Assembly: GCA_951406725.2 (NCBI GenBank)
Contig: OX597814.1
Coordinates: forward strand, 127,224,001 to 127,288,000
Length of the DNA stretch: 64,000 bases
Reading direction: 5' to 3'
Source: Octopus vulgaris
Lineage: Eukaryota
Shown: one piece after another, positions 1 through 64,000 of the stretch
Position numbering within the stretch: position 1 is the first letter of the stretch
How the letters are laid out: the number at the start of each line of letters is the position of its first letter
The notes under the pieces: generated by a model
The model's input: only the letters and a program-made list of their open reading frames with translations
Told to the model about the DNA's origin: nothing
Databases searched by the model: none
Position numbers and translations under genes: made by a program

Positions 1-1177
1 TCTCTGTTAGTCCTAGCAAAAATGGGGTGATCTAAAGTTGTTTAGTTAAGAACCCTACATGCTGGAGGCAAGAGTGGCTTTTCCAGAAGAAGGTTTGAAG
101 TAGAGGTGTAAAATATGAAGAATTAGCTAAATATTTTTATTGAGTATGTGAAAACATTGGGGCCCAACATCTATAGTGAACTTCCTGTAATACTCCACAT
201 ATCCTGTTGCAATTTTACATTAAATCTAACTGTGTGCATTTATTGAATGTCTGATACAAAAATAATCCAGCTAAAAGGTATTTATTGCAAGATCTCAAAT
301 GTAAATGCTTATATTTGTAAATCTAGTCAACCCATGTCAACTTAATGTAGATCAGGAAACAAATTCAATATGTTGGTTCCTAAAGTAAAATGATTAATTG
401 ATCAGTAAGTCTGGTGGAGATGTTGGCCAAATATTTTGGAATGGATAAGAAATTTGAAATGTTGTTGTGAGAAAAGTTAAAATATGTCATCTGAATATGA
501 TGAAATGGTATTCAACTGGGTTATAGGAATCCCCCAAGAAGTCGAAGAGATTACTTTGCAGTTATGTGGTTCTAAGTTCAATTTCACAGGATGGAACCTT
601 GGCCGAGTATTTTCTACCATAGACTTGAGTTCACCAAAACAGTGCATAACTTACACACACACACATATATGTATATATAATATTTACCATGGAAATACAC
701 TGAATGCATATCTACCGTGAATATCGCTTTTTTCCTTGACAAAGGAGCCATTCTCTGAAAATGGATTTCAAGATTAATTTTTTACCTGGGAAATTGAACC
801 CAAAAAACGGCCATTGGAATATTATCATCTACAATTGTAACTTGAAACCTTATTAGATGCTTATTATTAACTTTTCAAATCTTTTAAAAAATGTTATCTA
901 TATTCTTATCTTTTACTATATTATCACTCTGTTTTTACATTCATATTTATATATCTATATATATTTTTGATATTCCTATATTTTTCTATGTTTGATATAT
1001 TAATATATGTTTTAATTTTAGATGAATTTTATCTTGATCAAATCTGCACACATGTTGAAAGAGGTTTGCCTAATCTGAACTTTCTCCTTTTATTTTTTAT
1101 ACTTGCCTAACGTCTCAGGTTTGACTTCAGCGCTTTTCTGCAATCTATATATTTCGTAAGAAAAATATATAAGGACA

Positions 1178-1319
1178 TGGCATTAGGAAGGGCATCCAGC
1201 TGTAGAAACTCTGCCAAATCAAGATTGGAGCCTGGTGCAGCCATCTGGTTCGCCAGCTCTCAGTCAAATCGTCCAACCCATACTAGCATGGAAAGCGGAT
1301 GTTAAACGATGATGATGAT
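1178..1319 (+). mobile_element. 5'-truncated SINE/RTE-type 3' tail (family A) ending in (GAT)n
   Basis: tggcattaggaagggcatccagctgtagaaac...agcatggaaagcggatgttaaacgatgatgatgat; the same sequence recurs at 21535, 33171, 42236 and 55514. Confidence 0.85.
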
Positions 1320-1324
1320 ATATG

Positions 1325-1436
1325 TTGGACCTCAACGGAGGCAAAGTGGCTGAGTTCTTTTTGGGCATTGAGCCCTACAGAGGTAAAGTGGCTGAGATCC
1401 TTTCAAGCATTGGGCCTCATGGAGGCAAAGTGGCTG
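1325..1436 (+). repeat. About 2.5 copies of a ~42-bp tandem unit (ggaggcaaagtggctgag...)
   Basis: The gaggYaaagtggctg core recurs at about 1338, 1380 and 1422. Confidence 0.7.
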
Positions 1437-2379
1437 GCATGTAAATGCACCCCGGTGTCACGCAAATGGCATCAGCCGTAGAAAATCAGAAGCCCATCGT
1501 GTGTGTTTATTTTACTGTCTCCTTGCCTTGCCATTGTGTGATAAGTTAGCATCACTGTCATGCATATTATATCCTTCATTTCCAATCTCGTGTCTGGCTA
1601 TGGGAAAATATAACATTACTTGGAAATAGCTGAGTGTTTGCAACACAAAGGGCATCTGGCTGTAGAAACAAATTCTGCCTGACCCACGCAAGCATAGAAA
1701 AGTGGACGTTAAAACAATGACGGTGACAAAGTTGAGTATATTATTTTTCTTTTACGTGTTTCATCCTTGAGACTGTGGCCATGCTGGAGCACTGCCAGTA
1801 TTAGTGTAGGATAAACATATACATATAGTGTAGGAGGAAACACAATACTTGTCAGTATTTAGATCCAACAGAGTTATGTCTCTTTTTGCCAAGATCATCT
1901 TGTCTCCTTCAAGATTGATTAAGCACCTGGTAAGATATTGTGGGTAGTAATTTATTAAAACCCTTGAAAGCAATTTTTCAGTCCAATGTCAAAACCTTTA
2001 CAGAAGTAACTCACCACACAGAATTACATTGAATTCATCATTTCTTTAATGTCAATTTATAAACCTTATTTGATGAAAGGATAAAGAATATTTAGTATTT
2101 TCATAAATTTTGGCATCACAATCATCATTATCATTTAACATCCACTTTTCTCTGCTTGCATGGGTCAGATAATTTGTTGAGATAGATTTTCAATGGCCAT
2201 ATGCCTGTCCTGCTACCAAGCAAGACAATATTTTCCCATGGTCAAATATGCTTTTTATGGAAGTTAGGAAATGAACAATGTTACTTCTATGATGACAATG
2301 TTCATTTACTATTATTGTGATGTCTAGATAAGGGTACACACAAATACATGATGGACGTTGTTTCTGCCAACCAAGATCA

Positions 2380-2487
2380 ATTCAAAGCTATAGTAGAAAA
2401 TACTTGCCCAAGGTGCCATGCAGTGAAACTGAGCCCATGACCACATGGTTGGGAAGCAAGCTTCTAACCTATAGTCATAGCTGCACC
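2380..2487 (-). mobile_element. Degenerate tRNA-derived SINE head (family C)
   Basis: gctatagtagaaaatacttgcccaaggtgccatgcagtg...aagcaagcttctaacc; related copies near 45600 (+), 49765 (+), 53195 (-), 55710 (-) and 56200 (-). Confidence 0.65.
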
Positions 2488-2874
2488 AATTATGTGTTAA
2501 ATATTTGACATTAATAAATGTTGATTCTTTAGAGAAAGACATATAGTAAACTGGAGATGATCTCAGTTATCAGTTTTACAGTGACAAATATTCTATTGTC
2601 ACTTATACTTCTCAAGTTTAGCTGGCACTACATATTTAAATAGTGGTTTCAAATTTTGTCACAAGGCCAGCAATTTCAGGGGTAGGGTAGATCAATTAAA
2701 TTGACCCGTGCTCAACTGGTATTTATTTTACTGACTCTGAAAAGATGAAAGGCAATTCTGCTCACTGCCTTCAAAATATTAACAATCAGCTATTAAAGAC
2801 AAAATTGTAGAGTAGTGCAAAGGTTGGACAGTGTATTAGTCAAGGGATGTTTAGACTTTTGGAATCATAATTTT

Positions 2875-3156
2875 TTATTTTTTACACTAGCAGGGGTTGG
2901 GTGCACAGTGTCTCAATATTTTTTTTATCTCCTTTGTGAAGTTGTTTTCACCATATGTTCTCTTCCACGTAGAATACTTGACACTTCTTCACCCAATTGT
3001 CATCCTTCAAAGCACCATATATCTGTGTCAGTTCCAGTTTCTTCAGCTGCACCTCATGGTTGATTTCTTGAATACCCATTCTTTTACCCTCTCAGATCAC
3101 CCAAGCTCTGTAAATCATACACACTGATATTGCACATCTGACAGAGCATGCTGTTT
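2875..3156 (-). mobile_element. RTE-clade LINE 3' ORF remnant
   Basis: Minus-strand pieces SMLCQMCNISVYDLQS...LR and DDNWVKKC resemble the RTE ORF C-terminus; broken by frameshifts. Confidence 0.45.
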
Positions 3157-3435
3157 GGGCTGATGTAATGCTATTAGTTTGTTTCAAGGGCAGAAAGTTA
3201 GACTTGCTTGAATAAGTTTTGTTAATAAAACATAGAAATTATCTTTCATCTCAACTTATGTTATGTTATAGAAATTTTTATAAAGCAAAATGAACAGCTG
3301 AACAAGATGATTTATCAACTAAAGAGGGCAGAGTTCATATCAAATTAGTGCTGCCATATTCTATACAAGACACAAAAGTTCATCTACTTCACTTTCCTGA
3401 AAAGAACAACTGCACAATGATGAAGTGGTCAGCTG

Positions 3436-3735
3436 GAGATTGACCAGATTTCAGGATTTACAGTGGGATACTGACCAGTAGTTTGATAGCCTATGGTGGA
3501 CACTGACCAATTGTCTAATGGTCAATAATTTGGTATACAGTAGACACTGGTCAATGGTTTGATAGTTTACAATGGAGACTGACAAATAGTTTGATGGTCT
3601 TTAGTAGAGACTACTCAATAGTTTGATAGTTAGCAGCAGAGATTGTACAATTGTTTGATGGTCCACAATGGAGGCTGACCAACAGTCTAATGGTCTACAG
3701 CAGAGACTGACTAATGGTTTAAATGTCTAAAGTAG
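3436..3735 (+). repeat. Degenerate ~32-bp minisatellite, about 9 copies
   Basis: Consensus approximately GACTGACCAATAGTTTGATGGTCTACAGTAGA repeated head to tail. Confidence 0.8.
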
Positions 3736-4739
3736 AAAAGTCAAGTCTTCTGCATTTATGAGAATAGAACTTTGAAATTATTGGATATTAAAATAATGAA
3801 ATGTGGATTACAGAACTATGAGAGCATCAGACAAAATGCCTGTGGCATTTAGTTAAAGTTGATTTACATTCAAATTCTGCCAAGGTCAACTTTGTCATTC
3901 AGTCTTCTCAGTTATAAATAAATAAAGCTTTGCACTGGGTTCAGTTTAACAGTCCTATAAAGCACCCTAGATATGAATGGAATGAAATTAGAACAGAGAA
4001 ACAGTTCATAACAGGATTATCAAACCAGTTGGCAGGAATGGGACATCACCTTGAAGATTGTATGTTCTAAAATAGGCTGTATGTTGTATAAAGGAACATG
4101 TCACCATTTTATGAAAAGGATGACTTTCTTATGCTTTTAGAATATTATCATAATAATTTTGGTGCTGAATGTTTCAGTTCATCTCTCCTATTACTAGATG
4201 CCAAACTGGTGCTAATTACAGCTCAAAACTATTCAGTAATACTATGTTTTAAACAAGAACCTGTACCTATTCAGATTTATCAGTTCTCCTTTTACATTTG
4301 CCTTACTATATCATAACAAATGTTTGGTGTAAAGTAATCACAGCTATTCACAAACCTTTCCTGAAAACTTCTTAAATTTTATTATCCTCTCATTTATATT
4401 TCCATTGTATACTGCTCTTAACATGGAGTTTATAATATTTCTATGGAGTTAAGGTGCAACTCAGTGTCAAAGAGACACTGTCTAAGATACATAATCTCAG
4501 TGTGATGCTGACAACACCAAGATATGAATGGCAATAACAAAAGCAACAGCAGGTTTGAAAATAGTACAAGTTTCAGCTTTTCTCATCAAATATATTTGTT
4601 ACAGTGGTGTTAGGGTTAAGATGTGTGAAAGTGGACTGGATGTGAGTCAAAACCTGACATCTTCATTGCCATATTAAACTGAACTCATAAGTTTTATGTA
4701 AAAATCTAAGGAAATCAAAACAAGAAATTATGATAATAA

Positions 4740-7700
4740 TAATAATATTTGTCTTTTTATTCAAGAGGAAGATTTCACTGAAGATGATCAGAATAAATAT
4801 CTCAAGATTATACTTACAAATACTTAAAAACAAATTAAAAAAAAAAATATATATGGTTTAATCTGACAAAAGTTTTAAGGAAAAAAATGTAAAAGTATGT
4901 AAAAAATCCTACCCAGCTTATAGTATATTGGTCATATTTGAGAGATCAGTGCTTGAAATTCCCAGCATGGTGTTTTGTTTAGCTAGCTGCAAGACTTTAA
5001 TAAATCTCTCACCTAAACTAAATTGTAAAACTAACAGAACCAAACAGGACAGTTTACCCTGCCAATCTCAAGCAAGACAGGTTTAATCAACAACAAAATG
5101 CCAGCAAATTTGGGATGCCCACTCTTACATCATATAGCTGATATTTAGTTTGCTACACTCTGCAAAACACCATGGTTGTGACGCAGAAAGGCTCAGCAGA
5201 AAATTAGTATTTTTTTTTTTAAATATAAAATATAAGAAAAAAAAAAGTAAACACATTGTTAATAAGTATTGAAAAAGCTAGAGTAATTTGATAATAAAAT
5301 TTAGTTATGTGAAATTGCTTCTTCATAATATATCACACAGGCACACCACATATAGAGCTAATAGTACATTAACATTATTTTCAACATCACAAACAATTAA
5401 TATTTAAGATGTTCATAAAATATATTTATTCACAACTAAAATGTAAAAAGAAGTAACCCTGTTGACAAATCTTGAGAATATCAACAGTAACCACATTACT
5501 AATCACTGGTCATCTCAACTAAATGCTTTCATTCACAAGTGTGCAACAAATTTTGACAAAAAAAAAAAAAAGCCTTTTGTTTTTATTTAGCCATCTCAGA
5601 GAAAGTAAAAGCTTTATTCAAAAGAACTGCTAAACCCTCACACTTAAAAATCTTTTGAAAATAACGTTTTTTTTTTTTGTGTTCTTTTTCTGTTGATAAT
5701 TTAATGTAAAATAAAACCCAAGGAATTTACACCTATTAGCTTGTTTTTCTTATACAAATAGATGATTAAATTTAGTTAACCTGTCTTTCCCTAAACTAAA
5801 CAGTTAAAAATTCAGACATGGATAAGTTTAGATTTAGATGTTTTGTTAAATTACTTGTTACTTTCCACATTAAAAATTTAATAGTTTTTTTTTTTTTTAA
5901 TATGAAAATGGCTAAAACAAGAATTGGTTTTGAAACTGTCATTCTGTCAACAGTTTTCAGATATAAACCTCATTTGTCATGGAACGTTTAAAAGTCATCA
6001 TAAATAACATGTTTTATTTTTTTTAAAGAAAAGACAAAAATAAAGTAAGCAGCAATTTAGATGTTGATAAAATGCTAAATTTTTATTTCATTTTAATGTA
6101 AGAGGGAGAAGAAGACAAACAGTTGTAGATTTGTTTGGGCTGTATGCCAGCTCTGACTTACACAAGATCATCAGCTTTAGATTGTAGCCTACAACTATAT
6201 CGGACAGATTGACTGACTGCAGACTACACCTGACGTATAGAACATACTATTGTCCATGAGGAACTGTTAAAAGTATTAGATCAGTGGTAAAAGAAGCTTG
6301 CATGAGTTGTAGGGTTGTGAAAGGGTGATTACAAACAGCATTCAACTGATTGGTGGAGGAATGAAGAGATCATCGGGCACTGATCAGTCAATAATACTCA
6401 TGCAGCAGCAGTACTACAGTAAACTCACGGGAGACAGACAGAAACATTAAGCCAGACAACTGAAGGGTTTAAAGCAGTAGTATTATTACCGGCAGTAGTA
6501 GTAGTAGTAGTAGTAGTAATAAGTCACCAGACAGCTGTTATAGGGAGTGGATTTGTTAAGAGAAAGCAGAATTGTGAAAGTGTGTGTGTGTGTGTGTGTG
6601 TATGGGCAGGGGGGAGGAGGAAGAGGAGGTGGAAGAGGGATGCAACCAACCATTCTTCACAAACAGTAGCAATGAATAAACAAGTTCAAACATACAAAAC
6701 TAAAGGGGCAGTTCTCACAATGGTCTGATGTGAGAGAAAAGGTGTACTTTTAGAGAAATCAAAGAGAAAATAAAAGTTTGTGGCAGAAGTGTTTTACATC
6801 TCCATGTGTGTTTGTATGTGTGTGTTAGTGTTGTAAATACAGATTAGTTTTGCTCTTCCATTGTATTTCACCATATAATCATAATAGTAGTAATAATAAT
6901 AATAATTAAATAAATGGTGGCATGATATTGGCAAAATAGTTCTGGTTTGTAATATTTAAGTTAATTTTGGATTTTAATTTCATAAATAGTATATATTATT
7001 GAATATTTTTTCGCATTTTTCTAGACAACAATATGAAGCTACATAATGAACATTGTGACATATAAAACACTTAGTATAGCCCATATGTTTCATACAATTG
7101 TCTTTAATCATGAAACTGATACAGTGTAATGACATGACATGATTGCAGAGCTGGTAGCTCAGCATCTTTAAAGTCAGTGTCAATGCTGTTAGCACTGAAT
7201 ACATTCACCTCTCGTGCTGCTTCATAACAAAACAATAAAATACATCACAGATTTGTTCCCTGATTCAGACAGGTCTAGGAAATTCAAACTATGCAACTAC
7301 ATGAGAGGAAATCTGCAATCTGCTGCTCATGGAAACAAAATAGAAGTAATATAAATAAACAAAAACAATAAAATGTGTAAAATAAACAAAGAAAACAACA
7401 AGTAGAAAGACATGTTCAGCCACATGCACACAAGAGTGAAGTTAGAAAGAGATATAGAGTTGACAGAGATATAAATAGCTGAGCACAACATCGTTTTATC
7501 AACAACATTCAGCTAATAAGAACTAAATGTGAACAGAAATTATTCTGATGCTAAAATGCAGTTGAATGTTGTGGGTGAAATATTCACTGTATTGATTTGT
7601 GTTAGAATGTTAATTAGTTAAATAGAAGTAGTATGTTTGACCAGTAGTCAACATGTACAATTCAGAGCAGTATATGAACAAGAGAACATTGCCAAATCAG

Positions 7701-10700
7701 CAACTGTTATAAAGTTAACAATAAAATGTTTGCTTTTTTTTTTTTCTTAAATAATTCAATTTGTTTATTGGACTGGATTATAAAAGCAACAACTTTGAGA
7801 TAATGTTTTGCAGTTGTTAAAGATACAGTCCATGCTGTAATGGTTACGTAGTTTGGAAGTTTAGAATGACACATTTAGGTTGCATGAAGTTCTTTTTGTA
7901 TTTCTTTTTAGAAAAATCCCTTTTTTTTGTGTGTTAAATTATAAGAAAAATGACTATTTGAAAGCCTGACAGTATGCACATGAGAAAAATGTGGCTGTTG
8001 TGGTAACTCCAGCTTGTAGACTGAAATAATACAGAGCTACATAGAGTGCCAACCTGTGCAACATCTCCTATTGACACACTAGTGTTCACACTGTAAAAGA
8101 CACAGACACACTCCAGTGAGGACAAGAAAGCTGAAAATACACTGTTCACCACAGAAGAAAAACAATCAGAATAAATAGAGATTTTTAATTTTGTTTCCCA
8201 ATATATTTTTTCATAGAAAATTCTATATTGGTTTAATTATTTGAAAACAAAAAATAAATTATGAAAAAAAAAGGCATGTTCATTTTAGAACGTCTAACAG
8301 CACAACTATAACAACAACTATAATAATAATAATAATAATAATTTTCCTTATATTTTGTTAAATTATTGTCAGTGTGTGGAGGTTAATTAATGATAGTGGA
8401 ACTAGTTAGCCATAAAGAAATTAAGAGGAAAGATGTAGTTATGAAGTAGTTAATAAGGTCAGCTGCTGTACATCATATATAAAAAAAGTAACACATTTAC
8501 CCCATTCCAAGAAGACTAAAGCAGTACCCATCCTCTCCATCATCAACTACAAAATTATTTTCCATAACTAATTCTAAATATGCTAAATTCTATTCTTTTT
8601 TTTTTTTACATGAATTTTCTTCAAAACTAAAATAAAAAAGGAGAAAGAAGTTCCTTCAATATAATTGCACTTTAAGGATGTATCTGTGCTGAGTGTGGAA
8701 GTAATTTAGTATTTAACTTTATGTCTAAAATACGCAGTAATCTATTAGATAAAGCAACAAAGAGTAGTAAGAGAGGTTGGACCAACTGAAGTGAATATGT
8801 CTAATGTGAAGGTGAGCCCAAAATACCTAGTTGAAAATATATTAGGGACCAGAAGAATCTGGTAGTATGAACATAAGGACACTGACAATAATTATAATTG
8901 AAGATAATGTAAGTGGGATGGAAGAAGAGGTAAAATATGAGATGAATACAAAATATAATAGATAAAAAAATAGAGCTCAACAGCCAAGTGTTCAAAGTGA
9001 TAAATGATAATAGGGAGGGGAGAAAGACAAGTAGAGAATATCAGAAAATACTGATATGTCAAGAGAAATAGACCTAAGGAGTCGTAAGATGAAACCAGAA
9101 ATTTCACTGCCTAACTTATGAACATTTCAGTTCAAGTGAAATTATAGTTTTTCATTTGATGCAAATATTGTTTTAGTTGTTTGGTAAAAAGGTGTTACCA
9201 TGGCAGCAAGGATGCGCAGGATCTTTTGAAGATAGCAAAAAAAAAAAAAATGAATATGTTGAATAAACATTTAAAAGAAATATTTCATAAAAACAGCAGC
9301 CTTACTTTCTTCCACTGTACATTTAGAAACAACATCTAGAAGACAAAATCATCTGTTTTTGCATTAGTTTAAAGTGTGCATGAACGACAGCTCTGAGCAT
9401 GAGACTTAATCAAATCCAAGATCAAGTCAACTTTCACAAGGTATTTCATTCTTTTAAACTTTTCTCATAAAGTTAAAGAAATAATAGATACAAAGTTGTA
9501 AGTCATATGCATTAGGTATATAATTAACACCAAAACTCTCTAATTCATGCCATTGTATATATATTACAATTCTCTGAAAGATTTTGAAAAATAAACAAAT
9601 TCTCTTTCACATTGATAGGATAAATAGATCGACCACTGACAAACAGCATTAAATCTTATGTCAGCAATAACAACACTTATTTCAACAAAGCCACTCTTCA
9701 AACACATTAAATCATGTTCCATACACTTCTCATAGATCAAGTTCCTATGACTATTGGTTTCTGGTAAAGACTAACAGCAATGTCAAACGAAGAGACTGAT
9801 ACAACCTTAATATTGTCATGGTGAATGGTGAATATATGTGTATGTGTATGTTGCCACCATAAATAATTTTCTTGCAGGCATTTAATCATTATATATACAT
9901 ACATACATACATATATATGTTTATAGGTATATGTAAATATGTTTATATATATATATCCACACATATATACATACACACACACATGATGAAGAGTTTAAAA
10001 TCTACAGAAGAAAATAACATAATTAACAAGTATACTAAATTAATGAAACTATAAAATAACAAGATCCAACAAATAGCTGACACACACACTTGAAAAAAAG
10101 ATAATAAAAAAACTATTTAAAAGCATTTGTAAAACTTAGTTTATTACATAGGCAAAAACCCATCATGTCAACAGTACAGACACACTCTTGAACATGACAA
10201 TTTAACTTGATATAGATTAGTTTAACCAATAGATAATCTAACTGAAGTGCTGTCTTATAACGAGTTCTGCAACATCAAACTGCCCTGACCTGCTCTTGAT
10301 TGGAGGGGAGGGGGTGTTATTTGTCAGGTTAGAGACAAAAAATTTGGAATTTATCCACCCTAAATTATCTATGTTAGAAAGGTTGAGAAAAAGTCTATAA
10401 ATTCTGTCGTATGACCAAGATGAATGAAACAATGTCTAAATCCTGATTAGAAACCAAAGAATTCCCTGAAGGAAATTACTGACCAATGATAAGGCAGTCA
10501 TACCGAAATGGCACAGTTTTTAAAGAGTAACAAAAGAGAAAGAACAAATGATTGAAGTGACTAGAAAATTGTTAGCAAGTTTATGAAGATGATCATCAGG
10601 ATGACAGTGGTGGCGGTGGTGATGATGATGATAGTGTGGTAGTGGTGGTGGTGGTAATAATGATAATAATAACAATAATCATAATACTAAAGGATACTAT

Positions 10701-12510
10701 GAATACAGATGTAAGCTAAAGTCTGTTGGGTCCTTAGAAAACGTATTTGAACAGACTTTAGGATGTTAACGTTCCATTGCTAAAAAGTTATTTTATTTTA
10801 TGGAATATTTGAGTAGCGAGGAGGAGAAGGAGGAGTGTGGATGGTTGATAGTGTTTCGGAGCAACATCTAAATTACTGGGCACAATAGAGTATTGAGGAA
10901 GTTACAGCTGCTTCTGGTCATGTCTTCACTGATTAATGAAACACTGGTGGTCAGACAGCTTCGCTTGACCACACAGAAAACAAAGCATGTATAAGTATGG
11001 GTATGTGCATGTGTGTGTGAGTGTGTGTGGTGTGTGTGTGTGTGAGTGGTGTGTGTGTAAGTGTGTGTATGTGTGTACAATAGCAGTAGCAGATGCATCA
11101 GCATTAGAAAAGATAAAGTATTCCTACTGGCAACCGTGCATGTTAATAAAGACACTGAGATGTACTTTTAGCAAATGAAACAGCTATGGCAGTACCTGCA
11201 GACGAGTGCAGGTAGCATCAAACACAAATCATTTATCAATATAATGCAGAACTGACATTCCCACTGGACATTTTGCTAGCAACTCCAAAATAATAAAATA
11301 AAATAATATTAATAAAAAAATATTATTAATAATAACGATAATAATAAAATCATGAAAACAAAGAAAAGAAATTGATGAGCAAAGGGGTGGTTGGGGAAAG
11401 TGACACCCATTCCCCCAACCAGACCTTGTCATATTTGTGAAATAAATGATACCAAGTTGCTAAACTGACTGCAAGCAAAGCTGCAGGGTGGTAAATGATC
11501 AGCAACAACAAAGAGACACGATGGACACAGTATGGAGGAGGGGGAGAATTATAGCCACAGAGGGCAGTAGTTGTCTCCTTCTGCTTGGCAAATGGTAGAA
11601 ACCACTTGTTAAACAAACAGAAACATAACACTTCCCAGTGCTCAGTAAAGCTGTAAAAGTTTGAAAAAGACATTTTTTTTAATTGTTTTTCTCTTTAATA
11701 TTTTTTTGCCTTTTGTTTTTTTTTTTTAAATTTAAAACTACATCGACTACTTTTATTAATAATATTCAGGTTTGTTAGGTGAAATAAAAAAATGCACATA
11801 GCAATAAAGAATATTAGTTTTTGATTAGGAATTGTTATCTGACAAGAGCAGCTGCAAATCTGTAGCGAACAGTTGCTGGTTTTAGTTTCACAGATCACAG
11901 GATGATAATAGAGACACAGAGAGGGCGTATGATAAGCAAAGAAACCAATGAGAATAGAGTTAGCAGCAAAGAAGCAGATGTAATATTTTCTCATCCACAA
12001 ATGCTGACAACAGAGATCCAGCCTACAAATTATGAAAATGACCTACAAGAATAAGTTTCACCGTGCATGAAACAAATGCTAGAAAACAATTTTTCTGTCC
12101 TTTCAAGTTAAACATTCTTGTCTGATGAACTATCAGCATGTTTCACAGCAACATCTCTCATGACATTGCACACTCAACGAATGAATGCAATGTTGCTTTG
12201 CTATATATATATGTTTATGTGTGTATACATGTGTACTTGTGCGAGTGTGTGCAGACAGCTTCACACACACACACACGCACACGCACAAACATATAGACAT
12301 ACACTGTTTTGTTGTCAGTTTACTTTAGTACATGCCGTAGAATGAGCGGTTAAATCTGCCACATCACAAGAAAAGTGATGTGAAGGTAAAGTTGCACATG
12401 ACAAAGGACTCAGTAATGGATTACTGATTCCTTGTTGACTGTAAGAATAATGTGAAGGTCAGAAAAGTGTATGGACACCACACAGCCAAGGTCACTGACC
12501 AACAGACCAC
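4740..12510 (-). other. Putative long (~7.8 kb) 3'UTR of G(o) alpha
   Basis: Follows the stop codon. No recognisable SINE or transposon copies, unlike the flanks and introns; rich in A/T runs and short simple repeats. Minus-strand AATAAA at 4756-4761 is followed by T/GT-rich sequence. The boundary is inferred. Confidence 0.5.
4756..4761 (-). promoter_or_regulatory. Candidate distal polyadenylation signal AATAAA
   Basis: Plus-strand tttatt; downstream on minus reads ...tcataatttcttgttttgatt (U/GU-rich). Sits at the edge of the transposon-poor block. Confidence 0.4.
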
Positions 12511-12698
12511 TTAGTACAAGCCACACCCACGAAGATTGTTTGCAATGATTACATCTGTTACAGCATCAAACACAAACTGAATATTATTGGTATCTGTGGC
12601 ACATGTTTGATGACAGTAGATTTCCTTCGTTGCACTTTTGTTCTTAGCTTCAAACTGGGCCTGAATATATGCAGCAGCCTCTTCATACGTCTGTCTAC
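12511..12698 (-). CDS. GNAO1: G(o) alpha, exon 8 coding part (188 nt including TAA)
   Basis: tttatag|GT AGA CAG ... TTG TAC TAA. Translates (G)[61 protein letters not shown]. Has the G5 box TCAT and the Go C-terminus with the pertussis-toxin-site Cys at -4. Confidence 0.98.
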
Positions 12699-13733
12699 CT
12701 ATAAACGATAACAATAAGAAAAAGATAAGCAAACTGATTTCAAACTAATAATAGTAGTAGCAGAAGTAATAAAAACAATTACAACATCAATAAAGTCAAA
12801 AGAAATGTTTCATTCATTAAAATATCACACTTCTAAAGTTGGAGTTTTATGCCTTAAGGATCAAACATTAACTGTAAGACATGAGCTGTTTTTCCTTGGT
12901 ATTTGACATATCTAAACAAAACTCAAACAACTGAGGATATGTTATATTTATCGTTTAGAATTAATAAACAGATAATTTATCTAAAATGAAATATAATGGT
13001 ATAGAATCACAGCTGTGTGAATGTTTATTTAAATTTCCTTCCTTATGTACTTGATTATTTTTGACAAAAGACAAACAAAAAAACGTTTCATTAATGATAC
13101 AATCATGGTCTTGTAAGTCATTGCATGTAACTAGAGGGTGTTTAATATAAGGTTGCTCTGACTAAATTGTAGACTACAGACATCATTATTTGAACTATAC
13201 ACTTCTGCTACATTTTGGCACTACTAATCAACTGCTGAAAACTGCAATAATAAGACAAGTTAAAACAACTAATACCTAGCTTCACAATTACTATAGAGTA
13301 AGTTTCTAATTTCTAGCTTACACCAGGAAAAGAAAAGCTGTTGATACAGCTCATTATAAAAAAAAAACACATATCTTTATGAACAGCAAGAAAATATATC
13401 ATCTTCTGAGAAAAGTTTTGTCATTCTTAATAGTAGTAGTAGTAGTATGGGGACATGTGTTGCAACAGCATGTTATTGCATCCAACACTCAGGTAAGAAT
13501 CCTCCAATGCCTGGGTCTGGTTTGGTAGTTATTGCTGGTGAGAATTTTGCTAAGTCAGAGTGCAAATTCTACTTGACCACTTTTAGTCGCCTTTTATGAC
13601 ATGCAAAGAAGACGGGTTTATTCTTTGACATACTGGTCCCTACACACCACTAGAACAAAGTCAAATGAAGTGTTTTGCTCAAGAACACAACATGCTACAT
13701 GATTAGAGAATTGAACTCATGATCTGGTGATTA

Positions 13734-13964
<231 letters not shown>

Positions 13965-14149
13965 CTAAAAGAAAAAGTGTATCTTATTAGTTGATGTTAT
14001 AACAGAACTTCCCTAAGGGACAAGTCTGAGAGGACAAGTTACTTGGGATAATGCAAGAGTTACATACAATACTTTATGAGAATAAGGTCCAAACATATTT
14101 AATGTTAAAGAAGAATGCAAAAATACAACTGAAATGACAAATATTTCAT

Positions 14150-14454
14150 TTTTGGATTTGGTTTGCTAGATTCTTTATGTGAGTTCGTGTGTTGAAGTAT
14201 ATTCTGTTGTGCCTGGGGAGAGTTATTTTCTTTTTGTTTTTATAATTTAACACACTTACCAGTAAAATTTCCACTTCTTTCTTTTTTTTTCCCTAAAATT
14301 TTCGTTGTGTCTTGCAACCTTTTCAATAGTCTTGACACTCGAAGGATTATTGAAAAGGTTGCAAGACACAACGAAAATTTTAAGAAAATAAAAATAAGAA
14401 ATAGGTGGAAATTTTACCGGTGAGGGTGTTAAATTATAAGGCACAAAAAGAAAA
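14150..14454. repeat. Long inverted repeat (fold-back) in intron 6 with a perfect 35-bp core stem
   Basis: 14294-14328 is the exact reverse complement of 14348-14382 (19-nt loop). Outer arms ~14224-14274 and ~14405-14454 also pair. Confidence 0.92.
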
Positions 14455-14969
14455 TGAAATGACCAAAGTTAAGCAAATAACTCTCTCCATATCTATATTT
14501 ATTAGCCAGATATCCTTTTATTCTTAGCAATGCTATAAAATGGTTGGTGATAGGGAGAGAATCCATCTCTTAAAAACCATATCAGAATAGAACATATAAG
14601 AGAGACATGGTCCTCTGATACACCTACGAGGTGGCACATCTTGTAGGTGGGCAGTAACACTGAATAAGAATTGAACGTGTGTGTGTATTACATGAATACT
14701 CATTTATTCCAACCCCTTTTTATATATACATGTATATCAAGAGAGAGAAGACATTTGCCAACTGACCTATATTGTCTTGAAACGTTCCCTATTGTGTAGA
14801 TCAAAGGACCATGAAAGATTAGGCTTAAATTATTTCTGCTAGCTAATCTCAGAATTTTGAACTTGTGTTAAGGATGAGGAAATTCTAAAGTTGATTCATG
14901 AAAGGAATAGTTAAATAACTGGGTGGACAAAAAAAAAAATCTGTGTATTGGTTGTTTCAATTTACTTAC

Positions 14970-15099
14970 TGTGGTTTCATCTTCATGAAGTACTTGGTCA
15001 TATTCACTCATAGCTACACAGAAAATAATTGCAGTCACATCTTCAAAACAATGAATCCATTTCTTACGTTCCGATCTTTGACCGCCTACATCAAACAAT
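14970..15099 (-). CDS. GNAO1: G(o) alpha, exon 6 (130 nt)
   Basis: tttcag|A TTG TTT GAT GTA GGC ... GAA ACC ACA|gtaagt. Translates [43 protein letters not shown] (G3 box DVGGQ; the HEDETT ending is Go-typical). Confidence 0.98.
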
Positions 15100-15469
15100 C
15101 TGAAATGAAGACATATAACTGTGATATGGCATTTCAATATATGAAGCAGTTTTAAGATAGGGAAGTCAATGAGCCACTGTATAAAACAATAATGTTTGGT
15201 AAGAGTGAAATCTTTTGAAAACTAAGCACTGCACATATCAAAGAAATATTTTTATACTCCATCACCAATATGCAACTAAAAGCTTCAAATTTATAACAAA
15301 TATAGTCACAAATTTCCTTTTCTGGCAATTTTACAACAACAACAGCAAAAAATGCCATTTTAAAGATTAGCCAGAAAATACTTCAGCTCCACACCTCCAT
15401 TGAAGCTAAATCTTTATAGATCTCAAGTGAGAACCACAATGGAGTGCTGTGTTCACATCTAACATGATA

Positions 15470-16946
15470 CACTGAACCGCAAAAGAAAACGCGATTTTTT
15501 CAAATGTCATTTTCATATGGTAAATTCTGAAAATTTATTTCGGGGATGTAAGTGTAAATATTCCAAGACATGCTGGTTTATGGCTGAGACCCAAATTGCA
15601 GGTACCTTTTAACTTTCCCTGAAACGAGATGCCAAAACGCAGCTGCATTGAATGCCATGGGTGGCAGTCACAAACAGTTGTTATGAAATCCGAAATGCAT
15701 ATGCATCACGTGGAGGTTATGGGTATAAAAATCAACTTGAACTGCGTTCCTGGCATTTGTAATTTGGATACATCAAGTATGATCTGATTGTCAGCAGTGC
15801 AGAGAGAACAAGCTATTGGCCAATTGCAAGCAGGGCAGTGTGCCCTGGTTGTTGTGAAAGCTTATGATGTCTATGTCAGCACCATCTATTTACTTGCAAC
15901 AGCAATAGAACATCAACAACACTGCAGGCTGTGCCCACAGAGGGCGCCCCCGGGTGACCACACCAAGGCAGGACCACTTCATCCACCTGCAACACCTTGT
16001 GAGACCATTGGCACTGGACAGTGACGACATGATACAATGTCAACTGGCCACTAACAACCTGTGTTGCTGTGGTCCTGCTCAAGGGCCTGTCCTCACCACA
16101 CACCACTGTCAGGCACGAGTACAGTGGGCTACAAAGCACTGACATTGGTGGCATCAACAATGGAGGTCAATCATCTTCTCTGACGAGAGCCGGTACTGCG
16201 TTTCCACCTCGGGTAGCAGAGTGAAGGTGTGGTGTAGGAGGGGTGAATGCTATAGAGACGCATGTGTCATGGAGAGAGAGACACGTGGAGTGGCCAAAGC
16301 ATCATGGTTTGGGGTGCTATAGGCCTGAATCAGAGAACTGGGTCCTATGTGTTCCAAAATGTTGGTGCAGGCAGAGGGAATGGCATCACAGTGCAGCACT
16401 ATGTTGACCAAATCCTAAGACCTCACATTGTGCCCTTCTTCATGCATCACCATAGCCACATATTCCAGCAGGACAATGCTCTCTCCAACACAGCCAAGGT
16501 CATCATGGACTTCCTGTGTCAGCATAACATCAGGACTATGCTGTGGCTGGCTCTCAGCCAGGATTTGAACTCAATTGAACACCTGTGGGATGAAATCCAG
16601 AGATGGATGAACCAAGTGGTCCCAAGGCTGATAACTTGTGTGGAACTGGAGGCAGCCTTTCTCAGGGTGTGGGCACAGGTGTCAATGGCTTTTGTGAACC
16701 ACCTCATGCACTCCATGTACTGATGGTGTATGGCCGTTTTGAACACCCAAGAAGGGCATACACAGTATTGAACAAGTCACGTCCTACAACCTTGAGATGC
16801 TGGACACATGACAACAACCCATAGACTGTGGTCAAAGTGCATCCAAGAAATTGACTTTATCAGACTTATCAAAATTTATCTGACATTATGAAATCAAAAC
16901 ATATTTCATAGTCGCACATGTCTCGAGTTTCTTTTGTGGTTCAATG
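15470..16946 (+). mobile_element. Full-length but inactive Tc1 (DD34E) DNA transposon, 1477 bp
   Basis: TA-flanked TIRs CACTGAACCGCAAAAGAAA / TTTCTTTTGTGGTTCAATG, with an internal decayed transposase. Confidence 0.93.
15779..16771 (+). pseudogene. Tc1 transposase pseudogene
   Basis: Motifs IIFSDESRY, SIMVWGAI, FQQDNA and SQDLNSIEHLW with 34 residues between the second D and E; ends ...GHTQY*. Several frameshifts and in-frame TGA stops. Confidence 0.92.
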
Positions 16947-19149
16947 TATTACTGCTATACACACAAACATCCTAGACTGCATCCACAAAAAAAGGCCATT
17001 GATATACAGTCAATTACCAACACACTCTAATCTCTGGTTTATAGATGTGCTATCTAATTAACCTGCATTTTCTGCATTTACATGTGGCTTCTGATCCATG
17101 AAGTTGGCTGGTCTCATACCATCTCACCTGATCTACTTGTCATGTCTACCACTCTAGACTGTTCATTAATCACTATTTTTAATCCTTCTTCCCCTGTCAT
17201 GGAAGGCCTGTGGAAGCCATGGGCACAACCACTTCCTCCAGACCAAAGCATTAAAGGAATGGAATGTGAAAAGTAAAAATTCAAATATCTGAACATTCAA
17301 AGTTTAAGAAGCTTAAGGCTTTTCAAATATAATATTTTGTCAAATAGATATAATAAATTAGAAGGGTAACTCGTGGAAATTTCATAGCTTTCACTCAGGG
17401 AAATGGAAAACTGTAGTTGTTTGTTGTTACTGTGATGGTAGAGATGACAGTGAATGACAGGCAAGATAGATAAATAGAAAGAAAAGGAACTTTGAGAGTG
17501 CTAGATGAGGTGTTAACAGTGAAAGCTAAGAGTAGAAAAGAACAAAAAGGGAAGAAATGCTGAGAAATTGATACAGAAGTGTACTCATAGACACATGCAA
17601 GTATGTGCATATGCACACACACTCGAGAACTGTAATAATTTGTTGTAGTTATGATGTTGGTAGAATGTGAGTTAATGGAGGAAATGAGGGTGGTTGTAAG
17701 TAGTTAGGAGTTGACTAAACAATTATTTTTGTGGACTGAAGTTTAAAAATTTACTGGGTGATTTGTTGTTGAGCAATGACATTGGCACTACCCACCCCCC
17801 AAACCCCACTGCTGCCGTTTATCATTGTTATCTCTCGCTCTCTTTTCATGATTTCTAAATCTCTCTTATGGGAATGCTAATCTCTCACTCTATGTACATA
17901 TCTTTCTCCATGCACCATTATCAGCACCAATGTCATCTTTGTCACCTCCACCAATACCACCCTAACTAGTAAGCATTTCTTTTTCACTCTATTTAAGCTC
18001 TTTCCCTTAGCATGACATGAAATATAGGTAGATAGGAAGGAATACACTATTATATTAAATATATAGAATCATTGTCGTCGTCGTCATCATCATCATGTTT
18101 ATTATTTCTATTTTGAAAAACTATTGTTTCTCAATGGCTATAAAGTAAATTTTATTTTATTTCAATTCATAGTCTTTTAGCTTTCTCTATATATTTCTGT
18201 GAAATAATATACTTGTTGATGTTACATCCCATTCATTGAACTTATGTAGTCAATTATTTCCTAACCTCCACAATCATTGTATCTACATGTAGGAATGTTT
18301 TTCACTTAGAAAACTATGTTCCATAGAACTACTGTGACTTTTACCACCATTCAGCCTAATCTCAGAAAATTCACTAAGGTTTTGCAAGACAGGATGATAC
18401 GTTATCTTCTTCCTTTTCACCCAGACATTGGTACGTTAGCCTTATGCCATTCACATCTTATCTTTACAAAAACATAGTTTTGAAATCATATTTGCTTTAT
18501 GCGGTTCTATCTCTGTCTAAATGTCATCCTCAATGATTTCTGCCCTGTTTTTCTCTATTCTGTTCTTCCCCAAGCTCTGATGATTATAGTCCTAATATAT
18601 ACAATATTCTTGCATCATCCAACAAGTATCTCACATGTTTCCCTATCCACACCATGTCCACTACATGTAATAATCTTTACTGAGATATTACTGCACATGC
18701 CTTTCCACCATTTGTCCATCTGTTCCATTTCCTTTTACTGCAGATATGCACTGTAAAACTCTATGACTTTCTCAAAAATAATAAATCCACCCAAATTCTA
18801 TCAACTCACCAACCAGCTTTCTTCTCAACCAACATTCAACATTCAAAATCATGCTCTGTTCATCATTCTTTTGAATGAGCTTTCATTTCTATGTTGACAC
18901 CAAGTGTTTCCTTCATCAAACACAGCTGAGGATTTTTAAGTGACATACAGACAGATCTTGCAACACTAACAACTTAATTAAAGCTTAAACAGTGCTACTC
19001 TACATAAACAGCTGTCTTAGGACATTTTAATCCCACTGACCTAATTCTGAAGAAGTGTTGCTGTTATTTTGATATATCTAATTTTAAAAAGTATCTCAAA
19101 CAATTAAATATCAGCAGGCATGAGCTTCACACACTTCGACATCTCCAGA

Positions 19150-20130
19150 ACTAGAAGGACATTACAATTAAATCAACTGCCTAACAAGAGTGATACTGTT
19201 GTTATTTTAGACTTCTATTGGTAAGATGCTTTCCAAGAATCACACACTCCAGAATCAAAAACTGTTCTCCTTTACTATTAGGGTACTAATCCTATGCTCT
19301 GCATTCCCTCACTGGACCACCCTAGTTACCTCATCTTCTGTACCTGTAATTGTCCCACAGATCTATAGCTGATTTGATAAACTTGCCTAACTCCATATTA
19401 CAACCCTACTCTTACATCTCACAGACCCCTCAATTCCTCACAACTTGTATTCAGCATATATATAAAATCTCTATTCACTATCATCCCTCACATTTCTTTG
19501 ATCCTTACTTGAAACAAGCAAAATCATTCCTTTCCACTTTGCTGAACTTATCATAACTCTCAGCTATTTCTCTTGTGGGTTCTGTCAACAATCTAATGAG
19601 GTGGCCATAAGTATTAAGATGAGCCCTAATACAACCACCTTTTTGTAAGCCACAATGAAAGCCAAGACTTAGTTAGGTTGATCAGGCCTATGGTTGTTAC
19701 ATTGATGACTGTATCAGAGCTACTCCATTCCCTAGGACTGAATTTATTGCTTTATTTCTTTCATTAACATTTTCAGCGGTCTTTAGAATTAATCTGTCAT
19801 CTTCTATTATTGTCCTCAATATCTGTTACTACTGATAGTCCTCACACTTCCACTTCTGTTCATTATACAGTAATCCCTCACCATATCAGGGTTCACCTAT
19901 CGCAGTTAATTATTTAAGCTTACATCAATTCCTCCATGGTATAATTTTGCATTTACAATAAAATAAATATATACAAATTATAAAAATAAAAAAATATACA
20001 GTACAGCACTGTTTCTACTTCAGGATTTCCACCTATTGTGAGGGTTTTTGGAACGTAACACCCTTGATAGTCGAGGGATTACTGTAAACCTACTGAATCA
20101 TACTCCCATCTTCATAATTTCCACAATTCC
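19150..20130 (+). mobile_element. Penelope-like element reverse transcriptase remnant (may extend from ~18250 to ~20400)
   Basis: Decayed motifs in the expected order: FAELIITLSYF, VAISIKMSPN (GVAMGxxMxP-like), YIDD at 19698-19709, and HYKPT once the nested MITE is removed. Confidence 0.7.
19868..20084. mobile_element. 217-bp pogo/Tigger-like MITE
   Basis: TIRs CAGTAATCCCTC / GAGGGATTACTG with TA on both sides. Confidence 0.88.
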
Positions 20131-21396
20131 ATTGGTTATTTGATAAACATTATAAATCCAATCAAAGGCACAATTTCTTTTTTGCCTGGGATTATCTTGT
20201 GTTGTTAGTCAACTCAATATTTTAGTGAGCCCATGCCACTGACAGACCCTCTGTACAAAGTATAAATACAGGCATCAAAAGATAAAGTTCCCATTTCTAC
20301 AACCATGCGCCCAAAATATACAAAGCAGCACCAGACTGGTGATTTTCTCTGTTGCTGTGTGTGTCAGATAACATAGAACTGAGATGGGAAGTGAGACCGG
20401 TCCAACGTTTGCAAATATAAATAAAAATGAAAAGCCTCAATGTAATATGATGAAGTTTCTAGAAACCTACTTAACCTAAATTTACTCCTTTTATGCAGGT
20501 TGACCAGTTCTGGTAACCCCTATGATTGAGTAAGATGTAGAAGATTCCATTAAATGTTTTTCTTCTGTTGTAATATCAGTTCTTCAGACATTACAAAAAA
20601 GGATAACATGTATACTGGTTTTTAGCATAGGTACACTGTATCACTGCAAATCGTCAACCTTTTCAAAATTAAAACAGCTGGCATCAAGAAGGGAATCTAT
20701 CTGTAAAATACCACCTTAAAAGGTCCCATCCAATCCATGTCAGCCTGGAAAGGCAGACATTAAAAACAATGATGCTGATGCTGATGAAGATAACAATAAT
20801 AATTATCAAAATCTGAAGATAATTTATGCCTTTTATCAATGTAGCTATTTAATTAACCTGGATTTTAATGACTTCTATTGGTTTATGCTGTTTACTTCAT
20901 ACACTTGCTTCTCATTCAGTCCACATCTAGCTTCTACTTAAAATTGCTAGATCATTTGATCATCTTCATATTTCCAATCTACCACTACTGATGCCATTGT
21001 TAAGTTAGTGAAATACTAAATTCTTTCCCAAATCCAAGGAGATTAAGATAATGTAAAACTTCAGCTTGTAGGACAACATCACTATATTTCATACTGCATC
21101 TCTCTATCAGCTGATTCAATTGACAACTAATTTCAACCCACAAATATTCTTCTACATTAACCTCCCATTTAATTTTCTCTATTCTACTTAAATACATAAC
21201 ATTCTTAATCTTCAATATAGAGAGAAATATTTCTTTTTCAAAGTCTTTATTAATTAAATTACAAGCTTAGTGATAAAATATAATTTGCTATTATTTATGT
21301 TTATTACAATATGATTAGAGATATTTTAATTATGCCATGTTATTATTGCTGTAACAAAGTATTTATTATATAAAACATTTGCTAAAACATCTCTTT

Positions 21397-21686
21397 GTTC
21401 GTGTCCGTTGCCAGCATCGCCTGGCCCCGTGCCGGTGACACGTAAAAGCACCATCCGTTCGTGGCCGTTCGCCAGCTCTGTCTGGCACCTGTGCAGGTGG
21501 CACGTAAAAAACACCCACTACACTTGCGGAGTGGTTGGCGTTAGGAAGGGCATCCAGCCGTAGAAACACTGCCAGATCTGACTGGGCCTGACGAAGCCTT
21601 CCAGCTTCACAGACCCCAGTTGACCCGTCCAACCCATGCTAGCATGGAAAGCGGACGCTAAACGATGATGATGATGATGATGATGA
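21397..21686 (+). mobile_element. SINE/RTE-type element family A, CpG-rich (young) copy
   Basis: Two ...ggtggcacgtaaaa(a)gcacc-like units, then gagtggttggcgttaggaagggcatccagccgtagaaac and a (GAT)n tail. Confidence 0.88.
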
Positions 21687-22889
21687 AGGTAAAACAGGAG
21701 AATCACATCAAATACTTTGAAAAAAAAAATGACAAAAGAGCCTCTAACTGGTTGCTAACTTACTACAAATAACAGTCAAATCTCTCTTAAGTTATTCTCT
21801 AAAGTTCTAAAATTTTGAAAAGGGTGGGACAGCATGGGCGAGGGGAAGGAAACAGGATGATCGTAGTTGAAATGTCTTAGATCATATTGCTCAATCTCTT
21901 TTAGTTTCTACTCACCTCAACTTCTCAATATTTTACAGTGTTAAAAATTGCAGGTTTTCTTTATAATTCCTTAGTTCTCAAACTGACAACTACCACCTCC
22001 AGTAATGGGGAAATCTTTTTACCCCCCATCTCTATTAACAGATTTTACATGTGTATAACACTTCTTTTTTATCATGGTTGTGGACAAGTTATAAAAGTAA
22101 AACAAATAAACAAAAAATAAAAATAAAACAAAACTACTTTTATTAATCATAATCTATTGGCCCCCTTTTGAATCCTCACTTGACCTCTATAGAAGGAGAA
22201 ACTGACCCCCCCCCATCCCCTATGAAAAACATTGCTTGAGTCTATCTTAATAGACTGGGATGTGTTCAGTTCTTGTTTTCCTCATTATAACAAAAATCTT
22301 TCCTGTCTATATGCCAATCCACCCCACCACAGATGCTATGATAAAACAGAATCTACAATGTCCAACACCAAGTCAAAAGAAGTTGTGTAAACAAGTCTGC
22401 TGCTTCTAAATGTAGCTTGCAATGTTAATGGTACACTTAATCCAGATGGCTACAGAGAAACATAAATTCCAGTTCAACTGGTACACTTGTTATGCACATG
22501 TAATAGAATCATAATTTAAGGTGCCATTTGGCTGGTAATCTACAAACACACATGAATATATTTGCTTTAGTTTCCCATTACATTTTTGAAATGAAAAAAA
22601 AAGACTAAGTTTAAAAATGTATAAAATCATATTCATTGTCATTTCTTGTTGGATTGTGAATATCAATAAAATCTACATGGAACATATTTCATTGGCAAGT
22701 GTAATTTATTGGTTCACATAACTCTTAAAAAAGCATTGACTCTTTCATAAAATGTAAACAAATTAAACAATATATATTTGTGTTTCTTTTTTCTCCCAAA
22801 TGTTTTAACTGAGAATGTTTTATATTAAAATCAATATATTACACAAATTTTTAAAAATAAGTTAGCAATGGGGAGGAACCCCAACTTAC

Positions 22890-23018
22890 TTGAAATTTAA
22901 GTTCTTAAATGCAAAATGTACTTCTACAATACCGGTTGTCTTAACTCTAGTTCGCAGAATATCTTGTTCTGTGGGCATGTAATCTTTAGCTCCTAAGCGG
23001 TCAAGGTCATCAAGGAAA
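22890..23018 (-). CDS. GNAO1: G(o) alpha, exon 5 (129 nt)
   Basis: ttccag|T TTC CTT GAT ... AAT TTC AA|gtaagt. Translates (Y)[42 protein letters not shown](K), including switch I RVKTTG. Confidence 0.97.
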
Positions 23019-23327
23019 CTGGAAAGGAAAGAAGAATAGGTTTCAGAAATGGCTTTATAGAAGGAACATATAATAAAATTAGGTCAAAGAACATGATCAG
23101 GTAAGTATTGAAGATTGTGACTTCCCAGATGGTTGTTGTAAATAGTATGTAAGTTCTGTCACCTTGGTTACACAATTACATCTGAAGCTAGTACAGTGAC
23201 AAAACTATAAGCGGGTTGGATTGAGTTTAGGGAGTTGCTTTTCCTGATGTAACAAATGCTATCCCATTTCTGTATGGTACAAAAAATTCAAGATGCTACG
23301 ACAGAGACAGGTGCACCATTACCTTAG

Positions 23328-23490
23328 AGATAGTTACACTGCTACAATAATGGTAGCTACACTACTACAATAGAGATAACTTTACTGCTACAACAAAGAT
23401 AGCTAAACCACCATAATAAATATAGGTAGGTACATTATCACAGAAAAGATAGCTTCACTACAAGAACATAGATAACTACACTTACAACAC
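23328..23490 (+). repeat. Degenerate ~23-bp minisatellite, about 7 copies
   Basis: Consensus approximately GATAGCTACACTACTACAATAGA. Confidence 0.7.
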
Positions 23491-24409
23491 AGGTAAAAAT
23501 AAAATAAGTTAAGGGTAATAACTCAAAAGGGTCACTGGTACAAATTAGGATAATTAAGTCAGATATTGATGTACTGAATGTTATGCACACAAATCTTATT
23601 TAACTGAAACTCCTTTTTCAGGTGTAGGAAGAAAACGAAATCCCAGCAGTAATCTTTAATAACTTTCAAAGTTAATTTACATATTTAGAGGAAGGAGAAT
23701 CTAATCCTTATTTGCAAGCAAGGCTCAGCTATGGACATGTTTCAGTCTATCTGATCTTATCAACGTAGTATACTCCAACCAAGTCTGCTGATCAGTCAAC
23801 AAATTTATTCAAACAGTAAAAGAGTAAACAAAAAATTCTTAATATAATTTGCATAGCTAAAAATAAAAATGTGCTATGGAAAATAATTCAGGAATCTCTC
23901 CCTCTCTCTCAAGATTGTACTATAGACAGTAACTGGGAAATATGTGGAATTAACTGTGTAATATAGTCTTGTAAATATAGAGAACAAACTATGTATAGTT
24001 ACTACTGTGATGTAGACAATGATTGATGTGTAGTGAGTACTATGATAAAGACAGCCTTAATCTCACATAATTCAATAACAACATAAGACGGTTAGAGAAT
24101 ATCCAATACTCAAACATATGCATAGTTAGTAGTGTGATATAGGCATCAAACTACATATTCTAAATTAAATATAAGATATCACACTTAATTTTTTTTCAAG
24201 TATGGTAGCCTATAAATGTAAATTATCACAGTTAATTTAAGCATAGTACCCTTTACTTAAGTATATTGACTTCAACCAATCATGGGAACTATATGAATTA
24301 CGTAGCTATGTACAGCAGTAAAACAGTAACCTATGTATAATTAGTAGCATAATATAGTCACTAAACTAAATATGTATGCTCATTGTTGTGCATATAGATA
24401 GAAACTTGT

Positions 24410-25095
24410 TTGGACAAGTGAACCCATCTTGTTACACACAATGTCTTGATTGTCGTATCTTCCAGCCTTCTTCAAGTGTTTGTCATATTCAGTAACATTC
24501 TCTGAATTTCAAACTGAACTTTTTATTTAATCTACAGGATAGATTGTTCTCATTCCACCATAATCAGAATATATATTAGTTTTGACTGACCTAGAGATTG
24601 AACTCCTGCCCACTAGCTAAACTACTACACTTAACACTTAACCAATGCTTACATTCACTATTCCACTATTCCAAAAGACAATTAGATAATGGGAATCTGG
24701 AGCTTTTAACCTGACATTTTTTAAAGGTCATACATTTAAAGCTCCTAATTTCCATTACCTAACTAAAGGACAATGGGACAGTGAGTGTAAACACTGATTA
24801 AATGTTAAGTGCAGTAGTTTAGCTAGTGGGTGTATGTTCAATTCCTGGGTTAGTCAAAACAATATATACTCTAGTTGAAGTAGAATGAGCAAGTGACATC
24901 ACCTGTAGGAGTATAGCTAATAACAGAGTATCTGTGGTATGGATAACAGAATGAGAACACTAACATCTGTGAATTTAATAGAGGGTTCAAAATACTGAGA
25001 ATGCTAGCAAATATGATATACAAGTGAAGACTAGAGAGAACAATGGCTGAAATGTTGTGGCTGTAACAACCAAGATGAGAACACTATTCTGAATA
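24410..25095. repeat. ~680-bp imperfect palindrome centred near 24720
   Basis: cccactagctaaactactacacttaaca (~24610) pairs with tgttaagtgcagtagtttagctagtggg (~24805). Inner ttagataatgggaatctggagctttt pairs with aaagctcctaatttccattacctaa. Outer arms pair more loosely. Confidence 0.8.
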
Positions 25096-25432
25096 TATCA
25101 GTACTTGATAATAATTCCTCATCTCAGAAATTCAGATAAGACCTTGCTGCAGTCAGTAGTGTAACACAGATAACAACCAATGTATAGTTTGTATTGTGAT
25201 ATACGCAGCAACATACATATAGTTAGTATTATGATACAGACATTAACAAATGTATAGTAACAGCTATCATAAAGACAACAATCTATTTACATCTTAGTCC
25301 TGTAATACCAACAGTAACATGCATATTGTTACAACTATGATACAGACAACTCAGGTATAGTTACTACAGTAAAGATATAGTGCTGTAAACTTAATACTGA
25401 AATACAAAACTATGTGTTTGTGTGTGTATATA

Positions 25433-25662
25433 TATTTCTTTACTACCCACAAGGGGCTAAACACAGAGGGGACAAACAAGGGCAGACAAACGGATTAAGT
25501 CAATTACATTGACCCCAGTGCATAACTGGTACTTAATTTATCGACCCCGAAAGGATGACAGGCAAAGTTGACCTCAGCGGAATTTGAACTCAGAATGTAA
25601 CGGCAGACGCAATACGGCTAAGCATTTCGCCCAGCATGCTAACGTTTCTGCCAGCTTGCCAC
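25433..25662 (-). mobile_element. tRNA-derived SINE family B, full length, 16-bp TSD
   Basis: Reverse complement of the copy at 60933, with B box GAGTTCAAATTCC. TTTGTGTGTGTATATA is duplicated at 25417-25432 and 25663-25678. Confidence 0.9.
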
Positions 25663-26046
25663 TTTGTGTGTGTATATACATATTAGTTGTTATGGTCAAT
25701 CTGCGAAATAGTGATTTGTTTTGTAGGAGCATAAATATATAAGTAATTAAGACTTACACAAATAAAGTAAGCAAAATTATGAGGCCAGGAGGAGACACAC
25801 AATACATAGAGTCAGACAAGTGAATCGAAATATAAAGCAACAACAATGGAAGAAATGTACAATGAGAATAAATACACTAATAGAAGAAACAGATGAGAGT
25901 TTAATGTTTTGGGTGATATCCTTTATCATAGGCATAAGAAAGGGGGGAAAAAAGTGATACCGAATTTACAGTGTTTAAATCGCAGGCCAAGTTTAAAATG
26001 GAATTAGAGGAGAGCAGTGGAAACAAAATCAGGGCCACAATTGGAG

Positions 26047-26051
<5 letters not shown>

Positions 26052-26098
<47 letters not shown>
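26052..26098. repeat. (GA)n microsatellite
   Basis: Seen directly in the sequence. Confidence 0.95.
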
Positions 26099-26101
<3 letters not shown>

Positions 26102-27299
26102 TAAGTGGGGAGGTGAGAAAAAGAGTGAAAGAGGAGAACTAGAGAAAGTGGGAAAGTGAATGGTGTTCATGATAAGGTAAGCCTATGTATAGCAAACAAA
26201 CACACAAGTAACCCCTCCTTCTTTCTTAATTACTCTCACTGTGACAGTGTATTCTAATCAATCTCAAAGGAAAAGTTGACTTTAGCAAGATTTGAACTCA
26301 GAACATAGAGAGCCAGAGCAAATATTGAATTGTTCCATCATTCTCTCAACTGTATCAATTTGTGGCAGTGAGGTTGTATTGAAGGTGTTGCTGATGATTC
26401 ATTTGAAATAGTTAGAAGACAAATGTTTTGGTGGAATACAAGAGATGATAATGAATAATATGAGGCCTAAAGAGAAGCTGGTCATTACCAAATGATCCAG
26501 ATTTATTTATGTTTCTGCATCAAGAATCCTCTAGGTTCAATATTAAATTTTTGCAATGTCAAGGTGACCCAAGCATTGGAGACGAACTGAGACAAATGAA
26601 ACTCATTTAAGCCATGTATCATAAATCCCATAAATCAAAAATGTTGGAACAACTGCAGTTGGGAAATATATCACCTAATGTGTATGTGAACTATATACAA
26701 CAGGAAATGATATTGTTTTAACAGAGTTGTCATTCTCATGAAGTAGAGCCAAGAGTTACCAATGTTTATCACTTGGCCAAAACAAATTTTCTAAAAGCAA
26801 ATTTTGTGGTTATAAGCATACAAACTGTGCAATAAAACAAACCACTTTTAAGGAGTTAGCAGCTTTAAAAAAAGTGTGGAATTTGATAAACAAAATTGAT
26901 GATAAAAGCTCTAACACTAAAACATGTATTTACAACATTACTTTGATGGCAGTTGGAACACACAAGTAAACTGGCAGCATTGTTAGAGTTTCAGAATACT
27001 TTTCATTATTTGTTCTGGCTCTCTATGCTCTGAGTTCAAACCCTACTGAAGCTTGTGATTGATAAAAGTGAAAGTACTAAAGTGGGGCAGTGTACTAGCA
27101 GAACATTAAGAAATCAGAACTAGATGCCCTTGCAATATTTGTCTGGCTATTTGTGCTCTGAGTTCAAATCTTGCCATGACCTGCTTGTCAAAAGATTTTG
27201 AAAGGTTTGAATCATTTGAGAAAAGATAAATATAGAATTTGGTTGGATAACCAGTATATTTTCACTTATTAAGCATGTATTATTTATAAATCTCAATAA

Positions 27300-27740
27300 T
27301 TACAGATGGTTGAAAATGTACAGCAAAATGATGTTTGATAATTTAAAAAGTGCGCTAGCTGAAAATCCTGTTGTGAGGCTATTTCATGCCAACAAAGACA
27401 TCATGTTGACAACTGATGTTAGGGAGCAACCTATAATCAAGAATTTGATCACAAGATAATCCACCAGTGTTATATTTAACTGCTAAATCCATTTATTTAC
27501 ATATTGTGAAGAAAGATTTGCCAAGTGTGGATCACAAACTGTGCCAATCATGATAGTAAATTCCTGCTGAGATCTGATCAAAGATGTTTTGGTTTCATTT
27601 TTAACCAATGTAAAGAACTTTCAAGGGTTACATCATTGAGGATTTCAAGGTATGTCATTCAGATTATGACATTTGATTTTAGCATCACATACACCAGAGA
27701 AAACTTTTTTTCCCATTGATGTGTTCTGGTGGTTACACTT
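27300..27740 (+). mobile_element. Ty3/Gypsy pol (RT connection and RNase H) remnant
   Basis: FDNLKSALAENPVVRLFHANKDIMLTTDV and KFLLRSDQRCFGFIFNQCKELSRVTSLRISRYVIQIMTFDFSITY resemble Gypsy RNase H motifs (TDAS, TDH, RW..L..FD..I.Y). Confidence 0.75.
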
Positions 27741-28149
27741 TAGTTTATAACTAAAGGACCTTAGTACAGATAATGTTGTTGGTAAAAACTTGTATGTTGC
27801 ATTTTGATTGCCTAGCATAGGATACATGTGACCCAGTGCAGGGCAATATCACTTCTAAGAAGAAAATTAGCTGCCTTCCTTATAAAATGCCCTTATATCA
27901 TCTGCAATCAAATGGAATTGAAGAACAATTCCATTTGGTTCAAAGGGTTAATTTGGAATGAAACATGTTCTCTCCCTACAGCAATAAGTTTATTTTGACC
28001 TTGAGAACTGTTCACTTATTGTATGATTTCTTGTACTGATAGGTCAAAAAGTTTTCCTCCTTTGATGGGGATCAGATTTGTGCATCCTCGATCAAATCAT
28101 ATTCAGTAGATTTGTAGATATAGTCAGTGAAATTGCAGGAACGTTAATG

Positions 28150-28442
28150 GAGAAAATAGTTTTTGCATGTGGAAAATGTATAGATGTCCTAAAGTCTGGG
28201 ATCACACGAGAAACTGATTTTCTCAAATGCTCTTGAGGCTCCCTAGAGATAATAAATAGTTTCTGTTACCTAGGCAACCTAATTAGTAGTAGGAGGAGGA
28301 TGTTTTGGAAGTGTAGTCACAAGAATAAAAAGTACATAGAGTTATTATCTCTGTTGGCAACAAAAGGTCTCTCTCTCTTATTTAATGCTTGTGTACATAC
28401 ATCAATGCTATAGGGTAGTGAGGTGTGGACCCTGAATGCGGC
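28150..28442 (+). mobile_element. RTE-clade LINE RT C-terminal remnant
   Basis: SLEIINSFCYLGNLISS, ELLSLLATKGLS and LFNACVHTSML*GSEVWTL. Confidence 0.78.
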
Positions 28443-29627
28443 TAGTCATCTGTGCAGGTTGTTCAGCAAGAAATTGTGGAATTGTCTTTCTTGGATTTGA
28501 GATGGTCAGGGTGTTGCACTCATGAATGCAAAATCCTTAAGTAAAAACAACAAAAATACACAATGCTCTATTTATAGTTAGCACTATGATTCAGAAAGGA
28601 CCCTATACATATATTTAGTGTTGCATAAAGAAAACATCATCATCATCAGAGCAATGTAGTATAGATTCAAACTATCTCTAGTCAATATAATGATATAAAC
28701 AGTAACCTTTGTATAGTTAGTACTATGATATAGACAGTAAACTATGTATATTTTGAACTGATATCAACAGAATGCCTAGACATACAATATTGCGATATAC
28801 ACAACAACCTATGCATAGTTAGTACTATGACATAACAGTATTTATAGTTATAACTGTCATATAGACAACAACCTATGAGCTACAAATTGCTGCTTCCGGT
28901 CCAGATGCTTTATTGTCTACTTTAGTTGAAGGCTGGCAGTCAGCCATTTGTAATAAATACAAATGTTTATACTTGTGCTTCATTTACTGAAATTGAACAT
29001 TTTTAGCCAAATAAAACAATTGATTCTTGGCTCCTGTCTCTTGTTACAACAATTTATTTGGTTAAAACTTGGAAATAGAAAAATCTGAGAGGAAAAAATT
29101 TCTTTGCTCATATTGCTTTGACAGCATTTCATCTGATACAAATGCAAAATGGCAGCACTTGAAAACTACTTTCCTTAAATTTTCTTGATAAATTTCCAGA
29201 CAACTGAACAACAAAGACTCACTCTGCTTACTAACTTCATCTTATTCTCAATCTTTTATCCTGTTTAAGATTGTACTGAGCACAATAATGCAAAGGTTAT
29301 TCTCAATAGCACCTTCATTAAAAAACAGAATACCATTTATTGTAGATTCCAATTGCAGTCATGAAAACAACAATCAGTTAAAGATGTTGAATCTTATGTC
29401 ACAATTCTTTAGTTTAACCAGCCAGTATTAATTTTAGGCTGTAAATGCTGATATGTACCAAGAGGAAAGCATTTAATACATTAATTTATTTCAATATACT
29501 CTTCTGACAAAGACTTGTTAAGAACTTTTCACTTATGTTGTCCAAGCTTATTCCCTGAAAGATACTGAGAATGCAGAGCCTTACTAGTGAATTTCGTTTT
29601 TTCTTAATGACCTATCAAGAACTAAAG

Positions 29628-30003
29628 CAGTGGTTCTCAATGTTGGGCCTGAAACCCACTAGTGGGCCTGGGAAAATTTTGAGTGGACCTGAGAAAATTT
29701 TGAGAGGGCCTTGGGAATTTTCTGGATTGGAAACAAGATGCTTTTAGTATTCAATTTGTAGTCTTGACCAGTATAGCTGAAAAATTTTTTCCAAAAGTAA
29801 CAAATGTTTATTTAGAAACGTTACAAACACAACAAATAAAATTCCAAAATATAACAAATCTACGTGATAAATTCCAAAACACAAAATATTTATCGAAAAC
29901 ATAACAAATTTGTTACGAACATAACAACTTTGGCAACACTGGTTTAGAGGATTTTTTGATTTTGAAAAGTGGGCCCGAAGGTGAAAAAGGTTGAGAATCA
30001 CTG
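29628..30003. mobile_element. 376-bp hAT-type MITE with perfect 8-bp TSD
   Basis: TIRs CAGTGGTTCTCAA / TTGAGAATCACTG; AACTAAAG at 29620-29627 and 30004-30011. Confidence 0.92.
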
Positions 30004-30769
30004 AACTAAAGTACAAAATAGAATCAAGCAATAAGCATACTGCTGCCTTCAAGAACAAACCAACCTATAAACAATGGTACAAATTTTGTGTTGGCCCTAT
30101 CACAACTGCTTTATCTGTCAAGCAAAGAACAAAACATGCCATAATTGTTAAAAAAAAAAAAAAAAAAAAAAAAGGTATTTTTCAAAAACACCACTTAAAA
30201 ATACGACAATAAATATGTACAAGCAATCCAAGGACTGTGCTTAGACAATAACTTGTATAGTAACCCATGCATAGTTAGTACAGTGATACAGACACAAGCT
30301 ATCTTTGTGAGTACTGTGATAAACAACATCCTGTGTACATTTAGTAAAATAGCAACTTGGTTGTTATACTTTTATTCTCAGCTGAGTCTTTGTTGTCATA
30401 AGCTATAATGTACACCATCATGTCTATCTTTTAACATTAATGTTCTCACACAAGTTGGTGGAATAATTAATTTTTCATTACACAAGATACCAGCTTCAAC
30501 TGTTTAATTATTTTTTAATAACTTTAAATGATCTTTCAAGGACAAGCTAACTGCTTCAGTTATTAAAATTCTTTTTTAATATACCAGATAAAAAATTACT
30601 ATTATTTTAAAACATAAGTTTCTACAACATGGATTAAAGATTTGTCATGATCATGACAATAATGGTGATGTTCGCCCAAGCCAACTAATAAATTTGAACT
30701 GAGACAGTGCATTGACACAAACCATTTGAGATCCATTTACTTAAGATATTCATTCCATCCTCAAATGTT

Positions 30770-31845
30770 GTCATTTGTAAAAACCTATCTTTAAGAAAGT
30801 ACTGTTGTTACTTTTGGTAAACCATAATTTTTGCCCAAAATAAATTCTAGTGGCTCACAATCTAGGACTAATTTCAAATTTCAACCAAGCATAAAATGTT
30901 ACTCTTTGAGTAAATCATACAGACACCAAAGATTACCTTTCAATATTTGAATATCTTATTCCAGCATTAGCTAATGCTCTTTACAAATATAGAACAGGAT
31001 AGGTGTCTTTTGAAAATATTCCTATGTAGCCATTTTATCTGCACCAATTGTTAAGGTTATTTTTTTTGTGACATCATGAATCTGGACGAGTGACTTTGAT
31101 ACTAATATTAGCTTTATATGTTTAAATGCCTTTTGTTCTTAGATTTTCCTATTAAAAAATGGGCCACCATATTTACAGACATTATATTAAAGATGACATG
31201 CAGTTTCAATAAGGGTCAATATACTTTTCCCTTGAAATTAGCAATTCTATGAGAAAATTCTAACTACTTTTTGTCCTTTTGAAGTTGATATTGGAGTGGG
31301 GGTGGGGAGACAGCTTCATTAATCATCATCATCATGCATGACAATCCCAGCCTTTTATTTTATGATCCACTTTGATATGTAGATTTTCAACAATTTAAAA
31401 AAAAATTCATACATCATCTTGGTAAATGGTAACATTATCAATGCTATCTCCAGGAACATGTTCAACTGGCCCTTCTAATTCCATATAGAAGACATGTCCT
31501 AAAGACCCATTGCTTTAGAAATTTCCTTGCCTCTGAAAATATTTCTATCTGATATTGATATGCCCATTTCCAGTTAAATATTTCATGTCAAAAGGAGAAT
31601 AATATACTGATTTAATATTTAGAGTTGGTTAACAACCTGAATAATGTCTATACATATCTTGAGATCTCTATTGCATTAAAAGAAAGCCCATTAACTTCTA
31701 ATGGTAACCTCTTTTACAATATCTTCATTAATTAGTAACATCAGTTTTGCTATGACTAATAGATTAAAGTTTATTGGCAATGGTCCTGCCTCAAACTAAC
31801 ATGGCTCCCTATCTTCTTTGAGAAGAATGTTAGCTGTAAAAGCTC
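30770..31845 (-). mobile_element. Ty3/Gypsy pol remnant, RT plus RNase H (gag-like relics may extend to ~32620)
   Basis: Minus strand: FTANILLKEDREPC*FEAGPLPINF...WAS-like, MGL, VTIYQDDV (YQDD at 31424-31413), EQKAFKHIKLIL, YPVLYL*RALANAGIRYSNIER and EPLEFILGKNYGLPKVT. Confidence 0.8.
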
Positions 31846-32949
31846 TTAATCTCCCAAATTGTGCTGGAGATTCAGTTTCATCAATTAAATTGAGATATCA
31901 GTATTAATCACACCCATACCAAATAAGTCATATTTTTTAATAATTTTTAAATCAGCAAACATTCAAAACTTCTACTCTTATAATTTTACATTAATGCATC
32001 AAAGGTTCCCAAAATTTCAATAAGTGATCCTTTAGATTATTTTAGTTTGTGATCACACTTTCTTAATTTTGGTGTATTCAAATCTATCAGGAAATTCTGA
32101 GGTTAAATCAGTTAACATCCTGAATTTTACATTGATCATTGAAGTTTATTTTAGATCATTCTTTTGAATTTTCTCATAGCTTTGCATACTACTTTAAATG
32201 ACTCTTTTTATTCACGTACAATAGAAGTGCTACCAAATGCAAAGAATCTTTTTTTTTGTCTCATTTGAAATTAAGAAATATTACCATGCTGGTAAATGAA
32301 ATCAGTGCAAGCAATAAGCTTTGAATCAACTTTAAAGATATTCTAATATGATACAGCTGATTGCATGCCATTTATGAATTTCATTTAAAGCATATCATCT
32401 TCTGCATCCTGACTTTTACCTTCAATTTTATAAAATTTACAAAACAAGATGACTCAAAAAATCTTGGAATAACAATAGACAGATTTAGTTTGATGTTGAT
32501 GCTGTGATATGAATTTGACACTTTTAGCATTTATCAGTTTCTTCTGGGGCGAACTGACAGGACTGTATTGTAAGTGTCGAGGGTTTCATCATTTCCCAAA
32601 TTTTACAAATGGCCCAATACATACTTTAACAGAGCTTATCAAAATACAATTATAGTTATATGTAATCCATTACATTTGGAAGTTTTACCAAAGTAAATAG
32701 CCAAGCTATTACATCAATTAAGTATCCTACTTAAAAACACCAAATTACATGCAAGAACTCAAAACATGCAATAATATTAAAATACCAATTTACATTACAA
32801 TTACAATCAAGACATTATGTTTTTTTTTTGTATAGTTGTAACAATAATGTATAGTTTGTACTGTACTATATCGGTTACTGATATGTATAGTTAGTACTAC
32901 AATATGTACGGTATCATTTACATACATATGTATATATATATTGTGATAC

Positions 32950-33316
32950 CAGTGCCGGTGGCACGTTAAAGAACCATCCGAACATGTCCGTTGCCAGCGC
33001 TGCCCCGACTGGCCTCCGTGCCGGTGGCATGTAAAAAGCACCAACCGATCATGGCTGTTGCCAGCCTTGCCTGGCACATAAAAAGCACCAACCAATCGTG
33101 GCTGTTGCTAGCCTTGCCTGGCACTGTACCGGTGGCATGTAAAAAGCACCCACTACACTCACGGAGTGGTTGGCGTTAGGAAGGGCATCCAGCTATAGAA
33201 ACACTGCCAGATCAGACTGGGCCTGGTGCAGCCTCCTGGCTTCCCAGACCTCAGTCAAACCGTCCAACCCATGCTAGCATGGAAAGTGGACGTTAAACGA
33301 TGATGATGATGATGAT
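32950..33316 (+). mobile_element. SINE/RTE-type element family A with four internal repeat units
   Basis: Repeated gccggtggcaYgtaaaaagcacc units, then the family A core and (GAT)n tail running into (AT)n. Confidence 0.88.
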
Positions 33317-34076
33317 ATATATATATATATATATATATCGGAGGTGACACCAGGTCATTAGCATCACTCAGGCTCATCATAAATTTCGATTAAGACACAT
33401 GCCTGTTTGAAGAAGTTCATGTTTTTCTGCTTTATTTCTAGCTCCACATGGCTTATTTTTTATATCTAGCACTATGTCTTTCTCCATTTCTAAGTTAAAG
33501 GTTAAAATAAAACAACCCTGCAAAACACAACTGATCTTTACACACAGACGTACAGAATAACAGCAATCAAATAACAGCGGAGTGCACAACAAACAGCGAT
33601 CTGACTGTCACCTATACTCTTGACAAGAGATGCCAGTTAGTTTTTTTACACCTACTAGGCTCGTTTTGTATTAGTCTGAGTTGCTGGGTACATTTTTACT
33701 CCTTTAACAATATTCATAGATTGGAATTTAAATCCTAATCTCTATAGAAATTTATTGTTTCAAGAAAACATTGAATTTAAATTACTTTTAATTTTTGCAA
33801 TTATACATAACAACTCGGGCTGTAACATCTGTAAAAGATGTCGAGAGAACGTCTGCTACGAATAATATTTTTTGACACAGGGCACTTCTAAGACACTGCC
33901 AGATGCTGAATGAAAATAAATGAATTGCAACCAGACTCAATAAAAGGAGCCTGAGTTATTGGCTGCAATTGCATACTTTAAGTCAGTGTTGTTAGAAATT
34001 AAATCAGCTCGCAAACACACATTCACTTTACTAAATTTATACTTGGGCTAAGCCCGAACAGCCTGAATCGCCACTT

Positions 34077-34091
34077 ATATATATGTATATA

Positions 34092-34153
<62 letters not shown>
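34077..34153. repeat. Compound (GT)n(AT)n(AC)n microsatellite
   Basis: Seen directly; the GT and AC arms are mutually complementary. Confidence 0.9.
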
Positions 34154-34154
<1 letters not shown>

Positions 34155-35621
34155 GTAAATATATACACACATACACATAGACTAACTTAAGTACTGTTAA
34201 AACTCATATGGATAGTAACTTATCTATAGTTAAGTGCTGGGTTGTATATAACAACCTACATGTTATAGACAGTAATATAAGTATAGTTAGTACTGTTATA
34301 CGCAAAGATAATAACATATACATAGTTAGAATTGATATAGACAACTGATGCGTAATTAATCTGTTACAAAGCCAAAATTTACATTTAAACTGTTGCAAAC
34401 AAAAAATTATGTGTTCGTAAATTCAGTTCCTTTATTATTGTTTAAACCAGCAAATTCTGTATTACAACTGTGATAAAACACTTGACTCTACACCAAGAAC
34501 AGACTGACTGATCAAGCAATTCCTTAGATTATTTCATGAATAATCTAATTATGATATTTTAATAGAAAGTTTAGACTGATTTTTTTTCATCCTTCTGTAC
34601 TGACAAGCTTTACAAACAGTCAAATTACAGATGAGTAAGTTGTCTGCACACTACAGTCTAGACTAGATTGTTTCTAGTACACAGGATTGATATTATGACT
34701 ATATTATAAGTACAGACTGTATCATTGCTTGTGCTTACCAGATATCGCATAACCATTTTCAAGGTGATTACCAAGTCAAAAGCACACCATTTTCATTGGA
34801 AGAGATCCATGCATTATTTTTGGAATGTCTAATGTATGATTTTCTCTTTTGGATGTCATCCATTCCATGAAGAGTCTCATTAGTGGACAATACATATTAC
34901 TGTATATATACCAGTATTCACTAACTCTGCTTCAACTTTCGTCTTTCATAACAATTGCATACACTGATCGTAATGTTGTACACTCTGAGGGAAATGTGAC
35001 GTTAGTTTATAAATATAATTTTAATTGCTGCACCATAACTACACAACATATTACTAAATATGTAGAGGTAGCATAATGATAAAGACAGTAACTGATATAT
35101 TCAGCTAGTACTATGATATATACAGCCTATATATAGTTACTACTGTGATTTAGACAACAAACTATGTGTAGTTAATATGGTGATAAATACAGTAACCTAT
35201 GTATAATTAGTACTGCAAAATAGACAATATCTTATTAGGAGTGAAGTGATATAAGAAATGTCATTCTAGTGAGTAGAAATAGTGATATTTTTATAAAAGT
35301 AATTAATGCAAAAGGAGAAATCTTATGATAAAGGCATATGACAAAACAGAGTATGCCCTGCCTTGTCAGGCTGAAAAACTATTTACTGGCTGATTAATAT
35401 TACTACTTCATTTGACTTAAGTCAAACTAATATGTAGTAAGCAATACGTTGAAATAGTTCATGTCTGTAGAATGTCAACAGAATATGTTAATAAGTTAGC
35501 AAATATGTTAGTGGCTTGGATCACTCCATACCTGCCATGTGTTGTTTGGGTAACAGGAAGATAAAATTAATTTAGAATAGTCAACAACATTGAGATGATA
35601 TTAATTTTGATGGCTCTGTAA

Positions 35622-35842
35622 CCCTTTTGGTACTAACCCGGCTGACACCACCTCTGGCTCTGTAGTACAAATGTTTTGTTTACATAAGTTTTGAATTAAA
35701 TTCTTCCACCAAACTTTAGTCACAATTTATGTTTCTAACACTATTTAACAATAACTAAGTTACCTTACTAAATTCTTTGTTATATTTAAAAGTAATTAAA
35801 AGAAACACAGAGCATCTCAAAATAAATATGGTAACGAAAGGG
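35622..35842. mobile_element. piggyBac-like MITE, 221 bp
   Basis: Ends CCCTTTTGGTAC / GTAACGAAAGGG flanked by GTAA and TTAA. Confidence 0.75.
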
Positions 35843-36073
35843 TTAAACAGTTACAGTAACCAAGCAAGACATGAACACATGTAAACACAAGTTTAAAAAA
35901 AAACCCGAAAGAAACAATATTGACAAAATATTTGAATTGCAAAATTAGCTACAGTAACAAGCTTTTCACAACAGAAATAAAATTCAATCCATAATATGAT
36001 GAAACTGAAAGCATTATCATCATGACAATAATTTTCTGTTGGACATTGGAGATTTGATTAGTTAAGCACTTAC

Positions 36074-36234
36074 TATTTAGCAGAATCATTTAATTGATAT
36101 TCATTTGATCTTCCGAAACACTCTTGAACTCCTGTGTCTGCCCACAGTCGTTTCATAGCTTGTAATAGTTCATCTGAAAATGGTTCAGTATCTTCCATTC
36201 TACCTATGACATCTAAAACCATTTTGGCATCACA
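36074..36234 (-). CDS. GNAO1: G protein G(o) alpha subunit, exon 4 (161 nt; first coding exon found in the window)
   Basis: Minus strand ttttag|TGT GAT GCC AAA ATG ... GCT AAA TA|gtaagt. Translates [53 protein letters not shown](Y), the Go-type helical domain (DAKMV, MEDTEPF). Length and phase match the conserved Gi/o exon 4. Confidence 0.97.
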
Positions 36235-38599
36235 CTAAAATAGAAAGAAAATATAATTTTAAACAAAAATCAAGATTAAAGGAGGAAAAAAAACAAAGGA
36301 AAAATAGACAAAAATTTAGGTTGTTAATAAAATTCTTTGAAGTGAAACATCGAAAATGGAGCAATCTAATTTCAAAGACAAAGGAAGTTTTTATTTCAAA
36401 GTGCTGTTATTTTGTCTGAGATCAAAAGACATTTTAATAGCAGCTCAAACAATTTACAACTGTTGTCTGAAAAAAAGTAAGAAAACAAAAAATTAAGAAC
36501 TTAGCAACTTCAAATTTTGAAAGAAATCTTAATTTGCAATTGCTGTCTAATATATGAAAATATTTTAAAATTTAAACAATTCAAATGAAAAATAAATATT
36601 ATATTTTGAAAGAAAATCTAAGGATATATAGAAATAGTAAAAGTGAAATAGGACATAATCTTAGCTTTCAATGTGGCAGAAACGTTTTAATATACAGTGG
36701 ATATTTACAATTATAAGTTTAAATTACTGAAACAAAACAGCTAATTTCTGATCAACAAATGAAAAATGGTAATAAATACTAAAATATTTATGTATAATGA
36801 GGAGAAAAGTGAGATTTTGAAATATTACAGCAATAGAGTGGTTAAACAAATTAATATATTTATTGATTCAACTAATTAGGTGATATTTTCAGTCATATTT
36901 ACACTCATGGTGGTACAGTGTTTAGAGATTACTAAATCTGAAGAGAGATATTTTCATTTATTCAAAACATTTCTAAGTCTTACCAAAATTCCACTAAAAT
37001 AATAGAAGGAAAAACAAAACATAAAGACAAGGAACAATGCTTTACTAGATGCTAGAAGTGATATAAAAACCATTGATACAATAGTATAGGTTTTTGCTGA
37101 AGCATTTTGCTTGTCTTTTGTGAAGGAACTTTTGAGAATTTTCAATGCATATCTTAAAAGAATCACACACAAATAGACACAGACATATCAGACAGTGTAA
37201 GTTGTATGAACATAATGTAATAATGATGTTCAAAATAACTTTCATGAATCTTGGAATGTTCTTTCATATATTAAAACATCTGATCCATTTTATATTACAG
37301 ATGAGCTATATTAAAATGAGATATTCTATCTGGCCAACGTCATTACACAAGTAGCACGCTCTTGTCTTCCTTGTCAGTTTAATCTTTAACTAGAAATCCT
37401 ACAGCAATATGACAACGAGGCTAGAGGTGTTTTATGATGAATTTATAATTAACAACATTATTGGTTGTTTCTAGTTGCATTTACATAGCTTTGTCTCCAT
37501 TTTCTCTTGAATATCAGGGTATTTAGTGAGGGAATAGACAAGTTCCCTCTCCTACACAGAGTGAGTGAATAAGCAGCTGGGCTCCCACTGTTTGAAAATC
37601 TGATATTATCTAAAGGGAAAGATTCAATTCAGAAAGAACATAATAAAAAGAAAGACATTACTATCAAACTAAAGAGAAGTTAAATAAGTATGACTGCTTA
37701 TAAATGAGTATTTAACTGGATAATAGTCTTGTCATTATATTTATTCAGTTGATGAGCAGCAAACTGATAGCTGTCGACAAAGAAAAGATATCTAGTAATG
37801 GTGAACAGCTATGCATGAATAATAACAAAATGGAAGTATTCGAAGATTGAAAATGTTTCTTCAGTAGAAATTTTTACCTAAAAACATGGTACTAAACTGT
37901 ATTTTGAAAGACACCTAAGAAAATAACAACTGCATTATGTTAGAATTTAAGAACATAATATTTGATAATATAGAATGTTACATCCCATGTTCAAAAACTT
38001 TCAGTTACACATTCATGTAGCATAATTTGCCCCTAAATAGCTGAATTAAAGTTCTGTGTTCCTTGACTTTCAAAAATGTGACACTAAAGTACTGTTTTCA
38101 TTTTATTCTTAGTAAAACAAACTGAGATAAGCAGGTAACTAATGGTCAGTCAAGTAAACAGAGAAAAAATTAGGTGTTCTGTTCAAGCTTATATACATAG
38201 ATGTCTACATTTAAATACTGAACCAGGCCCCAAAAAGTTAGCATCAGCTACATAAAAGGGCCAGCAGAGTAGTTGGAAAGTATATTGTATTGTTATTTCA
38301 TTTGCAACATTATTATTATAGTTAATTCAGTTTATCTTAAAGTATTTTTATTATTGTTGTTGTTTAGCCACTAATCAACCTTCAATGAATAGACCTATAA
38401 TCAATCAATAGTATTCTATCCACGATCACCATATTTAATCTGTCCTTATTTAAAAAAAAAGCAAGGTGTTATTTGAGAGAAATTTGACTGCTTTTTTAAA
38501 GAGCTCAAGTGACCATGCAGAAGCTCTCTAGGTGGTCTACAGTATATTTATTATTTACTGAGAGAAAGGAGAGCTGCTTTGGTTTTTGCAACCTCTCTA

Positions 38600-39900
38600 A
38601 AACTGGTGTGGTTGATGCTTAACTAGAACTGTTTTAGTTGGTTGAGGTGGGAAAAATATGGAAAGGGAGGGTGTTCCAGATGGGTGCAAGAAGGATTGGG
38701 AAGTGTTTTGCGCAGAGATGACCTATTAGAGATCATCAAAGGAAGAGAGGCAGGTTCACCAAGTAGGTTTAAGTATATATGGTATGTAGCATGTTACTTC
38801 TGTTGAGCCAAAGCTATTAGAGTAGTAGCAGAAAAGGCAAAAACATGGTTTTATTTTGGATGTAGCTCATGGTGTCTCAGAAGAAAGTTACACAACTGGG
38901 ACTGGGTTTTTGCAATATCGTATATGTGTACATTGTGATGTTTGAAGTATGACTAAAGAAATAAGATCTCCAATAGACCTAAATCTAAATCTCAGACAAG
39001 GTCTACACAAACTGTAAAGGCAGTCATTGAAGAAAAAATAGACTGAAGGTGATGAGGTAGGGCAAACTGTTAAGGTTCCACAAGTTTAAGTTAGACCCTA
39101 CTGAAAGGGAAAAATTGATTAGCTTGGTAAGAATAAGAGCATAGGAGCACACTATTTGAGGAGATTGAAAGAAAGATCTTTTTCGGACAGTAGGATGTGA
39201 TTTGAGATTTTTGCTGGTATTTCTTGCAGGTCAAACCATCACATAAATGCTCTATTTACGGTGGCTCTAGAGGAGCTGTGAATGAGACATATATGTGCAT
39301 GCAAAGTGGCCTTTGATTGTTAATGGGCAGCAGAAACAATGGATATAAATAATAGGACAATTATGTACAGGGTCCTCTTTTGTGCTAAGCTAGAAGATTA
39401 CAATTTTGGAATGAGGCTGGGTGATACACAAAGGTTTTCTTTGATTATCTTAAGGTGATCTCGTATGTGTGGTAGGAGGGTGACTTTCTGTGGGAGTTAT
39501 ATTGATATTTTTTAAAGTATAGCAACAGTACAGTTGTGAGTGAACTACTTGGCAGTTTGGGGATTATAAACATTTGTTGCATGAAAGATGTAGAGAGACA
39601 AACTTTGGAGTAGTGTAGCAGTTATCTGGTTACTGTCTTTGAGAAGATAGAGGTGAAACATTTTTTGCTAAGGTGGTCAGTCATTCTAGTTGGCAGTCGT
39701 CAGATAATTAGTACCCAAGTTATGTAGCATGTGGAACACAGATAGAATATTTATTGCTCAGAGCTAAGCAACACAATTCAAATTTTTTAACGCAGTTCTG
39801 ATTATAGGAAAGGTCTGATAGAACTGAAGATATGTAGAGCCGATGCTCTGTTATAAAAATTGAAAAGATGGTGAAGGAAATCAATTTTCCCTTAAGATGA
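38600..39900 (-). mobile_element. Heavily decayed LINE remnant (probably CR1/L2/Jockey group)
   Basis: Minus-strand FCLFCYYSNSFGSTEV near 38800 parallels LFWYYNG (53850) and SSCLLNHYYYNLYSSE (56770), a recurring LINE C-terminal motif. Boundaries are approximate. Confidence 0.4.
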
Positions 39901-40306
39901 GGAACATTTTAATTTAACTATTATTAAATCTTATTTGCATGATACTCATTGCAGTGGTTGGAAGAATATGAAGATGATTAACGAAAGTCTTCAAGAAGGG
40001 TCAGAGTGGAGAAGTCAGGGAATAAGAAAGTTATTTCTAAAATGAATAAAACTGCAATGAAAATAGTTTCAAATGATTCAGAAAGGAGATAAAGCTGTCA
40101 AAGAAGTAAAAGGTTTACAAATAACAACAACAATAATATTATTTACTTCAAATTTTTTCAATAGTCATGGACTGTGATATATAAATATTTCTATGTAAAA
40201 CCCCTTTAATGGTGCTTAGTGAAGAAATAGTGATTTGGACTAACTTGAAAACAGACTACAATCTTGGTTTTTATAACACCATGTCTAATTAGTTAGTTTT
40301 CTCATA

Positions 40307-41200
40307 TGAGGTTTGATCAATAAGTATCTGGACTGTTGCCATAGTAATGAAGCTAAAGCATGCAGAGTGAAGCCACTTGGCAAAGATTGACCTTGAACTC
40401 TGCTGTACATGTACACTAAGTTTTAACATTCTAGCTCACTTCTGCTGTTTACAGCAATGCTTGGAAGGAAGGTATGTAGCATGCGATCACTGCATTGACC
40501 ATGACAGAGAAAGTTGTCACGGCAATACCTGTTCAGAGGCCTATGCAAAGTTGCAGAAAGTGTATGGAGAGGAGTGTATGAGCTGCATACAAGTGTATGA
40601 GTGGTTCAGACTTTTCTAAGATGGCTGAAAAAATGTTGATTTTGACGAATGTTCTGGGAGACCTGCAACCAGCAGAACTGAGAAAAACATTGCAGATGCT
40701 TGTGCAGCTGTGAGGGGGAAATTGTCAAATCACCATCTGTGAGTTATCAGAGGATGTGCAGATTAGTTACGGTTCAGTTCACTTCATTATCACTGAAGAT
40801 TTTGGTATGAGACGCATGTCTGCCAAGTTTGTGCCAAAACTGCTTTCAGCTGACTAAAAAGACATTCAAGTTTCAGTTGCACAAGATCTCCTTGATTGTG
40901 TTGAGAATGATTAAAACTTTTTGAAAACTTTGCATAGGCCTCTGAGCAGGTATCACCAAGCTTTTGGCAAAATTTGATGCAGATTCTCTGCTCAACTCTC
41001 TGTCATGGTCAATGCGATGATCACATGCTACACATCTTCCTTCCAAACACTGCTGTAAACAGCGGAAGTGAGCTAGAACATTAAAACTTAGTATGCATGC
41101 ACTGCAGAGTTCAAGGTCAATTGGTGCCAAGTAGTTTCACTCTGTGTGCTTTAGCCTTGTTGCTATGGTAACAGTCCAGATAGTTATTGATCAAACCATG
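40307..41200 (+). mobile_element. Non-autonomous mariner derivative, copy 1 (894 bp, two 5' ends)
   Basis: TA-flanked ends TGAGGTTTGATCAATAAGTATCTGGACTG / CAGTCCAGATAGTTATTGATCAAACCATG. Internal HTH-region fragment EAYAKLQKVYGEECMS..VYEWF ... SGRP ... MSAKFVPKLLS. No catalytic domain. Confidence 0.92.
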
Positions 41201-42235
41201 TATAGCTCTAAATAATCCGCCTAATTATTAGCTTTTAAAATTCTTATATATTCTTATTATTTTAACTTCAAGATTAGTAACTTAAAATGCTCAAGTTGAA
41301 ACCAGATGTATTACTTGTCACTCTCATAAAAAATGGTTAAATGTTTGACACTAAGAAAATGCATGTAAGTAAATATAAAATATATCAAGTACAAAAATTC
41401 ATACAAAATTTCCAATTTGCAGACCCATTCAACAATTGATGAGAAAAAAGAAATCTGAAATCAATATATGAGGTAAGGCTAAATCATCTGAGTTTAAGCA
41501 TATTGGCCAAGTGATGTTCAATAGATACTAGGAAAAAATCAGATCTGCTTACAACCCACTTCCTCCAATATAATTTTTTAGTTCCTGCTTATAAGTTGTA
41601 ATACAATAGATTTAATGGCTATAACAAATAGAAATGATCAATGCTAAACAATGGTGATGCTTTGTAAGAACGCTAGAGTTACTATTTTGAACCCATCAGT
41701 AGCAGTACTTGCAAATTGTTTTGGATAGAGTTAAACATTCAAATGAAACAATTAACCAGTAAAAACTGAAATTAACCTGACTTACATAATCACATTTTTG
41801 ACTGATGTCAAATCATTATTTCCATGTTAGTATAGGTAGAGGAATGAGAATCTACAAGGAAATATATTCTACCTAAGAAGCTGTACAACTAATATTATAA
41901 CAATGCATGTATTACTGTTGAAAGGGGTTACTTATAAATGATGTGTGCTTTCTATAACACTTCTGTACAGAGCTGAGAGTTTTCACAAAATGATTTTAAA
42001 AAATTTAAAAAACCCTTAAAATAAAAGATATAATTTACAATCTGGCAAAAGAATCAAAAATGAACTTAAACTATAATTTTACCAGTGGGGTCTGCTGAAG
42101 GACCAAGCTTGTGATAATAAAATTATCTAAGAATTGTGGGATAACTGAATAGCAGGAGAGACTGCATAAACATGTTTTTAGAAAAACATAACATAAAAAG
42201 TGCTTCTATTTTCCATTAGTTTATTCATCTCGGAG

Positions 42236-42373
42236 TAGGAAGGGCATCCAGCTGTAGAAACTCTGCCAGATCAGATCGGAGTCTGGTGCAGCCATCTGGT
42301 TTGCCAGACGTCAGTCAAATCGTCCAACCCATGCTAGCATGGAAAGCGGATTTTAAACGATGATGATGATGAT
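42236..42373 (+). mobile_element. Family A 5'-truncated copy
   Basis: taggaagggcatccagctgtagaaac...agcatggaaagcggattttaaacgatgatgatgat. Confidence 0.88.
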
Positions 42374-42925
42374 TCCGACACATATAGAGGAAATATTACC
42401 AATGTTTAAAAAGTAATTCCAAAAGGGATGTAAGTACAGTCTACATTTTGAGGAATCCAGAACAATGATTATGATTAAGTTTATTACAAATCAGAAATAC
42501 ACATTAGATGATCGTTTTATAGTATTGTTTCTCGAGAGCATTTTTTGTCAACATAGCTCTCTGTTAGAATAACATTCCTCTTATTTCATCAACTCTGGAG
42601 AAATGAAAGACAAAAGTTGATCCTGGCAGAATTCTAACTCAGTATGTAGGGAGACAAAGCAAAATACTATAAAATATCTGGTCTGGTAACCTACTACTGG
42701 TATAAGTTAACAGCTTATATGAACAACAGCTGAGGACTAATTAAGAATGTGATAAAAGTAAACAGAATTAATGAGACAGAATTAACAATGATTTTTCAAA
42801 TTATACTCTATCTCATTTAGTCATTTAGTTGTAGCACAGGAGAGATAACGTTGTTCTTAATCTATATTTCAAACCATGCAGTTCACAAGAGAAAGGATTC
42901 ATTAACTATAAAATTAGATCATTAA

Positions 42926-43145
42926 TCCATTAGCATTCATATTACTCTGTCAACTGTAATGCTTATTTAGTCACATTATCTTGAATTAATCATGCATTAT
43001 CTCACATATTTGAGATTTTGATGATTTGATTATTTATTTTCAGAAAGACATTATAGGGTAGGAGTGAGAAGCTGGAGCTGGACAATTTGAACATAAATCA
43101 GATAGAATATTTGGGTCTGATATGGTCAGTTGTAACGCTAAAGAT
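42926..43145. mobile_element. piggyBac-like MITE, decayed
   Basis: TTAA on both sides; ends TCCATTAGCATT / AACGCTAAAGAT approximate a CCCTTTAGCATT TIR. Confidence 0.6.
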
Positions 43146-44197
43146 TTAAACTAAAAAGTTTTCATAGAGACACTATATCTTAAATGTATAAACTGCTAAA
43201 AGTCTAAGTATTAAAAAAAGAAAGGAGGGAAGAAGAGATAGAGATATACATTTGAAAGACAAGATACAATTAAAAGTGTAAATAACATCGTTTTTTTTAT
43301 TTTAACTTCATTACATGGCAAATTGTTTTAGGGGCTGAGAATAGCCAGCATCATTGGCACATATGCTATCAGTAGAAAAATAAAATGAACAGAAAAGCTG
43401 TCCCTTGTAAAATTCAAACTCAGTCTGCTCGAAAATGGAACTGAGATGAAATGGAATACTGTAAGACATTTAGACTAGGGCTTTACAGTTTCTGTTGACT
43501 AAACCATTCTTATCAACAATAGCACTGAACTTTTAATACATTATCTGGACCAACAGAAAAAATACAATAAAAATTTCTGAGGTCTGCTGTCTATAAATGA
43601 GGAGCTAATAGGAAAGTTGTGACATCTAAAATTTTGATGACAGAATGTTTAATTAATGTTTTAATACCTAAAATACACCAGTACCAAAGAACATGCACCC
43701 CACTTCCCACACACACAACAATAAAAAAGAAAACATGACTAAAGGATGAACCAGAAACATAACTGAAAGATGGACCACATCTTCACTGCCGCCACTCTCC
43801 TTTTTAGTTAGCATTAGATTTTTTCAGATTTTTATCTTCAATTATAAATTCATTAACATCTAGGATTCTTTAAACAAATATCAAATAAATCCCAGTACTC
43901 AAGTGGTATTGTGTTTTATTGATCCATCTTCCCAGCAGGATGAAAGGCAAAATTTCCATGGAAGTTCTGAACTCAGAATATAATGAACCATAACTAAATA
44001 CCACAAACAATTTGTCTCAGAATCCTAACAGCTCTGATAGACACACACACAGTCTCAACTGTTTGAACATCAGAGTTGAACAAAATCTGTAGTAGTTGGT
44101 GCCTAAGAAGGTATGGTTGTGTGATCAGCTGGACTAAGGATGGCCACTATAACTTCCAATCTCCCAAATTCTGCACTGAATTGTTACTAAAAGAATA

Positions 44198-44205
44198 TGT
44201 ATGTA

Positions 44206-44302
<97 letters not shown>
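44198..44302. repeat. Compound (GT)n(AT)n(AG)n microsatellite
   Basis: Seen directly in the sequence. Confidence 0.95.
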
Positions 44303-44304
<2 letters not shown>

Positions 44305-44519
44305 TGAAAGGTGTGGGCATCAGTCTTTCCCTTAGAGACAACAATAGATGAAAACCTGGAAATACTTAATTTCAAATGATGGTTATTTAAGAGAATCCAG
44401 AAAATTTGTTGCAGGGAAATTTGGAGAATATTACATAACCACTGAAATAGAACTTAATAAAAAGGACTATAAAAAAAAAATTCCACATTTTGGTCCTTGG
44501 CATTCCTGGTAATTTCCAA

Positions 44520-44888
44520 CTGTGAGTTGGTGTATCTGTGTCAAGTTACTATTGTACCTATGTTCTTGTATCTATATCAAGTTGTTAGTGCTGCATCCAT
44601 GTCAAATTAATGCTGTGGCAATGTCAAGTTACTGATCTTCTCACGTCAAGTTATTGATGTACCCAAGTCAAGTTATTGATGTACCTAAGTCAAGTTATTG
44701 ATGTACCTAAGTCAAGTTATTGATGTACCCAAGCTAAGTTATTGATGTACCCATGTCGAGTTAATACTGAATCTATGGTCAAGTTAGTACTGCAGCCATG
44801 TCAAGCTAGTGCTGTACTTAAATTACTTCTGCAATTAAGTTATTGATACATCTATATGAAGTTATTGATGTCTCTAAGTGAAGTTAAA
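44520..44888 (+). repeat. 22-bp minisatellite, five near-identical central copies and degenerate flanks
   Basis: GTCAAGTTATTGATGTACCYAA starts at 44645, 44667, 44689, 44711 and (variant) 44733. Confidence 0.9.
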
Positions 44889-46430
44889 ATGTTGAGATTT
44901 ATGGAAGCAAAACTAATGTTAAAGGAAATGAAGAATTGAAATTATCTTTCCATTTTGTCAATCTCTCCAAATTTTTTTTAATAGATCCATTTTCATGGTT
45001 TATTAAGCCTTCTCATTGCAACCAGCTATAGATATGTGCTCTGAAGTTACACACCACCTACAGCAGTTCTGCTTGTGACTCAATATTGCAGCAGATGCAA
45101 TATAATGTTTTCACAAGTATATTCTTCCAGTGATTATTATAAGACACTAAAAGATAAGCTGCAATTTTTCCATATAAAACTAATGTCATAATATTAAGCT
45201 AGATTTATACTAAAAGATGTAGACTGGGGCAATGTGATTGGCTTATATTTATTCATAACGTATCAAGTAGTCTTTCAGATAACAGAAGTACAGATTCCTT
45301 TTCTGTTATTGATACAAATAGAAATTCTGCCATAACAAATACAACATAAAATATTGTACATGTGTGCACACATGCACAAACACACACACATATGAGACAG
45401 ATTCATTTATGTGAAAGTGGATATTTTGCCAAAACATTAAATCTGTAAAAAAAAAAAAAAAACTGTTTATTCAACAGTTATATATAACTCATACAGTCCT
45501 CTTTGGTTTCTGGTTTCCCTGGTCTCTGATCCAAGAATTTCCATATATGTATTTACAATTTTATGCAAATATGCAAGTTTGCTGAACCATAAAGTCTCAT
45601 GTCAGGTTCAATCCCACTACATGGCATCTTGAACAAATTTAATTTTCTATAGCCATAAGTTTGCTTATACCTTGAGGATGAAATCAGATTGATGGAAAAT
45701 TGTATACAAACCCACTGAATGGATTGTACCTGCAATTGAAATTCAAATGTACTGTTTTGTCACAATATATCAGCTGATTCTGCATCAGAATGATGTTATG
45801 GGTACATTCCTGACTGTGGAATGCTCAGCCACTTTTTATGCTAATTCTTTGAGCAGGAAGGTAATTCAGTTGATCAAACAACTAAATCCTCATAGTTGAA
45901 GCTGGCAGAGAAACACACATACAGCTATAGAGTCAGTACACAAAACCTTTAATTATGATACTGACTCTTCTATCTGTAATTAGATTAATCATGTACTTCT
46001 TATATTAACTGAAAGCACACGTAGACAATGTGAAGCATCAAGCTATGTTGTAGCAATTTAGCCTGCTAACATTTTGGTTTAATGGTTATAACTATGCTGT
46101 TGTGGCCTTTTTATATTATTTATTAAATAATTTACAAACAATTAAACATTAGACAACACTTACAAAATTAAAAAAGGAGATTTTTATCAAATGTTCACTC
46201 TTAAAGAGCATCTTTGGTTACCAGTTCAAAAATCTTAGGAACATCAAAGTTAAAACTGAGCTTTTGAACATCTAAAGCAACTTATTAACCATTTTAAAAG
46301 AAATAAAATCAATGAAATACATAACCTCACCTTCTTGAGATCAAAGCATTGATTAAATATTAAATTCAAATGTAGCACAAAACATTAAATGAAATATAAA
46401 TTATATTGTAAGACTAAAAAGTGTGTCCCT

Positions 46431-46468
<38 letters not shown>

Positions 46469-48587
46469 AAAAAAATCAGTGTAACTATAAAATAGGGGTT
46501 AAATAAAAAATCTAGATCTAAAATTTACCAATAACTTGTTAGAAGCAGAATGGTTTGTAGCTTTATAGAAACCCTTAAATCTGATTTAATTATTTTCAAT
46601 GTAGAAAAGTCAAATTAATATATGTAAATTAAAAATTTTAACAGATCACATTACAATTTTCATAGTCTGTTTCCATAGCTCCTGAATACAACACATAACT
46701 AATTTAAAACCTTTAAAAATTGGTGCCAAAATAAAGATGTGCAGGATATATGAAGTGTTTTATTTAATAAAAGAAATACTAAATAGTTTATAGCTAAGAA
46801 AAAAACAAAATAAAACTAGGATTTAACATAGAAAACAGGCAATTAGCATAGATTGACAAACTTTCAGTTTTTACAAGAAGCAAATTTAAGCATACAAGAG
46901 TAAATAAATATCTTCTAACTAGTAAGCACATATTGTATAAGTATAGAGAAAGGGAAAATAATATGTTGAAATCAATTAGAAAGAGCAATGAATGGGTAAT
47001 AGATTATTAAATTTGCTATTAACCAGTCATGTAAAAATCTACATCTTTAAATGGTTTCATTGGCAGCTTGTTATATTCCTAAATAAGTAAAATATATCTA
47101 CTACAAAATTTAGGAGGTATCTATGAAGTGAGGTATTGCTGGTTTACCTATCTGTCTATATAAAATATCGTCAATATCAGTATTGCTACATTTGTTCAAG
47201 ATAAAATGATAGTATCATTTCTGGCTAGAATTTATTTACTAAATCAACAGATTTTAGAAAATTGCTAAAAGAAACTTGGGGTTTAATGTTCAACGGATGA
47301 TTTATAATATCCAAACAAGATGCTTCCTTAAAGCAACAAAAAACTATTTTAAGAGTGAGATAACAGGGTACTGAGATAATACAAGCAGATGTTTTAAAAG
47401 GACCTAGTCTCTCAATAATGCACAATGGAATTATGTTCCTGGATCAGTAGTGAGATAAAAGGACAGGATTTATTCTTAGACTTGGTGACAGAACTATAGT
47501 TTCAATCCTGAGAGGGAGAGGGAGGGAGAGAGAAGTGGGCAAGTAAACAGGAAGAACCAATCTAATCCTTTTGAGTCACTAAATCCAAGACTAAAATAGA
47601 ACATAGAACAAAGAGAGCATGTGAACACACACATGTACACACATAGTCAGACAGTGAGATCAATGTTGTGCTGATCAATAAATAGTTTCAGAATGTCTAG
47701 GTTAAGATGAAATATGTCTCCAAATTGTTTAAAATGTTGACAGGCTTATTAAGTGAAAATCGAAAATACAATTTGCTTTAAAGGAAAAGGCTAATTAAGA
47801 ATTATTGTGATAGGATAAATCAAAGTGATTTCAAATAGAAAGAAAAAAGAAAAAAAGAAAATGAAACAGGAGGTTGCTAAGATATTTAAAAAAAAATTAT
47901 TTAAAATAAAATGCAATCCTTCTTTATTTCAAAATTATATTGCACACATAGGTTTAATCATGTAGTGTTTGCTGAAAGACTCTTTTGAAATTACTAAAAA
48001 GAAAACTATGAGAGCAACCATAAATAAACAGATATACTGGTGCAGACCAAATATTTTATTTCTTCAATCACATTTACAACTTCAGTGTATAAAAATCCAG
48101 TTTTGTCAAGAGTTAAAGGAAACTTTACTTGACCAAACACATAAACCTCCAACAAATAGATGTGAATACAAGATGTTAGCTACATCATTTTACAAATACA
48201 TTAAACATTAATTCTGAACAATAATCTGCCTTAAAATTCAAAATATTACTTATGAATAAGTAAATTTATAGATGAATGACATAAATATAATTAAATATAT
48301 GTTGAGAGATTATTGATAGAAACTATAGAAAGGATGGGATAACTGAATTGCATCAATGTGAAAATAATTTCATGCTTGGAAAAATACCACAAAATTGAAA
48401 TCTATGCTGTGTGTGTATACATAAGAAAGAGACAGAGAAAAGAGTAGGTGCATGTTTTGTTGCAATTATAAAATATGACATGCAATCTGAGTTGTTGATC
48501 ATAAAAGAGGGAAATGAAATACATGTATAGTTTTAATGGAGGCAAAAAATGAACAGAAGACTAATTTGATAGTAAGTATTATCTCAC

Positions 48588-48599
48588 CTGCAGTTGACT
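48588..48599 (-). CDS. Candidate 12-nt alternative microexon of G(o) alpha (SQLQ) in intron 3
   Basis: Minus strand ttctcac-aattttgttttccttttcaaaaag|AGT CAA CTG CAG|gtgaga. Phase 0/0 matches the phase-0 start of exon 4; about 60 nt free of AG precede the acceptor. No transcript evidence available. Confidence 0.5.
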
Positions 48600-50337
48600 C
48601 TTTTTGAAAAGGAAAACAAAATTGTGAGAATATGAATAAACATGAAATTTCAATAAATGTTACTCAAGCTAAAATGCTAAGAGTAATTAATCAGCAGCAT
48701 TAAGACAATGTTATCAAATTGATATCAAAACGGTGAAGCCAAAATTGTAGTAATAAGAATGTAAAAATATTGTTTCTAAAAAGATTCAGCCATAAATATA
48801 GCCCTAGTGATGGGTAAAGTGGAATTTATTGAAGTAGATAGTCAATGAATATATTGAGAAAACTGAGAGAACCAGTTTTATATTTATACACACACATAGG
48901 TAGAAAAGTGGAGAAAGAGTATTCTTCAAAGTATCGTTATGTAGATTTCTTGCAAAACACAACACCAATTTTAACATTCAATTGAATTGATTCCAGATAT
49001 TGCTGGTTTTCTTTTATCAATGCTAATGAGGTGAAAGGTAAAAACCAGTGATGTCTGAACTCATTATGAACAACAACTAAAAAATATGAAGTATTATAGT
49101 ATGATGCTCTACTGCCTCAATCATTTCCAATAATCAAACAATATCATATAAACTTTGTATTCTCTCAAACATAATTAGTTTGTAAATATTACCAATTGAC
49201 AAACTACTGCATGCTGGAGAATGCAGTATGGTCTTCAATTAGCTAGAGATATGACATATCTGGAACAATGAATTTATGAATCACATCTAGTTGTTTGCAC
49301 TCAATCAGAGCTGCTTGAAAGTACACAAGTGGCAGATGATCTATTAATATGCCAACAATGTGAACTCAAAATTAAAATCTGTATAGTAAAAGTGTTAAAA
49401 TACATTGCCACCAGAAAGATAGGTATAAATAAAACATTTAATGTTATTAGCTTAAAATATGTTTCAATACAACAAAAATATTCAAACTAACATGTAATTT
49501 AGTAGGCAAAAATGTAAGATCAATCCACAAAGATGAAAATCAAACACTGAAATCATACAAAACAACAAGATGTGTTTTTATTGAACAGTTAATTTTGAAT
49601 TAGTCCTGATGGCTAGAAATAACACTGAAAATATCCTTAAAGAAAGAGTAGCTTTTATTTTTGTGACTAGGTACAAAAATCTTACATTTTAAGGGAGGTT
49701 TTAGAAATGGAGAATTGTAACATTTACACCTTTCTTAAGAACATTAACATAGGTGCAACAGATATGGCTGTGTGATTAAGAAATTTGCTTTGCAACCATG
49801 TGGTTCCAAGTCTGATCCTACTGCACAGCATCTTAGGCAGGTGACCAATACTCTGTGAATACCTTTGTGGTCAGAAACTGTACCTGTCATATGTGTGTAC
49901 TTGTGTGTACACTTATGTGCGCTTGCATGAATCTGTATTGAGGTGTCTGACGAAGCTGGTGCTATGTTGAAAAGGTAACTTAGCCACTTAATAGAAATAT
50001 ATAACTGAAATAAGTACTGGGGTTGACAAGGTCGACTTGTTGCTGCCCCAGCCTTGTTTGTAACTCAATAACTGAAACCAGTAAAAGAATAACATAAATG
50101 AAATGAAATAGCTTTAAATTGAAACTGCGCTGCAAACACAGCTCAGCAAGAGCTTTCTTGTTGATTTATTAGTGGCACAGATCAGTTTCAAATAAAGGAG
50201 AGTGAACTGAATTGCATGAAATTCCCTATAATTCCACCAATCAATGGTATTTGACAAACCCTACAATTTATTTATTTATAAATAAAACTGAATAAAATGC
50301 AGAAATTATTTGCATTAATTTTGTTTTAATCTTCTTG

Positions 50338-50372
<35 letters not shown>

Positions 50373-52788
50373 AAGTAATGATGAAATATATGTAACCATC
50401 TGAGATAAGTTTCGTAGCCAGATGGTAGAAATGTGTGATATGGAGAGAAGCGAAAGGATATAACCTTGATAAAGTTAGCTCAACTGAACAAATGTCTTCC
50501 ACCTTTTATATAGCAGGATATAGTGTAAACAGTATGAATGGTGATTCTTCAAGTCTCTAAGTTCCTTCTTCCAAAGATATATTATTTTGAGCAATGTAAA
50601 GTTAGAAAAGTAGACACATTGCTATTAGACTAGATCCTTTCCTATCACTTTTTTTTTTTAAATGACATGCAGAGATATGTTTCTAGAAAAATGTCAGAAA
50701 CTATTTTATATCAGATTAGTAATGTTAATTCACACACATTATTTAATGTTATATAAAAGAATTATAATTCTCTAACCTAGTTATCCGAAGTTGCAGGATA
50801 AGACAAAATTTGCCATAATAAAGTTGATCAACTTTTTCAAATTCCGTTTCAATTTTTTCTGTATAAAATATTAAACAGAAATTGTATTTTCCTAAAAGAG
50901 TTCTTTAAATAATTGGACTAAAATAAAACTAACAACAGAAAAATTTAATAGTTAACATAAAAAAAAAAGCTTTTACAACATATTAGTATCTTAAGTGTTT
51001 ATAAATTTGGTAATAATTCTTATCGAAAGCAAACTGCTTCCGCATTTGGCATAATTCACATTGGTGGTGTTCAGAATAACCGAGAGTTAAAAAGTAAAAT
51101 ATATCTGAGAAAGAAGTATAATGTAGCAGTTTATTTTAAAATGTTTTTTAAATACCTCAAATACACTAAAAACTGAAATAATTATTTAGAAATTAACAAG
51201 TATTCACATGAACTGTGAACTGTAATTAGAGGGTCAAATATGCTTTTTAATAAGTATTAGCATATGATGCTGATGATGATATTCCTAATACATAGGTCAT
51301 TTAAAGCAGGTAATTGAAAAGTTTGGACATTTTTGTCACCATATAAGATCACAAGTATTTTATTGAAATTTGAAAGCAATGTAATATGAAGCCACACACG
51401 TGTGTGAGTGAAACACAACCTTCTCGAAAGGTTACTTTTTATACAGACATAAAAAAAGCCCCAATGATATTTGAAGTATTTTAAAATGCATATCAGGCAA
51501 TATTAAAAAAAAAAATCCATGTTTTAATTTATACCAAATCAAATTTGATATCCAGCAAATGGGTTTATAAAGATTTAATTTGATTTGATGTTATTAACCT
51601 CAATCTCTACCTATTTTTAACAACTCTGTTGCTGAGGAACAGATTCACACGGTTTTCCTTTTGATAGCAGATGTTTGTATTTCTTTTTTTTGGTTTGTTT
51701 ACCTTTTTAACTGTTTTACATCCAGCCTTCCAAACTTGCACGAGTGAGATGGGTTTTCTGCAAATGCAATTATTTTTAGTCAGAAACCCTGGTGATGCTC
51801 CTGCTGGTACTGGTGATGTGAATGAAAATGTCCCTTTCACACCCAGATATGTGCAAACAAAAGGAGACAATGCAATGACGAAGGTGCACTCTTTAGTTAT
51901 GTTGAGGATTAGTCAACTTTTCTGCGGCCATTGGATGAAGAGCGAAAACAGGGTAGCGAGGATTTTTTAATCATGTTAGGGACAAGACAATCTTTGTGGC
52001 GCTGGTGCCATGATAAAATGCACCAAGAGCATGCTGTAAAATGGCTAGTGATAGGAAAGCTATCCAACTAGAAATCATGCCAAAAAAACGAATGTACTAG
52101 TGAGACTTGGTCCTAGGTCCATTTTGAGAGCATTAACTCCAAATAAGAACTGACGCGAACTGTGACTACTTGTCCAATCCATGCCAGAATAGGAAAGTGG
52201 ATGTAACAATGATGATAATTATAATGTTCCTAATACTATTCTCTCATCTGTGAAGTAAGAATAGAACCTGTTTTCTATCAATCTAACAAACTGGAGTAGT
52301 TATGTGCTTTGCTCATAAGCACAATGCAATGGCTGTAGTAAGATTTGAATTTAAAGCTATGAAAGTGGGTAGTCAAACAGTTTAACTTCATAAATTTCCA
52401 CTTTATTTATATAAGTCCAATAATTTGATTCTATTGATAAAGTACAATATCATAATAGGGAAAAGAAAATTCAAGCAAAACTATTTTATATATTCAGGAA
52501 AATTTGTCCTAGACTATATTTGCTGCAAGTGTTGTTGACCCCTTCAGAGTTGTGAAGCAGGCACATACTTATATACATGAATTGTATAGAATTTAGGTGG
52601 CGCATATATGAATAGTAAATTTAGCAAACGAGAATTGTCTCTAAGCTAATCAATATACAATAGAAAATATTTTTGTAATTCATTTTCCAAAATATGAAAT
52701 TCAGTTTCATTTTCTCAGCAACTGAAACCTAAGAGTGATATTTTACATGGCACTTTATAATAAGGTTTTGATAGAACCAATTATATTG

Positions 52789-52990
52789 ATTTCAAATTTT
52801 GGCACAAGGCTAGCAATTTCTGGGGAGGGGATAAGTCAGTTACATCAACCCCAGCGTTTAACTGGTACTTATTTTATTGACCCCGTAAAGATGAAAGGCA
52901 AAGTTTATCCTGGTAAACAAAAAAAAAAAAAAAAAATGCTGCTATGCATTTTATCCCATGTGCTAACAATTCTGCCAGCTCACTGCCCCC
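52789..52990 (-). mobile_element. SINE family B-related copy with alternative 3' end
   Basis: actggtacttattttattgaccccgtaaagatgaaaggcaaagt matches the family B core; a similar truncated copy lies at ~2647-2772. Confidence 0.75.
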
Positions 52991-53619
52991 ATAGAACTGA
53001 TTATATTGACATCAATACTTTGATAACCTCGTGAAGAACAGCAAAGACAAAAGGGACATAAAGAGATGAAACAAAGATGGAAAAAGATACAAGGTATTTT
53101 GTTTTTTTGATACATTGACACTCACCCACCTCTGACATGCTTTCATTCAGTTTAATCTACCAAATTTCACTCACAAGGCCTTGCTTGATCAGAGGCTATG
53201 GCAAAAAATGCTTACTCAAGGTGCTGCACAGTGAATTCAAATTCAAAACTATATGATTGCTAAAGCAAACTTCTTAACCATATGGCCAATGACTTAAATA
53301 GCTGTAACTGTCCTAGGAGATATCTTGCCACTGATAAAACAGATTTATCACAGGTATTAATTAAAAAAATGGTTTGCCTCAAAAGTGAAGCTCTCCTGCT
53401 AAATGGCAATATGCTCACATGTCAGTTTTAGAGTTATAATTCTGTACATATTTATATGTTTCTTTGCATGTTCAATGACAGAAAGGTAACAGATCTATAT
53501 AGAACAGGTATAGTTCAAAACTTTCTGTATTAGTGAGTGCTGAGTAAGGTTAAGGTGGTTTGTTGTTAGGCTCTACTTAGAAGCACTAAACATATTAACT
53601 TAAGTATTTTATCAATATT

Positions 53620-54150
53620 TATTGTGAGTATGAAAGATGGCAGCTATTTTAAAGACATTGCGGAATTGTTGAATGAGATATGGCTGCTAGATAAAGCAAG
53701 CTGTAAGGAGAAATGATTGGGAAAAATATATAATGCAGGATTTCAAGAGTGATATACAAAACTAATGACAAGAAGAGAGGCAGATGCTTTGAGCAAATCT
53801 GGGTAGAAGTGGTACACAAATTGGTAATTTAGATGAGCAGAGCCATTGTAGTACCAAAAGAGTAAGAGTAAAGAGATAAAACAATACATTAACGAGCCAA
53901 TGAATGCAATATCAGCACTATTCCATGTAGGCTTAAGTAGTTGCTTGTATAACATCAGTACTGTCCTATATATATATATATATAAAGTAGTATTGTGTGT
54001 GATCATTGGTCTGTAAGTAGTTCTCTAATGTGGGTCTAGGTAGTTTGGGTGAGTAATAAGTAGCACTGTTCCAACTAAATGAGTAGCTCCATAATTTCCT
54101 TTTGTGTTTAGGACAGGGCTGACACTGAAGTGTCTTTGTGGTCCTCAAAT
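53620..54150 (-). mobile_element. Decayed LINE 3' remnant
   Basis: Minus-strand YKQLLKPTWNSADI (YK..IRP.LEY-like) and SLLLLFWYYNG motifs. Confidence 0.45.
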
Positions 54151-55510
54151 TTTTCTAGCAATTTTTTAAATGCAAGGTATTTGTGAGCCATTTACCCTTT
54201 ATACATACAAGCAATGGACAAAAAATTAAAAATCATAATAATAAAAAAGCAGGGCATTATAAAACAAGAAGTTGCTGATTTAGGAGGTTTGTGGTTAAGA
54301 GCAGTACTGTGCAAGTATGTGAAGGGTTCCCTAATGTGAGTTACACTAAAGTTGAAAGGGGCTGAAATATTCTTGGGTCTGGCAAAAGAAACCTTGCATC
54401 TGTAAGTTTTAGCAATATAATATATGTTCATTTTTCAAGTAATATCTTCATAGATTGTGACCTAACATTTGTAGTGGCTTTGTTCACAAATAGGGAGACA
54501 GTAGTAGGAAAGTCTAACCTTTCAGCTTGAGTAGCAATCCATTTTTTGCGGCAGTTTATTTAAAGAGGTGAAGATAGTCATTTGCATCTACACCACCATC
54601 ATCAATTTTTCTGTTTTCTATATACACAGGTATGAGTTAGAGAGGTTTGTGACTAAATTTCATCTAATAACTGTGTGTACAAATCTTACACATATTTCAT
54701 ATAATTGGCTTTTGGTACAGAGAAAAGACTTTGCTGTTGTTTAACACGAGGGCAGCCCTAAATCAAGCAGACTTATGATCAAATGTATTCCAGTTGTGAC
54801 CATTCTGTTTGTTTAGGGGCAATTGAAGACTTCATTATTTAATATGTACTTTCCTTATCTAGTAAGTTGAGACCCATGCAGAGGATCTCTCGTTTGTAAA
54901 TTTTTACTAGTTTCAGATCTTACATTATGAAAATTTACTGATTAAGAGAACTAGTTTATTATGTTCAGATGATAAAGTGGCTATGAGATATAGATTACAA
55001 GAACATGATGCTGTGTATAAATATAGTACATGAACATCTACTGTACACTTCATGGTAGGATGGGTTGGATAGTTTTGCTAATTCTGATATGAGCATTAAT
55101 TCATAAATCTGCTGTTCTGAGAGTGGTAACATATTTTAAAAATTATGTGACTTATTAAAGACAGCAGAAAATGTGGAGAGGGATTTATGCAATATCCTTA
55201 GAGATGAAAAGTATATCTCAAGAATGGTATGATTTTTTATCTAGGGTGACAATGGTAAGGATAGAAATGTTCCCAAATAAATCTTAAAACAAGAAGCTGA
55301 AGTAATTTTAATAGAAAAGATGTAAATAATGATTCATTTTGAATTCTCCCCCACCACACAGATTATTTCAACTACAGTACTCTTTGGCTAGATTTTTACT
55401 TTACTGATGTTGCAAGGGAGAAAGGTAGAGTTGAGCTGTGAGCTGGAAGGAACAATATTTGATACACTGATTTGATTCTGCCATCCCTCACCAATATAAC
55501 TGATATAAAT

Positions 55511-55648
55511 GGTTGGCATTAGGAAGGGCATCCAGCCACAGAAACTATGCCAAATCAGACCAGAGTCTGGTGCAGCCTTCCAGCCCTGGTCAAACTGTCC
55601 AATCCTTGCCAGCATGGACAATGGGCATTAAATGATGATGATGATGAT
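55511..55648 (+). mobile_element. Family A 5'-truncated copy
   Basis: ggttggcattaggaagggcatccagcc...attaaatgatgatgatgatgat. Confidence 0.85.
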
Positions 55649-56391
55649 ATATCCAAAAGCATACATCAGATAGGATTCTGCATATTTTCCATCTACTAGA
55701 TTTTACTCAGAAGCTATGAGTAGACCCAAAGCAGTGAGATTCAAATCTAGCATCACACTGTTGTGAAACAAACTTCTTATCCAAACAGCCATGTATGTGC
55801 CCTCAACCACATTGCTATGCTTGCATTTACTGTGTGTACTTGAAATCTAGGCTTGAAAAATTCAATAGCTAATTTAATTCGCACAACATAAGTTACTTTC
55901 ATTTTATAAAAGATTAAGTATTTAATTACTCTTTTACACTTTTTTCAGTAATTGGACTGTGAACATTAGGCATCACCTTATAGGGTTTTAGTTGACCATA
56001 TCTACCCCAGTTCTTATTTTCTATTAGTGTGGTACTTATTTTAGCAACCTTTATTTATTGCACCATTAAATTATGGGACATAAAGACAGACATCATTTTT
56101 TTTTTCAAGTGCTGTTTAAGATAGATATAAATACAGACACATGCAAACACACACATGATGAAGTCTACCAGCTTCCCTCACAAGGAGTTAGTTGACCCAA
56201 GGTTATACTAGAAGATTGCACATAGTGGTTTGCGATGGGACTGAACCTGGGAAAAACTAGGCGTGAAGTGAATTGCTTAACCACACAGATATGCCTGCAC
56301 CTGAATTCTTAATCTTTCAATTCCTTTTCAAAGCTTAGTAAACTATGTTCAGCTGCAAATATGTTTATATATTTTAAATAGTGTTATGCAA

Positions 56392-56436
<45 letters not shown>

Positions 56437-56554
56437 TGCATGTGCATGTGCACACACACAGTAAATGCAAGGGAAGAATAAAAACATGATTTCTCACACC
56501 ATTTTAATGGCTTAGTATGAAGATCGGATAGTGTTCATGATCTCTGTACAACAC

Positions 56555-56860
56555 TCCAGGATTGGCAAGCTTGATACAGTTTATGTTCAGCCAATGTCTG
56601 TAGAAAAAACATGGGCTCTGGAGAGTTAAGTTCTGGGATGAATTATAGAGGCTAGTGTGCAGCTTAGGTGAAGAGTGATGAAAGGAAGAGAGGGAATGTG
56701 TCAGATGAGTGTATTGGCTAGGTCTGCATAGAGAAGGTCTACAGCTACCTGGTTCAGAGGAATAGAGATTGTAGTAGTAGTGATTAAGTAGGCAGGAAGA
56801 GGAGAGCACATTCCTGGGTTTGAAGCAGAAGTGTATTGATGACTGAGTCTTTGCCAATCG
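56555..56860 (-). mobile_element. Decayed LINE 3' remnant
   Basis: SSCLLNHYYYNLYSSEP in ORF 56504-56914, parallel to the fragments near 38800 and 53850. Confidence 0.4.
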
Positions 56861-57423
56861 GCTAGAAGTCTTTCTATTGAAAACGAGCTTTGACATTTCT
56901 GTGAAGCAAAACATGGGAGTTTCTTAATGTTCACACTGTATCTTTTCTTTAAACTTATAAAAAAAATATATAACTAAGTATATATTTGGCCTTGTTAAAA
57001 ATTATCTTTAAGTTATAACCCACAGATGAAACAGATGGATCTGAAAGCTGAGTTGGTTCTCATTCATGCTTGGGTTGTTATAGTGAGAACGACGAATACT
57101 TTAATCTTTCTTTCAGACTGTCATTTGGTAATGATCTTCATTGATTCACTTGTTGAAAAGTCAACTAAGGCTATGAGTTAGAGGTTCATTATATGAACAA
57201 GCCCACATTCAGTGTAGATTTATCTTGCCACAAACTGGGCATTGATATTCACTGAAATAATTTCATGGCAATTTTATTGCTTTTTATAAATAATCTTTTC
57301 AATTTACCAACACAGCCAGTTAATGTATAAATATCACAAAGGTGGGGAGTTACAAAAGACATACGTTGATCTACAAACATAGAATAATTATATAAAAAAT
57401 GTAGGGAAAGGATATTATAAGTA

Positions 57424-58290
57424 TGTGGTCTGATCAATAAGTATCCGGACTGTTGCCACAGTAACAAAACTAAAGCCGCTTGGCACAAATTGACCTTGAA
57501 CTCTGCTGTGCATGCACACTAAATTTTAATGTTCTAGCCTAATTCTGCTGTTTATAACAGTGCTTGGAAGTAATGTGTAGCATGTGTTTGTCGCACTGAC
57601 CATGGCAGAGAAAGTTGAGCAGAGAATCTGCATCAAATTTGCCAAAAACGTGGTGGTACCTGCTCAGAAGCCTACGCAAAGTTTTCATTGTTTTCAACAC
57701 AATCAAGGAGATTTTGTGCAACTGAAACTCCAGTGTCTTTTTGGTCAGCAGAAAGTAGTTGTGGCACAAACTTGGCAAACATGCATCTCATACCAAAATC
57801 TTCAGTGATAATGGACTGAATTGAACAGTAACTAATCTGCATGTCCTCTGATAACTCACAGATGGGGATTTGACTATTTCCCCTCACAGCTGCACAAGCA
57901 TCTGCAATGTTTTTCTCAGTTCTACTGGTTGCAGGTCTCCCAGAACGTTTGTCACTAGTGACATTTTTTCAGCCATCTTGGAAACGTCTGAACCACTCAT
58001 ACACTTGTGTGCAGCTCATACACTCCTCTCCATACGCTTTCTGTAACTTTGCGTTGGCCTCTGAGCAGGTATTGCCATGACAACTTTCTCTGTCATGGTC
58101 AATGCGATGATCACATATTACACATGTTATTTTGAAGCACTGCCGTAAACAGCGGAAGTGAGCTAGAACGTTAAAACTTAGTGCACATGCTCAGCAGAGT
58201 TCAAGGTCAATCTTTGCCAAGTGGCTTCAGACTGCATGCTTTAGCTTCGTTACTATGGCAACAGTCCAGATACTTATTGATCAGACTGTT
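57424..58290 (-). mobile_element. Non-autonomous mariner derivative, copy 2, inverted relative to copy 1
   Basis: TA-flanked ends TGTGGTCTGATCAATAAGTATCCGGACTG / CAGTCCAGATACTTATTGATCAGACTGTT. ORF 57672-57887 (-) contains MFAKFVPQLLSADQK; MAEKVEQRICIKF lies on the opposite strand. Confidence 0.92.
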
Positions 58291-58869
58291 TATAATATAC
58301 TTACTGAAGTATATTAAAAACCGGTAATATAAACATAAATTACACAATGTAAATAAATGCATACATGTATAACTATAAATGAATACAAATAAAGACAGTC
58401 CACATACAGGTGGAAATCTCTCACCTGGGTTTAATCAAAACACAACTTGAGCACCTTCTGTTTTAGAGGTTAGAAAGGGCTCATTCTCCCTTTGGAGTGT
58501 AAGTACAACTGTCATAGACTGTAAAAATTGGTTCTTATTGTTAGTCTATTGCTTGCGTTTTTCACATAGATGAAATGCATCTCCTCAATCTGCATGTTAA
58601 TTTTTCCATCTTTCTGCAGTTCAATTTGTTTATCAATTCCTCACTGACTACTCAAAGAACTAAATTTCCTTCAGTATAAGGAAAGAAGGGCTTCTCCTGG
58701 TATGTCACTGTTGAACATTGGTCATTCTAGGCAAGATGACCAAGGGTGGCATGAACAGAGGATGACTGTGACAGATGGACCAGGACGAGATGGAAAAAAA
58801 ATGCATGACTATGACAGGCTCAAGTGCATATTATGTATCCTAGTCCATATCACTATCCAGGTTTTATTG

Positions 58870-59326
58870 TATGTTTTGTTATGCTTGCAAAGGTGTCCAG
58901 GTTTTCTACAGCACCATACACCAATCATCACAGTTCTTTGTTATCTCCTTTATGACATGCGATATCTTGAGATCAGTCTTCATCACTTTGTCCTATATCT
59001 TTCTCAGTCTTCTTCCACTGGTTCAATTCACCTCAAGTACTCACCACTTCCTTAAACAGCTATCATCCCCCATACATCACGTCTGTACAAGTGTAGCCTT
59101 TTCTCTTACAGACAACATCCGATTCTGTTCATATCTAACTTTTCATTCAGATCATTTATACTGTTGTTCATGTACACTAACACTATACATTAGCAAGGCA
59201 CACTTGCTTCATTTCTTTCTACTTGTTACAAATCCTCTGTATTGAAGGCCCATGTCTTGCAGTTATACAACATTGCATTTCATACATAAACATTAGACAA
59301 TCAGCCCTTCATTCTGAGGGACAAAC
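58870..59326 (-). mobile_element. RTE-clade LINE 3' end remnant
   Basis: Minus-strand LSLRMKG*LSNVYV*NAMLYNCKTWAFNTEDL*QVERNEASV, followed by a decayed C-terminus. Confidence 0.72.
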
Positions 59327-60921
59327 ATGGAATTCTTTTAACACCCACTTTTTTTTTTATTATGCTATCTTTTTTTAGAACCAGTCTTGAAGAAAAAATT
59401 TTTTTATTTTGATTTGAAAGAAACCTCTTTTTTTTTAATATCAGAAATTCATTAGAGCTACAGAATTTACAACTGTAGTATCATTTTTTTTTTATACATA
59501 AATATATTTTGTTTGCAGTTGAAGTGTATAAATATATTTTATTTTCATCTGAAAGCATTAGTTACTTCAGCTTTTGAAAATTGAAACTACTGCTCAGTTT
59601 AAATTTATTAAGGATGAAAATGTAATTACAAATGTAAATAAAATATATTTATGCATTTCAAATGCAAATGAAAAATGTTTATTAAAAAAAAAAGTTCAGC
59701 AACTGTAAATCCTCTAATCCTAAAATCAGTTTCTGATTAGAAATAAAAAGAATTTTTAATTGATAAAAATTTATTTGGAGATTCAGAAACTTTGATGTTT
59801 AAAACATAGAAATTGATAGACCATCAGAAATCAAAATAATAAGCTACAGGTGGACTAAAAAAAATTTCCTGCTAAAACATGCTTGTACACACACACATAC
59901 GTATTAAATATATCTATAAATACATACAGTAAACTAGAAATTGCTCATTTAAGTCATTCTTCCAATGACTGTATATTATCTATGATGAACCATTCTCTGT
60001 ATTAACTCTGCCATTTGTTATTTACTTTTATGATGTTCTCTCATTAAGTCCCATGCTATCAAGGAAGGACATTGTATATTTAATGAGGAACAGTTTATCC
60101 TAAATTTATATTTGAATAATGCGTTCTATATCTAAATAAACAACATCACTTTTGATGGGTACTTCACTAGTTATAAAGTAGCAATTCTAAGAATACAAAA
60201 TATCTAGGAAAGTGTCAAAAGAACCTACATAAATTGATGCAAAACATAAGAATACCCCACCCCAAATGTTTTCCAACTTTAAAGAAGACAGCAAATATAA
60301 ATCAGAGACAGAACTGAAAGAATGTTGGAACCAAGTGGCTTGTGGTATTTGTTCTGATTCTTTACATTCTGAGTTAAAATCCAGCCATTGCTTAGTTTAA
60401 CACCACAACTTGGCAACTTAGGTGCCTTTAGTACAGTAAACACTACTGCAAGTATTTGGGTTGGATTTCTGGTTTGAGGATACAATAGAAAAAACAAGGT
60501 ACAAGCAAAGATTAAAAATGGTTTCAGAAAATTGTATGACCATGAGTTAAATATACCAATTCATATAAGTAATATCCAATAGATATACCTTAATCTCCCA
60601 ACTAGAGAGATGTACATACCTGCAAGAACACCACTTATACAACTATCTCTCAATACCACAAAAATTTCACAATAAACAAAAACAACACTAAAAATAATAC
60701 CATTATAACTAACACAAACAACAGCAAATCAGCTGTAAGACAAATACCTCTGCCTCCCACCCAGTAAATCAATGATACTGCATACACTATAACTTCAAAA
60801 AAATTCTCTCTAATCTAGGTACAGAAAGCTATAGTTTATTATATTGATCATAGTACGTTAATTTTATGGAGTTCAGAATGATGAAAAGTAAAGATAATCT
60901 TGGTAGAATTTGAACTCCAAA

Positions 60922-61165
60922 GTTAAAGGTAAAGGCGGTGAAGCTGGCAGAATCGTTAGCGTGCCGGGTGAAATGCTTAGCAGTATTTCGTCTGCCGCTA
61001 CATCCTGAGTTCAAATTCCGCTGAGGTTGACTTTGCTTTTCATCCTTTCGGGGTCGATAAATTAAGTACCAGTTGCGCACTGGGGTTGATGTAATCGACT
61101 TAATCCCTTTGTCTGTGCTTGTTTGTGCCCTCTATGTTTAGCCCCTTGTGGGCAATAAAGAAATA
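60922..61165 (+). mobile_element. tRNA-derived SINE family B, full length, 17-bp TSD
   Basis: A-box-like gctggcagaatcgttagc, B box gagttcaaattcc, core catcctttcggggtcgataaattaagtaccag. AGAATTTGAACTCCAAA is duplicated at 60905-60921 and 61166-61182. Confidence 0.92.
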
Positions 61166-62913
61166 AGAATTTGAACTCCAAACAAAATACAAAGCATTTT
61201 TTCCCAGTGTTCTAATGATTCTACTAATCTACCACCCTCAAAATTAATACTGAAAAATTATATAATATAAAATAAAAGAGAGGCTCTACATTGGAAGTCA
61301 ACAAAAGCCTCTATGTAGTTGCATGACATATTAGTAATAGCAACCAAACATCTCACAACCACTTCCTACTGTCTTACGGAAAGAATACATTGAATGAAGC
61401 TGCACTACATGGTTCTAAAATGTACGATAGCCATAACTAGATTCATTTTCCTCATGTGTTTGCTTAAATCAGGTTGATCTAGGGCTAAACAATAACTGAA
61501 AATCATGATATGAAGCTACTGGAAAATATCTGACAGCCCTGATATAATACAATATTTCATTGAAGCATGTTCAGTTGATTAGATAATCTATCTACTCTAT
61601 TCACTGAAGCTCATATCTTCAATTTACTCAGTTAAATATTCTTATTTTATCCCCCTCAGTTAAATATTGTGGACATGAAGTCCAACAAACATTTAACCCA
61701 TGACAATGATGAAGAAACAGAGGCAAAGCTAATGCAGTTTAACTCAAATTTATTTATAGGTGACACTAAGCATTGCAGGTCAAAACCACTTTATTTTATT
61801 AAATTTGTTCATAATGTTAATAATATGAAAGCTATATGAAGTAGGTTTCGATGTTAATTGAGCAATTAAGATAACTTACATCATAATAAATAGACATCCA
61901 ATTGAATATAATTGGATACTGTGCAAAACCATTATCATAGACTCAGTAGGATGAAAGACAATGTAAAGTCCAAAAGGATTTTAATACAAACCATCTTCTA
62001 GGACTTAAAGTTCCCTTTAATATTTAGTTCTGGGTTCATGATTTTTTTCTAAAACATCCTCTTCTATTTCCATAAAAAGTAGGTAGCACACAACATAAGA
62101 GATGTAACGCATTCAATACTGGTCAACCAGCTTTTGCCATTTACCCAAATTCATGGCAAAGTGAAACAGCATGACCAAATATTACTTTGTATCTAGTTAA
62201 ATCCTTCTTTACTTAGGAATGCTCACGAAACAAATGAGAAAGACCTTCCACTGGTTAAGATGCTAATTTAATGCAAATAATATTCTCAGATGATTGAATA
62301 CCTTGGGTGAATTGAAGTGATATAGAATAGAAGAGGACACAGTAATGTTAACAGCAGTAAATTCAAGCTCTTGGCACATTTTGTGACTATTGCTGAACAC
62401 GGACCAACTTCAAGGAGCTGGATGTTCTTTGAAGAGAAGACAATAAAGCGTAGTGGAGAAAATGATTCACAAAATAAAATCTCTTGTAGCTATTGCTCAA
62501 TATTTATAATTAATAACAAAAGTGCTAATACATTCAGAGATAGGAGAAATTGTTAGCGATGCTCTCTGCCATCTCCTTTTTTGTTTTAATACTTGCTTTC
62601 CTATGTTGGTATAGAGTGGACATACCTTGCAGGCTCTATTAACCCCCTCTGACATGCTTATTAGAAATAACAAAGACCTATTCTAAATCATATAATATTG
62701 ATGATGATGATGGTTATGTTAATGACTAAGATATCAAACACTAATTGAGATAAAAAAGAAAAGAAAACTAGTAATATTCATAAATGCAGGGAAGTAATGT
62801 ATAGGTGTTTTCATAGATTATATAAAGTATTTATTAGACTAAAACGAACTACTAATTGTGAGAGTAATGAAATGATAATTGGCAGATGAGTTTACAGCAA
62901 TCATAAGTTAAAG

Positions 62914-62952
62914 CAGTGGTTCCTAACCTGTGGCCCATAAACTAAATTCAAA

Positions 62953-63000
<48 letters not shown>

Positions 63001-63104
63001 CATATATAACATATATATATAAGTATATATAATATAAAGGGGTCTGTGGGAAAACTCATTTAAATAAAAGGGGTCCTTGGTAGTGAAAAGGTTGGGAACC
63101 ACTC
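62914..63104. mobile_element. hAT-type MITE containing an (AT)n expansion
   Basis: Ends CAGTGGTTCCTAACCT / AGGTTGGGAACCACTC; degenerate 8-bp TSD agttaaag / agctaagc. Confidence 0.75.
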
Positions 63105-64000
63105 AGCTAAGCGATAAATTTATACCAAGGAAAAAAGGTAAGGGTTAGTTGTCTGAAGTTAGAAATGAGTTTTGTGTTAAGCTTTTGTTTTCTATTAAAA
63201 GTCAGTTTTATTTCATTACAGCATCTACATAGATCACTAAAACTTGGGTTTATAAGTTTTTCCTATCCTTAATACCATATGTGGTTGGTTAAGAGTGCTA
63301 ATAATGATCATATATATAAATTTCTGAATAACTAAAGTTCTACATATCTCTTATTAACCAACTTTATCATGTAACAAAGCTGCCATCTAATCAGGCACAT
63401 TATTACAATATACACAACTCATACATTTAATCACTGCAAAATTTTCTCATATTTTCCTCTAACTCGCAAACATTAAAACTAAGGTATCTTATCCTCTTTA
63501 GAAAAAAAACCAAAAAAAAAAAAAACCCAGAAACATAAACACTGTTGAAATTCAAGTACATATATAATTTAAATTAATGGTTCTAAAAATTTATTTTGCA
63601 TAAAATAGGAAAACCATTTGTATCTATATTTGACAAAATAAGCCAATATATTTTTCACATACATTGGATATTTTAAAAAGGTATTTTCCATTAGCTGTAT
63701 TAAAATTGTATGTGTGTATGTGTGAGCGCGCGCACACACATACACACACGTGTACATGGTTGAGCATGGTCTTCCAAATGTTAGAAAGTATGAGTCAAAT
63801 GAAATATTAAAAATCTTATTTCAAATTATTACAAACTATGGTAAATGTTGCATTTCAAACACATAGACAAACGATAAAAATACATACATAAGCACAAGAC
63901 GTAGACCCCACCCCATATACATATAAGAATATAGCATTTTATGAATGAACACTATTTTAGTGTGCGATTGAAATGAAAGCAAATTTTGAAGACAGAAAAC

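Follow-up and report, generated by a model that had tools for sequence, protein, structure and literature searches.

Intron 3 of the Octopus Go alpha gene contains a 12-nt unit flanked by splice signals

Among the G proteins of neurons, Go alpha is the principal one (PMC12329598). We wondered whether the long third intron of the Octopus vulgaris Go alpha gene conceals an exon that modifies this protein. An earlier note, made from a 64,000-nt stretch of genomic DNA (the window) alone, had proposed that a 12-nt unit within the intron is a regulated neural microexon which adds the residues Ser-Gln-Leu-Gln (SQLQ) without a frameshift.

The identity of the host gene is clear. Its exons match PF00503 at 479 bits with Go proteins as the best-ranked solved structures, and exon 4 is 100% identical to P0001 and P0002, two proteins labelled as O. 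vulgaris Go. The gene lies on the minus strand. Exon 3 is located 2.4 kb past the window end (G000:C1:127290387-127290528) and terminates ...N-E-R-E, followed by gtaggc, in phase 0. Within the window, the 161-nt exon 4 (36074..36234) starts in phase 0 and opens C-D-A-K-M. It is followed by exon 5 (22890..23018), exon 6 (14970..15099), exon 7 (13811..13964) and the coding part of exon 8 including the stop codon (12511..12698), all on the minus strand. Exons 1 and 2 were not found within 60 kb upstream of the window (L001-L006), and intron 2 is therefore likely to exceed 57 kb. No duplicate of exons 7 and 8 was detected in the window using tblastn.

Intron 3 spans 30,152 nt and is divided by the 12-nt unit (48588..48599, minus strand) into 17,787 nt upstream and 12,353 nt downstream. 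The unit lies between the phase-0 end of exon 3 and the phase-0 start of exon 4 and is itself in phase 0/0, so that its inclusion keeps the frame, introduces no stop codon and inserts SQLQ after Glu101. The phase-0 start of exon 4 and the in-frame SQLQ on which the proposal had been built are correct, and exon 3, which lies outside the window, also ends in phase 0.

All splice signals that had been read from the sequence are present on the minus strand. A branch-point-like TTCTCAC (48624..48630) precedes a tract of 15 pyrimidines in 16 positions (48606..48621), which is separated by four A's from the AG (48601-48600) of a weak acceptor AAG (48600..48602) with an A-run upstream. Branch points follow the loose consensus yUnAy or the strong form CUAAY; TTCTCAC matches the former, not the latter, and would act as the branch site. 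The AG-exclusion zone upstream of the acceptor, estimated at about 60 nt in the earlier note, measures 61 nt (48602..48662), and the donor GTGAGA (48582..48587) directly abuts the unit. Further downstream, the RBFOX-type motif TGCATG (48479..48484, minus strand), whose role is putative, begins 104 nt past the exon where about 105 nt had been reported, and an additional GCATG is found at +213. Both caveats of the earlier note were borne out as well. The AAG acceptor differs from the six other acceptors checked in the gene (exons 3-8), which are CAG or TAG, and no UGC lies close to the 3' splice site: the nearest TGC is at -97 and the next at -100, with none within 96 nt.

Apart from the Go exons, several traces of mobile elements were seen in the gene. 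A Tc1-like DDE_3 transposase remnant is located in intron 5 (window 16256-16720, plus strand, E 5.6e-7). Intron 3 holds a mariner-like remnant (57675-58190, minus strand), of which 57972-58190 matches HTH_48 at E 1.3e-7 and two further tested pieces have no Pfam match; a similar stretch lies near 40536-40854. In intron 4 (27220-27456, plus strand), RT_RNaseH_2 matches weakly and falls short of the cut-off (E 0.0027), which may point to a retroelement remnant.

Database isoforms exist with and without SQLQ

The earlier note had suggested looking for mollusc Go proteins with a short insertion before DAKMV, and such a protein is on record. P0125, a predicted RefSeq entry of 358 aa, is 'isoform X1' of O. 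bimaculoides and O. sinensis (XP_014788266.1 and XP_029641587.1, the latter presumably belonging to O. sinensis). It reads ...DNERE-SQLQ-CDAKMV, with SQLQ between E101 and C102 at the exon 3/4 junction, whereas P0001 and P0002 read ...DNERE-CDAKMV. Without SQLQ, P0125 equals P0002 over the aligned protein. The databases hold both the inclusion form and the skip forms, which supports the frame-preserving 12-nt exon of Go alpha proposed in the earlier note.

An extension of one of the neighbouring exons was considered as an alternative source of SQLQ and rejected; neither read-through of the exon 3 donor nor the acceptor region of exon 4 codes for SQLQ.

Because P0125 carries SQLQ, P0001 and P0002 do not, and intron 3 possesses one coding site for it, the 12-nt unit is very likely an alternative, frame-preserving cassette microexon that encodes the SQLQ of the 358-aa Octopus isoform. 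That the unit is a real exon we regard as close to certain. The SQLQ exon is already part of the predicted RefSeq annotations of two Octopus species. Alternative isoforms in RefSeq rest on transcript alignments. The annotation of one species may also seed that of another, and the second entry of P0125 may derive from the first.

Two further features of these proteins are worth recording. P0001 departs from the genome-encoded protein (P0002/P0125) near 168, with V in place of E, and near 191, with T in place of N. These changes are unlike A-to-I editing and likely reflect a cloning error or polymorphism. The first residue of exon 4, Cys102 (window 36232-36234), which SQLQ directly precedes in Octopus, is found in Octopus and cuttlefish Go as well as in an Anopheles entry; the usual residue at this place in Go proteins is S, A, T or P.

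How readily might such a unit arise by chance? Intron 3 contains 18 stop-free units of the form AG-3n-GTRAG, and only one of them, the candidate, combines a strong pyrimidine tract with an AG-free zone of at least 40 nt. The same two filters were passed by 0/24 units of the antisense strand, by 0/18 units of the gene body further downstream (23.7 kb) and by a mean of 0.13 units per intron in 100 Markov shuffles, although the test is optimistic and supportive only, as the thresholds were chosen after the candidate was known. From composition, 0.21 SQLQ-coding places are expected in intron 3 and 0.0005 with AG..GT flanks. There is a single SQLQ-coding site in the intron, and it is the AG/12-nt/GT unit.

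A run search with a 601-nt stretch, performed without a control stretch, showed part of it to be present in 19 of 24 rows under four organism codes, with shares of up to 1.00, and we do not count this as evidence. No RNA run was listed as containing it, and the runs were coded without tissue. We found no published description of the SQLQ isoform. The 2019 eMIC paper (doi 10.1038/s41559-019-0813-6) may list the exon, as may the supplements of bioRxiv 10.64898/2026.09.05.749416, which includes tissue-specific exons of O. bimaculoides and whose main text contains neither 'GNAO' nor 'G protein'. The accessible parts of PMC11066577, PMC13661766 and PMC12329598 hold nothing on it.

The probable microexon partly resembles neural microexons of the eMIC type

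We asked which factors might control inclusion of the exon. Exons dependent on eMIC are characterized by a weak 3' splice site, a long AG-free zone and a long pyrimidine tract (PMC8797185), and the octopus exon has all of these features in its AAG acceptor, 61-nt AG-exclusion zone and 15/16 pyrimidine tract. In flies, eMIC exons lie between short introns (PMC8797185), unlike the octopus exon with its 17.8 and 12.4 kb on either side. Among vertebrate SRRM3/4 targets, two classes have a UGC in 79% and 74% of cases, and the motif is not an absolute requirement (bioRxiv 2024.09.17.613571). Because the UGC test failed, we do not class the microexon as an eMIC member; judged by analogy, it likely acts like an eMIC-type neural microexon.

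A candidate for the corresponding regulator was found in the genome. The SRRM_C profile (PF15230) matched at G000:C25:37317492-37317626 (L012) with 32.6 bits against a cut-off of 27, covering profile positions 13-55 of 67 and following an RS-rich stretch. This locus probably represents the first of the exons that encode eMIC in octopus Srrm234; the rest of the SRRM_C domain was not found in L012.

Cassette exons activated by RBFOX carry UGCAUG downstream, and Rbfox is broadly conserved in bilaterians. TGCATG occurs 18 times in intron 3. Because 8% of 150-nt intron windows contain one, the copy downstream of the microexon is weak evidence and not clearly above chance. Help by Rbfox with inclusion is possible, if weakly supported, judging from this motif. 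The search with PF12414 (Fox-1_C) was uninformative, as it gave no match in the genome or in the controls.

We propose that the weak AAG together with the set-back pyrimidine tract would lead to skipping by default and that a neuronal activator would raise inclusion. This activator would likely be Srrm234-eMIC acting without UGC, possibly assisted by Rbfox at the downstream UGCAUG. We consider neural enrichment of the exon somewhat probable.

SQLQ is predicted to lengthen helix alphaB

In an alignment to human Go, SQLQ is placed after residue 101 and before residue 102. We compared AlphaFold models of the two isoforms. Helix alphaB comprises residues 101-117 in the presence of SQLQ and residues 100-113 in its absence, which amounts to three additional helix residues and one additional loop residue, whereas helix alphaA covers residues 63-91 in both models. 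The inputs were shallow (53 and 51 sequences for the two isoforms) and overall confidence is low (mean pLDDT 60.0 and 61.9; pTM 0.44 and 0.52), while local pLDDT over residues 91-110 is 83-86 and 89-92. Foldseek retrieved G-alpha structures alone for the inclusion model, with a poor global fit (TM about 0.4-0.5). SQLQ is predicted by these models to lengthen alphaB by about one turn. The earlier note had envisaged a regulated isoform with an extra turn at the start of alphaB; the extra turn fits the models, and its regulation stays at the level of the proposal above.

The insert site is far in sequence from the nucleotide switch regions. We speculated that a longer alphaB would adjust the binding of helical-domain partners, GoLoco/GPR proteins in the first place, rather than alter the GTP switch. 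A review holds the alphaA-alphaB and alphaB-alphaC loops responsible for GoLoco specificity and includes alphaB in the interface between Gi and adenylyl cyclase (PMC8252600). Two observations count against a strong effect of SQLQ: sensors that carry NanoLuc (in GaoA) or Venus behind residue 91 still function (PMC10914727, PMC6335053), and the neighbouring insertion at V114-P115 of Gas lies a long way from the RGS interface (PMC12505447). We suggest only tentatively that SQLQ measurably affects a partner, and our best guess would be a subtle adjustment of the binding of GoLoco-type proteins.

Inserts at the junction of exons 3 and 4 are unrelated in sequence

To what extent is the junction between exons 3 and 4 variable in other Go proteins? 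We surveyed the spacing across this region in 194 proteins, 153 of which contain both anchor motifs and were scored. Spacing was standard in 145 of the 153, and P0125 was the sole protein with +4. Three other departures map to the junction, namely aphid X1 (P0149, VRK), Tubulanus X2 (67 aa) and an Anisakis model (P0102, 31 aa). The remaining four comprise two mayfly proteins, in which +2 falls at a different place of the loop, as well as a duplicated and a truncated model. Further junction inserts are carried by Atheta X1 (P0204, VRNLN) and Tubulanus X1 (Tubulanus pair P0027/P0195). All of these inserts follow ...ERE, and they are unrelated in sequence to one another and to SQLQ. The insect inserts beginning with V-R have the sequence expected of donor read-through (GTAAG), which suggests this origin rather than a separate exon. 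The junction is possibly a recurrent splicing hot spot, or the inserts are annotation noise.

Some further variation was noted in passing. The 67-aa insert of Tubulanus is Pro-rich, and Anopheles nili X1 (P0143) has changed sequence across the start of exon 4. Decapod and stomatopod Go (P0012, P0013, P0016, P0037, P0186, P0189) have at least five RefSeq isoforms, and the four compared differ in the N-terminal exon.

Protein searches with the junction region, which covered 90% cluster representatives, found no further carrier of SQLQ (short search: 1 match/6 candidates; near-length search: 23/24). In the mollusc cluster there was one SQLQ carrier among the 15 of 85 members listed, and P0004, the single model from cuttlefish, belongs to the skip forms. 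Scanning metagenomes for 19 bases that span the exon gave five loci, four of which were rejected as chance matches (22-28/120 flanking bases alike, 52-64% GC); the fifth, L009, did not yield the pattern on re-reading and was set aside.

Unrelated insertions share the exon 3/4 junction, and the site therefore tolerates change. This bears on the question of whether the microexon matters at all. It may be real and yet be included at a low level or without tissue specificity, have no functional effect and represent near-neutral variation at a tolerant surface site. Such an account would accommodate the inserts of aphid X1, Atheta X1, Tubulanus X1/X2 and the Anisakis model, the tolerance of big tags ten residues upstream of the insert site and a weak acceptor without UGC. 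It is at odds with the identical SQLQ under two species names, with the candidate being alone among the 18 intron units in passing both filters, and with the constant spacing in 145/153 Go proteins, which indicates that length is normally constrained. We consider near-neutrality unlikely, while giving it serious weight.

The location of the unit allows another explanation. Its terminal CAG abuts GTGAGA after the first 17.8 kb of an intron of 30.2 kb, and CAG|GTGAGA might mainly serve as a recursive splice site for two-step removal of the 30-kb intron, with inclusion of the 12 nt as a by-product. However, every exon ending in CAG presents this pattern, the pyrimidine tract is followed by two AGs before the terminal CAG so that an upstream AG would be met first, and the 12 nt are kept in the database isoform P0125. 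Recursive splicing as the main role is very improbable.

A wrong prediction of the 358-aa isoform, coupled with a sequence pattern that arose by chance, might be argued from the P0125 entries both being predicted models, from the O. vulgaris-labelled proteins being without the insert and from an AG two bases downstream (AAG-AG-T) that could yield a frameshifting 10-nt exon, but this is scarcely credible, since an ab initio error is unlikely to choose a 12-nt piece 12-18 kb from the neighbouring exons which is also the best-signalled unit of the intron, and SQLQ was found from DNA alone and matches the database peptide letter for letter.

We favour the reading of a neuron-biased cassette microexon that would lengthen alphaB and tune helical-domain partners, not the GTP switch, and we rate it as a whole as reasonably probable. 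A more far-reaching version seems improbable to us, namely that octopuses evolved a neuron-specific microexon in a signalling protein whose length is among the best conserved in the nervous system, that the longer alphaB alters GoLoco/GPR, RGS or adenylyl-cyclase partners and that the junction is a convergent hot spot in octopods, aphids, beetles and nemerteans.

Comparison with known systems

The existence of the isoform is known to databases, and novelty would lie in its tissue pattern, its regulator, its phylogenetic age and its effect. The part played by the helical domain in partner choice is debated, and a switchable insert of four residues would represent a natural minimal perturbation of this domain. 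At the level of splicing, the SQLQ microexon would offer a concrete test exon for the control of cephalopod neuronal microexons without the usual UGC. Neural exons that recur in the same genes are a phenomenon already described.

The closest counterpart is P0125, the X1 form in RefSeq under the names O. bimaculoides and O. sinensis. It carries the same SQLQ at the same junction as the O. vulgaris unit and is a predicted entry without description. The Go models of aphid, Atheta, Tubulanus and Anisakis share the junction with SQLQ, but the sequences and lengths of their inserts are unrelated. Neural microexons controlled by Srrm234-eMIC or SRRM3-4 resemble the unit in their size of 3-27 nt, frame preservation, weak 3' splice site, long AG-exclusion zone and set-back tract. 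The Go unit differs from them by the lack of a nearby UGC, a putative branch site that fits yUnAy but not CUAAY, and long flanking introns. With RBFOX-activated exons it shares UGCAUG 104 nt past the donor, a single full motif against a background of about 8%.

Vertebrates also use splicing to diversify G-alpha subunits, as in the long and short forms of Gs-alpha and in GoA/GoB. The alpha1-alphaA linker is where Gs carries its insert of about 15 aa; GoA and GoB swap C-terminal exons. The region N66-D85 of Gas is treated in PMC12505447. In contrast to both vertebrate systems, the octopus insert consists of four amino acids in what is predicted to be the first turn of alphaB.
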